DNA of 64,000 nt from Rebecca billardiae RCC1528. Taxonomy: Eukaryota; Protista; Haptophyta. The translations under genes and the position numbers were made by a program. Location of the stretch: NCBI GenBank assembly GCA_965240325.2, contig OZ251246.1:806001-870000 (forward strand), given 5' to 3'. Position 1 is the first letter of the stretch, and every line of letters begins with the position of its first letter. The notes beneath the pieces were generated by a model. That model did not search any database. It saw only the letters and a program-made list of their open reading frames with translations, and was not told where the DNA came from. Below, in pieces: positions 1-64,000 of this stretch.

Positions 1-911
1 CGGCGTGCTCGCCGCACATCGCGGCGGCTTCTCAGCATCCCAAGTCCTCAGTGCACCCATCCTAGGCCTGCTGGTCGATGATTGGTACCAACCCCCACCA
101 AACACGCCCTCTCGGAAGTCGCCAATCGCTCACATGGCTCCCCGAGAGCCCGGGGCTGGCTGTCGTGCGTTCTCACGAGCAGCTTGCGCGCAGCCCAATT
201 GTCACCTTCACGGTGCGTTGAGCTGCTCAAGATGGCGGGAGCGTCAAGAGTATGCACATGCCTGATGGTGACCCATGCCTCCCGTCGCCTGACCCGCTTG
301 TAGCGAAAAGTGACCCTGCTCGAAGGCACGGGTCGAACACCTGCCGATCGATTCAAGTTGTCTGTACGCGTCTAGCCGGGCGAGAGTCAAACATGCCGGC
401 CCGTGCCAGGCGGGGGATATGTGACCACGGATCCCATCCGTGAGCACGCGCAAAGCGCTGGAGCGCGCGATAGGTGTTGGCAGTAGTCTACCCCGACACA
501 CGGCGGCTCGGTCGCGCTGGAGAGGCGCTCCGACATCGTCGGGAGCGTTCAGATCGGACCTCGGCCGGCGGCCCGGCGATTTTCCCGAGCCGCGCCCCGC
601 GCGAAAAGAAATCAGGCCAGAAAACCCGGTAAATGTTTAAAAGACCGCTGGAAAATCGCCAGGGACCCACCTATACATAGTCGTCATCGACATCATCGCG
701 CGTCCGACAACCGACCGGCGACCGACGACGGCAGGCCGCGCAGCAGTAGCCGCGCCATACTCGTAACGGCGTAACGCGGTCAGCCGGTCACACGCCCTAG
801 CCCTAGCAGCAGCTACTGCTAGCTCGTCACGGTCTCCGACGGTCAGCATCTCATATCAGGTCTGGCGGCGCGTGACGATCGACGCGACTGCGCAGTGATC
901 ACGCGACGACG

Positions 912-939
912 ATATATATATATATATCTATATATATAT

Positions 940-972
<33 letters not shown>

Positions 973-1034
973 TATATATATAGATATATATATAGATATA
1001 GATATATAGATATAGATATATAGATATAGATATA
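912..1034. repeat. (TA)n/(TAGATA)n microsatellite
   Basis: Simple repeat seen directly. Confidence 0.95.
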
Positions 1035-1278
1035 GTCATCACTGCTATGTTTATAGGCCCCCGGCCCCGGCCCCCGGCGGGGGCTGTGCCGGCGGCCCCC
1101 GGCCCCCGGGACGGGCCGGGACCCGCGGCCGGCACACCGCACAGCCGGCCGCTGGCGCTGCGGGCCGCCTGCGGCACTCGTCCGCCCTGGCGTGAGCCCT
1201 CTGCTGCGTCGCACGCCGACGAGTATCGTACGTAGATCTCGAGCAGCGTCGTAGGGGCAGCCTCATGCCTCATGGTGA

Positions 1279-4200
1279 TCACTTCTTGCCGGCCTTGTGC
1301 TTGGCGCGGCTCGCGGCCTTGCGCTGCTGGGCGCGCGCGGCCTGGCGCGCATCCTCCGCGCATCCGTGCGCAATCGGGTGTCCGTGGTCGAGGCAGAAGC
1401 GCAGCTTGCAGTGCACGCACGTGCTGCCGAGCAGCTCGGTGCGCGCCTTGCACCCGCGCGCGGCGCACTCGCCCGGCGTGAGCTGCATCTCAGCCAGGAG
1501 GGCATCCAGGTCCTCCTCCTCAGGCTCTCCCCGCGGCCCTCCGCCCGGCGGCCTGGGCTGCGCTGGACCGCCCAGCTGCCGCCCGCCGCCGCCGGCGTGC
1601 TGCCCGCTGCCACCGGCCGGCTTGGCGGCGGAGCCGCGCGGGCTTCCGGGGGCCGGGGCGCCGGGGCCGGCCGCCGCGCCGTCAGCCTGCCGAGCTGCGG
1701 CGGTGAGAGCGCCCGATGCGCCACCGAGCGCGCGGCCGCCGCCGCCGCCGCCGCCGCCGATGGCCCCGCCGCCCGGTCGGCCCCCGGCCGCGCCCGCGCT
1801 CGCGCCCGCGCCGCCGGGCGGCGTCGGCCGCGCGCGGCAGCGCAGCTCATGCACCTGCAAGTTGGCGAGCGGCACGCTGGCGCCGCACAGCGCGCACACG
1901 GACGGGCGCAGCGCTGCACCCGCGGGGACATCGCGGAGAACGAAGCCACCACCGCCGCTGCCGCCGCCGCCGCCTCGGCCCGAGGCCGCGCCGACTCCGG
2001 CCTGCGCCGCCTGCGTCGGCGGAAGCCACTCGGCGTCGACGCGCTCGGCCGCGCCCGCGCGCGCGGCGGCCGCCTCTGGCTGCTGCGCGTTGGCCTTCTG
2101 CGCACGCTTACGCTCGCGCTTGGCGGCGCGCTTGGCGGCCGCCGCGGCACTCGCCTCCGCCTCGCGCTCGCGAGCGTGCTGCGCGGCGCGCTCGGCACGC
2201 AGCCGCGTGAGCTGGTCGTCCGCTGGCTGCGCGCCGCCCGCCGCCGCCTCGCCGCGCCCGTCCGCGTCAGACCCCGCCGCCTCCTCCTCCGTCCCATCAG
2301 CACCCGAGTCCAAGCCTCCGCCACCGCCGTCGTCCTCCGCCGCCGCGGCCAGTGCCGCGAAGGCGTTGGGACGCGCCGCGCCCTGCCGTGCGCTCGACTT
2401 CTCCTCCGCGTCGGCGTGGGCAGGCTCGGCCGCGGCACGCGCAGCGTCAGCTTCGTCTGCACTCCGGGTGGCGGCAGGTGCAGTCCGCGCAGCGTCAGTG
2501 TCGTCTGCAGTCCGGGTGGCGGCGGGTGGAGTCCGGGTGGCGGCAGCGTCGTCTGTCGGTGCGTCGCCGAACGGCTGGAGCGCCGCGCGGGCAGCCGGGC
2601 CGGGAGTAGGGCCGGGCGCTGCGGGCGGCGGGTGCGGCGCGTCGGCGGCGGCGGCCGAGCCCGCCGCAGCCGGGGCCGGCGTCGCAGCTGCTGTAGCTTC
2701 GCCGTGGGCAGCAGCGGGGGCGGCGGCGGCGGCGACGGGAGCAGGCGGGGCAGCGCGGCTTGGGCACGCGCGTGAGTGAGCTGCTGCGGGCGCGGCGGCG
2801 GCCTCCGCCGCCGCGGCCGCACGCTCGGCCGCGGCCTTCTCCGCGGCGCGCCGCGCGTCGCGCGCACACGCCTCATCGCGCGCAACGGCCGCGCACCGCT
2901 CGGCGCCCTCGCCCGCTGACCAGTGCAGGAGGCCCAGCGCGTCGGCGAGCGCGTGGATCAGCTGCCGCTCAAAGGAATTGAGGGTGGGCGGGAAAAGCAC
3001 GAACCCAGGGCCGCGCGCCCCCGGGCCCGCGTCGTCGGCGTCCGACGCCGCGGCGGCGGACGCCTCCCCGCCCGCAGGCAGCAGCTTGGCCAGCTGCGCG
3101 CGCGCGCGCGCTTCGAAGAGAGCGTTGGCCGCGGCGCGCTCCGCCGCTTGTGCCTCGAGCTTGGCGGCGCGCGCGCGCGCGGCGGCGGCGCGCGCGCCCG
3201 CGCCGCCGCGCCGCGCGCCGCCGCCCACGGCGCCGCCGCCCTCGATCTCGAGCGCCGAGACCGCGTGCCCGTGCGCCTCGGCGTGCGCGAGCAGCCGCGC
3301 GAGGAACGGCTCCGAGCCCACCGTGGCGGAGTCGCAGATGATGGCGCAGTGGCGGCGCGCGCGCGTCACGGCGACGTTGAGGCGACGTGCGTCTCTCAGG
3401 AAGCCGACTCCGCCGCGCGCGTTGGAGCGCACGAGGCTGAGCACGATCGCCTCCTTCTCGCGCCCCTGGAACCCGTCCACCGTGCCCACCTCCAGGCCGG
3501 CAGTCCGGTGCTCCTCGAGCGCGGAGCGCAGGACTTCCACCTGCGCGCGGTACGGCGTGATCACGCCGACCGCCGCGGGCGGCAGCCGCAGCGGCGGGCC
3601 GAGGAGGCGATGGACGTGGGCGGCGACGATGGCCGCCTCGCCCTCGTTGTAGTACGAGCCGCCGCCGCCGGCGGCGGAGCCGCCCGCCGGAGCCGCGCCG
3701 CGCGCCGCGCCCTTGCCCGGGAGCACGCGCGCCGCAGCGTCGCCCGCGCCGCCGCCGCCGCCGCCGCCTGCGCCGTGCGCGCCGCCGCCGCCACTCCCGT
3801 CCTGCCGCACCTTCTCGTCGCAGCCGTCGCATCCATCCGTGTCGATCAGCAGCAGGGGCCCGGTGAGCAGCTGCAGCTGCTGCGCGGCCGAGCCGGCGTC
3901 GGCGTCGTCCTCCGCGCCGTCGGCGGCGGGCGCGGCCGCGGCGGCGGGCGCCGCGGCGGCGGCGGGCGCGGCCGCGGCCGCGCTCGCGCCGCGCGCCGCG
4001 CGCTTTGCGCCGCCGCCGCGCGTGTGGGCCTGCTTCGCGCCGCCGCCCGCCGTCCGCGGCGGCGGGTGCTGCTGCTCGGGCCGCGCCGCTTCCAGCGTGC
4101 GCAGCGTGTGCGCCGCGACCGAGTCGTGCGCCAGCAGCCTACCCCCATAGAACTCGCGAGAGGACCAGTCCATAATAGCGCAGTGCATCCGGTACTGGGT

Positions 4201-5973
4201 ATCTAGCATACGGGTAAGCTGGGTACCGAAGCGGCCGCGTGCGAGGCGGTCAAAGAGGGTGGTCGCGAGCCCGCCCGCCGCCGCCTCGGCGGACTTGACC
4301 GTCGGCGGCAGCTGCAGGTGGTCGCCCGCCAGCACCGCCCGCCGCCCCAGCTGCAGCGCCACCCAGCATGCCGGCTCGGTCGCCTGCGCCGCCTCGTCAA
4401 TCACAACGAGATCGAAGACGGCGCGCCGGCCGTCGTGGCCGCCGCCGACGGCGCCGACGCGCGCCGCCGCGGGCTGGCCCGACTCGACGGCCTTGCGCAG
4501 GTGCCCGAGCGACGCGCCGCCCGCGCCGGCGAGCGTGCACAGCACCACGTCCGCCGAGGCGAGCGCCTCGACCACCGCCTCCGCCTCCGCGCGCCGCAGA
4601 TCCTTCTGCAGCGCGCGCGCGTCCGCCTGCATCGAGCGGCGCTCCGGTCCACTCGGCGCGCCCGCCGCGCCGCGCGCGCGGCACAGCGTGCGCTGCAGCC
4701 GGTCCAGGTCCGCGCGCAGCCCGCCCGCCGGGCCCTGCGCGCGCGTGCGCGCCACGAGCCGGTCGAGCGTCAGCTCGGTCAGCGCTGGCAGAATCCGGGC
4801 GGGGTGGCCGACGCGCACGAGCCGCAGCGGCCGCCCGGACTTGTGGCCCCCGGACTTCTTCGACGCGCGGCGCGCGGCGGTTGCGGTGGCGGCGGCGCTG
4901 AGCCCGGCGGCCGCGCCCAGCCCGGCCCCGGCGGGCGGCGCCCTCACGCGCAGCAGCCGCTCCGCCAGCGTGTCGATGGCGATGTTGGAAGGCGCGCACG
5001 CGAGCACGCGCTCGCCGCGGCCCACCGCCTCTGCGATCAGCTGCACGACCGCCGTCGACTTGCCCGTGCCCGGCGGCCCGTGGATGAGCGCGAAGTCGAG
5101 CGCGCTCAGCGCGTGCGTGATCGCCTCCCGCTGCGAGCCGTTCATGGCGCTCCCCCACGCGGACGCGGGCGCGGCGCCCGCGCCGGTGGCGGGCCCACCG
5201 CGCGCGGCGCGCGCGCGCGCGGGGCCGCCTGAGGCTGCGGCGAGGTCTGCGGCGGCGGCGGCGGCGGCGGCGGGCGCGCCGCCGTCGCCGCCATCCGCCC
5301 CGCCGCCCTCCCCACGCGCTTCCGCCGCCTCCTCCGCCTCCTGTGCCGCCGCCGCCGCCTCATCCTCGGCGGCACGCCCGTCGCCGTCGCCCGGCCGCTC
5401 CGGTGGCGGCTCGTCCGGCGGCGCGCGCTGAGCAAAGCGAGGCTCGAGCTCGCCGCGCGCGACGCGCACGAGGCGCGCCCACGCCGCGTCGGCGGGCGGC
5501 TCGCGCAGCCGCCGCACCGCGTCGCGCTCGCGGCGGTACGTCGTGTCGTTCGCCGAGACGCAGAGCAGCGCCTGCGCGCCCACCTCCACATCCGCCTCCG
5601 GCACGGAGTCGGCCGCGACGGTGATCGCGCGCTCGGTGACGCGGTACACGGTGCCGTCGACGGACGAGGCGGCGGAGCCGCCGCCGCTCCCCAGCCGGAT
5701 GGCCACGACGCTCCCCGGCTGGAAGCCGTGCGCCGGCAGCGCGCCGCCATGCCCGGTCACCAGCTCGATGAGCGTCCGGCCATACAGACCCGAGCTGACG
5801 TCGTCGACACGCAGGCGCGGGAGGCCGAGGCCGCGGCGCTGCAGCTCGGCGTGCGAGAGGTCCACCTGCGCCGCCTCGATCTCCTCGAGCTCGGCGGCGC
5901 GCTCGAGCTGCAGCAGGCGCAGCAGGTCCTCCGCGCTCGTGCCGCCGCCGGCCTCGTCGGCGGGCGTCGCCAT
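1279..5973 (-). CDS. IGHMBP2: IGHMBP2/SMUBP-2-like Upf1-family SF1 helicase with R3H and AN1 zinc finger
   Basis: Motifs [67 protein letters not shown]3H-like [25 protein letters not shown]-terminal AN1 C..C..C..C.RFCLDH...H.C. Start taken at ATG 5973 (MATPAD). Confidence 0.9.
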
Positions 5974-6177
5974 GATGATGTAAAGAGTGAGCACGCGTCC
6001 GCCCCGGCCGGCTCGCCCGTGCGGCGGCGGCCCACGCGTCGCCTTCCATTCGCCCTTTGCCCTTTTCTTTTTGCTGGAGCTGGAAAGTGCTGGAACGTTT
6101 TTTCCCCGGCCGGGCCGGGCGGACGTGTGCACCGGCACGGGCGTGGTCGCGTTCGAAGGCCTCTCACCAAAGCGAAA

Positions 6178-7311
6178 ATGGCCGCCTCAACGGTCGCGCT
6201 GCAGCGCGCGCACCGCGCGTACGCGCCGGCCGCGTCGCGCCGGCCGCGCGGCGCGGGCGCGCGTCCCCCTGCGCCGTGGCTCGGCGTGCGTGGCTCGTCT
6301 CCCCACGCCCTCGCCGACGCCGCCGACGCCGCCGACGAGTTCCGCGCGGACGAGGCGCCGACGCGCGCGCTCGTGCTCGCGTGGCGGCTGCTGCTCGAGC
6401 TGTACCACGACGGCTCGGCGGCGGAGCCCGCGCTGCGCCGCGTGCTCCGGGGGGCGTGCATGCTTCTCGGCGTGCCGCGCGCCGCGTGCTTCGCCGTCCT
6501 CGACGCCGAGCACGGCCACGCGATGCGCGTGCACGAGAGCGAGCCTGGCGCGCTCGGCCGCGACGAGCAGATGCTGACTGCGCTCGCGCGGCGCGTCGTC
6601 GAGAGCGGCGGCGTGGTCGTGGTGGACGCGACGCGGCCGAACGAGCTGCTCGAGCGCACGCTCCTCTGCGTCCCCGTGCTCGACCGCGGCGCGCGCGTCG
6701 GCGCGCTCATGGCCCTCGACCAGCCGCGCGCCGTGCACGCGCCGACTGACCCAGACACCCTCGCCCTACTGGCCGAGGTGGCGGGCTGCTGCGTGGCGCA
6801 CGCCGCGCCGCGGCAGCGCGTGGCCGGGCGGCCGGCGGCGGCGGCGGCGGTGGCACGCCCCGAGCACGACCCGGCGGACGCCGAGCGCCTCCGCCGCCGC
6901 CTCGAGGCCGCGGACCTCGCGCTGCTCGAGGCCCGCGGGGAGAACGAGGTCGTGGCCGCGCAGCGCGCGCACGCGGCCGTGCGCGCGCTGCATGCAGAGG
7001 AGCAGCTGCGCGAGGCGCGGGCGGAGGCCGGGCGCGCGGCGGCGGCGATGGGCGCGCTCGAGCGGCAGCTCGACCAGCGCAACGCCCTCGTCGCCGCTCT
7101 CGAGCGCGAGCTCGACGACATGCGAGCGGAGGTGAGACGGGAGCGAGCGCTGCGCGGCGCGCGCGCCTCGCGCCTCGCGCGCGCCGCCGCTGAGGCGGGC
7201 GCGGCCGGCGGCGGGGACGACGACGCCGATGAGGCGGGCGCGGGGCGCTCCGGACCGATGGCGAGCTCGCGAGCGGGGGAGCCCGCATATCGTGCGCGCC
7301 AGGCGAGCTGA
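6178..7311 (+). CDS. GAF-domain protein with C-terminal coiled coil
   Basis: ATG 6178 in AAAATGG context. GAF-like RTLLCVPVLDRGARVGALMALD...D..LLAEVA, then a heptad-rich E/R/L/A region. Divergent from the helicase (~200 bp). Confidence 0.6.
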   Translation: MAASTVALQRAHRAYAPAASRRPRGAGARPPAPWLGVRGSSPHALADAADAADEFRADEAPTRALVLAWRLLLELYHDGSAAEPALRRVLRGACMLLGVPRAACFAVLDAEHGHAMRVHESEPGALGRDEQMLTALARRVVESGGVVVVDATRPNELLERTLLCVPVLDRGARVGALMALDQPRAVHAPTDPDTLALLAEVAGCCVAHAAPRQRVAGRPAAAAAVARPEHDPADAERLRRRLEAADLALLEARGENEVVAAQRAHAAVRALHAEEQLREARAEAGRAAAAMGALERQLDQRNALVAALERELDDMRAEVRRERALRGARASRLARAAAEAGAAGGGDDDADEAGAGRSGPMASSRAGEPAYRARQAS

Positions 7312-7566
7312 GACTCCGGTGACCCGCTCTGACCGAGTGTCTCAGGAGCAGAATCTGATGACTGCAGTACTGCCGCCATCGTGTAGTACAGAGAACGCTG
7401 CGACCAGTACAACCGAAGTTATGGGGGTACGGTTTTTGACGTTACGCCATCTTGCACATCTGTTGGGGCCAGGCCGCCATCTTACGCCCTCGCGACAGGC
7501 GGGGCCGGGATGCCCGTCGACGACAAGACGCGCGACCAGTCATGGAAGGACTGGACGCGGCGTGAC

Positions 7567-8619
7567 ATGCAGCGCTCGCTCCATCCGCAGGGGCCGCCCA
7601 CGCACCTGAGCCAGGAGGAGCTCGCAAGGCCCGCGTGCGCGCACGCACGCACGCACGCATGCGCACGCGCGGTGGCCCTACTGTAAGTTGCGGCAGGCGC
7701 GCGCGCGCGCGTGAAGCGCTGATCACGCGCGCGCGGCCCCGCCTCGCCCGGCCCGGCTGGCGCACAGGTCGCTCAAGATCGCGCCCGAGCACCAGCGCCC
7801 GGTACCCACCTACGGCCCGCTCTGGCACCGCCAGGGCATGTACGACGCGTCCCGCTCGAGGCTGTCGCTTGAGAAGACGCAGCAGATCGACCACCGCATC
7901 GCGACGATCACCGCGACCGGGCCGCAGCTGCCGGGCGGCGCGGCGTACGTGAGCCAGACGGACAACGTGCGGCTGTACAGGCCACCGCCGGAGACCCCCG
8001 TCATGCCGCCCAAGAAGAAGATGGACGCTCTCGGCGAGTCGACAGGCTGGCAGGTGCGCGCGCGCGCGCGGGGCGCGTGCGCGCCACTCTCGGCGGCTCT
8101 CGCCGCGGCTCGCTGCGGCGGAAGCGCGTGCTCTTCTCCCCGGCGAGGGCGTTGCTGCGGGTCGCCGCTCCACCGCCCGCGGCTGGCGCGCGGCGCGCGA
8201 CGCTCAGCCGCGGGCGCGCCGCTCCGCCCCGCCGCGCGCGCGCGGCGCCGCAGTCGGCTGTGCCGCCAGTGGTGCCCACGGCGGTGTACAACCCGCTGAC
8301 GCACAACACGCACGTGGTCACGCGCGCGGACGAGGACGGCCGAGGCGCGTCGGTCGACGTGCACCGCGGCGTCGACGTGTACAGACAAATGAACCAGAAG
8401 GGCCTCTCGCGAGACTCGTGGCACGGGCGGCGCAAGGGCGTCGCCACGTGGGAGGACATGGTCCACCCGTTCGCTGTCAACCAGAACAAGGAGTACCGGC
8501 AGGGCTTCAAGCACGAGCCCAAGCCGTACCACCCGGTCACGGGCGAGATGAGCGCGTGGATGAACAACGCCTTCGAGTCCAAGATGAAGATCCCCTTCAC
8601 TGGCAAATACCCGCAGTAG
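7567..8619 (+). CDS. Spliced hypothetical protein (3 exons: ~7567-7634, ~7768-8053, 8254-8619)
   Basis: Coding-like codon usage. GT-AG intron 8054-8253 joins ..GWQ|SAVPP.. in frame. The first intron ends CACAG, in frame with the 7838 ORF; its donor is uncertain. Confidence 0.6.
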
Positions 8620-9058
8620 CCTCAGGCCGCGGCGCCGGCCTTAGAGTGAACGACGCAGCGGTGAAGACTTATACTGACGAAGCAGGCGATGCTTATTTAT
8701 TTGTAGCAGTGATGATGACGACGATGCATGTAGTGCACCTGCTTTTCAGTTTTTACTTGGCTGGCCCATATACCCCTCCGGAGGGCAAACTGTGATCCAG
8801 CCCGGCACTGAAATCGCCTCTGAGCTGATGACGCGATAAGACTAGGTCTAGTAGGCTCTCTCTCTCAGTCTCTCTCTCTCTCTCTCTCTATTTAAAACAA
8901 TATATATATATTAATAAACTATATGATACACTCGTCGTCGCCTATTCATAGCCGACCCGTGACGCTCGTGGTGGCGTCACAATGCTGATATTGCTCAGTC
9001 ACTGTCAGTCACGCCACACGTGACACGGGCCTCATGACTCATCACTCACGGTCACTCT

Positions 9059-9575
9059 GACTCATTCTATGATTTAACGACACAGGTAGGACGGCGCAGG
9101 TCTCCTGATTCGTCGTCGGCAGTGCCCGATCGTCGACACGAGGTCGGCGCTGGTGGCAGAGCATAGCCTGAACCGCGCGATCGAATGGCTTGAGCGCGGC
9201 CTTGAGCTGCTGGAGCGCGATATCCACCTGCGCTGCGCGGCTCCGCATGGACCTGCTGTGCGGTGTGCCCCGAGCGAGGGCGAGGGTGCAGGTCCGGATG
9301 TCAGACGGCCGTCTCAGCCGCTGGGCCCTGGCGGGTGATCCGGCGGTGATGTAGTCGTCCCCGTGTGCCCTGCGCGGCCGCGTGCGCGCTTGCCGCTCTG
9401 CTCAGCTGGCTTGCTGGCGGCGGCTGGCGCTGCTGCGGCGTGCAGGGTATGGCACGCTTCAGTGCCTCGCGCGGACTCGGGACTGCTGCGCATCCTCGTC
9501 GTCCGAGTCGTCGTCCATGGACGAGTCTCGGTCCGCGTGGGGGACTCAGCAGCTGGAGCAGGCGCAGGTGACTCA
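9059..9575 (-). repeat. Dispersed decayed repeat, family T (copies at ~15699, ~34889, ~52258)
   Basis: Shares ATTCTATGATTTAACGACACAGG...CTCCTGATTCGTC and several hundred bp with 52258-52700. Confidence 0.75.
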
Positions 9576-10301
9576 TATATACCGTAGTAGTACTAGCGTA
9601 GTATACTCGCACTGTCACGGTGACGTGCGCCACGACTTTATTGGCCGCCCCGCCCTATAGCACTAGTAATAGCAGCCGAGTTACCGTCGCTGCTGAGCCA
9701 GTGAGTTCAGCACGCGGTACAGGCTGACCGGGCACGGTTATCATTACGGACGACGGCTATATATATTGTTATATTATTATAATTTATATATATACATCAG
9801 TCGTCGCGTCGTCGTACTTACTATACTCAGCTAACAGCTTGCTCCGCGGCCGCGGGCGCCATCGCCCAGTGTCAGCACCGCCGGCTGCTGATTATATCGC
9901 AGCCTCGTACGCCGTGACCAGGTCCAGTGAGGACTTGGCACCCGCCGTGCACGACGAGCTGCGACGAGCCGGTGGACCCGATGGCCATGCCCGGCGGGCG
10001 TCGACCCGCGAGCGAGGCACACGCGGCCCGGGCGCGCCTGGCGAGTGGCTCAGAGGCCACACGGCCAGACGGCGACGACGGCTCTGCGGAGATGCGCGGT
10101 CTGTGCCGCGGCCAGCGAGAGACACGGCGCGCTGTCTGTGCCACGACGCTCGGATCGCGCGCATGCCGAGCCCGCGGCCGCGAGGCGGCGGGCGGCGGTG
10201 GCGCGCGCCGCGCCTGTCTCTGTGGTCTGTGGGGGCTGTACATCGCGCTCGCCGCGCGAAAGACCCTCCCTCGCGAGCGCGCGTGGCGCCGCTCCCTGCG
10301 C

Positions 10302-13300
10302 TCAACCCTCCGGGTGGCGGTGGTTGCCGCTCGCGAGGGTCTTTCGCGCGGAGAGAGCGATGTACAGGACCCACAGGCAGACGAAGAGCCCCGAGGTGAT
10401 CGCCTTCCACGGCTGCGGCCCGCCCAGCTCCGCCTTCCAGATCTTCCGCCGCACGACAATCATCAGCAGCGTGAAGACGGCGCACGACGAGAAGACGGTC
10501 ACCGAGTAGCCGAGGTCGCCCGCCGGGACGGCAAAGCCGCCGTGCGGGTAGAGATGGACGAGCTCGGGGTACGTGTGTCGCCACTCGTCCGTCACGCCGT
10601 TGAAGTGCCAGAAGAGCGCGCCGATTGTCCACGGCATCCCCAGCCCCAGGAAGACGTTGACGGAGTTGGAGCCGGTCACGTTGCCGATCGACGAGTCGGC
10701 GGTCGGCTCGCCCTTGGCGGAGGCCATCGAGGCGAAGGTGTCGGGCAGCGAGGTGCCGAGCGCAACAAGAGTGATCGCCGTGATCGCGTCTGCGCGCGCG
10801 CGCGCGGCGCGCGCGCGAGGCGGTCGGATTTGTGGGCGCACGCAGCCGCCGCCGCCGGGGGCGGGCGCGGCGCGGCGCGGGGCGGGGCCGGCGCATCGGC
10901 TGGCCGGCCGGGCGCCGCGCGCTGCCCCGCGCTGCGTGCACGCGGCGCGCGGCCGCACGCACCGGGCATGCCCATCGTGCAGCCAAGCAGCCCGGCGAGG
11001 TCGCCGATCACGCCGGTGATCACGCCGATGAGGCAGAGCGCGACGAAGAAGCACGCCACGCCGTCGAGCAGCATCGTGGGCGGGCAGATGGCGAAGAGCA
11101 GCTTCCACGGCATCGTCACGACGTGGCCGAGCCAGTCCGTGAGCTTGGGCGGCGAGTCGGGGTCGTCGCCGCGCACGCTGCGCGCGCACGTGCGGGGTGT
11201 GTGCGCGCCGGCCGAGGCCGAAGGGGGGGCGGCGGCGGCGCGGGCGCAGCCGAGCGCGGCGAGGCGCGCGCGCGCGCGTCAGCGGCGCTCGCCCAACCCG
11301 CCGCGGCGCCGCACGCGCGCGGTGCGTCGGGCCGCCGGGCGTGTGCGTGTGTGTGCGTGTGCGTGTGCGTGTGTGTGCGTGTGTGCGTGTGCGTGTGTGT
11401 GCGCGCGTGCGCGTGTGCGCGCGCTCACGTCACGGCCTCGACGAACTGCTCGCGCCACTGCGACGAGCCGAGCGCCAGCTTGTCCGTGTTGATCGCGGGC
11501 ATGATATGCCGGATCGTGTCCACCTCCTGCTTGAGCTCCGAGTCGTTCACGATGATGACGGTGGCCGTCACCTTGGCCTGCGGCTTGCCGCCCGCGCCGC
11601 GCTCGAGGAGTGTGCCCGCTGCGCGGGGGAAGGGGCGAGGCGGGGGCGCGGCGGGTGAGAGAGCGCGTGCGCGCACGCCGCGGCCGGCCGGCCTGCGCCC
11701 CGCCGCCCACCGGCCCCCCGCCCGCGCGCCAGGGGGAGAGAGCACGGTGCGAGCACGGCGCGCGCGGCCGCTCGGCGCGGCGGCGCGCCGCGCGGTGCCG
11801 CCGGCGGCCCTCGTCGCGCGCCGCGCGCATGGCGCACGGCGCGCACGCGACGGGTTGGTGAGATGCACGTAGAACTCCTCCTCGCGGTCATCGTACGACG
11901 ACGTCGGCATGATCGGGATCGTGATCTCCTTCACCAGCTCGCGGTCCTCGAAGTAGAGCCGATCTGAAACCGCTTCATAGTCGTACCCGTCGATGGCCTT
12001 GCCGTCCGACGTCGAGAAGTCGACCCACACACGGCCCTTGTTGCCCTCGCGGCGCAGCACGCGCACCACCACCTGCGGCCGAGATCGAGATCGAGATCGC
12101 GATCGAGATCGAGCCGAGATTGGGCGGCGCGGTCGGGCGGGCGCGCGGCGCGCTCAGCCGCCGAGCCGCGTGGGCGCGCGCGGCCAGCGCGCGCGCCCGC
12201 CGTGCGCGCCGCCCCGCATACTGCCGCCCCGCGCACAGCCTCGCGCGCTTGGCCCGCGCCCGCCCGCCCGCCCGCCCGCGCGCGCGCGCGCGCGCGCCGC
12301 ACACCTGGTGGTTGCTGTCCGTGGTGCGCGTCGTCTCCTGCTCGAACAGGAACACGCCGCCGATGTCGTTGTCGTACACCGTCACCTGCGCGGTGCTCAG
12401 CTGCACCACGACCGGGCTGCGGCCTGGGACGTGCACGTGACCCGGGACGTGCGCGGAGAGCAGCTTGACGAAGAAGTGCTCGTCTGGCTCCACCTCGTCG
12501 TCGTCCACGACCTTGATCTGCGGCACGCACACACACGCACACGCACACACACACGCACACACGCACACACACGACCACACGCACACACACACGCACACAC
12601 GCACACACACGACCACACGCACGCACACACGCACACACGCACACACACGACCACACGCACGCACACACACGCGCGCGGCCGGACCGGACGGTCGCAGCGG
12701 GACGGGACGAGCAGAGCCGGGCGGCCGAGCGCGCGCAGACGCGGAGGCGGGGCGCGCGCGGTTGAGGGCGCGCGCGCGCGAGGCATGCGTGCGCGAGCTG
12801 AGCGGCGCGCGCGCAGCTGGGCCGCCCGCGCCCAGCCCGCCCAGCGCCCACGCCTGCCGCGCCGCCCACCGCCCAGCGCGCAGCCGTGCACACGCGCGCG
12901 CGCGCTCGCGCGATCGAGGCGCGCGCATCGAGGCGCGTGCGTGCTCGCACGCGCCTGGATGGTCTTGTACCGCTCGCCCTTGTCAAACTTGAGCGTGCCC
13001 GAGACGGCGATGTAGTCCTCCTTCGCCTTGGCGGTGCCGTCCACCTGCGTGCCACGCGCGCGCGCGCAGCGCAGCGCAGCGCGCGCAGCAAGTGTCAGCG
13101 GGCGCGGGCGACGCCTGAGCGCGCGCGCGGAGCCGTGCCGGCTTGGGCCAACGGACGGGCGCGGCGCGCCCGAGCTCTGCACGGCCCTTGGGCGCGCGCG
13201 CGCACACGCGGGGCTCGAGACGCGCACGCGTGGGCCGCATGGCGCCCTCGCCGCGCCTCTGCTCCCCGCCGCGCGCACGCCGCGGCGCAACGCGGCCGCC

Positions 13301-14596
13301 CGCGCGGGGCGCGCCCCGCGCCCCGCGCGCCGATGCACCCGCCCCGCCGCCGCCGCCCGCCCTTGCGCGCACCCGCACCCGCACCCGCACCCGCACCCGC
13401 ACGCACGCACGCACTACGCGCGCCCGCCCGCCCGCCCGTGCCCGCCCGCGCGCCCGCCCGCGCGCGCCCGCCCGCGCGCGCCCGCCCGCGCGCCCGCCCG
13501 CGCGCACCGTCTTGTACTTGACCTCAACCTTGCGCTGCAGGTTGCCCTCGCGCACGACGGTAACGGTCACGTGGTCGTCCCCCTCCGAGACGGAGTACTT
13601 GCCGCCGGAGGTGAAGGTGACGATGGAGACGCCGCCGCGGAGCGTCTTCCGCTCCGCCTCCTCGTCGTCCGCGTCCGCCTCCGACGCGCGCAGCCCGGCA
13701 TACGGCAGCTCCTCGTCCAGGCGTGACTCCTGCGGCTGAATCACGCGCTTGCCGCCAAACATCTGGCGCGTGGCGTGCACGCGCCAGCGCGCGCGCGACT
13801 TGGGCACGCGGCGGCCGGCCTCGTGCGCGACGAGCTCGGCGAGCACCTCCTTGGGCAGCGTCTCGTGCGGGTGCCGCGCCTTCACCTCCGCCACCAGCTT
13901 GCTCACCTCCTTCTCGCTGAGCGAGCCGGTGCCCGCGATCTTGGTGCTGCTGCTCGTCGCCTTGCGCGCGAACAGGCCGATGTCGACGACGTACGCGGAG
14001 GTGACGAGCACGGGGAAGAAGATGAAGGCGAGCAGGCCCTCCCACCACTCGACGATGTTCGGCGAGACCAGCATCAGGATCACCACGAGCCACAGGTACG
14101 CGAAGACCGACGAGGTCGCCGTCACGCCAAACACGCCAAACTGCTCGATCGTGCGCCGCTCGCCCGCGGGGATGGCGGAGACGCAGACGGCGATGATGAC
14201 CATCAGGTTGAAGGCGGCGGAGCCGACGATCGTCGACGGCCCGAGCTCGCCCGAGTAGAAGTTGTTCGAGATCACCTCGATCACCGAGAGCAGGATCTCG
14301 GGCGCGGACGAGCCGAGCGCCATCAGCGTGAGGTTGGCGACGGTGCCGTTCCACACCTGGACGTGGTACGTCTTGGTCGAGCCGTCCTTCGCGGTGGTGG
14401 TCACGGCGCGCGTCTTGGCCGTGATCTGCTCGATCGCCGCCATGAAGATGTCCGCGATGATCGCGACGCCGAGGAAGGTCCACAGGAGGCCGATCAGGTA
14501 GAGCGCGACGCGCAGCCCGTTCGGCCAGCCCTGCTCCCACTCGCCGAAGAGCGGGAGGAAGAGGCCGCGGCCGCCGGGCTCGCAGATCAGCGGCAT
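10302..14596 (-). CDS. NCX: Na+/Ca2+ exchanger (NCX/SLC8-like) with Calx-beta domains. Exons 14596-13508, 13044-12955, 12517-12305, 12072-11847, 11618-11429, 11177-10963, 10789-10302
   Basis: Alpha-1 repeat LMALGSSAPEILL, GPSTIVGSAAFN; alpha-2 repeat VALGTSLPDTFAS, NVTGSNSVNVF; Calx-beta motifs DGTAK..EDY, DDDEVEPDEHF, DGKA..G.DY. All six introns are phase-consistent; intron 2 has a GC donor. Confidence 0.93.
11340..11420. repeat. Intronic (GT/GC)n microsatellite
   Basis: GTGTGCGTGTGT.. run inside an NCX intron. Confidence 0.85.
12524..12672. repeat. Intronic (CA/CG)n microsatellite
   Basis: CACACACGCAC.. run inside NCX intron 2. Confidence 0.85.
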
Positions 14597-15698
14597 CGCG
14601 GCTGCGCCGTGCGGGTGCGCGCGCGACGGACGGGGCGGGGCGCCCGGCGGTGGGCCGAGTGCGCCTGACGGCTGATGGCGACCAGCCCTTCTCGGCGGCC
14701 TCCTCGTTTTTTGGTAATCTCGCCTGCGATCTGCTTGCGGCCGAGGCGATCGATTTTGCCCCGACCCGGACCAAGCCGGCTGGCTATCATAGAGGGTTTG
14801 GGAGCCCGCGGGAGGGCCCGGAGGGGGCTCTGAATACCCAAAAGCGGTCGTGTGGGTATTGATCTTTGGGTGCAAAACATCGCTAATGCGGGTAATGTTT
14901 TGCAGATTACCCGGGCGGCCATCGTGAAGCGGCGGTGCTTTGCCGCCTCTCACGTGGCGCACGTGGCGTTGCGATGCACCGCGCCGTTTGCGCCGCGCCG
15001 TGGCGTCCGAAGCACGCCTTGGAGCGCAACAGGCAGAGCATGATGGCCTTGACACGCCGTGCCCGAGCCGAGCCACGGGCCTGCCAGTCTCCGGAGGAGT
15101 TTTTGCCGCTGCCCGCGCAGCTTTCACGCAGGCAGCAGCTTGCACGCCTATGCAAATCGAGTAAAACCGCACTAATACAGCAAGTTCGGCGGCGGCCGGG
15201 TACCGGGCCTGGGGCTGAATGACGCCCGTAGCAGTTGTGAAGTACACTCCATGGCACTCAGACTCTCAGGCCTCAGCCTCAGTGCCACGGTTGGGCCGCG
15301 GAGTCACGGCGGTGCGGGCAGGGCCGCACTTGGCAGACCACTCTCCGCGAGGCGCGGCCTCGTGGTTCCAGCCCTCGGAGAAGTGGCGCACGCACTGCGG
15401 CTCGATCCGCCCGACACTGGCCGTGCACGTGCGGGCGTGCACTGGCCAAACGGCTGGCCGAGCACGCAGGCACGCAAGCGGCGACAAGGCAGAGAGGTGT
15501 GGGCATGCCACCAAGGTGACACTGACAGAGTACAGTCGGGACGTCTTCGCCACACTGACGCGCCTCCCACGAGACCATCTACGCCACCCCGCCCTCGCTG
15601 CCAGGACACCCGTCGCGTGCATGTACGCGCTCGAGGCATGCGGGGCACGCACGTACGGCAGCCATGGGCCGGCGTCGCGGGGGCATACTGTACGACTA

Positions 15699-16030
15699 AT
15701 TCTATGATTTCAAGACACAGGCACGAGGGCGCGGCTCTCCTGATGCGTCTGTCGAAGTACTGATTGGAGACGGGGGATGTGAGCGCGTTGGTCGCGGGCG
15801 AGGTAGTCGTCGCCGATGCTGATCACACGGAGGCAGTAGGTGCCCAGGGATGCCGCTGTAGCCTATTTGCAGTCGTCGCCGGCCTTGGGCTTGGTCATCA
15901 TGTAGTTGCACGCGTCGACGGTCCGAGGCCGTGTTCGAGTTGATGCCGTGGTGCAGTTAGTGGATGGGGTCGCCCTGGCCGGTGTGCGCGGCCTTGGTCT
16001 TGCCGAGTTGCGGAAGTAGTCGCCCTTGCC
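15699..16030 (-). repeat. Decayed repeat family T copy with stop-interrupted coding remnant
   Basis: Matches 34889-35100 (ATTCTA.GATTT.AAGACAC...GTCTGTCGAAGTACTGATTGGAG...CGTCGCCGATGCTGATCAC). Confidence 0.7.
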
Positions 16031-16232
16031 GTTGAGGAAATCGTCGCCCTTTAATCTCTCTGGAGGCGTTCACGCTGCACAGGCCACACCGACAGGGTCA
16101 ATTGACGCCCGCCAACTAGGAGGGCGACTCCCCCGTGCGTCCCCCGGTCGCGTCCGCCGCACCGTCGCCGTTTTGCTCCGCGGACAGTGCATCGGAGTGG
16201 ACTCCGTCGTCACTCCTCGCGATCTCGCCAGG

Positions 16233-16823
16233 ATGGATCCCGTCCGCCGTGCGCGGCAGCTTGTGCTTGCCGTGAACGACGACGACGAGCAGCGCATCGA
16301 GGAGCTCCTGGGTGAGCCCACGGTCCCGCCCGACGGCGCACTCGCGCATGTGCTCGGCGCCGTGTGCGCGCGCGGGTACGCGCCAAGCCTTGGCCTCCTC
16401 CTCGAGCTCGCGCCCGCGATCGCGAGCCGCGTGCTGGCGGACGGCTGGACGCCGCTGCACGTCGCAAGCGCGCATGGGCACGACACGCTCGTCAGCCAGC
16501 TCCTCGACGCGTCCGCAGACGTGAACTGTCGCGGCTGTTCGGGTACGACGCCGCTCGCGAAGGCCGCGGGGCGCCGCGACAACCTGCTGGTGGTCACGCG
16601 CCTCCTCGAAGCCCGCGCCGACGTGAATAAGGCCGACGACGAGGGCCACACCCCCTTGCACGCAGCGATTGCGCGGGACGATATGCCCTGCGTGCAGTGG
16701 CTGCTCGACGCGCGCGCCGACATCAACGCGCGGTGCACAGTAGTATGGCATCAGCGTGATGCAGGGCATCAGACTGATGATGACTCGAGGCTCGCGCACG
16801 GGCCCGCGGAGGCGGGAAGATGA
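16233..16823 (+). CDS. Ankyrin-repeat protein, possibly 3'-truncated
   Basis: DGWTPLHVASAHGH..LV..LL...ADVN; GTTPLAKAA; EGHTPLHAAI..D...V..LL..RADINA. Degrades abruptly after INARC. Confidence 0.8.
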   Translation: MDPVRRARQLVLAVNDDDEQRIEELLGEPTVPPDGALAHVLGAVCARGYAPSLGLLLELAPAIASRVLADGWTPLHVASAHGHDTLVSQLLDASADVNCRGCSGTTPLAKAAGRRDNLLVVTRLLEARADVNKADDEGHTPLHAAIARDDMPCVQWLLDARADINARCTVVWHQRDAGHQTDDDSRLAHGPAEAGR

Positions 16824-17081
16824 ATATAGCATTCGTCACAGCAGCAGTGCCAGAATCTGAGCGGGCCCGACGGAGAATGTGACCGGCCGTCCGGCGGCCC
16901 GGTCAGTGGTCACTAGTAGTAGTGACTAGGCGATATGTGACGATGTCCAACGACGATGAGTGCGGCTCGCGCGGCGCTCTACTAGTCTAACAAATCGCGG
17001 GCCTCCCGGAACGGTCCGTCCGACGGCCTGCTTACTCGGTCGGGGCTTGCAATGTACATATGGCGGCCGGAATATGCATAT

Positions 17082-18916
17082 GTCTAGCCGTCCTCGTGAA
17101 CGCCGATGCCAACTGCTGGCCGAAGGTGGGCACGCCGCCTGGCATGTCGATGCCGAGGCGGCTGCGTGTGTTCCTACTCAGTGGGATTTACGTGTCCTCA
17201 TGCCTTGGCGAGCGGCAGCAGATGCGGTGGGCATGCCGCTCGCCGTCGACGAGACGCGGTGCGTGAGTGATCCCGCGCGGACGTCCGCTGACGGAAGGCT
17301 GAGCGCCTGCGGACTCGTCGACTGAACCTCCACCTGACCGCCCGGGAGCAGCACTGCTGGGGACCTAACCTGAAAAACCCAATCGTGTTGGGAGGCAGGG
17401 GGTCACATGAGCCCTAAGTGCAGCGCCGCAGGACCGGGCGGTCGGACGGCGGGTGTTGTGGTCCCGCCGCCCGAGCACCAGACCAACGGGCCCTGGGTGG
17501 GCGGGTTGCCGAAAGATGTTGGTCGGTGCACGCGACGCGCCACCCGCGTGCGAGCCGCCGCCGCCGGCGACGCAGGGCCACGAGCCCGGCTGCAGCCATC
17601 TCGCGCGCCCGCGCCTGGCGAAGCAGCCAGGGGGCGCCGGAAACAGCAGATCTCCGCGGCGACAAACCCGGACAGACTGTTTGTCCGGGAGCAGCGCTTT
17701 GAGGCGATGGTCTGGTAGAGGGCGATGTGGCTGATGAGCGGCGCTGGCGCCCGGCGTTCTTGTCGTCCTCTTAGACAATCAGTTATTGTACCAATAACCC
17801 CACGTCTAGCCGTCCTCGTGAACGCCGATGCCAACTGCTGGCCGAAGGTGGGCACGCCGCCTGGCATGTCGATGCCGAGGCGGCTGCGTGTGTTCCTACT
17901 CAGTGGGATTTACGTGTCCTCATGCCTTGGCGAGCGGCAGCAGATGCGGTGGGCATGCCGCTCGCCGTCGACGAGACGCGGTGCGTGAGTGATCCCGTTT
18001 CATGGTGTGTTGGGGAGCACCGCGTGGAGGAGAAATCCCATTGAGTGATGGGAAGGAAAGGGGCAAGGCACGTGTGAGTCGCGCACGCACGAGGGCCGGC
18101 CAGCGGGGGCTGGGCAGGTGGGGCAGTGCGAGTGAGATGGAACCCGAAGAGGAGAGATAGCAGGCAGCCCGCCCCGCGGGCGCGGCGCTGCGGAAGCAGG
18201 AGAAGGCTAGACGGCCTTTGCGGATGCTGTGAATGGCCCGCGGGTGCGCACGGGGCCCGGCGCGCGGTGTGCCGCCAGCGGTCCTTGTGTAGGAGCCGGC
18301 TGGCGTTGGCACCGGGGCGATCCCGAGGCAGGGCGGGAGAGATGGAGCAGCGATCCGCGTGGGGGCGCACCCACGGAGGAGGAGGCATGTGGCGAAGAGG
18401 GAACGGTGGCGATCGGGGGTGCGGGAGAGACAAAGTGCGCACGCACGCAGAGAGAGAAGAGGCGGTGGCCCGAAGCGCGAGGGGGCGCGATGCGGAGCGT
18501 TGCTTACCGCTGAGTTGCCGAAAGATGTTGGTCGGTGCACGCGACGCGCCACCCGCGTGCGAGCCGCCGCCGCCGGCGACGCAGGGCCACGAGCCCGGCT
18601 GCAGCCATCTCGCGCGCCCGCGCCTGAGATGTTGGTCGGTGCACGCGACGCGCCACCCGCGTGCGAGCCGCCGCCGCCGGCGACGCAGGGCCACGAGCCC
18701 GGCTGCAGCCATCTCGCGCGCCCGCGCCTGGCGAAGCAGCCAGGGGGCGCCGGAAACAGCAGATCTCCGCGGCGACAAACCCGGACAGACTGTTTGTCCG
18801 GGAGCAGCGCTTTGAGGCGATGGTCTGGTAGAGGGCGATGTGGCTGATGAGCGGCGCTGGCGCCCGGCGTTCTTGTCGTCCTCTTAGACAATCAGTTATT
18901 GTACCAATAACCCCAC
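17082..18916 (-). mobile_element. Non-autonomous split-direct-repeat (Ngaro/PAT-like) element, family 2: A1 18916-18514, B1 17997-17804, A2 17803-17505, B2 17275-17082
   Basis: Two near-identical repeat pairs in A1..B1A2..B2 order; B1 abuts A2 at AC|GT; ATAT on both flanks. A1 carries an internal ~100-bp tandem duplication. Confidence 0.85.
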
Positions 18917-18962
18917 ATATATATAGTTATATATATATATTATAATAATAGCGCACTCACTG

Positions 18963-19300
18963 GCGGGGGGCGACAGCCGCGGCTGCCGCCTGCCCGCAGC
19001 TGCTCGCCGCTAGGTCGCCGCGGGTGGCGACATCCCGTCACTCGGCGACATCGACTACGCGACCTCACCCTCATCCAAAATGCTCCAGACGAAGGCGCTC
19101 GCGGCCCGGCGGCCGGCGGCGGCATCTGCCGTCGCCGCCGCGTGCCCCCGGAGGCGGGAGGGACCAGGCCAAAGTGGTGCTCCGCACCCCGCGGCCCCGC
19201 TCCCGACTCCCGTAGGGCGGGGGTAGGGCTGCGGGTGGCGCACTGCCTGCCACCTGGTCGGAAGGCGCGGACGCATTCTATGTGTAATGTGTCTGCTGCA
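18963..19300 (+). repeat. Degenerate copy of repeat family S
   Basis: Aligns with 37730-37990 and 62620-62880 (GGGGGCGACAGCCGCGGCTGCC...GGAAGGCGCGGACGCATTCTATGTG). Confidence 0.8.
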
Positions 19301-19647
19301 CTATACCATGTTGTCTGTACCTGGTGGATGTTCAGCCCGACCGGGATTCGGACATTTCGACTTAGGCGAGACGGCGAGCACCGAACCGTTTCCCTTATTA
19401 AGAATTTGAGCTGTACCCACCTGGTCGCATTGCACTATTCACGCGGCGCCTTCCGATGGGGCTTCTGGTCATTTTTGAGACTAGGAACCTTCTGAGCGGC
19501 TGTGGGTACTTTCGTTGTTCCGAGAGAGCACGAGCAAGGAATCCAAGTTGGAGCCGCCCTGGCATAGTCAAGGCCCATCGAAAACGGTTTATTTAAACGG
19601 CGCGTGAAGCGTGTTTTGCTGCAAAGAGATGCGCCCGGTGAGCCTGA

Positions 19648-19711
19648 CGCTTGCCCATTGAAGTACCACGTCGTTATATATATAACGACGTGGTACTTCA
19701 ACGGGCAAGCG
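19648..19711. repeat. Near-perfect palindrome of two LINE-type 3' tails around TATA
   Basis: CGCTTGCCCATTGAAGTACCACGTCGTTATA-TA-TATAACGACGTGGTACTTCAACGGGCAAGCG; one mismatch. Confidence 0.9.
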
Positions 19712-21020
19712 ATTTATTATATTCGACGATCGTCATCAGCGTTATAATAAAATTAATAAACCGTAGTTACTGCTTATTGGCCGCGCGGGGCCTCTGCGTA
19801 GTCCGTGAGTGACAGCGCAGTGAGAGTGCGTGGCAGCCCGCGCGCGGCCCGCGCCGCGCGGCCGCCGCGGCGCGGGGCGGCCGGCCCGCCGCAGCGGGCC
19901 GGCGACGGCCCGCGGCGTCAACGGGCGCGGACCCTGGCAACGCGCGACTGACGCGGCCGGGCGGGCCGGCCGCGGGCCTCGCGGAACGACGCGGAACGGG
20001 CGCCGAACGTAGGGCCGCGGAGGGCGGACCGGATTGGGCATTGGCGGATTCGGAAGGCGCCGGGAACAGACTAACTGACTCGAAACAGTTCTGATGGCAC
20101 CGGGCGCGGACCTCCGCCTCGAGTGCCAGTCAATGTCATGCCTCCGCGAGTGGCTCACACGTCACTCACACTGACACAGCCCCGCCGGAGGAAGCAGGAA
20201 CGGGCTGACCGTCGAACTAAAGTCATATTATACACACATATATATATATAGCTATATATACGACCATGACCGATTGTCATTGCTCGTCGACCGCCATCAG
20301 GCAGCATGAGCCACAGTGACATCAGACCGTACATGATGTGAGTACATGACCCCCCGCGGGCCCGGGCCGCATGAATCATCCTGATGATACAGCAGTCACT
20401 GGTCAACCGTGTAGTGAATACTACAGTGCCACGCCGACGGTCTGAGTCTGACTTGAAGTTCTATACTGAGAATAATAATACTATATAGTTGGTCGGCGTA
20501 ATAACTTACTTATTCCTTTTAAACAACTCTAATAAGTAATCTCTCTAGTCAGCCAACTATACTGGCAGCAGTAATAATTCAGTTGATCAATGGGATCTGT
20601 AAGTGTCTTCCGCGCTCTCAGTGTTAAAGCCTGCACGTGCCTGCCTGGCAGGGCGCATGACAGCACCGGGCTCAGAGGGCAGTTACTTACTAGGCCAAGC
20701 CGACCGCCAAGACTCGGATGTCGTGATCGACTGCGACAACGTCCAGTGACGTGCAGCCTCGCAGAACGACGCGGCGGCAGCCGTCCGGTGCCGCTGCTCA
20801 CGACCCAGAACTGCTCGCACCGCCACGGCCATCCGGCCGTGCGGCACCAGCATCATCGCAACGAGCCGGCGCACGCCACGCCAGCTCGGCCGGCTCGCCA
20901 GCTGCGCGCAGCCGCAGCGCTCGCGCGCGCTGCGGCACGCCGCTGGCTGCCCCCCCCACCGAGCTCGAGAGCGCGCGTCGGAAGAGGCGCCCCCGCCGCG
21001 CGGCGCGCGTGGAGGGTCGC

Positions 21021-21635
21021 CTACCCCTTGCGCTTCTTCTGCATCTTCTTCACGTAGAACTCGAGCTCCTTGCCCTCGAGGATGTAGCCGTCGCAGCGGC
21101 CGCACTGGCCGGGGCGCGACGAGATGCAGGCGAACAGCCGGCCCGTGTCGAACTGCTGGTTGAGGTTGGGGTCGAGCACGCGGCCGTTCTGGCGCTTCGA
21201 GAGCTTCTTCAGCACCGCCTTCGACTTCTTCGCGTCCGCCGCCTCCTCGTCGCCCTTGCGCACCTTCTTGCCGACCTTGACGCCGTAGTGCGCCTCATAC
21301 CACTGCCGGAACGGCGTCGCGTCCACCTGCACAATCGCGTTCTTCACGAGGGTCTTCGTGCGCACCAGCTCGTTGTTCGAGGCGTTGTACACCACGTCGA
21401 TCACGCGCGTCTTGCGCGTGCACACCTCCGAGCCCCACGAGAAGTTGCCCGCGTCGAGGCGGAGCGCGCGGTACTTCATGTTGCCGCCGCGGCCGCGCAC
21501 GGGGCGCACGCGCTTTGCGCCGATCTTGGTCATCGCGGCCTGCCGGCCCATCTCGAACTTCCGCTTCTTGCGGAAGCCCGGCTTGGTGCCGCCCGTCCGG
21601 CGGTGCTTATGGCGCGAGTCCCGAGAGATCCCCAT
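21021..21635 (-). CDS. RPS8: 40S ribosomal protein S8 (eS8), intronless
   Basis: [16 protein letters not shown]...KRKFEMGR...[21 protein letters not shown]...[24 protein letters not shown]. Confidence 0.98.
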
Positions 21636-22657
21636 GGTGCTCCGCGGTGGGCGACGCCAAGCTCGCTCTTGGCTGTCGTCGAGGCGCGTAGCCCTTGTCC
21701 GGTGCTGCCGCGCGCCTTGCTCCGGACTCGAACTCTTTTCTTTTCTCGGATTCCCGCGTCGTCGGCGGTTATTGTTTGCGGCTTTTTGCCTTTCGGTGGC
21801 GCTGGGACGCGCGGCGGAAATGCCCGCTGGCAAATGGCAGCCGCGGTCGTCATAGTTGAGGCCGCGCCGGCGGTCGCGGGCAGTCGACGAGCGCGACGCG
21901 GCGAGCGGGCCCGACCGCTGACCGGCACATCGCATTCACGGGCACAGCTGACAGCCCGAAATCGACAGCGTCGCCGTACCGCCGGGAAAACCGGGCTGAT
22001 TGTCGTCTGATCACCGACGATCAGTGCGCCCGGGCAGTCGACCGCGCCAGGCTCTCGGTTGAGACGGTGGCGCCGGTTGACTTCGACGCAACTGAGATGC
22101 GCCGTAAAGACACTGTGATGAACCGCGTGAAGTCCCGTGCGACCGGCGGGCCGCCCGCGTCCGACTCGGCCGCATCAGGCGTGCGGTTGCGTCCGAATCT
22201 CCGTCAGGCGTCACTCATCAGTCATCTCCGTGTCAGTGTGGCGTGCCGTGTGCGCACGCGCCAACGGCACCGTCGCATGCTACGACGACTACGATCGATA
22301 CGTCGTATTCGCTGCGTTCCTGCGGACACAGGGACCCAACCAGCGCAACTGCCGGGCCCCGGGCCCGGCCGCCGGCCGGACCGCCGGGCCCGGAGCCGGA
22401 GGCGCGCCGCGCCGGGCGCGCGCCGCGGCGCCGCCCTGACTAGGCACTAGCCGCCCGGGCCCGGGCGACGGCGGCGGCCCGCGCCCGTCAACCAGTGTCA
22501 GGCTTCAGGCCGCGTCGTTGATGACTGAATAATCTGAGTCGTACTAAAATCTAAAGTACGCAGTTCCGAGATGATGGCATCCGCCATTCAGTGGTAACTA
22601 GTTATTGTTCGTTGACTGCGGCGCCGGCGGGACTGCCTGCGCGAGCCCGCTACGGCG

Positions 22658-24612
22658 CTAGTCGACCGCGTACTTGAGCGCGGCGTGCATCATGTGAGTG
22701 CACGAGAAGAGCGTGTACCCGAGCCCGCCGATCGCGACGACGAGGGCGCACACGAGCTGCGCGATGCGCATCACGTGCGCGCGGTCCGAGTGGTGCGCGA
22801 GCGGGTCCCACTCGCTCGCCTCCGCGTGCTCGAGCAGCAGCTCGAGGTCACAGCCGGGCTCGAGCCCAGCCGCGAACTCGGCGGAGCCGCCGCCTTCCGC
22901 CTCGTCGGCGGCGGCGGCGGCGGCGGCGTCGGCGGCATCTGACGCTTCGCGCACGGCGCCGTCGCCGCCGCCTCTCTCCGCCGCGTCGGCTGCGCCCGCG
23001 CCCGCGTCGCCGTCGAGTTGGCTGCGCACCGGCTTGCTCTCGCCCGGACCACGGAAGGTGACGCACCCCGCAGCCTCGCGCTTGGCAAGCATGTCCAGCA
23101 GTCTGCGTGCACGCGCCGTGGCGGCGCGGCGCGGCGCGGTGCGGCGGCGTCAGGCGCGCGTGGCGCGGTGCGGCGGTGCGGCGCGGCGCGGGCGAGCGCG
23201 GGCGAGGCGCGCGCGCAACGCACCTAGCCGTCCCCGGCGCGGTGTCCGCCGTGCCGAGCGAGCTCTCTCGGCCGTGGTAGGTCGCACTGACGGACGCCGC
23301 CGCGGTGGCGGCTGTCGTGCGCGCCGCCTGCGCGGCCGCCTGCTGCGCCGCGCGCGCGCTTGCCACCCGCGAGGTGGTCCGAGCGCGCCCGCCATATCGC
23401 CCCTGCGCTCGCCGGCTGGCGGCGGGGGTGCCTCCGAGGTTGTTCCCGTGCACGTCGAGCCTGTTGAAGCCGTAGAGCGTGATGCCTGCCGCCGCGGCGC
23501 GCGCGCATGGGCACGGGGGCGGGGTGAGGCGCCGGCGGCGGCGCCGGCGCGCGCCGCAGGTGGGAGCTGCGCGGCGCGGCGCGGCGCGGCGCGCGGCGCG
23601 CACCGTTCGGGCACATGAGCATGGCGAGGAGCACGCCGACGGCATCCGACGAGGGCTGCGACGCGCCGCTCGGCGTGAGCAGCTCGAGCGCGCGCTCGCG
23701 CACGAGCTCGGGCACGGGGAAGACGCCCGCCCCCTCCGAGTGGCACCGCTCGGCGAACGCGCGGCCGACCGCGTCGCGCGGCGTGGACACGAAGGAATGG
23801 TGCGCGGGGCAGCCGACGAGCTCGGCGTCTGCGGTGGCGTTGGGCGCGCCGCGCGCACGGCCGCCCGGCGCGGCGGCACGCCGCCTGCCCGCGCCTTCGC
23901 CGCCCGCACCCGCCTCCGCCTCCGCCTCCGCACCCGCACCCGCCGCTCCCGCCGCGGCGCGCGCCGCGCGCTCCGCCGCGCACGTGTGCTTGAGCCTGCG
24001 CGACACGGCGTCCGGCCCGACCACCTGCACGCTGGTGCGCGTGCCGACGTGCCGGGCGTACCCGAGGGTGGGCGCCTCGTCGAAGCGCACGACCAGGTCG
24101 TGCTCCGCGTCGATCTCGCCGCCGTACCGGTCGTCGAGCAGGCTGCGCCCGTCGCCGACGAGCGCGCACGAGCGGAAGCCCTCGACCCGGCGCACGAGCG
24201 CGCGCGTGTAATGCCTCGCCTTTACCGACAGTCGCGGGAAGGAGGCGTTGAACTGGCAGCGCTCGCGCTGGATCATCTCGTTGCGCGAGTCGAGCGGCGG
24301 CGGCATGCCGCCGCCGCCCATCGGCGCGTCCAGCTCGGCGCGCAGCTTGCGCAGCTTCGTCACGGCGAGGGGCGAGACGCCGCGCACGTCCTCGACAGCG
24401 CCGATGTGCGACGCGGCGATGCCCATCAGCGCGAGCACGGCGAGCTGCGCGGCGCACATGGCGCAGAAGGGCGGGCGGGCCGAGCCGCGCCTGGGCAGGT
24501 CCGGGTGGATGGGATAGCCGCGCACGTCCGTCGAGCGGCCGTCAGGCCGGACCTCGGAGGACAGACGCACAACGCGCCGGTGGCCACTCCCGCTCCCGCC
24601 GCCGCTCCCGCT

Positions 24613-24655
<43 letters not shown>

Positions 24656-24855
24656 GTGGTGGGGGCGGTGGCCTCGGCGGCCAGCACGCTCGAGGGGAGC
24701 GCGGGCAAAGAGATCGGCGACACCTCCTGCAGCCGCGTGCGGCCGAGCGGGCTGCGCGTGATCGGCGGCGAGGCCGACTGCACAGACTTGCTCCGATTAC
24801 GGAGCACGCGCACGCCGGCGGTCTGCTGGGCGGTGGGCGACGAGGTTGCCGGCAT
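22658..24855 (-). CDS. Glycosyltransferase family 29 (sialyltransferase-like); introns 23603-23486 and 23223-23103
   Basis: Sialylmotif L CALVGDG..LL..RYGGEID.EHDLVVRFDEAPT.GY..HVGTRTS; motif S PSSDAVGVLLAMLMC..ITLYGF; N-terminal TM segment. Start codon uncertain. Confidence 0.8.
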
Positions 24856-26419
24856 GGCGGCCGAAGATGTGGGCGTGACGTGCTCGCCGCTGCCCGCTGA
24901 CGCGGGCGAGGACGAGCACGGCGCGCCCTGCAGGAGCATCCAGCGCGCCGTGGTGCAACGCTCGCGATGCACCAGGTGGCGCGCCCGTTCCAGCTTCCTG
25001 CCAAGCAGCACACTTTGTGCGATGGCGTTGCGCCTTGCGGGTCGTCGTTTTTCCGCTGGGGGCCGTCTTTTTTTGGCACAATCGTCAACGGGAGTTGAAC
25101 CCGTCGCGCCGGACTGGTCTTTCACAGCCAGGTCCGGGACATGACCGGACTCCCGCAAAGCTGTGCTTCCGAAGCGCATGGAAGGTTCGGCGGTGTGCTG
25201 AAGTTTCAGGGCAGTAGGGTGAGCGACATATGGCAAAGATACTGGCAAAGATACTCACTTGGCGTGCGATTTACTGAACTTTTCGTCAAATGACTCAACA
25301 TCGGGTCGTAAGTTTTACTCAACTTGGAAGCGTGGGTGATGATTGGTTGATAGCCCTGTGGATCGACTGAGATTCGCGGTGCGGTGATGCTTAGCAGATA
25401 CCTACATTACTCACCAACCAGCTATATCATAGTCGTATCATACTTATCGGCCGAGTATTGAAGGATTCATCAACAACGATTCGCCGCGCGAATCTTGATT
25501 CTTGTGGGCGCGTGACTCGCCTGAGGCTGCTCACGAGCGGGCTCCGCACACAGGTCAGCCCCTCAGGGACAGGGTGCTGTCCAGGTCGGCAGTGTCGGCT
25601 TACGGCTACGCCAGTACGAATCAGTAACGCGGTGTTCTAACGGCTGCTTCTGGTGCCTTCGGTCGATCAATGTTCCAGGACATCGATGATTGCAGACTCA
25701 GACGTACTCAGCGGACGCAACTCTCAGTCGACGCAAGGTGATGAGCCGGTTGAGACTAGTGAGCTGCGACAGCCGCCGACGAGAGTGAGAGCCGAGACAG
25801 ATGAGGCCGCTAGCCGGCGTCCGCGTGCCGTTGTCGGTTGCTGGAGTGAGCGCGGAGCACCACGAGGGTGCACGGAGCAGGGTGGATGCGCGCAGGTGCG
25901 CCATGGGACATGCGATGCGTGCATGGGATGGGATGGAATGATGGAGAGATGCGGGCGAGCTCGAGATGGAGCGGGCGGCCGCCGCGGCCCGCCCGACGGC
26001 GGTGGTGCCGCCGCGGCAGCGGCGCGTAGCGGCCCGTGCGTCATCACGCGCGGTGGACAGGCGTCGACGCGGTGCGCGCCGAGCATGTGGATGGAGGAGA
26101 GAGACATGGACATGTGGGAGGCCGGGATGTATGGGCCACGCGCGCGCGCGTGGCGCCCGGCGCCAGGGAATGCGGGCGGTCCGGAGACTGGACAACATGC
26201 GGGGGAGCGCGCGCCTCAGGCCGCCCGGCCGCGAGGGCTCGGGCGGCGCGCGGCGGCGAGATCATGGACATGGACATGCGGGATCATGGCAGAGAGGTGG
26301 GGGGGACAGGACAGACAGGAGGCCGTCGACGTCGGCCGGGGCGCGACAGCCGTGCTCGCCCCAGAGCACGGCCGCCGTCACGCTCCGGCCGGCCGCCCGG
26401 CCGCGGCCGCGGCCGCGCC

Positions 26420-27601
26420 TCACGCCACCACGGGCACGTGCGCCGCGAGCTCGTCAGAGTCAATCAGCCACTCCATGCCGAGCCAGATGGTGTCGTCGGC
26501 GTCGGCGTCGGCGTCGGCGTCGGAGACGGCGGCGCCGCCGTCCGAGTTGTTCGACGAGGTGGCGTTCGTGTTCGTGCGCGAGATGAGCGGCGCGCCGAGC
26601 GGCGGCGCGCCGCTGTCCGCGTCCATCATCCCCTTTGCGCACGGCGGCGCCGGCGGCTGCGCGTGCGCGTGCGTCGACACGGGCGCCTCCGGGAAGGCGA
26701 GCAGGTCGCACAGGTCGAAGGCGTCGAAGGTGGTGTCCTCCGCGTCGCACGAGGTGTACGTGGTCGAGGCGGTCGCGCACGGCGCCGCGGCGACGGGCGC
26801 CGCCGCGACGGCCACCGCGCCGTCCATCGACGCGGAGACGGCGACCGAGTCGGCGCCCGACGCAACCGACGCCGCCTGCGACGTCGAGGGCGTCGCCGAG
26901 ACGGGCATGGCCGTGGCGGGCATCGCGACGGGGAGGCCGAGGGTGGGGACGGCGGAGACCGCGTTCGCCGCCGCCGGCGCCGCGGCCGGCGCCGCCGCGC
27001 CGACCGTGCCCGCGATCAGCCGCTCCCAGCCCGGCGGCATGGTGACGGCGGCGCTGGACGCGGCGGTGAGCGGCGGCAGCAGGTCGCCGTGGAAGTCGAT
27101 CACCTTGCCCGAGAGCTCGGCCATCTGCTGCGAGCGCGCCTTCTCAAGCTCGAGGAAGTCCTTACGCCACCGCTGCCGCCGGTTCTGGAACCACACCTGC
27201 ACCTGCCGCGGCTTCACGCCGAGCATGGTCGCGAGCTGGTGGATGGTGTTCTTGTTTGGCCGCGGCGACGACGCAAAGACGGCCTCGAGCACGCTGGTCT
27301 CCTGCGCCGTCACGCGCCAGCGGGTGCGGCCGCTGTCGCCCGATCCACGCGCACCCTCCGCGCCCGCCGCGCCCGCCGGCGACGCGTCCTCCGCGCCCGC
27401 AGCCGCGTCCGCGCCCGCGGCGGTTGCGCCATCCGCCACATCCGCCGCGATCGACGCGGGCGCCGAGGCCGCAGGCGGCTCGGCGACGGGCGCGACCGGC
27501 GCGGGCGGCGCGACGGGCGCCGCGGCAGCGCCCGCCGACGGCGCCTCGGCGGCGAGGAGCGGCGCGGGCGTCGCGGCGGGGAGCTCGAGGGCGGTGGACA
27601 T
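26420..27601 (-). CDS. Homeobox transcription factor (non-TALE)
   Basis: RTRWRVTAQETSVLEAVFASSPRPNKNTIHQLATMLGVKPRQVQVWFQNRRQRWRK; acidic C-terminal region. Confidence 0.9.
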   Translation of the reverse strand: MSTALELPAATPAPLLAAEAPSAGAAAAPVAPPAPVAPVAEPPAASAPASIAADVADGATAAGADAAAGAEDASPAGAAGAEGARGSGDSGRTRWRVTAQETSVLEAVFASSPRPNKNTIHQLATMLGVKPRQVQVWFQNRRQRWRKDFLELEKARSQQMAELSGKVIDFHGDLLPPLTAASSAAVTMPPGWERLIAGTVGAAAPAAAPAAANAVSAVPTLGLPVAMPATAMPVSATPSTSQAASVASGADSVAVSASMDGAVAVAAAPVAAAPCATASTTYTSCDAEDTTFDAFDLCDLLAFPEAPVSTHAHAQPPAPPCAKGMMDADSGAPPLGAPLISRTNTNATSSNNSDGGAAVSDADADADADDTIWLGMEWLIDSDELAAHVPVVA

Positions 27602-27806
27602 GCTCGGCGACGGAGGTGCGCAACTCGATCCGCGATCTAGACCCGCCCGCGACCCCGCGACACACTTCGGGCTCTCAAGCCACACAGCCCGCGAGAGCTC
27701 TCTCCTGTGATCGCCTGATCGGTTGGAACCGCCCGGCCGACGAGCCTTCTAGAGCTTCTAGAGGGGATCTGGACTAGGCGATTCTCCGGGGTATTGGGTG
27801 TGCCGA

Positions 27807-27826
27807 AGCCAATGAGCGGCCAATGG
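27807..27826. promoter_or_regulatory. Tandem CCAAT boxes upstream of the homeobox gene
   Basis: AGCCAATGAGCGGCCAATGG about 200 bp upstream of the ATG; motif match only. Confidence 0.3.
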
Positions 27827-29636
27827 CACCGCTTGGTGATCGCTCCCGCCTTTCATCGGCGCGATCTCATCACACAGATGTTTAGGAGATCCATTGAAAT
27901 GATTATATGCGCTCCGGCAGGGATCGAGATGAATATATTATTGAGCGTTCAGGGTGACCGCTTTTGAATTATAAACGACTCTGCACATTACCTATAGGCG
28001 ACGTGGTCGCGCGTGTTGATATTCGCGCGGCCACTCCTGCACTCCATAGGCCATCTAATGCTTCGTCGTAGAGAGCTTGCGCACGCTCATTGGCCATCGC
28101 TTTGCGGCTCGGTCGAATCTTAACCACAGAGATGAGAAAACGTGCAGAGATTCTCGAGCTGCGTTTCGTCGCTCCAGAAGCGCCTTGTTATTGTTCTCTG
28201 CTCAAAACGCATCAAAGTAGATGAGTTAACCACTGCAGTTACCTGTACGCTGGGTGCGGCGCGCATCTCGAGCACTCGATCGAGGATCTGGTGAACAGCG
28301 GTTGAGGGCGGCGGTAAAAGCGGTATCGTGGGGGGCGGAATCTTCATCAATAGCTACCGTGCAAAAATCAACGCGCTGTTCATACATAACCGAACTGTGA
28401 GCGCCTGAACGGGTGGGCATTAACCCCCAGGTAGATACCCGCGACGAAACATGGCGGCAGCGCCCCCCGCCACCCCGCCACCCCCCCCCCCCAATGTAGC
28501 TAGCACTGCGGGCGACACGCGCGGTGCTCGTCTCGCGTGGCGCGGCGTCGGACCGGTCGCGGGCTGGGCAGATTGACGCATCTATACATTCTTCGGGCTC
28601 TACCGCCTCAGGTCCGTGCACGCGCGCCTCTCTCGCCGCTCACGTGGGGCTCGCTAGTCGCTTTCACCTGTCGAGCCGCGGCCCCGTCGGCAAGTTAAAG
28701 TTTCACTCTTTTCAGGCGCCGGTTCGGGCTGGACAGCGAGCAGCTGGAACTCGAAATGGGCGGAAATCGGCTAGCTCAGACGCATTCTGCGCGGTGATCT
28801 GGTGGTGTGTGTGAAGTTTGGATGCAGCCGATTTCTGGTTAGACCTTGTTGTAAGCACTCCCACGTCATGAATTCATGATGGCACTCCCGACCGGCTCTG
28901 CTCGCAGCGACTTCGGTCGGTGCGAGCACGACGGGCACGCGTACTGTACGCGAGGTGAGGCGGCGCAATGAACCGCGCCCCGATGGCGCCGATTCGCCCC
29001 AGCCGCTGACTGCGACGGCCGCCGATGGCGATGCGGGTCCGCCCGGCATCGGCTGCGCCATGCAGCAGTTAGTAGTTACACGTAACTCCCTTGGACAGGA
29101 CTATCTTTGTCAAAGGGTGTCCCGGAGTCAGTCCGAGTGTAATATCGTCGGGCCGAACCGTGCTGACGCCGCGCCCGCATACTGCTCAATACGGTTCTAC
29201 GCCAGTCGGGCAGTCAGAGCGGGCTGCGTCTGCTGGACCCAGCGCGTCGTCGTAACACCGGACCGTAAGTACTAACTACAACTTCAACTGACGAGCCACC
29301 GTCACTGTGAGTGACTAGCCACTAGGAGTGTGTATAGGACTGGTCGTCCGAGGTCGCCGCGCAGAACCGGTAGTTTATTACGACCGTCGTAGTCTGAGTA
29401 GAACTTCAGACACGCGGGTCGTCGGGCCGGAGCAGGCTTAGAGGCTACCTGATGAGTACTCATCAATGACAATATATATATAGACTACGACAGACTCTAG
29501 CTCAGTACGTTAGTCTATATCGTAGTTTATACCGTATACGGCGGCCGTCGTAACAGCACGGAAGTTCAAGTGTGACGTATCACCGGCAGCGAAACTCGAA
29601 AGCAGAGTCTCCAATCTCTCCATCTTCTTGCGATCG

Positions 29637-31804
29637 TCAGTTCATTTGCATCACCGCCGCTGCCGAGCCCACGCCAACGGGCGGCGGCGGCGCTGTCTCG
29701 GGCGCCGCGCCGAGACTCGCCGGCGCGTCAGCAGCCGGCGCCGGCGCCGGCGGCGCGGCCGAGTCGGCCGAGTGCGGCGTGCAGGACCCCGGGGTTGTCG
29801 CTTGCTGATGAGGCGGCGGAGCGCTGGCCTCCTTGCCTTGCCGCTGCTGCAGCTTGCGCTGGCGCTGCTCGCGGAACACGCGCGAGATCTGCTCGAGGCT
29901 GCGGCCCTTGGTCTCGGGGATGAAGAGCAGCACGAAGAGGAAGGCCCCGAGCGCGACCGGGATGAAGACGAGCCACGCGCCGCCCGGCGTGAGCGTGCGC
30001 CGGAGCGTGACGAATGAGGACGAGATGACGCCGGCGATGATGCGCGTGGTGAACAGCGCCACGCTCATCGCGCGCGCGCGCACGTGGTTCGGGAAGAGCT
30101 CGGAGCAGATCACGTACACGAGGGGCGAGAAGCCCAGGGAGAACGCCCCCATGAAGAGGCACAAGCCGCCGACCGCGAGCGTCGCCGCGAGCGCGCCCGT
30201 GCCGCCGCCGACGTAGCACGACGCGGTGAGCACGCCGAGCGACATCGCCAGGCCGGCCGCGCTCACGAGCAGCATCGGCCGCCGGCCCACGCGGTCGAAG
30301 AGCTGCGAGCCGACCAGCAGGAAGAGCAGCTTGCACGCGCCCACGCCGATCACCGCGAGCAGCGTGGCGCGCACCGTGGTGACGCCCGCGCCGTGCAGCA
30401 CCTCCGGCGCGTAGTACACGACCGCCTGCAAAGCGCGCGGGCGCGGCGCCGCCGGGCAGGATCGGCGGGTGAGGGAGGGGCGCGCGCGCGAGCGCGCGAC
30501 GGCGAGGCGTCGTGCGCGGCGCGGGGTCGCCGCGCGGGCCGCGCGGCGCGCACCTCGGTGCCAATGGCCTGCGAGAAGAAGGCGATGGCCAGGCCGCGCC
30601 AGATCATGGTGCGCTCCACAGGGTCGCGCGCCCAGAAGACCTCGGACCAGCCCGTGTTGGGCGCCGCCGCGGCGTCCGCGCCGCCGCCGCCGGCCGCCGC
30701 GGCGGCGGTGGCCTCGGCGCTCTCGAGCGCGTCCACCTCCTCGGAGACGGACGGGCCGGGCGCGCTCGAGCCCGTGCCCGCCGCCTGCTGCATCGCGAGC
30801 AGCTGCTTCTCCGCCTCCATGGCGTCGGTGAAGATCTCGTTCAGCGCGCGCTCCGCAGAGAGGTGGCGGCCGACGCCCACCAGCCAGCGAGGGGACTCGG
30901 GGACGAGCCAGATGAGGCCGAAGAGCATGATGGCGGGCACGCCGCCCACGCCGAACATCACGCGCCAGCCGATGTCGCGCGGCAGCGAGATGAACGCCAG
31001 CCCCGCGCCGTACCCCAGCAGGATGCCCAGGTTGGTCGAGACGTCTGAGAGAGAGACCAGCATGCCGCGGTACCGCGCGGGCACGAGCTCGGCGGTGAAG
31101 ATGGGCGCGACGACGAGGGCGAAGCCGACGCCGAGGCCTGCGGGCGCGGGTCGCGCGGGGTCGCGCGGGGCCGCGCGCAGGTCGGCGTGCCGCGCGCGGG
31201 GCGGCGCGCGCGCGGCCAGCGTCGAGGCCGGGGCGGCGCGTCGTTGCGCTGCGCGCCGCCCACCTTGCAGCATGCGGCCGACGAGGACGAGCCAAAAGCC
31301 GTTGGCGACCGCGATCAGAACCGAGCCCACCAGGAAGAAGATGTTGGCGATGGCAATGGCCTTCTTCCGCCCGAGGTACTCGGCGGCGTACGACGCCATC
31401 AGGCCGCCCGCCGCCGCGACGATGTTGAGCGAGCCGATAGAGATCTCCTGCTGCTCACCGCTCAGGCCGAGGCTGGGCTTCATCGTGAGCATCGCCGACG
31501 CGATCACGCCCTGGTCGTAGCCGCTGAGAACGGACGAGGCGGCGCTCACGCCGACAGCCTTGGCGAGGGACCCAAAGTCCACCGCCATGTGGCTCGCGAT
31601 GGACTGCATCGACTCGAGCGAGTGCGACTGATGGACGCGACTGCGGCTGTACAGGCTCTTGGTGTACAGGCCGTTGGTGCGCGACCGGCTGGGAGGGAGG
31701 TCAAGCACGTTCAGTGTGGGCTGTATGTCCTCACGGATCGGCGTCGGCGTCGGCTCGGGGGGCATGCTTGCCAGGAAGGGTGCTCGCCTCGGGTCCTCAG
31801 ACAT
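29637..31804 (-). CDS. MFS sugar-porter (polyol/inositol transporter-like); introns 31263-31138 and 30553-30426
   Basis: SGYDQGVIA, YLGRKKAI, GRMLQG|LGVG, AELVPARYRG, PESPRWL, DRVGRRPML, SELFP..VRA, PETKGRSLEQI. Confidence 0.93.
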
Positions 31805-32060
31805 GCACGCGGGCGACCGGGGTCGTTGCAGGTCGCACGACGGAATCACGCCGGTGAGTCTGGTGCCTTCGCAGGGTTGACGAGTCGACGAGACAATTAT
31901 TGGCAGCTGAACTTGGATGCGGCGGCGGATGGTGCGCTGAGCTCGATTTTGCCGGTCGGAACGATATCAAATAGAGAAAAGAGGCCGCGGCTGACGGGTC
32001 TTTCGGCCCACATAATGACCAGAATGTGCCGTTGACCTACTTTACCTATCAACTCCCTAC

Positions 32061-33172
32061 CAAGGGTGTCCAGGGTCCGCAACAGCCAGTGCGCAGCGCG
32101 GCAGAGGCTGTGACATCGCGAGGTCGCCGCTCGCCAGTGGGACTCGCCCGCCCGCCGCCGTGCACGGCGGCGGAGCCGCTCGCGCCGTGCGCTCCTGCGG
32201 CCGTCGGATCGGGCTGCGTAGGCGGCGCGCGGCTTGGGCCGTCGCTGAGCCACCCAGCGCCCCTCGCTGCGCCGCGCGCCTTCCTCGTCCTCGCCTCCTC
32301 CGCGCCTTGAAGCAGCACGCACACGCGCGGCGCCGCCACAAAAGCAGCGCAGGCGCTCGCGTGCAAGCGCGCGCGCGCAGCGCGCGACGGACTCGACTCG
32401 GTGTTCGAGCCGCTGCGGGGACATGCAGTGCTATCACATGCGCGCGCGACGCCACCTCGAGCCTGCGCGTTTGACCGTCAGTGCACGCTGATGCACGTTA
32501 CAAAATGGTCTGACTTGGCATCATCACACGTGCGACGGAAGCTTCCACAACGGGCCTTGAGTACGTCGACGCGATCGATGCGGGGACGGTCATGCTTGCG
32601 TGCGCTTCTCTTGTGGTCTCCACGCTTGCTGAGAAGCGCCGCGTACGTAGCTGTCATCGTGTCTTGCCTAAGAAGTCGTCCTGACGCATGGCAGGTTCTG
32701 GTCAGATTGGGCCTACTTCAACACGAGGACGTGTGAGCATTTGGCGCGTGACGGTCACAGCGATGCGCAAGTTCGAGGTGGCGTCGCGCGCGCATGTGAT
32801 GGTGCTGCATGCCCCCGCAGCGGCTCGAACACCGAGTCGAGTCCGTCGCGCGCTGCGCGCGCGCGCTTGCACGCGAGCGCCTGCGCTGCTTTTGTGGCGG
32901 CGCCGCGCGTGTGCGTGCTGCTTCAAGGCGCGGAGGAGGCGAGGACGAGGAAGGCGCGCGGCGCAGCGAGGGGCGCTGGGTGGCTCAGCGACGGCCCAAG
33001 CCGCGCGCCGCCTACGCAGCCCGATCCGACGGCCGCAGGAGCGCACGGCGCGAGCGGCTCCGCCGCCGTGCACGGCGGCGGGCGGGCGAGTCCCACTGGC
33101 GAGCGGCGACCTCGCGATGTCACAGCCTCTGCCGCGCTGCGCACTGGCTGTTGCGGACCCTGGACACCCTTG
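32061..33172. mobile_element. Fold-back MITE with ~410-bp TIRs (CAAGGG..CCCTTG) and 7-bp TSD TCCCTAC
   Basis: 32061-~32470 is the reverse complement of ~32760-33172. TCCCTAC at 32054-32060 and 33173-33179. Confidence 0.88.
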
Positions 33173-34055
33173 TCCCTACCCACCGGCCTCATCGATTCCT
33201 CGAATCGAGCGTGATGATTCTGATGACCCGGACTGCTCTGCCGCCTCTGCGACGAACGTCTCGTCGCCGTTCCTGCTCAAGGGATGGCGAGGCCACTTAA
33301 AGGGTGGCCTCGCCGCCGCGCTGAGGCCACCCTTCGGTGTATTGCTACCGCAGAACTTTCAGGAAACGACAGTCCCGCCGCTGCGCGCCCCATGTTCGTG
33401 CGCGGTGCGGGTGACGGGCCGGCGCGGGGGACGCCGGCTCGCGTTCCGAAGCGGGCGGTAGCTCAAGCTGGCGACCTCGCTTGGGCGGCGGCAGTGGCGC
33501 TGTTGCATGCCTTTCGCATTCCGTGCGTTTGTATGCGATCTCGCGCTCCCGCTCGTCGCCACGCCGCGTGCGACCGTCCACGCCACGGCCTTCCGCGCTG
33601 CTTGCAGAAGGCTTGCGTAGCGCGGACACGGCCGCGGAGAGCCCAGAGCGCCCGCCGCGAGCGCGACGCCCCGCAAATCGTCAGACTCACGACTTCTGGG
33701 GTCTGACAGAAAATCGATAGGTCTGCACCCTCGCCTGACATGCCCCAGAGGTCAGCACGACCGTCAGAACGGTGATCCTGGCCCCTGGCTTGCCCATCCG
33801 CCTTCGCATGAGCACCACGCCGGTCGTGCCGACGTGCGGGGACGTGGAAGTGGACGTGAGAGTGGTCGAAAAGTCCTGAAGGAAAGCCGCTGCTTAAAGT
33901 CTTCAGTCCTAAACTACGCGCTGCCGACCGGCGAGTGCAACGCCGGCCCCCTGGTCCCGGACGTTGCACTCGCGCGTTGGATCGCGGGACGGGCATCACG
34001 CGCGCCATGGCATCGGCCGGCTGCCCTTCGCCCCTTCCGGCTCGGTGAGCAGGGC

Positions 34056-36094
34056 TAGGCTGTCCGACTCTACACTGCTGTGTAGAGGCTGCCGAAAGTC
34101 TGCTCTAGCGGGACCCCCGCGCACTGGGGTCGTTCCGGGCGCGAGCTCGGCGGGGACGTGGCGAGCGGGTCGGCGCGCGCCGTGGGCTGGGTGCGCGATT
34201 TTACCAACGTATCGGTCGACCTGACCCTCCCCGTCGCGCCGCTCTTGCCCTCGCGGCCTCTCTTCCCCCCAACACGGGTGCGCGCAGACGCTTGAACAGC
34301 CTGGCTGCAGGTCGTTCACAGACGGCAGGCCGCGTGCAACCTGCGCGGGTGAAGAGGGGTGGCTTGTTGCGTGGTTACGCGGCTGACGCCCGTGTGTGGC
34401 CTTGCGAGCCTTTGTGTGCGAGGTTACTTGCCCACATCTGCTCTCGCGTGTCATGCGCGCGTGCAACGAACACTATGCCGTATGCGACCCGCCTTGCAGC
34501 AGCCGAGGCCACTGCCACTGGCTATCCACGTCGCGCGCGAGATCGTCGACATTCTGACGGGCTCGCATCCAGGCGAGTGCAAGTGCGCGCGCTGCGTTAC
34601 GTTCCTCCCGTCCACTGGAGGTGTGCACTGTGAAGCGGAGTCCAGCAGCCAAAACGACATGGGCATCTGCCTCGTCATTCGTGTCAACCTGTGACGACGG
34701 GCATCGCGCCAGGCTGAGAGGCCAGTGCCCAGGATAGCTTGGGTGATGGGGCACCGCACGGCTGATCATCGGATGGCAGATGAAGTCAGCAACGTACTAG
34801 ATCAAGCGTCGGCTTGTCCACGTCGCCGGCGCGGTGTGCGCACTCTCCTGCTGCCGCTGCTGCACTACAGCGCTACTGTACTCTGACAATTCTAGGATTT
34901 AAAGACACACCAGGCATGAGGACGCAGCTCTCCTGATTCGTCTGTCGAAGTACTGATTGGAGGCGGAGGATGTGAGCGCGTTAGCCGCGGATGAGGGAGT
35001 CGTCGCCGATGCTGATCACTGAGATGCCGCTGTGACTTGCAGTCGTAGTCGGTCGTCACGCCGTTGCCGCCGTCGGTCCCGGCTGACGAGTGACGGTCCG
35101 AGTTGATGCAGTAAGCTAGTGAGAGTAGTCTGCGTGGATGCTCACGCCAGCCGCCGGTGCGGTCGGGGATGGCGCTCACCCTAGCCGTGGGGGAGGTAGT
35201 CGGCCTGGCCGGCGGGCGGGGTTGCTCAATATTCGTTTCTTTTAATATTTTATTCATCGCAGTGGATTTTATTTTAATCCCGGCCACGCTAACGACATGA
35301 CCTTGTGGCGCGTTGCGTCGCAGAACGGGACGGCAGCCTGCCCGCTCGGAGCGTGCTTGTACGCCACAAGCATGCGGGCGACGATGCTTGATGATTCCCC
35401 TCTCGCACCGGAGCTGTGAGTCTGTGTAACACAGTGACGCGGGAGCCGAGGGTGACTCGACGGGCAACTTCAGGAATGCACCTGCCAGAAGCACTGCCTT
35501 CAATATCAAGCACGCAGATGGCAAAGACGAAGGCCACAAGCATGCGACAGAACATGTCAACGATATGGCGTCACCGTCTTAGTGCCTGCAGTGGCCCCAC
35601 GCTGGCCCAGCTGGCAGCAGGTGGACAAGCGCAAGCGCAGCGGAGATCCGATGGTGTACGTTACACGCGCGCATGACACGCGAGAGCGGATGTGGGCAAG
35701 TAACCTCGCACACGAAGGCTCGCAAGGCCACATATGGGCGTCAGCCACGCAACCACGCAACAAGCCACCCCTCTTCACCCGCGCAGGTTGCACGCGGCCC
35801 GCCGTCTGTGAACGACCTGCAGCCAGGCTGTTCAAGCGGCTGCGCGCACCCGTGTTGGGGGGAAGAGAGGCCGCGAGGGCAAGAGCGGCGCGACGGGGAG
35901 GGTCAGATCGACCGATACGTTGGTAAAATCGCGCACCCAGCCCGCGGCGCGCACCGACCCGCTCGCCACGTCCCCGCCGAGCTCGCGCCCAGTGCAGCCC
36001 CAGTGCGCGGGGGTCCCGCTAGAGCAGACTTTCGGCAGGCCCCCCGTAGCCAGCGGAGGGGGGCCGGACAGGCTAGATTACCGCCCTTGGGCTA
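34056..36094. mobile_element. Older long-TIR element (~400-bp inverted arms, ~1.2-kb interior)
   Basis: 34089-34467 is inverted at 35660-36038 with moderate divergence. Right end has CCCTTG. GAGCAGGGC occurs at both 34047-34055 and 36095-36103. Confidence 0.7.
34889..35115 (-). repeat. Repeat family T copy inside the TIR element
   Basis: Similarity to 15699-15950. Confidence 0.65.
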
Positions 36095-36376
36095 GAGCAG
36101 GGCTGGTCGCCGGTCGGTCAAAACGGCGGGCACTCCGCTCTCCGCGGCAGCCATGGCGGTTGCCTCGCGCAACGGCGGGTCGCAGCCGCCCTCAGAGCGT
36201 CAGGACTCGGACGACTTTGTGGAGATCGGTGCGCTGCGGACCTCCGATGGCGGTGTCGACTAGCACTGCGGCAGCCGGCGCGCGCTCTGTACGCGCTCAT
36301 CTCGCCCCGCTTCGCCCTGCCGCGCCTCGCCGCGCGCTGGTTGGCGCACCGCCGCGCAGTCGATGCGTCTGGCGAG

Positions 36377-37006
36377 ATGATCGAGGGGCTGCTCGACGGC
36401 GACGCCGAGGGCGAGCTGGGCGACGCGGAAGACGAGGACATCCTCGTGAGCCATGCGCCCGCCGACGAGCTCGGCCTTGTCCTCGGCACGCTCGAGGACG
36501 TGATGATGGACGACGGGTTCAACGAGCGCATCGACGCATTCATGCGCGAGCACTGCGAGGCGTTCGGCGCCGAGGGCGAGGGCGGCGAGGCCAGCGAGTC
36601 CTCGCACGCGCAGTACGCGCTCTTCATGCAGTTCACCGAGCTGCTCGAGCGGTACATCCTCGCCAAGATGCGCGGCGCGTTCGGCGAGGGCTTTGACATG
36701 GGCGCGCTCTGCGCGCTGATCAAGGAGCACGGCGCGGATGCCATCAACATCGACCTGGAGGCCCTGGGCGCGTACGGCGACTTCGAGGCGTTCAAGACGA
36801 TGATGGGCGACTACCGCCGGGAGGCGCGCCTCGAGGGCGACCCGGCCGCGCTCGCGCTCACCGGCTCGGCCCTGCGCCTCTGGCAGGACGACGAGGAGGA
36901 CGGCCTGCCGATGCCTGAGCTCACGCTCACCATCTCCTCGCCCGTGCGGCCCGCGGCGGGGATGGCGCGCATGCCGCCACTGCGCGCGGCGCCGGGCGCG
37001 AGCTGA
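36377..37006 (+). CDS. ARL2BP: ARL2-binding protein (BART domain)
   Basis: LEDVMMDDGFNERIDAFMREHCEAF..E....Y..F..F..LLE.YI...FDM..L...L....DFEAFK.MM.DYR pattern. Confidence 0.8.
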   Translation: MIEGLLDGDAEGELGDAEDEDILVSHAPADELGLVLGTLEDVMMDDGFNERIDAFMREHCEAFGAEGEGGEASESSHAQYALFMQFTELLERYILAKMRGAFGEGFDMGALCALIKEHGADAINIDLEALGAYGDFEAFKTMMGDYRREARLEGDPAALALTGSALRLWQDDEEDGLPMPELTLTISSPVRPAAGMARMPPLRAAPGAS

Positions 37007-37569
37007 GCGCTGGGGTCTGCTGCTGAGCGCCTGCCGGTCACCGGACCGGACGCTTCGACAGTCCGAACTTCGGTCCGGGCACGGTACTTCTCAGGAGTGG
37101 GCCGCGGCACACGGGCCGGATGACGTCATTCGCGCGCAGCCGCCATTCCGCGGCGGGCATTCGCCTATTCGCCATTCGATTTCGGGCGCCTGCTCGTTGC
37201 TGCGCGAGCTCTGCGCCATGAATAATATATATACGACCTGACGAATGACGACGATATTATGCCATTCAGTAGCTGCTGCTATGATCAACTCCACACGCTG
37301 TGACAGCGGGGTCGCCGTCCGGGATAGGCCATAGGGCATAGGCACTGGCACCCTCTTTCTCCAGCCGGCCGCCGGCTGAATCGGCAATCGCCTCGGGGGG
37401 CGATGCAGCAGGTGGACGCCGCTGCACCCATCTGGCCCTTGGCGCTGGCCTCCTCCGTGCCCTTCGCTCCACCCTAGGTGGGGCAGGGGGTGCGGGGTGT
37501 GACGCGCCCAGGGGCCAGGTTCCCCAGCATCAAGCACTGCATCTGCAGCAGCCCGCCGGCGGGCCGGGC

Positions 37570-38026
37570 TGCGACATCGACTACCACCTCATCTGCTTCA
37601 TCGCCCAGAGCGCGCTAGGCGGCGCGCTCACTCTCCAAGCCCCTCTTCTGCAGCTGCGCGCCGCTTGGCCGGCGCGCGGCGACGCGTACTACGACCTCAT
37701 CCTCATCCAGGCGCCCACGCGGGCGCACGGGGGCGACAGCCGCGGCTGCCGCTTGCCGGAGCTGCTCGCTGCTAGGTCGGCGGGCGGCGACATCGACTAC
37801 GACCTCACCCTCATCCAAGTGCTCCGGAAGGCGCTCGGCCGCGGCGGCATCTGCCGTCGCCGCCGCGTGCCCCAGGCCGAGGCGGTGCTCCATCCCCGGC
37901 CCCGCTCCCGTAGGGGGGCAGGGCTGCGGGTGGCGCACTGTCTGACCTGGACGGAAGGCGCGGACGCATTCTATGTGTCTGTTGCACTCTGAGCCTGACG
38001 CTTGTCCGATGCTGCCACGTCGTTAA
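37570..38026 (+). mobile_element. Repeat family S (SINE-like or 5'-truncated LINE) ending CCACGTCGTTAA-(TA)n
   Basis: Near-identical to 62590-62918; three internal GACATCGACTACGACCTC-like subrepeats. Confidence 0.75.
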
Positions 38027-38568
38027 ATATATATATGCATATATATATATATAGATAGATAGATAGATAGCTAGCTAGATAGATACATCAGATAGATACT
38101 GATAGATAGATATGAGATAGCAGATCTATAGCAGATCATAGCAGATAGCAGATTAGCAGATAGCAGATAGCAGATAGTAGATAGCAGATACGGCAGATAC
38201 GTATCATCGCGTATAGTAATGGCATGCCGATCGGAACGCTGTTCCCGGCCGTCGGCGGATATAATCATGACGAATGAATATGACGATCGTTAGATAGATA
38301 GATAGCAGATAGCAGATAGCAGATAGCAGATAGCAGATTATAGCAGATAGCAGATAGCAGATAGCAGATAGCAGATACGGCAGATACGTATCATCGCGTA
38401 TAGTAATGGCATGCCGATCGGAACGCTGTTCCCGGCCGTCGGCGGATATAATAATGACGAATGAATATGACGATCGTATCGATGTGACACGGCCCAGCAA
38501 GCAGTAGCAATACTTTATTCAGCAATTTCATTATATATATATATATGCATACATATATATATATATAT
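38027..38568. repeat. Compound microsatellite (TA)n/(AGAT)n/(AGCAGAT)n with a ~185-bp tandem duplication
   Basis: The unique block AGATACGGCAGATACG...GAATATGACGATCGT occurs twice (~38187-38290, ~38373-38477). Confidence 0.9.
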
Positions 38569-38883
38569 TAACGACGTGGTATGCAACGGGCAGGCGTCAG
38601 AGTCAGCAAGTTGTAGCAGCAGATCGAGCAGCAGAGACAAACACCAGGATCAGCGCTCCTCGCCGTCGTCCCCCCCCTCGTAGTCGGTAAGTCGCCCATC
38701 GATCACTCCATCGCCGAGCGGATTGCGGAAGCTCGACGCACCGTGACCGTCTGGCGTCGACGCGCGCGCGCCACCGCGGTGGTCGCGGTGCCACGCGTCG
38801 TCAGCCGTCGTCTCGAAGTAGTATCGTCGTATGCAGCGCCCCCGCAGCGGGCGCGTGCCCCCGGGCACACGTGCGCCATGCGC
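38568..38883 (-). mobile_element. 5'-truncated copy of the CRE-like LINE 3' end
   Basis: Aligns to 56565-56855; ends at (TA)n. Confidence 0.8.
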
Positions 38884-39184
38884 TATATGTCTCATTAATT
38901 ATAATAACGACGACGCACTTTATTATTTAGTAGCAGCAGTTTTATACTACTCTGACGCCTGTCTGACGCGACTGCCGACTACTACGAGTACGACGCGAGT
39001 CCGGCGTCGCAAGCTATTCCAGATGCTCATCAGACATCAGGCGGGTCATGCACATATCGATTATATCGTCGTTCCGCCGCAGTGACTCAGACCTGAAGCA
39101 GGATGTTGACAGACTCTACGGATAATATTAATCGTCGTCAGAGTATACTCAGACTCTCGTGTCGTCGTCGACGTCATGACGAAG

Positions 39185-39188
<4 letters not shown>

Positions 39189-39246
<58 letters not shown>
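39189..39246. repeat. (TA)n microsatellite
   Basis: Seen directly. Confidence 0.97.
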
Positions 39247-40132
<886 letters not shown>

Positions 40133-40224
40133 CATGACGATGTCGATGACGCGCGCTGCATGATGCCGCCGAGCAGCTGAGTCGTCGCAGTGCGCATGCA
40201 GGCGGCGGCACGTATCACTAGTAG

Positions 40225-42845
40225 TCACTTCGCCTCCGCCGCCCCAGCAAGCTTCCCCTTGGCCATCTTGAAGCCCGCCTTGCGCGCGTTCTCAAAGGCG
40301 GGCGTGTTGTCCACGTCCGGGTCGAACGGCTCAGCCCGATACCCCTCAGGGAAGCGCGCCATGTCGCGCACCGGCATGCGCGCGGTGAACGCGCTGTTGG
40401 CCAGCTCGGGCGGAGAGATGGGGTCGCGCGGGTCGTGCGACGCCTTGGCGTCGGAGCCGCCCTCGCCGTAGTTGACCGCGCAGTCCGGCCTGCCCGGGCG
40501 CTTCACGCCGAGCGTGGCCGCGGTGCTCGCCTGGCTCGGCCGCCGCTCCGTGTCCTCGCATTTGCACACAGGCGCCGGCAGCGTGCGGTTCTCGACGAGC
40601 CGCTGCGTGGCCGCGCCGCAGAAGGCGAGCGCGCCGCCCTCCGCCTGCCGGCTGTCGAGCTGCAGCCAGCGCGAGAAGCGCAGCAGCTGCCCGTCCCCCT
40701 CACTCCACAGCTCCGCGCGCAGCAGCGGCTGCGACGCGTCCGCGTACAGGGAGGCGACGTGCTCGAACGTGCGCCCGTCGCGCGGCGGCCAGACGGAGAG
40801 CCAGCGGCCGGCGTGGCACCACTCGTCCAGCATCGCCGAGATTGCATCTCCCTCGCGCACGGCGCACGAGTCGGCGAGCTGCGCCGTGCACCGCGGCGGG
40901 TGCGCCGGGATGGCGCGCGCCGCGAGCTCCTCCGCGGCGGCGGCCGGCGCGGCCGGCGCGTGCTGGGCCCCACCAGGCTGCTGCGCGCAGTACTCGCCGA
41001 GGACGCTCGCCTTCTCCTGCCGGTACTTGGGCTCGAGAGGGTAACTGCCGAGCGGTGGCGCGCGGCGGCGCGCGGCGGCGCGCGGCGGCGCGGCGCGGCA
41101 GCGCGCGGCCGCGTGTGAGGCCAGGCGGGCTGTGCGGCTCGCGGCGCGCGCGCGCAGCGCACGCCGGCAGACACCAGCCAGCTCGAGCGCCCCGCGAGGG
41201 CGGCGCGGCCGCCGCGCGCACCGGCCGACGCCGGCCAGCTCGAGCGCCGAGCGCATCTGCGCGGTCGCGTCGAAGAACTCGGCGTGGAGCGAGCCGACCA
41301 TGAAGCCGTTGGTATTCATCTCGATCACGTGCGCGTGGCCCGACGCGTCGAAGATCATGTCGGGCTGCAGGAGCTGCACGCGCTTGTGCGCGAAGCCGTG
41401 CTCGCACAGGTGCCGGTCCGCGCGCAGCAGCTGCGCACCCAGGGCGGCGCGCGGGCGTCAAGCCAAGCGCGCGGCGCGGACCGCCGCGGCTGCCGCGCTG
41501 CCGCGGGCAACGCGGGGCGGCGCGCGCGGCTGGGCGCGCGCACCGTCCGCCGCGCCATGAGCACGACCTTGAGCAGCGTGACGTACAGCGCCGGGTACAG
41601 CCGCTCGTCCCACTCCGCGTCCGAGCGCAGCGCCGGCTGCAGGTGCGCGCGGAAGAGGGCGCTGTCAGTGGAGGGCGGGTAGGGCTTGACGGTCGCGTCG
41701 CAGACCGGCATGCGGAAGTGCACGCACGCGTCCGAGATCGAGCCGAGATCGGTGGTGTACGGCCGCGTGGCGATCTTGGGGAAGGCGTGGTCGAGCACGT
41801 AGAAGCGCAGCGGGCGCACCGACGTGATCATCGCGAGCACGCGCAGGTCGAACTTGCGGTCCTTCCACAGCAGCGGGGTCGCCAGGTAGTGCTGGATGGT
41901 GAAATCTCCGGTCGGGATGCGCCGCTCCGCCCACGACGCGAACGCGCGGTCGGTGCGCACGTCGTCCGGGCGGAGCGCGACCAGCTTGATCCCCTGCTGC
42001 GAGTACGCCTGGATCGACTTGACGATCCACAGCCTCGGGAAGCCGCCCGTGCGGTTGTGCTCGCGCTCGGCGAACGCGCGCATCGCACCGTACTGCAGCA
42101 GCACAGGGCTGTCTGCGCGCTCGCGGCGCGCGTTGAAGCCCGGGTGCGTGAACGCGCACCAGCGGCGCGTCGCGAGGGTCGGGCGCGCGCCGCCGGGCGG
42201 CCCCGCCCCGTACAGCGTCCGGAAGCACTCCTGCTGCAGCGCGGCGATCGCCGGCTTCTCCCCCACCAGCTGCATCATCAGCGGCAGCGAGGACAGGATG
42301 GCGTCTGCAGGCACACGCGCGCGGCCGAGGCGGCGGGTCATGTACGCCTCGACCGCGTTGAGCGAGTAGCCCCAGTACACGTCGAACGACAGGTCCGCGC
42401 TGGGGCACAGCCCGAGCGCCGTCAGCAGCGGCGCGACCGTGCATAAGAAGTCCTTGCGGTGCGCCACGCGGAAGCGGCGGCACGCCTCCCCAGGCTTCGG
42501 CGGGCGCGGCGCGCGCTGGGTGTCCCAGTACGCCGCGGACGCGCGCTGCGCCTCGAGCAGCGCGGGTGCCGTCGCCGCGCGCTCCGCGCGCCCTGCCTGC
42601 ACCCGGATCCGCGCCAGCCCGGACACGGGCACGGGCGCGGCGCCGCGCCGCTGCGAGGCCAGACCGCTCGCGGCCGCGAGCCGCGCGCTCGAGAAGTGGG
42701 CGGAGCGGTTGCGCGTGCCGCTGGTCGCGTTGGCGTGCGTGATCACGAGCGAGAGCGACGGCCCCCGCGCCCCGCGCGCGAGCAGCCCGTGCCGCTCGAT
42801 CCCGACGAGCACGACCAGCACGGCGGCGCCGAGCGCTGCCCACAT
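40225..42845 (-). CDS. Tubulin-tyrosine-ligase-like (ATP-grasp) protein with N-terminal signal anchor; introns 41543-41431 and probably 41221-41045
   Basis: LWIVKS...[43 protein letters not shown]....VIEMN. Hydrophobic N-terminus [16 protein letters not shown]. Confidence 0.8.
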
Positions 42846-43165
42846 CCGCACCGCCGCGCCGCCGGCGCGCGGCTTGAGCCGCGCGCCGTGCGAGGGCCGG
42901 CCGGTGGCGGGCTGAGGCAGCGCATCGTACGAGTGCCGCGTCGCCGCGTGCATCGCGCGCCCGCGTGCGCGCCCGCGTGCGCGCCCGCCGCCGCGGGCTC
43001 GGTGAAGTGACGCGTCGTTCGTCGTCGGAGGGCCGTCTCACTTTCGGCTTCAATCATCGGCGCGCGGAATCGGACGCCTCTGCTTCTAACCAGTTCTTGA
43101 GTCGCGAGCGGAAAATCAAAGCGGACTCGATTCCACCAGCCGCTTCAGCCGCGTCGTCGCGCAGC

Positions 43166-44590
43166 ATGGCGGAGTACGCCGACGCGCACTTCGCGGAGGC
43201 GGCGCCGCAGCCGCCATCGACGCGGCTCCCCCAAGGGCTGGCGAGGCATCGGTTGCTCCTCGCCATCGCCGTGCTCGGCACGCTCGGCACGCTCGGCTCG
43301 ACCATCCTGCGCAGCGCGCGCGCGGTCGCGGTGCGCGGCGGCGGCAGCTCTGCGCTCGAGAGCGAGCGCTGGGCGTGGGCGCTCGACCGTCCGGCGCGCG
43401 GCCGCGAGGCCGCGCGCGCGGGCGCCGAGCGTGCGAGGGTATCCGACGCGCCGCCCGTCCCCCGCGCCGCCGCCGACGAGGACGACGGCTTCCACTGGGC
43501 GGCCGCGCTCTCGCGCGAGCGCGTCGCAGATTCGAGACCGCTCAACGCCGCGGACCCCGACCGGCGGCCCTCGCGCGGCGCGCGCGGCGGCGCGCCGAGC
43601 GGCGCGCCGAGCGGCGCGCCGAGCGGCGCGGTGGCGGGGAGCGCGGCGCCCGCCTCGCTCCCGCCGCTCGCGCTGCTCATGCACGACTGCTCCGACGCCG
43701 ACTTTGTGCTGCGCGTGCTGCGCGCGCTTGTGGCCAACACGACGAGCGTGCGCGTGCTGCCCGGGCCGGGAGAGAGCCTGCTCGGCGGCGGCGGCGGCGG
43801 CGGCTCCTCGGGCTCGGCGGCGGCGCGCGCGCTGGAGGAGGCGCACGCGCGCGCGAAGGCGGCGAACGCCACGCTCGTCTTCCGCGCGCGCACCTTCGAG
43901 CTCAGCGCGCCCGTCGTCGCTGCGTTTGGCTCGCTGGGCGTGCGCGCCGTGTTCGCGTGGCGCGCCAACGCGCTTGACGAGCTGGTGTGCGCGATCTCAA
44001 ACTGCTTCGCGCTGGTGCTGGAGAAGCGGCTGGGCGCGCCGGTGCGGCTGCTGCCGAACGGCAGCGCGGTGCTCGACGCGGGCTGCGCCGCCGGCGCCGC
44101 CGCGAGCGCCGCCGAGCCGCACGCCGGCGCGCCGGCGCCGCGCGCGCTCGCGCACGTGGGCCCTCACCGGCTGGCAGCCATGCTGGAAGGCAAGCTCAGG
44201 GCGAGCGGCCATGCTGAGCGCGGCCGGCTGGCGCGCAAGGGGGTGCGGGTGCACTGGGAGGCGCCGACGGTGGAGGAGCTCTGCGCGTTCGCGCACGCGC
44301 CGGCCGGCCGTTCGCACGCCGTCGGCGCGGCCCTGGCGCGCAGCGCGGCCGTGTTTGCCGAGCTGCTAGCAGGCTGGGGGTTGCTAGTGCCCGCGCCAAC
44401 TGTCGCGCGCGCGCTCGCGCCGCTCGCCGGCACGCGCGCGCCGCCGCCGAGCCACCGCGAGGTGATCCACAACTACGACGAGGTGTGGCGCGCACTGCAG
44501 CTCGGCCCCAGCAGCGTGCGCGCGCTGCTGCGCGCGACGCCGCCGCCGCAGCAGCAGCAGGCGTCGTCGCTTGCCATCAAGGTGAAGTAG
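43166..44590 (+). CDS. Type II membrane protein, sulfotransferase-like (Stf0-type, degenerate)
   Basis: TM segment LLLAIAVLGTLGTLG; LLMHDCSDADFV (PSB-loop position); WRANALDELVC; C-terminal H.EVIHNYDEVW.AL. Confidence 0.5.
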   Translation: MAEYADAHFAEAAPQPPSTRLPQGLARHRLLLAIAVLGTLGTLGSTILRSARAVAVRGGGSSALESERWAWALDRPARGREAARAGAERARVSDAPPVPRAAADEDDGFHWAAALSRERVADSRPLNAADPDRRPSRGARGGAPSGAPSGAPSGAVAGSAAPASLPPLALLMHDCSDADFVLRVLRALVANTTSVRVLPGPGESLLGGGGGGGSSGSAAARALEEAHARAKAANATLVFRARTFELSAPVVAAFGSLGVRAVFAWRANALDELVCAISNCFALVLEKRLGAPVRLLPNGSAVLDAGCAAGAAASAAEPHAGAPAPRALAHVGPHRLAAMLEGKLRASGHAERGRLARKGVRVHWEAPTVEELCAFAHAPAGRSHAVGAALARSAAVFAELLAGWGLLVPAPTVARALAPLAGTRAPPPSHREVIHNYDEVWRALQLGPSSVRALLRATPPPQQQQASSLAIKVK

Positions 44591-44758
44591 GCGTGGCTCA
44601 GCCTTGCATGCGCTGCGCAGCAGTCCGGAAGCGATGAACAGTGTCCGGAACAAGCCAGCAAACCGGCATTCCGCAAGGGCAGCCGCGCGCGCGTGCGAGA
44701 CGGGCCGCGTCCCGACGAGAGCGCGCACGCTCGGCAAGACATCGACCGCTCCGACAAC

Positions 44759-46367
44759 ATGGCGCACGTGGAGAGCGACGAGGCGATTGACGCGGCGGTC
44801 ACCGCAGTGGTCGCGGAAGCGTTACGCGCCGCGCTCGCGCAACACGAGGCATCGGCAGCCACGCCACCGCCGCCGGCGGGCACCGCTGCGCCGCTGGGCG
44901 CGCAGGGAGCACGTGCGTGCGCGACAGCGGCGGCCGGCGCGCCGCCCGCCGCCAAGGCGCAGGACTCGCCGCCTCGCGGCGGTGGCGCGACAGCTGCGGT
45001 GGCGCGAGCGACCCGCACCGTTGCAGAGCCCACGGGCCCCACGGACCCCGCCGCAGCCCCCTTCACCTTCGGGGCCGGCGCAGCTGCCGCCATCCCGCCC
45101 GCCACCGCCCCGCGCACTGGCTTGACCGGCGCGGCTGCCGCCGTCCCGCCCGCCACCGTCCCGTCCTCCGCCGCCGCGACGGCCGCCGCCGAGGAGCGAC
45201 AGTGGGCGGACGCGATCGAGGCACACCTGCGCAAGGCGAGCGCGCCGGTGCCGCTCGTGATGCTCGGCACGGCGGTCAAGCGCCCGCCCAACGCGCGGCA
45301 CGGGCTCAAGACGATGCTCAAGGCGCGGCCCGACCGCTTCCGGCTTGTCGGCAGCGGCCCATTGGGCTGCGCCGAGCTGGCTGACGCGCCGCCGCCGTCG
45401 GCGCCAGCGCCGGGCGCGACGCCGCCGGGCGCGGCGCCGGGCGGCGCGGCGGCCCTCTCGGCCGTCGAGCGCAGCTGGTCAGACGCGATCGAGGCCCACC
45501 TGCGCGCCGCCGCCCCGGCGGAGCCGCTGCCCCTCACGCGCATCGGGGACACTCTGCCGCGGCCCGCGGGCGCGAGGGCTGTGCGCTCGCTCATCGTGGC
45601 GCAGCCCGCGCGCTTCGAGCTGTGCATGCGCGGCAAGACGGAGTGCGTCGCGCTGCCGCGCGGCGGCGGCGCCATCGCCGCCGCCACCGTCGAGCCGCCG
45701 CCCGCGCCGCCCCCGACTGCGCGCGCGCCCTCTCTCTCAGCCGTCGAGCGGCGCTGGTCCGAGCAGCTCGAGGCGAGGCTGCGCGCCGCGGCCGGTCCGG
45801 TGTACATGGCGGAGCTGGCGAGCACCGTGCCCCCGCCCGGACCGACGCCGATGCGGCTGAAGGCGCTGCTCGCCTGCCAGCCCCACCGCTTCCGGCTGAG
45901 CGCCGCGGCCGCCCCCGGGCGCGGCCAGTCCGTCGAGATTGCATCTGAACCGCCGCCGCCGCCGCCGCCGTTGCCGCCGCCCCAGCTTGCACTGCCCGGG
46001 GCGGAGGGCTCGGCCGCGCGGCAGAAGGGCGCGCCCGCGCCTCCCGCGTCGCCCAGCGTGTCGCTCGACGAGCTGCTGCTCGACCGAGCTCACCCAGGCG
46101 CGTCGCCGCCGCCGCTGGGCGTGCCCGCCCCCGCGTCGGCGTCCAAGCTCAAGCAACCGGTGCCGGCGTTGGCGCCGCACGCTGTGGGCGCGCAGCCGGG
46201 CGCGGCGGGTGCGCGCAGCGCGGCGGCAGGCCCCGTCGGCCCCGTCGGCGGCGGCGGCGGCGCAGCCGTGCGCGTCCTGCGCACGCCGGCCGATGTGGAG
46301 AAGACGGTCGACTCGATCCTGCGCGACGCGGCGCAGCAGCAGCCGCGGCAGCAGCATACGGCGGTGC

Positions 46368-46400
<33 letters not shown>

Positions 46401-48163
46401 TGTCGACCATGGTCGCTCTCAAGTGCGTGCCCAGTGGGAGCGGCGACGGGCTGGAGTGGATTGGCCTCGGGCTGCCCGGCGGCGTGGTGGCGCTCGTGGA
46501 CACACACAGCCTGGGCACGGCGCGCGCGTGCCAGCTGCTTTGGCCACTCCTGTCTTCGCCCCTCGTCGTCAAGCTGGCACACGGCGCGCACGAGGACGCG
46601 GCGCTGCTGGTCGAGCACGCGGGCGTGATTCCGGTGCACGTGCTGGACTCCATGCTGGTGGCGGAGATGCTGGGGGGCGGGCTGCGCCCGTCGCTGGCCG
46701 AGTTCACGCGGCTGCTCGGCTGCGGCGAGGCGGAGGCGGAGGGCGCGGAGCAGCACGACGAGCCACGCACGCCGCGCGCCGTCGCGGGCTGGGTGCGCGA
46801 GCTCGCGGCGGCCGCGCCGGCGCTGCGTGACGCGCTCGCGTCATCTGCGCAGTCGAGCGCCGCCGCGGCCGGCGGCGCGCGCGAGGTGGCGCGGGTGCTG
46901 AGCGAGGCGAGCGAGGAGCGCGTGCTGCGCGCCGCCGCGCACGGCTCGTCCGAGCTGGGCGCCGCATTCGACCCCTCGCAGGGCTTTGCCCTCGGCAGCG
47001 CAACGTTGCTCAGCAGGTTGCCCCCGCCGCCCGGCGCGCCGCGGCCGCCGCCGCCGCTGCCGCCGCAGCCGGTCACGGGCGCGATCGGCGACCTGGCTCA
47101 CGCGCTGCCGCCGCAGCTGGCGCGCGACCTGGCCAACGCCGAGCGCTCCGGCGCTGGGCCGGTCCTGCACCTGACGCTGAGCGCCGGGCTCCCGCCGCTC
47201 GCGTGGACCGCGCGCGGCCGCGCGCCCCTCTCTGCGCGCCTCGCGTCCTCGCCGGTCTCGCGCGCCGAGCTGGAGGCGACCGCGGCCGCTCTGGGCGGCT
47301 TCGATGCGTCGGGCTGCGCGCGGCTCGACGGCAGCGTGCACCGCGTCACCGCGGTGCGCGCCGCGGACGAGCGGCGCTCGATCGCGGCGGTGAGCGTGTC
47401 CGTACGCCAGGTGTCGCCCGGCTGCGCGGGCGCGCTTGCCGACCTACTCCTTGGCGGAGACGAAGCGTCGATCCTCGTCCTCGGCGCGGCGGGCGCGGGG
47501 CGGAGCAGCCTGCTGCGTGACTGCGCGCGCGAGCTCGCGTCGCGCGCGCTCCGCGTCGTCGCGATCGACTCGCACGGCGCGCTCGGCGGCGACGGCGTCG
47601 TCGCGCACGTCGCGCTGGGCGAGGCGGTGCGCGTGCCGGTACTGCCGGAGGCGTCGCAGGCGGAGCTGATCGAGGACGTGCTGCGCTCGCACGCGCCGCA
47701 CGCGATCGTCGTCGACGAGCTGCACGGCGGGCAGACGGAGGTGGGCGCGCTGCGCCGGGCGCGCGCGCGCGGCGTGCGCGTGCTCGCGGGCGCGCTCGGC
47801 ACGCTCGGCGGCGCGCTCGCCGCCGGCGCGCGGCACGGCGGCGCGCACGCCACCGCCGTGAGCGAGTTCGCTCTGGAGCCCGCCGCGGCCGTCCTCCGCC
47901 TCGTCGACGCCGCCGTCCAGGTCGAGCCGGAGCCGGACGACGACGGCAGCCGCACCGCCGGGCCGCGCGCGCGGCAGCTGCTCGTCGTGCCGGACGTGCG
48001 CGCGGCCATCTCGGCCGTGCGCGCGGGCCGGCCGCGCAGCGTGCAGCTCAGGCGGCTCGGGCCGCCGGACGCGCCCGCGTCCGCGGGCGCCGTGTTCGTG
48101 CGCTGGGTGCCGCTGGCGCTGCCGGACGTCGAGGACGACGAGGCCGACGACGAGCGCTACTGA
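44759..48163 (+). CDS. Fusion of three winged-helix (LOTUS/Egalitarian-like) repeats, a degenerate DEDDy 3'-5' exonuclease and a Ycf45/SpoIIIAA-like AAA domain
   Basis: Three W...IEAHLR...L..L...P.RF.L repeats; VKLAH..HEDAALL...HVLDS; LDGSVHRVTAVR, SILVLGAAGAGRSSLLRDCAR, H.PHAIVVDEL. Confidence 0.7.
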
Positions 48164-49796
48164 GTGCCGAGTGCTGCTCCTACCTACGCTTCGCACGTAC
48201 GTCTTACTCATGTCCACGTCCGTTTCAGCCCCGAGCAGCAGCGCGGCTGTGGCACCGCCTGCCGCCTCGCCCGAATACTGTTACGACGTGCGGCCCTTAT
48301 TTATTCGTTCGTGTCGTATATGGCGGGCCGTAGGTCCGCCCCTTGTAGTGCCCGGGAAAAAGATAAGAAAAAGAAAAGGAAAAAAAGAAAATCGCCTCGC
48401 AAAGAAAAGAAAATCGCCTCGCTCACTGCCGGGTCGCTTCGCTCACTACCGGGCGCCCTCGCAGCTCCCACTGGGGACGCTCGGCCGAAAACCATATGGC
48501 GCCTGGCGCGGAGCGCGTGGGCCGCGCGCGCCGAATCCAACGCCGGCGCGGACATCGCGCGGGGATTCACGAACGGTGTTTTCGCCCGATTCGCGATTGC
48601 TGCCCTCGTCGTCTCGCGTGCAGGTCGAACGGGCGCTAAATCGACGCGTTTGGAGCGGTACGCTCGGCGCGTCGACACGATCGTGCGACCTGGGGCGATC
48701 CTCGCCCGACGTGCACGTCGAACGCTCGCACCGGCCATAGCATCAAGCGCTGCGCACGATGGCCGCCTCGCTCGATTCACCGTCGCGCGTCGGGCTCGGT
48801 GCGGAACGGCCCTCATCACGAGGCGTCTCGCGGGCGGGAAGCGCCATCGCACGCGACGCAAGATTTGGCGCGGCCTTCTGAACACCATAACCGGAATCCA
48901 CACACCGGACTGTCGCGTGCCCCGGTCCTTGGCAAGGTCGGGCGCATGCAAATCCGTTTGCTACGATCGGTGGTGTTCCTCGCGAGCTCGCGGGCAAAGA
49001 TCGCTCGGCGCTCGAGGGCCCACGTCCGGCCTGCATGGCGCCGACGGTGACCAATGCGACGGAGGGGCAGCGCAAAGCGGCGTACGACGCGCACCGCACG
49101 CACCTCCCGGGTTTGCAGCCGTGGAAGGAACCGCGTCTTGGCGAGTCGGCGGCCCTCGTCGCACTGAGCGCTATGACCGATCCCAGAGGCGCATCCGCGA
49201 CGAGCTGAAACGCCGAGCGTGCAACATTGTCGCCCCATCCTCCACCATGTCACGAGCGCTGCGGGACGAGGCCGACGTCGTGAAGCCAGTGGCACGTGCG
49301 CTGCGCTTCCTGTGCCTGCTCGAGCAGCGCGTGCCCACCCTCGATCGCGAGTGGCACACGCTCTCGCACTGCGCGCGCGCGCACCGCACTTCCAGACGAC
49401 CTAAACAAATGAAACATGACATCACACTCCGCCACCACTGTTTAGCTCCGAGGACATTGAACCGTCACCGTCAGGCGTCACAAGCAAGCCGCCGTCGCAC
49501 GCCAATCAGTTGGCAGTGCGTGCGCGCAGTCGACGGCTCGGCACCCGGGACTTGACGAGTAGCGCCGAGTGGGTGCACGAATAAATAACACGCGCAATCA
49601 CACTGTCGGTGAGATCACCAGAGTCATCTGTCGCGTTATTATTCGTCAGTGAGTCAGGTAGCTCACCATCATCTGTGTGTCGCATTGTTATTCGTCATCC
49701 TGCCCGTCAAACCGCTAAATAAAAGGCGCGAACCCGCTGGGGAAATATTGCGACAGCACTGGCACGGCCCGCCGACCCCCCCGCCCGCCAGGGCAG

Positions 49797-49927
<131 letters not shown>

Positions 49928-50532
49928 GTGGCGTTATAGGGAACCTATAACTGAGTGTCTACTGTCTATGAGCGACGCCAAGAATCCGGCTCGCACGGCA
50001 TTCCTGCGTTGTCCTGTGCGCACCGCCGCGCGCAGGAGTCCTGGTGCGCTGCCACTATCTGGCCCACAGCGGCGCACCTGCAGGACTCGGTTGGTTACCG
50101 CTCACATCGGATCGATCAGGCTTCGCTCTCGGGGGCGCCATGGGGCTGCTCACGACGAAGGCGCCGAGCTGGGCGAGGGAATCGCCTGCATCGGGCACTG
50201 CCGGGTGCACGCTCCGCTGCAGGAGGTGCACCGCAGTCGCCGCAGCCCCTCTGCTCGGTAAGGTCGCTGGCTGTCTGTGTGGCCCGGCTCCCCGCCTGAT
50301 CGTGACTCGCGGGCGCCCTCTCGACCTCGGGCACTCGGCAGCTCAACCGCCACGCCGCTGCCAGCGCCCGCTGTCGTTCGTTGCTCAAATCCCAACATAG
50401 CTAACCTGATCGTTCCATGATTGATCATTGTGGTCTGTCTACTCCACGACGCCGCGCGCCGCGACCATCCAGCTCCAGAGTCCATTCGTACCCGACGCCT
50501 TGTACGAGCCGGGCATGGCGGAGTGGCTAGAC
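49928..50532 (+). mobile_element. SDR-type element remnant, family 3
   Basis: Starts GTGGCGTTATAGGGAACCTATAACTGAGTGTCT; ends GGCTAGAC|ATAT like the family 2 B end. Confidence 0.75.
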
Positions 50533-50544
50533 ATATATATATAT

Positions 50545-51144
50545 GTGGCGTTATAACGGAGTTATAACCGAGTGTGTCGGGAGGCTGGAAAGGCAACGCG
50601 CAGCTGGTGGACAAGGGCCGCCATCGTCTTCTAGGTCCTGCAGGTAGTTGCAGTCGATTTCCGGAGCTCATCGGCCACGGAGCTATCCTTTATCATCATC
50701 ATGGCGGGCGCTGGTCCTTTCATATCGGCCAACCACACTGGCTCCTCTGTAAGTACCCGCTCCTCTCCACTATCCGGCGCTCGAGATCATATACAAGGTC
50801 ATCTTAAGTCGGCGTGGCAACTTACCAAAGTTCATATCAAGCAGCCCACCTAGCAGAGCTCGCTCGATCATCGGTTACACGACCTTTCGGGCCGAGCTGC
50901 TCATCTCTCGGCAGCCCCTGCTTCGGCCTGCGCATCTGCAAAGCCCGAGGTCCCGCCATCTCCTCTGCGTTCTTTGCTTGTGCTCGTTGTTTATACATCA
51001 CCATTTCGGCATGGTGTGTATCGGCATTTGCTGCATGCTCGCATATATGCTGCAATACCTGCCCTCGCATGCACATCACGCAGACTGTGGGTGATGTTCG
51101 TCCATACTCAATGGCGTCGCGTCGCTCTTCATGCAGGAGGACAC
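50545..51144 (+). mobile_element. Family 1 A+B deletion derivative
   Basis: 50545-50989 = repeat A; 50990-51144 = 3' part of repeat B; ATAT flanks. Confidence 0.9.
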
Positions 51145-51159
51145 ATATATCAAGGGAGT

Positions 51160-52257
51160 CAAGGGTGCCCGCGCCCCAGTGGCGCGCTCGGCGGATGTTG
51201 ATTGTTGGGATACACCTTTTTGCCCGCGGCCCTGCGGCGGCGGCGGCGATGGCGTGCTCCGCTGGCGGGGCGAGCGCACGGGGCACGGCGCTGCGGGCGC
51301 GGATGTGCCCGCGAAGCCGGCGCGTGCGGACGGGCTGTTGCGGGAGAGCATCTGGCGCCCTCCTGCGCCGCGCGACTTGCGCCACGCCTCTTTCGCCTCG
51401 GCTCAGAGCAGCGCGCACGCACGCGCCGCCTCAAGGCCAGCCTTGCCGCGCCGCAGCCGACCGCGCGCGCGCCGTGCGCGGCGTGGTCGGGAAGGAACGG
51501 GCGCTGCTGCCGGGCGAGATGGCGACGTCATGGGCGCACGCCATGCCGCCCCGCGGCGCCGCGAAAGAGCACGAGAACGGATCCGCACAGCTGTTGACGA
51601 GTGCTGATTTCTTGCCGTGCCTGAAGCCAGACCTGAGCTCGAAGAAGATGATGAAAGAGCATCAGCGCGAGGAAAGCGTCGCACCCAGCACTTCTACATG
51701 ACCACGCGGTGATGAACATTCATGTAAGAGTAGCCCGCGTGCCCGTCTGGCACTGTTCTGTGTCTCAATGATCGTCCCGACAACGGTCACGACCGCGAGG
51801 CAGTGCACACCATTTGTGACAAGTCGAAAAGGCGTGCAAACGGACCGACGACACTCTCGTCAAGGCGTGGCGGGGCGGCATGGCGTGCGCCTATGACGTC
51901 GCCATCTCGCCCGGCAGCAGCGCCCGTTCCTTCCCGACCACGCCGCGCACGGCGCGCGCGCGGTCGGCTGCGGCGCGGCAAGGCTGGCCTTGAGGCGGCG
52001 CGTGCGTGCGCGCTGCTCTGAGCCGAGGCGAAAGAGGCGTGGCGCAAGTCGCGCGGCGCAGGAGGGCGCCAGATGCTCTCCCGCAACAGCCCGTCCGCAC
52101 GCGCCGGCTTCGCGGGCACATCCGCGCCCGCAGCGCCGTGCCCCGTGCGCTCGCCCCGCCAGCGGAGCACGCCATCGCCGCCGCCGCCGCAGGGCCGCGG
52201 GCAAAAAGGTGTATCCCAACATCCGCCGAGCGCGCCACTGGGGCGCGGGCACCCTTG
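51160..52257. mobile_element. Fold-back MITE with ~390-bp TIRs (CAAGGGTG..CACCCTTG)
   Basis: 51160-~51552 is inverted at ~51872-52257; same terminus and similar length to 32061-33172; no clear TSD. Confidence 0.85.
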
Positions 52258-53300
52258 ACTCATTCTATGATTTAACGACACAGGTAGGACGACGCGGGTC
52301 TCCTGATTCGTCGGCGGCAGTGCCCGATCGTCGACACGAAGTCGGCGTTGGTGGCAGAGCATAGCCTGCACCGCTATCGTAAAGCTTGAGCGCGGCCTTG
52401 AGCTGCTGGAGCGCGATCCACCTGCGCTGCGCGGCTCGCATGGCCCTGCTGTGCCCCGAGCGAGGGCGATGGTGCAGGTCCGGATGTCAGCTGGCAGTCT
52501 CAGCCGCTGGTAGCAGCTGGTCGTACCTGCCCCGTGCTCCCCGGGCGGTCGCGTACGCGCTTGCCGCTCGAGCCAGCTGGCTGGCTGGCGGCGGCTGGCG
52601 CTGCGGCGTCGTCCAGGGTGCGCTTCGTCCGCTGCTGCGGCAGCTCCTCGTCGTCCAAGTCGTCGCCCGGGGGCGAGTCTCGGTCCTCGTGGAGCGGGGC
52701 AGCAGGGACTGGCGTGGGTGCAGCGGTCGGTGCCAGGCGCGCCGCCTTGCGCGCCTGGCGTTCCTTGACGGCGCGGCGCGTCGAGGAGCGACGGCTCGAT
52801 GGAGAACGAATCCGTCGGCCCTCGGCGTCGCGCCGTTGCCCGCGCTTCCCACGCCGGGGCTTCTTCTTCCGCTTCTGAGAGTGCTGCTGCTCGTCGTTCG
52901 CCTGCAGCTCCTCAGCGTCCGAGCCCTGCGCGGCGGGCGGGCGCACCGGCGAGGCCGGCGTGCGCGCTGCGTGCTGGGCGGTCCGCGGGGGAGCAGTAGG
53001 AGGCACGCCACGACCTCCCTTGCGCCGCCGGCGGGGGCCGGCGGTTTTTCCCTGTGGAGAAGCAGGGCCAGCCTCCTGCGTGGCCGTCCTGGCGATGGAG
53101 TGCGTCAGCCGCGTGCCATCCGCAAGCGTGATGGTCCACCAGCGCGAGAGGCCATCCGCGGCGGTGCGCTTCGATCCGTCACACAGTGCGCGGTCGGAGA
53201 AGCGCAGCTCGCCGGGGAAAGTCCCCTCGGGCTCGGTGTTCGTGGCGACGCTGGGCATCCTCGGTCTACGTGGCCATGCTGGGAGAAAGGGTGACTCCCT
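52258..53300 (-). pseudogene. Longest copy of repeat family T, with a decayed basic/acidic ORF
   Basis: Shares sequence with 9059-9575. Minus-strand frame QKRKKKPRRGKR..DDLDDEE..SG* continues past the stop; bounded by (TA)n at ~53304. Confidence 0.5.
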
Positions 53301-53368
53301 TGCATATATATATATATATATATATTTAAGAGAGAGGCCGGACCAAGTCGAGCACGGCGGACCAGTCC

Positions 53369-56269
53369 ATGGACATGGGCTCGGGCGTGGCCGCGCGCGC
53401 GCTCGCGCCATACATCGAGGACGAGGCGGTGCTCGAGTACACGGCTTGCGCCGCGGCGGATGTGTGGCGCGAACTCGGCCCACGCACCACGCGCGACGAC
53501 GTGCGCGACGCCATCGCTGACTTCTTCGGCAGCCCGGAAGGCGCTGCGAGCGCGAGCGCGCGCGTGCTTGAGGCGCTGGCCGCCGCCGCCGCATCGGGCG
53601 GCGGCGAGGGCGTAGAGAGCGGCCCCGCGGGCGCGGCGGCGGGGTTGAGCGAGGAGACGACGACGGGCACGCGGCCCTCCACGGCCGCCGCCCACGGCCA
53701 GATCGACCTGCAGCTCGAGCCGACCAAGCCCGAGCCACCGGCGGAGCGGCAGGGCGGTGGAGCACGCGACGCGGCGGCTGCGGCGGCGGCGGAGCCAGCG
53801 GCGAGGGCGGCGGCGGCGGGCTCTGGCGGGAATGCTCGGCGGCGCGGGGCCGCGCGCGCCGGCGCCGCCGCCGCGCCGCCCGACGAGCCCGTGCTCGACG
53901 ACTTTGCCGCCGCGTGGGAGGCGTGCAAGGCGGAGGGCGTCGCGTGGGGCGGGCGCGGCCGCGGCGGGCGCGGGGTGGGCCGGCAGTTCGCGTCGCTCTC
54001 GGCGGCGACGCGCGACGTGCACCTGGAGGGCACCACGCTGGCGTACGCCGGGCGCGAGCTGCTCGCGCCCACCACGCTCAAGCTCACCCACGGCCACGTG
54101 TACGCGTTGATTGGGCGGAACGGCGTTGGCAAGAGCACGCTGCTGCGGCGCATCGGCGCGGGCGCGCTGCCCGGGTTCCCCACGCAGCTCAGGGTGGCGA
54201 GTGTGGCGCAGGAGGTGGTGGGCGAGGGCGCGGAGCACGGCGCGCCGCGCGCTGCCGCGGGCGCCGACGAGAGCGAGGCGCAGCCCGGCGCGGCGCAGCC
54301 GCAGCCGCCGGCCGCGGCCGCGGGCGGCGGCGCGGCCGTTGCCGCTGCCGCGCCGCCGCCGCCGCTGCCGCAGCAGCAGCCAGCGCTCGCAGCCCTCGTG
54401 CAGGGCATGGGCGAGGCGCGCGCGCGCGCGCTCGAGGCGGAGCGCGACGCGCTCGAGGCCGCGCTGGCGGACGCTCTGGGCGCGGCCGAGGGCAGCGCGG
54501 CCGCGGCGGACGCTGCGGCCGTTGCAGAGCGGCTGTGCAATCTCGAGGCGGAGATCGAGGCGCTTGGGAGCGGCGAGGCGGAGGGGAGCGCGCGCGCGCT
54601 GCTCGGCGCGCTCGGCTTCAGCGAGGCCGCGATGCGCTCGCACCCCACCGCCGAGCTCTCGGGCGGCTGGCGCATGCGCCTCGCCCTCGCGCACGCCCTC
54701 GGCGCGCGCGCTGACGTGCTGCTTCTGGACGAGCCCACCAACCACCTCGACCTGCGCGCCGTCTTGTGGCTCGAGCGCGCGCTGCGGGGCGAGCTGGGCG
54801 CCGCGCCGGGCGGCGGCGGCGGCGGCGCGGGCGCGCTCCTCCGCCCGCCCTCCGAGCAGGCCATCCTCGTCGTCTCGCACGACGCCGACTTCTTGCGCGC
54901 GGTCGCGACCGACGTGATCGTGTTCGAGGGGCGGCAGCTCCGCTACTTCAGCGGCGGGCTGGACGAGTTCGAGGCGCGCGAGGCGGAGGCGGGCGCGGCG
55001 ATGGGCGGGCGGCTCGACGCGCGCGCGAGGCAGGAGAAGGCGGCGCGCGCCGCCGCCGACTCGATGCGCCGCGCCGCCGCGCGCTCGGCGAAGCACGGCT
55101 GCGCCAACGAGAACGCGCAGCGGCAGGCGAAGCAAAAAGAAAAGAAAATCGAGCGGATCGGCCTTTTCCGCGAGGACGGCCACGCGTTCAAGCTCAACTC
55201 GCTCAAGCGGCTCGACCCCAAGGCGCTCCGGCTGCCAGAGCGCGCCGACGCCGGCGCGGCCGCCGCGGCCGCGCGCGCCGCCAGGGCGGAGCACTTCGAG
55301 CTGCCCCCGCCGGACGCGGGCGCGCTGCGCGGCGCCTCGGAGGCAGACGACGTGTTGCTCTCCCTCACAGACGCGGCCTTTGGGTACGGCCACGGCCACG
55401 GCCACGCGCACGCGGTGGCGGCAGGCGGCGAGGGCGAGGGCGCGGCGCCGCCCCTGCTCGCCGGCATGTGCGCGCAGCTGCGGCTGCGCGCGCGCGTCGG
55501 CCTCGTCGGCGACAACGGCGCGGGCAAGACGACGCTGCTGCGGCTGCTGGCCGGTGAGCTTGAGCCCAACGGCGGCGGGCGGCTGTGGCGCCGGCCCGGG
55601 CTGCGCGTCGCGTACATCTCGCAGCACCACGCGGAGCGGCTGCGCGCGCGCGCGCCCGACGAGCCGGCGGCGCACTACCTCGCGCGCACGCGGCGGGTCT
55701 CCGAGCTCGAGGCGCGGAGCGCGCTCGGCCGGATGGGGCTGACGGGCGGCGCGGCGCTGCAGCCGCTGCGCGCGCTCTCGGGCGGGCAGCTCGTGCGCTG
55801 CTCGCTCGCCGAGCTGCTCTGGGAGGCGCCGCACGTGCTGCTACTGGACGAGCCCACCAACCACCTCGACGCCGGCGCGCGCGACGCGCTCGCGCGCGCG
55901 CTGCGCGAGTTCGGCGGCGCGACCGTGGTCGTCTCCCACGACCGAGCCTTCTGCGCCGCGTGCTGCGAGGAGCTGTGGGTGGTCGAGCGCGGCACGCTCA
56001 CGACGGCGCGCGCGGACGACGGCGCGGCCGCGGGCGACGCGCCGTTCGGCCGCCTCTTCGCGCGGTACGCCGAGGGCGTGCTCGCGCGCGGCGCGACCGC
56101 GGGCGCCGCGGAGCGCGCCGCGGCCGGCGAGCGCGGCGCGCGCGCCGCGGCCGGGCTCGCCGACGCGCGCGCCGCGGCCGGCGGCAAACAGGGCGGCGGT
56201 GGCAAGCGGCAGGTGGCGGCGAGCAAGCGCGGAGCAGGCGCGGGCGCGGCGCGCGCGGCGCTACTTTAA
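53369..56269 (+). CDS. ABC-F family ATPase (GCN20/ABCF3-like), intronless
   Basis: Two NBDs: GRNGVGKSTLL, LSGGWRMRLALA, LLLDEPTNHLD, VSHD; GDNGAGKTTLL, LSGGQ, LLLDEPTNHLD, VSHDR. No TM domains. Confidence 0.93.
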   Translation: MDMGSGVAARALAPYIEDEAVLEYTACAAADVWRELGPRTTRDDVRDAIADFFGSPEGAASASARVLEALAAAAASGGGEGVESGPAGAAAGLSEETTTGTRPSTAAAHGQIDLQLEPTKPEPPAERQGGGARDAAAAAAAEPAARAAAAGSGGNARRRGAARAGAAAAPPDEPVLDDFAAAWEACKAEGVAWGGRGRGGRGVGRQFASLSAATRDVHLEGTTLAYAGRELLAPTTLKLTHGHVYALIGRNGVGKSTLLRRIGAGALPGFPTQLRVASVAQEVVGEGAEHGAPRAAAGADESEAQPGAAQPQPPAAAAGGGAAVAAAAPPPPLPQQQPALAALVQGMGEARARALEAERDALEAALADALGAAEGSAAAADAAAVAERLCNLEAEIEALGSGEAEGSARALLGALGFSEAAMRSHPTAELSGGWRMRLALAHALGARADVLLLDEPTNHLDLRAVLWLERALRGELGAAPGGGGGGAGALLRPPSEQAILVVSHDADFLRAVATDVIVFEGRQLRYFSGGLDEFEAREAEAGAAMGGRLDARARQEKAARAAADSMRRAAARSAKHGCANENAQRQAKQKEKKIERIGLFREDGHAFKLNSLKRLDPKALRLPERADAGAAAAAARAARAEHFELPPPDAGALRGASEADDVLLSLTDAAFGYGHGHGHAHAVAAGGEGEGAAPPLLAGMCAQLRLRARVGLVGDNGAGKTTLLRLLAGELEPNGGGRLWRRPGLRVAYISQHHAERLRARAPDEPAAHYLARTRRVSELEARSALGRMGLTGGAALQPLRALSGGQLVRCSLAELLWEAPHVLLLDEPTNHLDAGARDALARALREFGGATVVVSHDRAFCAACCEELWVVERGTLTTARADDGAAAGDAPFGRLFARYAEGVLARGATAGAAERAAAGERGARAAAGLADARAAAGGKQGGGGKRQVAASKRGAGAGAARAALL

Positions 56270-56455
56270 CTTTGACGAAGACGCGATTATATTGTATATC
56301 GTCAAATATATTGAAGCGCGATGATGATCTGACGCGACGATACATACGTATGTATTGTATCAGTATGTACATGTATGTAATGTATGTATGTATGTCGTAT
56401 GTATATGTCGTAGTAGTATGTATATACATGTATATGTATATATATATACATATAT

Positions 56456-56539
56456 TTAACGACGACGTGGCAGCAGCATCGGACAAGCGTCAGGCTCAGA
56501 GTGCAACGTGAGACACATAGAATGCGTCTGCGCCTTCCG
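56456..56539 (-). mobile_element. Short 3'-end copy of family S
   Basis: Reverse complement of ~37953-38026 with small insertions; flanked by TA repeats. Confidence 0.8.
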
Positions 56540-56564
56540 ATGTATATATATATATATATATATA

Positions 56565-57100
56565 TTAACTACGACGCGTGGTATGCAACGGGCAGGCGTC
56601 AGAGTCAGCAAGCTGTAGCAGCAGATCGAGCAGCAGAGACAAACACCAGGATCAGCGCTCCTCGCCGTCGTCCCCCCCCCTCGTAGTCGCCCATCACTCC
56701 ATCGCCGAGCGGAAGCTCGACGCACCGTCTGGCGTCGACGCGCGCGCGCCACCGCGGTGGTCGCGGTGCCACGCGTCGTCAGCCGTCGTCTCGAAGTAGT
56801 CGTCGTATGCAGCGCCCCCGCGGGCGCGTGCCCCCGGGCGCACGTGCGCCATGCGCGCGCGGGCGATGAGCATCTTGGCCTGGCCACGCAGGCAGCGCAT
56901 GCCCAGCTCGCGCCCGGCATGGTGCCGAGCAGCGCGCGCTCGGCGGCGGGGCGCGAGGGCGCGCTGAGGCGCGCGCGCCACGTGTCCCGCCCCATCTTAT
57001 TGGCGATCTTCTTGGGGGTGAGGTCCACCTCCGCGCTCCACTCGCCGAACGCCCCCACGACAATCGGGACGATCGCGGGGAAGGTGTCGAGCCGCGCCTC
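56565..57100 (-). mobile_element. 5'-truncated non-LTR retrotransposon (CRE-like, RLE C-terminus plus 3' UTR)
   Basis: IVPIVVGAFGEWS.EV....KKIA...RELGMRCLRGQAKML resembles the P.vve.fG.w / L...lqrgna end of RLE domains; one frameshift; (TA)n at both ends. Confidence 0.65.
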
Positions 57101-57114
57101 GTATATATATATAT

Positions 57115-57592
57115 GTGGGGTTATTGGTACAATAACTGATTGTCTAAGACGACGACAAGAACGCCGGGCGCCAGCGCCGCTCATCAGCCACATCGCCCTC
57201 TACCAGACCATCGCCTCAAAGCGCTGCTCCCGGACAAACAGTCTGTCCGGGTTTGTCGCCGCGGAGATCTGCTGTTTCCGGCGCCCCCTGGCTGCTTCGC
57301 CAGGCGCGGGCGCGCGAGATGGCTGCAGCCGGGCTCGTGGCCCTGCGTCGCCGGCGGCGGCGGCTCGCACGCGGGTGGCGCGTCGCGTGCACCGACCAAC
57401 ATCTTTCGGCCGCGCCGCGTCTCGTCGACGGCGAGCGGCATGCCCACCGCATCTGCTGCCGCTCGCCAAGGCATGAGGACACGTAAATCCCACTGAGTAG
57501 GAACACACGCAGCCGCCTCGGCATCGACATGCCAGGCGGCGTGCCCACCTTCGGCCAGCTGTTGGCGTCGGCGTTCACGAGGACGGCTAGAC
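57115..57592 (+). mobile_element. Family 2 A+B deletion derivative
   Basis: 57115-57410 matches repeat A and 57415-57592 matches repeat B of the 17-19 kb element. Confidence 0.9.
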
Positions 57593-58031
57593 ATATATGT
57601 GGCGTTATAACGGAGTTATAACCGAGTGTGTCGGGAGGCTGGAAAGGCAACGCGCAGCTGGTGGACAAGGGCCGCCATCGTCTTCTAGGTCCTGCAGGTA
57701 GTTGCAGTCGATTTCCGGAGCTCATCGGCCACGGAGCTATCCTTTATCATCATCATGGCGGGCGCTGGTCCTTTCATATCGGCCAACCACACTGGCTCCT
57801 CTGTAAGTACCCGCTCCTCTCCACTATCCGGCGCTCGAGATCATATACAAGGTCATCTTAAGTCGGCGTGGCAACTTACCAAAGTTCATATCAAGCAGCC
57901 CACCTAGCAGAGCTCGCTCGATCATCGGTTACACGACCTTTCGGGCCGAGCTGCTCATCTCTCGGCAGCCCCTGCTTCGGCCTGCGCATCTGCAAAGCCC
58001 GAGGTCCCGCCATCTCCTCTGCGTTCTTTGC

Positions 58032-60488
58032 TTGTGCTCGTTGCTCGCCGCGCTCCCCTTTGACTCCACGTCGGCGCGCTTTGACCCTCCTCACACCAAC
58101 GTGCCGACGCCGCGGCGGCAGCGTGCGACTTCGTACCGCCCGCGGTCGGTTGCTGACATCCTCTTACCCGCGGCGCTCGAGCTCGTCGCGGGCTGGCGCC
58201 GCCGCGAGGAGGCCGACCTGCGCGCGTACCTCTCGCTCGGCTCAGCCGCCCGGCGCACCAACGCGCCGCTCGCCATCGGCCAGGACCTCTTCCACCCGGA
58301 GGCCCGCGGCATCGTCTGGGACCTTCGGAGCAAGGTGGACGGCGTGTACTTGCCGCTCGACTTCTCGGCGCCGCTCGAGTCGCGCACGCTCATGCCGGAC
58401 GCCCTCGAAGCTGCCGTCGGTCCCGACTTCCCCGACCGCGAGCTGCTCTCCTTTGTGCGCCACGGTGTGCGGTTCAAGGCCGATGTGGCTCTCCAGCTCG
58501 TGCTGCTGCCGCACCTCACCACCCTCGGCGCGGCCGCCTCCTCCGTGCACAAGGAGCTCCTCCGCCTCGCGGCGCGCGGCTGGTACAGCTTCTGGGACGA
58601 CTTCCCGTTCCTCCCGTGCCGGCTCAGCCCGCAGGGGTCCACGCCGCGCAAGCTCGAGCCGGACCGGCACCGCCGCACGACCGATGGCGGCGCGCCCCGC
58701 CGCGCGCTCGTCGACACAGCTGGCGTGCCTGTCATCCCGCTCAACGTCGCTGTCGGTCTCCACGACGAGGTCGCTGACGCGGCCGCGGGCTGGCACGACG
58801 TGCCCCGCCCAGCAGCGGCTGCCCCGTCCGCCGCGGCCGAGCGGATGATCGCAGCGGGTCTTACGCCCACCCTGCCGCGCGCGCCGCCGCGCAAGTGGCC
58901 GCGCGAAGCCAAGCCCACGGTCGGCGGCAAGATGCACGACAACGCGATCCTGCTCGACGCCGCCGCCGTGTTTGGCGAGCCAATACTCACGCTCACAGAC
59001 GACGTGGCCGACTTCTTCAACCACCTCGGCGTCGCAACGGCCGAGCTGCCAAACGTCTGCCTCCTCTGGCTGCGGCCGGACGGCGAGGGCGTTGCCGCCG
59101 GCGGCCACGTCGTCGTCTCTGAGTCGCGCCTCGGCTTTGGGCTCTCGCCCAGCAGTAACATCGCGCAGCGCCTAAGCACGACCGTCGTGCAGATCGCCTC
59201 GCGGTGCTTCGACGACGAGGAGCTGCCGCGCTTCGAGGCGATGCTCGCTGACCCGCTGACGCCCCCTGCTGTGCGCAGCTGGATCGAGCAGCGCCGTGCG
59301 CTCGCGGTGACCACGCGGCGCCCCCAGCTGCGCCTCTTCAGCGGCGACTGCTTCACGGACGACACCAACTTCTCCATCGTCGGCGTGGACAGAACGGTGC
59401 GCTTTCTCTCCGTCTGGCACCGCGTCACCACCAGCCTCGGCCTGCTCATGGCCATCCCCGAGAAGCGCCAAATCGGCCAGTCAGCGCTCTGGCTCGGCTG
59501 CGACTTTGTCGTCTGCGCTGGCGTCCTCGCGGTGCCGCCGGCCAAGATCCTGCGCGCTCTCGTCATCCTGGACGACTTGCTGGCGAGCAGGCCGGTACCC
59601 TTCTCTACCTTTCGCGCGCTCGTCGGTCTGCTCGAGCACTTCCGCCCGCTCACGCCGGCGAACCGCACGTTCTTCTACGGCCTGTACACGCACTTCGGCG
59701 AGCTCGGACGCCACCCAGCGCGGCCGGTGCCCATCACCGCCACGCTCCGCGCCGCGTGCGCGCGCTGGGCCAAGCTCCTGCGCTCCACCGCGGGCGTGCT
59801 CTTCTCCAACGCGCTGCCGGGCCCCTCGACCCGCCGGCACCTGCCGGCCGCGGCGCCGCCTGCGTTCGTGCTCTTCTCGGACGCCGCCAAGGATGGCGCG
59901 CGCGTGCCGTCGCTGGGGGGCTACGCCCACGGGCTCTGCTGGAGCCTGCCCTTGCGCGCGTCGGACCTCGCTCTGCCGGTGGTCGCGCTCGAGTTCGTCG
60001 CGCTGTTCGCCAACGTGCTGATCTTCGCGCCGCGCATTGCAGGCGCCGTCATCCGGCTCCGCACCGACAGCTCTGTCACCGACCACATCCTCCACAACCT
60101 GTCCGCGCACTCCCCGCTGCTGCAGCACGCGCACCTCGCGCTGCTCGACGCCCCTGAATGGCGGGCGATCGCAGAGCTGGCCGACTCGGAGTTCCTCCTC
60201 TCCGAGATGAACCCGTTGGCGGACGCAGCTAGCCGCGGCGAGTTTGGCGTCCTCGAGCGCCTGTGCGCCCAGCTCGGCCTACGCCCGACGTGGCTCGCAG
60301 TGCCCGTCGTGCGCGTGCAGGCGCTGCTTGACGAGCTCGTCGCGCTGCTCTCGCGTCCGCTCGTCCTCGCTGCCGATCCGCCCATGCCGCTGCGCGGTGA
60401 GCGCGTGGGCGAGGCCAGCAACCCTGGGCCGGTGTGGCGGCGCTCGCGAGTCCGTGGCGCGCCGCCCGCGGTGGGCGCTTGTCGCTGA
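58032..60488 (+). CDS. DIRS-type reverse transcriptase-RNase H, likely 5'-deleted (no gag; first ATG 58392)
   Basis: RRTTDGG, DDVADFFNHL, LGFGLSPSSNIAQRL, CFTDD, KRQIG..ALWLG; RNase H FSDAA, LEFVAL, RTDSS, NPLADAASRG. Confidence 0.88.
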   Translation: MCSLLAALPFDSTSARFDPPHTNVPTPRRQRATSYRPRSVADILLPAALELVAGWRRREEADLRAYLSLGSAARRTNAPLAIGQDLFHPEARGIVWDLRSKVDGVYLPLDFSAPLESRTLMPDALEAAVGPDFPDRELLSFVRHGVRFKADVALQLVLLPHLTTLGAAASSVHKELLRLAARGWYSFWDDFPFLPCRLSPQGSTPRKLEPDRHRRTTDGGAPRRALVDTAGVPVIPLNVAVGLHDEVADAAAGWHDVPRPAAAAPSAAAERMIAAGLTPTLPRAPPRKWPREAKPTVGGKMHDNAILLDAAAVFGEPILTLTDDVADFFNHLGVATAELPNVCLLWLRPDGEGVAAGGHVVVSESRLGFGLSPSSNIAQRLSTTVVQIASRCFDDEELPRFEAMLADPLTPPAVRSWIEQRRALAVTTRRPQLRLFSGDCFTDDTNFSIVGVDRTVRFLSVWHRVTTSLGLLMAIPEKRQIGQSALWLGCDFVVCAGVLAVPPAKILRALVILDDLLASRPVPFSTFRALVGLLEHFRPLTPANRTFFYGLYTHFGELGRHPARPVPITATLRAACARWAKLLRSTAGVLFSNALPGPSTRRHLPAAAPPAFVLFSDAAKDGARVPSLGGYAHGLCWSLPLRASDLALPVVALEFVALFANVLIFAPRIAGAVIRLRTDSSVTDHILHNLSAHSPLLQHAHLALLDAPEWRAIAELADSEFLLSEMNPLADAASRGEFGVLERLCAQLGLRPTWLAVPVVRVQALLDELVALLSRPLVLAADPPMPLRGERVGEASNPGPVWRRSRVRGAPPAVGACR

Positions 60489-60703
60489 GACACGGACGCC
60501 GCTGCATCGACTGCTCGCCAGTCGCGCGGCGCAGTTTGGCGGCGGCCGCCGCCCGTCGCGCTCGCGCTGCAGTCGCGCTCGCAGCCGGATCCGGCCCTCG
60601 CACCGGCGCACGCGTTGCCGGCTCCGCTGGGAGGCGCGCCCTGGCGACGCGGCGCACATCTCTCGCTCAAGTTGCAGCAACATCGTCTCTACGCTTCGGC
60701 CAA

Positions 60704-61192
60704 GCCTTTGTAGGCCACCAGCCTTTGTGGGCACAGCCTTTGCAGGCATACCCGTGACCTTTGTAGGCACAGCCTTTGTAGGCACACCCGTGACCTTTGT
60801 AGGCACAGCCTTTGTAGGCACAACCGTGACCTTTGTAGGCACACCAGTGACCTTTGTAGGCACAGCCTTTGTAGGCACACCCGTGACCTTTGTAGGCACA
60901 GCCTTTGTAGGCACACCAGTGACCTTTGTAGGCACACCAGTGACCTTTGTAGGCACACCAGTGACCTTTGTAGGCACAGCCTTTGTAGGCACACCCGTGA
61001 CCTTTGTAGGCACAGCCTTTGTAGGCACACCCGTGACCTTTGTAGGCCACACCAGTGACCTTTGTAGGCACACCAGTGACCTTTGTAGGCACAGCCTTTG
61101 TAGGCACATCCGTGACCTTTGTAGGCACACCAGTGACCTTTGTAGGCACAGCCTTTGTAGGCACAGCCCTTGCGGGCCAGACCTTTGTAGGT
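60704..61192. repeat. Tandem array of ~27 units of 15 bp (CCTTTGTAGGCACAG) and 21 bp (CCTTTGTAGGCACACCMGTGA)
   Basis: Seen directly; degenerate units at both edges. Confidence 0.95.
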
Positions 61193-62458
61193 CCGGAGGT
61201 CCCCACGCACCCACCCCCGAACTCGCTTACCCAACGCGCGCGCGCGCGCGCACACGCACGCAACCTCAAAAAAAAAACCCAAAAAAAAAAAACGAGGACG
61301 TGCCACCTTGCGCTACAGACCTCTGGCCTCCTCCGTGTCATCCGCCTCCATCATCTCTCAGCAGCGCCCTCATCCTCAACGGGATCTCTCCTGCTCACAA
61401 ACGGGACCTTGCTGCCACACGCTGGCGCAGTCTGCGCGCAGCTTTGGCACCGTCGGCTCAGTCGCTCTTCCCGTTCAGCCAGGGACAAATCCCCACCACG
61501 CGCAAGTATATATTTATACATCACCATTTCGGCATGGTGTGTATCGGCATTTGCTGCATGCTCGCATATATGCTGCAATACCTGCCCTCGCATGCACATC
61601 ACGCAGACTGTGGGTGATGTTCGTCCATACTCAATGGCGTCGCGTCGCTCTTCATGCAGGAGGACACGTGGCGTTATAACGGAGTTATAACCGAGTGTGT
61701 CGGGAGGCTGGAAAGGCAACGCGCAGCTGGTGGACAAGGGCCGCCATCGTCTTCTAGGTCCTGCAGGTAGTTGCAGTCGATTTCCGGAGCTCATCGGCCA
61801 CGGAGCTATCCTTTATCATCATCATGGCGGGCGCTGGTCCTTTCATATCGGCCAACCACACTGGCTCCTCTGTAAGTACCCGCTCCTCTCCACTATCCGG
61901 CGCTCGAGATCATATACAAGGTCATCTTAAGTCGGCGTGGCAACTTACCAAAGTTCATATCAAGCAGCCCACCTAGCAGAGCTCGCTCGATCATCGGTTA
62001 CACGACCTTTCGGGCCGAGCTGCTCATCTCTCGGCAGCCCCTGCTTCGGCCTGCGCATCTGCAAAGCCCGAGGTCCCGCCATCTCCTCTGCGTTCTTTGC
62101 TTGTGCTCGTTGCGAAACCCGCCATCCGCCCCTGCAGCCTCCGTTGTGGTTGACAACCTTGTCGTCAGGCCTGTGAGTGCTGCGCTTGCCTGAGCCAGGG
62201 ACCTTGCTGCCACACGCTGGCGCAGTCTGCGCGCAGCTTTGGCACCGTCGGCTCAGTCGCTCTTCCCGTTCAGCCAGGGACAAATCCCCACCACGCGCAA
62301 GTATATATTTATACATCACCATTTCGGCATGGTGTGTATCGGCATTTGCTGCATGCTCGCATATATGCTGCAATACCTGCCCTCGCATGCACATCACGCA
62401 GACTGTGGGTGATGTTCGTCCATACTCAATGGCGTCGCGTCGCTCTTCATGCAGGAGG

Positions 62459-62462
<4 letters not shown>

Positions 62463-62540
<78 letters not shown>
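62463..62540. repeat. (TA)n microsatellite
   Basis: Seen directly. Confidence 0.97.
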
Positions 62541-62542
<2 letters not shown>

Positions 62543-62544
<2 letters not shown>

Positions 62545-62918
62545 CTGACTCTGACGCCTGCCCGTTGCATACCACGTCGTTAATATATGATCCTCATCCA
62601 GGCGCCCACACGGGCGCACGGGGGCGACAGCCGCGGCTGCCGCTTGCCGGAGCTGCTCGCCGCTAGGTCGGCGGGCGGCGACATCGACTACGACCTCACC
62701 CTCATCCAAGTGCTCCGGAAGGCGCTCGGCCGCGGCGGCATCTGCCGTCGCCGCCGCGTGCCCCAGGCCGAGGCGGTGCTCCATCCCGGCCCCGCAATCC
62801 CGTAGGGGGGCAGGGCTGCGGGTGGCGCACTGTCTGGCCTGGACGGAAGGCGCGGACGCATTCTATGTGTCTGTTGCACTCTGAGCCTGACGCTTGTCCG
62901 ATGCTGCCACGTCGTTAA
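62543..62918 (+). mobile_element. ~40-bp LINE 3' tail (62543-62583) followed by a family S copy (62590-62918)
   Basis: Both end CCACGTCGTTAA followed by ATAT. Confidence 0.8.
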
Positions 62919-63291
62919 ATATATCAATATATGATCGGCTACTACGCCGATCGGGAGAGTTTAATGGGCCCTGACTCAGAGTGATAAGTTAGTGGGCCTT
63001 GGTGGGCTGCCTGACCCGCATCATCTGATGTGAGTGAGTGATGATGTGACAATACCGATCCGTAGACCGTACGTCCGCCAGTGCCCCTTCGGGGCGGTCT
63101 TAGCCCCGGCCGCCTGGTCGCTTCCGGTGCGGACCTATATCGCCCACACGCGCGGTAGGGAGCACCGCCCACGCTTCTTCTTCAGTCTAACAGTATATTA
63201 TTATTTATTCGGCGAGAAAAGAGCGCTAAATAAGTAAAAATGGCGGCGGACGATGATATTGATGAAGATATCGCGATGACGATGTTCGTCG

Positions 63292-64000
63292 TCATTTGCG
63301 AACGGGCGGCGCATGCGCGCTGCCTGCGGCGCGCGCCGCTCTCCGAGCGGCATCGGCGTCGCGGATGCCGCGCGCGACGCGCTCGGCCGCCGCGCCGTGC
63401 GCCAGCGCGTCGTCGTCGAGGAAGAGCCACGCCTCGCGCAGCTGTGCCGGGGGCGCGGCGAACGGCGTGGTGGTGAGGCCGGCGGTGATGGGCTCGCGGA
63501 GCAGCGCGAGCACCGCGCGCGTGTGCGGTGCGTACAGCCGGTCGAGCCGCGCGCGCACGCCCGCGCCGAACGAGTGCCGCGTGCCCGCGCTGTTGCGCAC
63601 GCCCGTGTCGGCCGCGGCCGCGCTCGCGCCCGCGCTGCGCTGCACGCCCAGCCAGCGGCTCAGGTCTGCCAACACGCGCGCGCGCGCATGCGTGTAGCCG
63701 GCGAACGAGATGAGCGCGAGCTGCTCGGCGCGGAAGCGTTGCAGCACGGCGCGCAGCTGCGGCGCGTACGACCCCGCGGCGACCGGCCACGCCCCCGGGC
63801 ACGCGGGCGGCCACAGCCCGTCCTCGGCGCTCGCGTTGCGCCCGAGCGCGGCGCCGCACCGCTGCGCGGCGACCAGCCGCGCCGTCGCCCAGCCGTCGGC
63901 GGTGCGCTCGGCGGCGGGCAGCGCGGCGTACGACTCGGCGTGCTTGGCCACGTGGTCGAAGTGCGAGCGCAGCCGCGCCACCGGGTGGCGCAAGATGGCG
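63292..64000 (-). CDS. Sulfotransferase domain, C-terminal part (heparan-sulfate sulfotransferase-like), partial
   Basis: AILRHPVARLRSHF (3'-PB motif), GSYAPQL......F.AEQL, L..WLGV, RLDRLYAPHT. Runs off the window. Confidence 0.75.
   Translation of the reverse strand, partial: AILRHPVARLRSHFDHVAKHAESYAALPAAERTADGWATARLVAAQRCGAALGRNASAEDGLWPPACPGAWPVAAGSYAPQLRAVLQRFRAEQLALISFAGYTHARARVLADLSRWLGVQRSAGASAAAADTGVRNSAGTRHSFGAGVRARLDRLYAPHTRAVLALLREPITAGLTTTPFAAPPAQLREAWLFLDDDALAHGAAAERVARGIRDADAARRAARAAGSAHAPPVRK

Follow-up and report, generated by a model that had tools for sequence, protein, structure and literature searches.

Two copies of one repeat in this stretch of haptophyte DNA differ from each other chiefly by short gaps, and the question that they raise is what process has added the extra bases. 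The window, by which the whole analyzed stretch of 64,000 nucleotides is meant, covers positions 806001-870000 of contig C30 in a 72 Mb assembly; the two copies belong to a retroelement family, here called family 1, and are placed as follows.

38568-38883, minus strand: copy A, a 5'-truncated family 1 copy covering consensus alignment positions 2-308.
56565-56969, minus strand: copy B, a near-consensus full-length family 1 copy beside a (TA)n tract, with three small private insertions.

The initial annotation put about 2 substitutions and about 8 insertions between these copies, and a recount by alignment of 38549-38883 with 56546-56856 (MAFFT, BLAST) bore this out, giving 3 mismatches and 9 gaps with 36 nt gapped in total. 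When the differences were polarized by a consensus from 60-120 genomic copies, copy A was found to carry six private insertions (8, 4, 7, 6, 2, and 3 nt), three substitutions, and a 1-nt change in a C-run, and copy B to carry one private insertion of 3 nt (56568-56570) and two of 2 nt (56575-56576 and 56915-56916).

Family 1 is ~430 bp long, and every copy opens with TTAACGACGTGG immediately following a (TA)n tract; the genome contains 378 matches to a 25-nt anchor near this (TA)n-side end. The copies have a common tail end and variable 5' stops, the break usually being followed by more TA repeat, and because most breaks adjoin TA tracts the 5' truncations are real. In copy A the RNA sense is the minus strand, and the 3' end, ...CCACGTCGTTAA, adjoins the (TA)n tract at 38527-38567. 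Judged from these sequence features, family 1 would represent 5'-truncated copies of a non-LTR retroelement targeting (TA)n, with the plus strand in the sense of first-strand cDNA. An Rfam search of 56300-57500 returned chance microRNA-like matches to TA hairpins only and no known RNA. Several other properties of the family were observed. Its copies are often found in short tandem series of partial copies spaced ~100 bp apart, or in inverted pairs that share truncation points, which points to template jumping during integration or to a local duplication at the DNA level:

C8:2804962-2805196, C10:1754178-1754295, C16:2322112-2322691, and C7:1598150-1598873: examples of tandem or inverted family 1 copies.

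The C-run at consensus position 123 (~38670 in the window) ranges from ~7 to 25 bases among copies, a variation due either to true slippage in the homopolymer or to errors in long reads. Among the first 100 exact anchor matches listed, all fall on contigs C1, C3, C5, C7, C8, and C10 and none on C2, C4, C6, and C9; these four, expected to be large contigs, may have a different origin.

To obtain a mutation spectrum, 96 family 1 copies were sampled solely by exact anchor, only sequence beyond the anchor was analyzed, and the variable C-run was excluded. In the 77 usable copies (18.0 kb) the private substitutions numbered 56; the 61 insertions added 335 nt, and 13 nt were lost in 4 deletions. Measured against the 60-120-copy consensus, each non-homopolymer insertion was private to one copy, and many substitutions were shared subfamily markers; the long state is therefore derived, and a microhomology-mediated deletion in a master copy was ruled out. 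The young subfamily (134A, named for the A that it has at consensus position 134) held 4 substitutions and 2 insertions in 6.4 kb, compared with 51 substitutions and 55 insertions in 11.1 kb of older copies, so that insertions build up with age at roughly one per substitution.

These counts also bear on whether the insertions could be errors of birth, made when the reverse transcriptase or the integration step of a (TA)n-targeting retroelement stutters during retrotransposition. Such an origin would accord with the fact that the signature was first met in three retroelement families with a common 3' tail, with the higher load of heavily truncated family 1 copies (~15 insertions/kb vs. ~3/kb in long copies), with 26 insertions in 24 older (134G) copies that have no private substitution, and with the tandem and inverted partial copies, which suggest a jump-prone enzyme. 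It is nevertheless very unlikely, as the load is low in the young subfamily and tracks substitutions in the older copies, a slip of the polymerase would not complement the junction bases in the manner described below, and scars of the same kind are found in an arm of a DNA transposon and in unique non-coding DNA.

Insertion loads were overdispersed among copies (P = 5e-5), and the insertion-to-substitution ratio was heterogeneous (P = 0.003). Away from the (TA)n tail the decay in insertions was a weak gradient, confounded by the greater dirtiness of short copies. Clustering within copies was marginal (gaps of 20 bp or less made up 0.40 of the total vs. 0.32 expected, P = 0.04), and the idea of 'walking' elements, which would produce clusters on a scale of tens of bp inside copies, was set aside on this marginal signal.

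The insertions themselves are of a distinctive kind. Their lengths are bimodal, with modes at 1-3 nt and at 7 nt, and 27 of the 59 insertions of at least 2 nt duplicate at least 2 adjacent bases around a filler of at most 2 nt, vs. 6.2 ± 2.3 for randomized inserts (maximum 15 in 2000 trials); with at least 3 bases duplicated the count is 25 of 59, vs. 2.9 ± 1.6. The claim that the repeat copies diverge by duplication-plus-filler insertions thus stands well above chance. Trimming into the flanks, seen as net deletion, is nearly absent from the scars, and a number of insertions have a nested or complex structure in which the filler measures 6-75 nt.

The fillers, when considered together with the bases that surround the duplication, follow a rule. 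If w and y denote the two bases that border the duplicated block, an event has the form w X f1 f2 X y. Among the 18 X-ff-X events, f1 was the complement of y in 13 and f2 the complement of w in 12, so that 25 of 36 filler bases complement an outside base against 9 expected (P = 2.6e-8); both fillers were flipped in 9 of the 18 events and at least one in 16. One-base fillers obeyed the same rule in 6 of 6 cases, no enrichment was seen for the control mappings (transition, other transversion), and the plain P-nucleotide rule, by which the filler would complement the last base of X, did not hold. Since the fillers complement w and y, the block wXy is a target-site duplication that is present twice, with its two junction bases flipped.

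Flipped junction bases of this type are known from transposon excision. In Ac/Ds footprints the base beside the departed element is complemented, as a result of hairpins formed on the flanks after a nick one base into the flank (PMC5873905), and the hAT, MULE, Transib, and RAG reactions all make hairpins on flanking DNA (PMC5499845). A hairpin model was accordingly formulated with a left arm T1..T(n-1), c_n, c_(n-1)... and a right arm ..., c_2, c_1, T2..Tn, with c_i denoting the base complementary to T_i; a product may consist of any prefix of the first arm followed by any suffix of the second, and zero untemplated bases are allowed. The model accounts for 26 of the 45 insertions of 5-11 nt, vs. 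1 of 45 and 3 of 45 for the control mappings. A duplication of n = 7 is permitted by all but two of the fits and is the only solution for two of them, and the mode of the scar duplication length is 7 bp. Palindromic (P) nucleotides centered on the flipped base occur in several events, for example at 38682-38689 and at consensus position 221 in the copy at locus L166. The insertions of copy A illustrate the range:

38682-38689: 8-nt scar, fitted by the hairpin model with n = 7 only and with no untemplated base.
38698-38701: 4-nt insertion ATC-G-ATC, in which the filler is the complement of the preceding base.
38718-38724: 7-nt canonical scar GCGGA-TT-GCGGA, with duplication AGCGGAA and both junction bases flipped.
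38740-38745: 6-nt scar ACCGT-G-ACCGT, in which the filler is the complement of the flanking C.
38822-38823 (TA) and 38844-38846 (GCA): two small private insertions, neither of which fits the hairpin model.

The model thus fits four of the six (8, 4, 7, and 6 nt). The first scar consists of the 7-bp duplication TAGTCGC present twice, with both junction bases complemented and one palindromic nucleotide added, and decomposes as TAGTCG + G / T A + AGTCGC; the third insertion was also recovered, at 38717, by the reference-free scan described below.

The complement rule and the preference for a 7-bp unit are what set these scars apart from the products of spontaneous staggered or resected breaks repaired without transposons, whether by fill-in and end joining with a few untemplated bases or by templated insertion of the polymerase-theta type, either of which produces local duplications with filler. 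Generic staggered-break repair had been proposed for this repeat from the outset, and it has points in its favor, namely the excess of insertions over deletions (61 vs. 4), the nested and complex insertions with their long fillers, and the plain tandem duplications without flipped bases that make up 13 of the 32 three-nt insertions. It predicts neither the rule nor the 7-bp specificity, however, and joining by polymerase theta usually leaves deletions and microhomology, neither of which was seen; the fillers follow the complement rule and not direct templating. Break repair is for these reasons unlikely as the source of the scars, and excision by a hairpin-forming transposon is preferred.

Several lines of evidence place the scars beyond family 1 as well. 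Within the window, gap-dominated divergence was found in two further retroelement families and a scar in a DNA transposon:

18951-19285: insertion-riddled copy of a second (TA)n-tailed retroelement family, compared with clean copies at 37699-38032 and 62590-62924.
9058-9540: a copy of a third retroelement family, rich in insertions by comparison with 52256-52692.
51196-51202: 7-nt scar TGTTG-AT-TGTTG in one arm of a transposon, MITE-A, whose arm-to-arm alignment shows 1 insertion and 3 substitutions.
8995-9065: stuttering intergenic chain of X-ff-X units, in which each unit with a 2-nt filler has at least one complement-flipped junction base.

The copy at 18951-19285 differs from the two clean copies by 18 insertions, 1 deletion, and 14 substitutions and contains a 7-nt scar, ATGTGTA, that the hairpin model fits, as it does a canonical 7-nt scar at 9256-9269 in the copy of the third family. 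The insertion at 51196-51202 is fitted from n = 7 upward and by neither control mapping, and it is a DNA-level event in sequence that was never reverse-transcribed. Of the other places at which the signature had initially been reported, 56457 holds 3-nt tandem duplications in agreement with the report, and the report for 10268 found partial backing in one weak X-f-X unit nearby (10243), with nothing more seen there.

A reference-free scan was made for the canonical 14-mer with n = 7, both bases flipped, and a non-repetitive X. The window contains 27 such 14-mers, a count that came to 1 and 3 under the control mappings and averaged 6.8 ± 2.6 (maximum 14) in local first-order Markov simulations; n = 5 and n = 8 showed no excess and n = 9 a slight one. 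The density of canonical scars in the window is 0.84/kb in mid-GC non-coding DNA vs. 0.14/kb in GC-rich coding DNA, and a further 125 kb of fetched loci yielded 26 canonical n = 7 scars vs. 7 and 7 for the controls. Canonical 7-bp scars are present in unique, non-repeated non-coding DNA. As a separate observation, canonical n = 6 scars number 42 in the window vs. 17.8 ± 4.3 simulated, which would indicate either a second element family with a 6-bp duplication or a trimmed form of the 7-bp scar. The proposal that insertions of this type explain the stuttering intergenic DNA is supported by the scar excess in the window and by the stretches cited for it, since 16901-16925 and 29271-29330 are chains of X-f-X units and 8995-9065 is the chain listed above. 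Two further approaches contributed little: when the other repeats of the fetched loci were compared all against all, 15 gaps of 5-11 nt resulted, too few to add weight (3 fit the hairpin model, two of these being one MITE-A site, and 0 fit the controls), and a k-mer spacing spectrum, computed as another test that needs no reference, was swamped by codon periodicity and tandem repeats and was uninformative.

Candidates for the departing elements are found in the window itself, which contains members of two related groups of DNA transposons:

32061-33172: MITE-B, a non-coding DNA transposon 1112 bp long; its terminal inverted repeats measure 408 bp, and its termini read CAAGGGTG...CACCCTTG.
51151-52261: MITE-A, a related DNA transposon with long terminal inverted repeats and terminus CAAGGGAGTCAAGGGTG, its right end being clipped here.

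The MITE-B copy in the window is flanked by the 7-bp duplication TCCCTAC (32054-32060 and 33173-33179); the genome contains ~36 copies, and perfect 7-bp duplications were present in 16 of 20 fetched copies as well as in that of the window. MITE-A is represented by 408 first-look candidates, with arms 98-100% identical and length unchanged, and has 7-bp duplications in the copies examined. Copies of MITE-A and MITE-B are 96-100% identical, a near-identity that points to recent mobility. The termini of both begin CAAGG. The terminal pattern of hAT elements is YARNG, which the CAAGG termini fit. Target-site duplications of hAT elements are normally 8 bp long, whereas 16 of the 20 fetched copies of MITE-B, its copy in the window, and the MITE-A copies have 7 bp.

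MITE-B also served as a control for the family 1 spectrum. In 21 elements (23.3 kb; loci L091-L110 and the window copy), 62 private substitutions, 3 insertions, and 6 deletions were counted. Private substitutions were thus similar in frequency (2.7/kb vs. 3.1/kb in family 1) and alike in base spectrum, and deletions were similar as well (0.26/kb vs. 0.22/kb), whereas insertions were ~25-fold fewer (0.13/kb vs. 3.4/kb), with no 5-11-nt scar in 23 kb of MITE-B copies. Because only the insertions differ, they represent an extra process laid over an ordinary background spectrum, and a genome-wide insertion bias was ruled out by the ordinary indel spectrum of MITE-B. Break repair does not predict this near absence of insertions at an equal load of substitutions and deletions. 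DNA transposons seem to avoid landing in MITE-B copies, and our guess at the cause of the escape would be a target or chromatin preference.

The same control weighs on two other explanations. A RIP-like mutator, directed at repeats and inserting short sequences into duplicated DNA, was also among the original proposals, and the uneven hits among family 1 copies (the overdispersion and ratio heterogeneity given above) would suit it. It deserves hardly any credence, as the most numerous and most similar repeats (the 134A subfamily, the MITE-A arms, and MITE-B) are the cleanest, the MITE-B spectrum is ordinary, canonical scars are common in non-repeated non-coding DNA, and the chemistry of the footprints is fully accounted for by transposon excision. 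An artifact of assembly or base calling in repeats, for which the C-run of ~7-25 bases at consensus position 123 is a typical long-read error site, can be given a next to negligible chance; read errors cannot yield 5-9-nt duplications with a complement rule and a 7-bp preference, and they would need to leave both the young subfamily and 23 kb of MITE-B untouched.

Transposon excision is thus retained as the preferred reading, and the part of MITE-A and MITE-B in it as makers of the scars is circumstantial, being drawn from the common 7-bp length. No copies of either were found within the 170 kb sampled around family 1 copies, no element-occupied site was found among 120 family 1 copies in the one assembly, where no site polymorphic for occupied, empty, and scarred states was seen, and MITE terminus motifs occurred at the 5' breaks of truncated family 1 copies in 1 of 79 cases, an unconvincing one.

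A source of transposase was sought with protein family searches of the genome, and no hAT or P-type transposase was found with PF05699, PF14372, or PF12017. PF05699, the hAT dimerization domain, gave a single degenerate match with an internal stop, PF12017 gave no match, and PF14372 gave none either, in a control search that had no match in any genome. Considered as transposon ends, the inverted repeats that flank the PF05699 match were ruled out, as they are two retroelement tails. Beside this match, at L176:5790-7625 (contig C17), lies a Copia-type reverse transcriptase (RVT_2, E = 2e-41) in a 612-aa open frame. PF10551 had two matches in the genome, and the one examined is a MULE with a 9-bp duplication and termini unlike those of the MITEs. 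This element, at L174:2866-6631 (C23:326265-330030), is an apparently intact autonomous MULE with 128-bp inverted repeats and the 9-bp target-site duplication CCGCAGGCA, the PF10551 match being inside an open frame of 1051 aa. Canonical scars with a 9-bp unit were slightly in excess in the reference-free scan. An integrase-bearing family was also observed at 19 loci (e.g., C30:410792 and C30:975543), with ~19 near-identical copies and open frames mostly of 1900-2100 aa; by its sequence it appears to have been active very recently, and it was too young for its LTR pairs to be informative as a control.

The hairpin model speaks to the larger scars, and about two-thirds of all insertions are 1-4 nt long. 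For insertions of 3-4 nt the model did no better than the control mappings. Of the 36 insertions of 2 nt in family 1 (loci L031-L170, with window examples at 56575-56576 and 56915-56916), 23 are the dinucleotide CG, and GC, GG, and CC are rare. The CG insertions occur at many sites, nearly always beside C or G so as to create CCG, CGG, or CGCG, and the hairpin model covers them solely in C|CG|G contexts. Biased end-processing could produce such CG insertions under break repair. Insertions of 1-4 nt are found preferentially in those copies that also have large scars (odds ratio 10, P = 2e-4) and are absent from MITE-B, and they probably come from the same transposon traffic as the large scars.

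Comparison with known systems brings out where the scars are familiar and where they are peculiar. Ac/Ds, a hAT system, is alike in that both copies of the target-site duplication are kept, the element-side base is complemented, and palindromic nucleotides are occasionally present (PMC5873905). It is unlike the present case in its 8-bp rather than 7-bp duplication, and here no hAT transposase was detected with the protein families searched and flank trimming is almost absent. Many MULEs and foldback elements have very long terminal inverted repeats, as the MITEs do, and one autonomous MULE is present in this genome; its 9-bp duplication and unrelated termini, however, differ from the scar pattern, and published excision of Muta1, also a MULE, is mostly precise, unlike the scars. 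RAG and Transib nick exactly at the border, from which palindromic additions are expected and not a flipped base. MULE, Transib, and RAG nevertheless resemble the model in placing hairpins on flanking DNA (PMC5499845). Footprints of Tc1/mariner elements and Stowaway MITEs are similar small insertions consisting of a duplication and a few bases (PMC4561436), but their filler derives from element termini between TA duplications, whereas here the filler follows the flanks and the duplications are not TA. Fungal RIP is comparable in outcome only, in that repeat copies are riddled with changes; it consists of homology-dependent C-to-T transitions, whereas in this genome the copies that are repeated most escape, unique DNA is hit as well, and the changes are transposon scars. 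End joining by polymerase theta also gives short insertions that copy nearby sequence and are sometimes nested, but typically with deletions and microhomology and without a fixed unit length or a complement rule.

Taken as a whole, the duplication-plus-filler insertions are best read as excision footprints of hairpin-forming, hAT-like cut-and-paste DNA transposons, mostly with a 7-bp duplication, a reading to which a probability of roughly three in four is assigned; for the 5-11-nt class, this original suggestion is strongly supported by both the complement rule and the 7-bp match to the MITEs. The course of events would be that an element integrates and duplicates its target, mostly over 7 bp (w-X-y); that on its leaving the transposase nicks one base into each flank and the flank is sealed as a hairpin; and that, when the hairpins are opened and the ends joined, the element-adjacent base becomes its complement, sometimes with a few palindromic bases. 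The residue would be wX + comp(y) comp(w) + Xy, which compared with unvisited sequence is a 5-9-nt insertion with X repeated around a 1-2-nt filler. The likely agents would be the abundant, near-identical MITEs with long terminal inverted repeats, 7-bp duplications, and CAAGG termini, and the scars would collect in neutral non-coding DNA, old family 1 copies included, at a rate close to that of point substitution.

The footprint process as such is already well known; the haptophyte host is new, and the abundance, at ~1 scar per substitution, is notable. A broader and more tentative proposal would be that small length changes in non-coding DNA here arise mainly from transposon traffic and not from errors of the polymerase; that the MITEs are driven by a hairpin-forming transposase with a 7-bp stagger, possibly of a new hAT-related lineage; that scars equal substitutions in number and build the stuttering DNA; and that the same traffic, or a second element or repair step, inserts CG.

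With the scars read as footprints, what looked like an exotic mutator becomes an archive of transposon activity that can be read. No reference copy is needed to count the scars (~0.8 canonical scars/kb of non-coding DNA in the window), which thus give access to past excision rates, target preferences, and hot regions. A bias toward small insertions and an intergenic DNA rich in short repeats can stem from mobile elements instead of a bias of replication or repair, and indel-to-substitution ratios of repeat copies here misrepresent the basic mutation spectrum, with consequences for indel-based dating, alignment models, and the annotation of this genome. The mobile elements of haptophytes have been little studied, and the scars offer a measure of them there.

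Follow-up and report, generated by a model that had tools for sequence, protein, structure and literature searches.

In the GC-rich genome of Rebecca billardiae RCC1528, a retroelement with split direct repeats and at least four families related to it are inserted nearly exclusively in short tracts of TA repeats. The copy described here (57599-62462, plus strand) lies in a window of 64,000 nt (GCA_965240325.2 OZ251246.1:806001-870000) and is probably a tyrosine-recombinase retrotransposon of the order DIRS, Ngaro-like in layout, that was joined by a tyrosine recombinase (YR) into the host sequence (T)ATAT|AT(AT)n. The strict targeting rule (T)ATAT|AT is new for this kind of element, as are the polarity of the flanks and the reiteration of AC/GT units at the outer ends. 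The initial annotation had supposed such targeting to be undescribed, and our literature search likewise found no paper describing TA-repeat targeting for YR retroelements.

Anatomy and coding content of the window copy

The window copy is a young, recently inserted and internally deleted element with the layout A1-body-B1A2-x-B2, and its direct repeats are 100% identical (Table 1); the anatomy first annotated is confirmed. A1 starts with GTGGCGTTATAAC-GGA-GTTATAAC-CGAGTGTGT; this left terminus is conserved and contains a covarying stem. At the internal B1/A2 junction, ...GCAGGAGGACAC abuts GTGGCGTTATAAC (GGACAC|GTGGCG; ACAC|GTGG) and AT is absent, while the outer boundaries are gacATATAT|GTGGCG on the left and GGACAC|(AT)39 on the right. 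An inverted-repeat search of this copy found the AT run alone, the repeats of the element being direct.

Table 1. Positions of the family-1 element, its parts and the other related copies in the window.
Feature	Position	Strand	Remarks
Family-2 non-coding element, A1-body-B1A2-x-B2	17082..18916	-	CTAGAC|GTGGGG inside; both flanks AT-rich
Family-4 copy (GTGGTGTTATTG-GTA-CAATAAC ... (AC)6)	39247..40020	+	flanks (AT)29| and |(AT)55
Family-3 copy (GTGGCGTTATAGG-GAA-CCTATAAC ... GGCTAGAC)	49928..50532	+	flanks (AT)60GTATAT| and |(AT)6
Family-1 solo A-B copy (A + 3' part of B)	50545..51144	+	flanks (AT)6| and |ATATAT
Family-2 solo A-B copy	57115..57592	+	flanks (TA)6T| and |ATATAT
5' flank ATATAT	57593..57598	.	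spacer from family-2 solo copy end (CTAGAC) to family-1 element
Repeat A1	57599..58044	+	446 nt, 100% identical to A2
RT + RNase H open frame	58032..60488	+	818 codons
RT motif LTDDVADFF	58992-59018	+	
RT motif RLGFG..SNIAQR	59127-59174	+	
RT motif FTDD	59352-59366	+	
RNase H motif SDAA	59871-59897	+	
RNase H motif ALEF	59985-60005	+	
RNase H motif TDS	60060-60074	+	
RNase H motif NPLADAASR	60210-60239	+	
2A-like NPGP motif LRGERVGEASNPGP	60390..60431	+	
Tandem array (CCTTTGTAGGCAC...)	60680..61208	+	21/15-nt units
Repeat B1	61403..61667	+	265 nt, 100% identical to B2; end ...GCAGGAGGACAC
Repeat A2	61668..62113	+	446 nt, 100% identical to A1
Spacer x	62114..62197	+	unrepeated, between A2 and B2
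Repeat B2, right terminus	62198..62462	+	265 nt, 100% identical to B1; ends ...GGACAC
3' flank (AT)39	62463..62540	.	

The product of the 818-codon frame is, judged from its motifs and predicted fold, a reverse transcriptase (RT) of the retroviral/LTR type with RNase H (RH). Its AlphaFold model (pLDDT 84.6) has its best PDB matches among the RTs of MoMLV, XMRV, HERV-K, foamy virus, HIV, CaMV and Ty3 (E 4e-12 to 2e-8), and the conserved alignment columns comprise DD..DFF, YTDD/FTDD and DAA..E..D..N..AD..SR. The RT-RNase H identity initially proposed is therefore upheld by motifs and fold but not by Pfam, in which a scan of the 818-aa ORF gave no RT match and no match at all. The copy is without gag and without recombinase, its frame stopping ahead of the YR: compared with full copies about 2.8 kb is missing (gag and some 500 N-terminal residues), and the recombinase (~1.45 kb) is deleted directly upstream of the 21/15-nt array. 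In YR-bearing copies the equivalent array lies downstream of the recombinase stop codon, and the 2A-like NPGP motif falls within the stretch that links RNase H to the recombinase. The window copy is thus non-autonomous, and a recombinase would have to come in trans, for example from the sister copy on contig 33.

All six copies of the four families in the window adjoin AT runs, as annotated, and the family-2 element, likewise as annotated, repeats the family-1 layout. Several families have in common a GTGGNGTTAT-hairpin left end and a right end in ...AC; the non-coding families 2-4 bear the ~33-nt left terminus of family 1 together with ...AC, and we propose that they are therefore able to use the same enzymes. 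New copies are located 6 or 12 nt past the end of a resident element. The same AT tracts are also occupied by an unrelated family of LINE-like elements whose tail reads ...CCACGTCGTTAA(TA)n.

Recombinase-bearing copies and classification

A YR lies in frame in sister copies on contigs 33, 18, 23, 12 and 38; in the copy on contig 33, one open frame of 1286 aa encodes RT, RH and YR in that order. The sole Pfam match of this polyprotein is PF00589 (23.9 bits, E 4e-5, under the curated cut-off of 27.1); the alignment retains R(LRKAE), K(SKSD), HSFR, RW and IYAR, that is, the R-K-H-R-W-Y residues, and a structural model of the YR (pLDDT 84.4) matches Cre at E 6e-7 with a TM of 0.64. The sister-copy recombinase is accordingly modelled as a Cre-like fold with its catalytic residues kept. 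Between RNase H and YR lies a linker of ~180 low-complexity, Ala/Pro-rich residues without a Pfam match. The tyrosine recombinase invoked initially is thus present in sister copies but absent from the window copy, and the search for full-length copies recovered YR-bearing copies but no single copy in the genome that combines gag, RT, RH and YR. At E<=1e-30 the RT family comprises 806 representatives (~800 clusters at 50% identity). Among 230 relatives retrieved, all of them metagenomic or assembly proteins, a YR follows RT-RH in 128, and in 107 of the 124 that are at least 1500 aa long.

Because the closest structural matches of the RT are retroviral and LTR-type enzymes, because solo A-B copies look like solo LTRs, and because AT...AT flanks might represent a duplication of 2 or 4 bp, an LTR-type retrotransposon with rearranged or solo LTRs, its TA flanks being the short target site duplication of a DDE integrase, had to be considered. 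We reject this reading as highly improbable: Pfam columns and scans of the copies and relatives examined contain neither an rve integrase nor a protease, the recombinase is in frame after RNase H, the repeat order is A..BA..B rather than LTR..LTR, and the termini are GT..AC rather than TG..CA. Flank pairs without a matching duplication also exist, namely ggggATAT|..|ACACTCAC and TATATAT|..|AATATAT (L042, L052); the pair at L038 shares ATAATAT, and AT on both sides makes any 2- or 4-bp duplication unreadable.

The element probably belongs to the order DIRS and is Ngaro-like by repeat layout, with the protein order gag-RT-RNase H-YR and no methyltransferase. It combines an RT and RNase H of retroviral/LTR-like type with a YR in place of a DDE integrase (in the sister copies, the window copy having none), split direct repeats A1...B1 A2...B2, and, in the contig-33 polyprotein, no methyltransferase between RNase H and YR. 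Three other assignments within the known YR retroelements disagree with its domains or layout. PAT-like and TOC-type elements of nematodes and green algae resemble it in split direct repeats and non-coding derivatives, but the DIRS-type methyltransferase that PAT-like elements have between RH and YR is not present in pol, where the low-complexity linker is found instead. DIRS1-like elements are marked by a methyltransferase, by terminal repeats that are inverted and by an internal complementary region, none of which occurs here, where the repeats are direct; DIRS-1 is nevertheless alike in its RT/RH and YR, in an internal junction where the joined termini are kept and in a tendency to insert next to or into resident copies. 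In VIPER the YR would be expected upstream of RT/RH, whereas the order here is RT-RH-YR.

In the protist Cafeteria burkhardae, four types of Ngaro have the structure A1-[ORFs]-B1A2B2 with gag, RT/RNase H and YR and no methyltransferase, their solo A-B repeats are scattered through a high-GC genome, and some types favour AT-richer DNA in the form of endogenous virophages (PMC8547959). They share with our element the split repeats, the gag-RT/RNase H-YR content and the solo copies, but their RVT_1 and RNase H are recognised by Pfam and their YR is a separate ORF, whereas in our element Pfam does not recognise the RT, and RT, RH and YR share a single frame; no microsatellite target is reported for them (PMC8547959). 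SymbioDIRS-Dnmt3 of Symbiodinium has the same A-coding-B-A-B layout, a YR and an RT so divergent that Pfam seeds fail to align, and no target preference is described for it (PMC5890265). It carries a DNMT in pol, a C5 cytosine methyltransferase that is found in none of the copies in this genome; a C5 DNA methylase does occur in the same polyprotein in six metagenomic relatives (P0007, P0012, P0013, P0027, P0070, P0071). On these common features, rather than on sequence alignment, the element probably belongs to the Pfam-invisible "SymbioDIRS" lineage.

Association with TA repeats across the genome

The genome contains 224 left termini, including 66 internal junctions, all of which are without AT. 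Among the outer 5' ends listed genome-wide, ATAT precedes 114 of 133, and it follows 65 of the 74 family-3 3' ends; the 72 family-1 3' ends continue directly into ATAT in 28 cases and into AC units in 35, and these AC units lead into AT in every case read through. Since ATAT covers 0.6% of window positions, its frequency at the outer 5' ends is far beyond chance, and reversed-pattern controls gave 0 matches. A fifth family, with an RT ~57% identical, begins directly after (AT)23. The window also contains element-free (AT)n tracts, so AT tracts are not simply parts of the elements. Genome-wide tabulation of flanks therefore bears out the TA association predicted from the window, but the postulated microsatellite target stands only in part, as many flanks consist of 4-6 nt of AT rather than of long microsatellites. 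In other organisms, related elements have retained the arrangement of repeats, yet they lie outside TA repeats.

The two flanks differ in length. On the left, AT is usually 4-6 nt long (4 nt in ~10 cases, 5 nt in ~31, 6 nt in ~19 and 7 nt in ~11), and flanks of at least 8 nt make up 62 of 158 (~40%), compared with 59 of 74 (80%) on the right side of family-3 copies (p=9e-9). Reiteration of AC/GT is confined to outer ends, being found at 35 of 72 family-1 3' ends and at 0 of 26 family-1 internal junctions. This asymmetry, the outer-end-only (AC)n/(GT)n, the internal deletions and the relatives outside TA repeats were not part of the initial annotation.

Such polarity would also be seen if AT runs, or at any rate the long 3' ones, had been made or lengthened by insertion or later, for instance by polymerase slippage in gap repair or second-strand synthesis, the target itself being a short (T)ATAT and not a microsatellite. 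In keeping with this, new copies lie only 6 or 12 nt after a resident end, AC/GT units can evidently be added at outer ends, and AT runs adjoining elements in the window measure 58-121 nt against 9-23 nt for free runs. We nonetheless regard it as unlikely, as 40% of 5' flanks also reach at least 8 nt, some right flanks are short (ATATAT, then unique DNA), several unrelated families are stacked in one tract, as expected if the tract is older, free (AT)n tracts are present, and longer tracts are simply bigger targets. A strong (TA)n bias that hides any target duplication is also known from Naiad Penelope-like elements and other microsatellite-targeting retroelements; Naiad differs in its unrelated RT clade, its GIY-YIG endonuclease and target-primed reverse transcription, and in having no recombinase (PMC8557442).

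Routes of integration and their meaning

Under the preferred reading, insertion by the recombinase, RNA would be reverse-transcribed by the retroviral-type RT/RNase H of the element, and the two termini would come to adjoin each other in the way that the internal junction ...AC|GT... preserves, giving a joined, presumably circular intermediate. The Cre-like recombinase, supplied in trans by sister copies such as that on contig 33 in the case of the window copy, would join this DNA precisely into (T)ATAT|AT(AT)n, yielding ...ATAT|GTGG......AC|ATAT... without detectable duplication. Recombinase-less copies would be mobilised in trans, families 2-4 through their common termini by the same enzymes, and the recombinase itself would select TA repeats. 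The crossover of a circle by recombinase postulated in the initial annotation agrees with the data, and microsatellites might serve as the safe harbour that it supposed. Recombination at the site of the junction would suit both the solo A-B copies and the tandem arrays, in which up to five identical junctions recur every 874 bp.

Several observations sit less easily with this scheme. Classical tyrosine recombinases require identical overlap regions, and in the DIRS model a short core is common to junction and target. Between ACAC|GTGG at the junction and ATAT|ATAT at the target, alternate bases alone agree; the relative L056 has a core AGG common to both, but the families here do not. In DIRS1-like elements each copy is flanked by a trinucleotide common to junction and target, whereas the junction here contains nothing of the flanking AT. 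The crossing of AC|GT with AT|AT has a working analogy in the heterology-tolerant tyrosine integrases of Tn916/Tn1549, a lower-rank structural match of the YR model, which join a circle into AT-rich DNA although the crossover regions differ in sequence; they belong to bacterial DNA transposons and leave variable coupling sequences at both junctions, whereas the junctions here are almost invariant. Furthermore, the short-left, long-right polarity is not predicted by a simple model of insertion anywhere in the tract, and AC/GT units at outer ends only suggest free, run-off-synthesised ends at some stage.

Free ends would equally be expected if linear cDNA with exact GT...AC ends were captured by host repair at (TA)n breaks or at hairpin or cruciform structures, without direction by a recombinase. 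Capture of this kind would account for other element classes using the same target, as the LINE-like family does, for relatives that have the same YR family and are not in TA repeats, and for the subfamily of the window copy, which has no recombinase yet includes several copies 99-100% identical. For DIRS-1 of Dictyostelium, integration by YR without true duplication has been proposed (the Cappello model), but its cDNA is mostly linear and single-stranded, the specificity of its recombinase was never tested and the circle model is largely theoretical (PMC7192593). The sharing of tracts with the LINE-like family and the non-TA relatives imply that the preference could partly stem from host DNA and not from the enzyme. 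We consider host capture on its own improbable, however, given that nearly every copy has exact ends (1 in ~72 has GG|TATATA in place of GGACAC), whereas end-joining usually trims or inserts nucleotides. The element also has its 5' end towards the near edge of the tract, a recombinase with catalytic residues occurs in 128 of the 230 relatives, and site-specific recombination would suit the tandem arrays with their identical junctions.

More speculatively, and with rather little probability in our view, the Cre-like recombinase might have evolved to use the edge of (TA)n as a pseudo-site, inserting 4-6 nt inside, the 5' end of the element pointing to that edge; its substrate would perhaps be the four-way junction from which a (TA)n cruciform is extruded. 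The integrated DNA would carry run-off-synthesised ends, to which AC/GT reiteration at outer ends only would correspond, in place of a junction copied from the internal template. If true, YR retroelements would have a new pathway of integration, and the enzyme would be a natural integrase directed to microsatellites.

To our knowledge, almost nothing is known of target choice by YR retrotransposons. This genome holds ~200 young insertions of five or more families with a single sharp junction, …ATAT|GT…AC|ATAT…, and their positional polarity and end-specific dinucleotide reiteration supply concrete, testable predictions. The finding accounts for many AT microsatellite-flanked repeats in the annotation of the Rebecca billardiae RCC1528 genome and ties an abundant, Pfam-invisible clade of marine-protist retroelements to a clear anatomy and a recombinase.

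Layout and coding capacity of the window element

The family-1 element carries two perfect direct-repeat pairs, A and B, found by repeat search, and the positions of both pairs and of the unrepeated spacer between A2 and B2 (x) give the layout A1-body-B1A2-x-B2 (see table). It is flanked by ATATAT on the left and by (AT)39 on the right. Its internal junction, ...GGACAC|GTGGCG..., and its outer joints, ATAT|GTGG and ACAC|ATAT, are exactly as worded in the initial annotation, which had also placed all six copies in the window against AT repeats; AT runs indeed adjoin both sides of the five further copies. Both copies of repeat A contain an ATG with CTCTGTAAGTACC 48 nt on, which resemble a start codon and a 5' splice site, so that the first exon of the element may lie in A1. 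Elsewhere in the genome, family 3 forms head-to-tail arrays with identical B|A junctions every 870–875 bp, up to five running.

Features of the window element, neighbouring copies and selected loci (window positions unless a contig or locus is named)
Feature	Location	Strand	Details
Family-1 element	57599–62462
Repeat A1	57599–58044		446 nt, 100% identical to A2
Repeat A2	61668–62113
Repeat B1	61403–61667		265 nt, 100% identical to B2
Repeat B2	62198–62462
Spacer A2-B2			84 nt, unrepeated
ATG and CTCTGTAAGTACC in A1	57746–57800
ATG and CTCTGTAAGTACC in A2	61815–61870
RT-RNase H frame	58032–60488		818 codons
2A-like NPGP motif	60390–60431		RNase H-recombinase linker
21/15-nt tandem array	60680–61208
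21/15-nt tandem array, contig-33 copy	L032 2840–3190	minus
Family 2	17082–18916	minus	layout as in family-1 element; junction CTAGAC|GTGGGG
Family 2, solo	57115–57592
Family 3	49928–50532
Family 1, solo	50545–51144
Family 4	39247–40020
Family-3 array	contig 11 1461144–1468420
Family-3 array	contig 12 579059–580835
Family-3 array	contig 12 2334032–2335724
Family-3 array	contig 19 1059254–1061856
Family-3 dimer (L049)	contig 19 1502270–1504110
Fifth family (contig 5)	L018 4140–4215
LINE-like tails	19655–19705		two copies, tail to tail
LINE-like tail	38010–38036	plus
LINE-like tail	38553–38610	minus
LINE-like tail	56449–56480	minus
LINE-like tail	56566–56610	minus
LINE-like tail	62541–62588	plus

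The long frame of the element encodes a reverse transcriptase (RT) with RNase H, an identity that rests on the predicted fold because Pfam gave no hit at all for this frame and no RT match for the element's ORFs, and a profile of the ORF's relatives found nothing relevant among PDB sequences. An AlphaFold model of the frame, for which 31 relatives were used, has high confidence (pLDDT 84.6), and its top PDB matches are RTs with RNase H of retroviral and LTR type (MoMLV, XMRV, HERV-K, foamy virus, HIV-1, CaMV, and Ty3; E 4e-12 to 2e-8). Invariant columns include DD..DFF, R.GFG..SNIAQR, (Y/F)TDD, and K..G..W.G in the RT and DAA, E, D, and N..AD..SR in the RNase H. The linker between RNase H and recombinase includes LRGERVGEA(S/R)NPGP, a 2A-like NPGP motif that the contig-33 copy (L032) has at the same frame position.

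The window copy is defective. Fuller copies, such as one on contig 24 (L016), have 2.8 kb more between A1 and the RT, holding a gag-like ORF of ~480–550 codons and ~500 more N-terminal codons of ORF2, and the window copy's whole subfamily ends right after the RNase H, without ~1.45 kb present in other copies. A tyrosine recombinase (YR) continues in frame in copies on contigs 33, 18, 23, 12, and 38, with an intact 1286-codon RT-RNase H-YR frame in the contig-33 copy. Four copies with gag and RT/RNase H (L016, L015, L017, and L019), 99–100% identical, are without recombinase, and the five recombinase-bearing copies (L032, L033, L034, L035, and L036) are all without gag and a varying 5' part; none of the copies examined combined gag, RT, RNase H, and YR. 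The gag-RT copies and the RT-YR copies may be mutually dependent. Both subfamilies conserve a 3' untranslated array in which 21- and 15-nt units (CCTTTGTAGGCACACC(A/C)GTGA and CCTTTGTAGGCACAG) alternate in tandem and whose length differs among copies. Since it sits downstream of the RT-RNase H-YR stop codon in the contig-33 copy, the array belongs to the normal 3' region of the element and does not stand in for the recombinase, whose deletion in the window copy lies just upstream of it.

The recombinase matches PF00589 with 23.9 bits (E 4e-5), under the curated cut-off. Alignment with 17 relatives shows that the catalytic set is kept, comprising R (LRKAE), K (SKSD), H-x-x-R (HSFR), W (RWRS), and Y (IYAR). 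The structural model (pLDDT 84.4) matches Cre across both domains (E 6e-7, TM ~0.64), with XerA, XerH, Tn1549 Int, and an integron integrase at lower ranks.

Flanking sequences across the genome

In the 72-Mb genome, 224 matches to the left-terminus pattern GTGGNGTTAT-N9-ATAAC were counted, against none to the reversed pattern used as control. Internal junctions (GAGGACAC| or GGCTAGAC|) account for 66 of these 224 termini, and as AT stands at none of them, it comes from the host and does not belong to the element. Among the outer 5' ends listed, ATAT precedes 114 of 133 (86%) and (GT)4 or more precedes five; ATAT covers 0.6% of window positions, so the association is not due to chance. On the other side, the 74 outer family-3 ends (...GGCTAGAC) continue with ATAT in 65 cases and with (AT)4 or more in 59. 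The 72 outer family-1 ends (...GGACAC) are followed directly by ATAT in 28 cases and by additional AC units, from one to many, in 35, with AT after these units in every end read through (L032, L041, L043, and L053); the remainder have other AT-rich flanks (3/72) or unrelated flanks (6/72). A fifth, autonomous family with an RT ~57% identical starts directly after (AT)23, has the left end GTGTCC (GTGTCCTTGACC), and is without the GTTAT stem. Another element lies just upstream, and its (AC)10 end leads into that same AT run.

The window also has element-free (AT)n tracts, 9–23 nt long, and when a longer consensus was sought to the left of TATAT (e.g., C at -6), no clear enrichment emerged. The same TA tracts are also occupied by a different, LINE-like family, whose tail is ...CCACGTCGTTAA(TA)n; its copies end ...(T/C)GC(C/A)..CCACGTCGTTAA before the (TA)n and are often 5'-truncated tails of 40–50 nt. 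One family-3 dimer (L049) lies inside a minisatellite of AGCTATAT-AC-ATATATAT units, and because the minisatellite itself supplies the AC that follows the right end of the dimer, TATAT|ACAT is an accepted target too.

Many of the flanks are too short to count as microsatellites. On the 5' side, the AT run measures 4 nt in ~10 cases, 5 nt in ~31, 6 nt in ~19, and 7 nt in ~11 (e.g., ggggATAT|, caccTATAT|, and tccaATAT|), and reaches at least 8 nt in only ~40%. Runs of at least 8 nt were counted on the 5' side in 62 of 158 cases versus 59 of 74 (80%) on the family-3 3' side (p = 9e-9), and the 5' share within family 3 alone was 25 of 62; the element thus tends to lie with its 5' end towards the closer edge of the tract. 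Where a resident element forms the left boundary, new copies lie 6 or 12 nt after it, following the same rule as for other flanks. Paired flanks were sampled from 18 insertions picked for short 5' flanks, in which duplication readings are ambiguous.

The extra AC units of family 1, which ends ACAC, stand against only 3 of 74 in family 3, which ends GAC, and 0 of 26 at family-1 internal junctions. (GT)n precedes some 5' ends, and one locus (L053) reads (AT)n(GT)13|element|(AC)8(AT)n. Reiteration that is limited to outer ends and needs a two-unit terminal repeat looks like polymerase slippage at a free template end, which would sit uneasily with a junction copied from an internal template.

Proposed recombination at the joined termini

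The initial annotation had proposed that an AC|GT circle junction recombines with AT-AT. The reading with most support is that of a YR retrotransposon in which a Cre-like recombinase, which the window copy would have to receive in trans, would exchange the joined termini (AC|GT) with (T)ATAT|AT; host features of (TA)n may contribute. Such exact joints argue for a recombinase, as only one of ~72 right ends deviates (GG|TATATA). Recombination at the junction also fits the abundant solo A-B units and the tandem arrays, in which as many as five identical junctions follow one another at 874-bp intervals. Junction and target (ACACGTGT versus ATATATAT) differ by transitions only, which, speculatively, may make room for a pseudo-site; the analogy is with integrases that tolerate heterology, the Tn1549 enzyme among them.

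In a crossover with a heteroduplex or long overlap, junctions would carry bases of the element in some cases and of the target in others, a model that is excluded because both joints are invariant; left junctions are never ...ACAC|GTGG without B upstream. A shared core as in DIRS1, with one trinucleotide in both junction and target, fits the relative L056, where AGG is common to the two in agreement with the classical DIRS model, but not the families here. The left-end hairpin is backed by compensatory changes between families (AAC/GTT, AGC/GCT, AGG/CCT, and TTG/CAA) and not by energy: when the first 40 nt were folded as RNA, z-scores ranged from -1.9 to +0.8.

A (TA)n bias is known for Naiad Penelope-like elements (PMC8557442), and for YR retroelements there are reports on insertion into resident copies of DIRS-1 and on trinucleotide cores (PMC7192593), as well as on Ngaros directed to virophages (PMC8547959). 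A full-text literature search, with most subscription journals and the original Ngaro/DIRS papers outside its scope, found no microsatellite targeting by YR retroelements, an absence that leaves novelty unproven.

Relatives and classification

A profile search of 1.84 billion representatives yielded 806 proteins at E ≤ 1e-30 and 8425 at E ≤ 1e-3, nearly all of them without a name and derived from marine metagenomes or read assemblies. With a recombinase profile, YR was found C-terminal to RT-RNase H in 128 of 230 retrieved relatives, and in 107 of the 124 with at least 1500 residues; the Pfam columns of the relatives contained no DDE integrase or protease. A C5 cytosine methylase (PF00145) is part of the RT polyprotein in six metagenomic relatives (P0007, P0012, P0013, P0027, P0070, and P0071), in the order DNMT-RT-RH-YR in P0070. 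Two others (P0065 and P0082) have a NADAR domain (PF08719) in the polyprotein.

The kind of element is already known. Cafeteria, also a high-GC protist, has Ngaro elements of the layout A1-[ORFs]-B1A2B2 together with solo A-B repeats (PMC8547959), like the elements of Rebecca billardiae, and the latter agree with the DIRS order on every feature that could be tested. No clear termini were found on three relatives' contigs (L057–L059). Two relatives on marine metagenome contigs keep A1...B1A2...B2 and, close to the left end, a small stem, but lie outside TA repeats, which makes TA targeting a trait of this genome's lineage and not of the whole clade.
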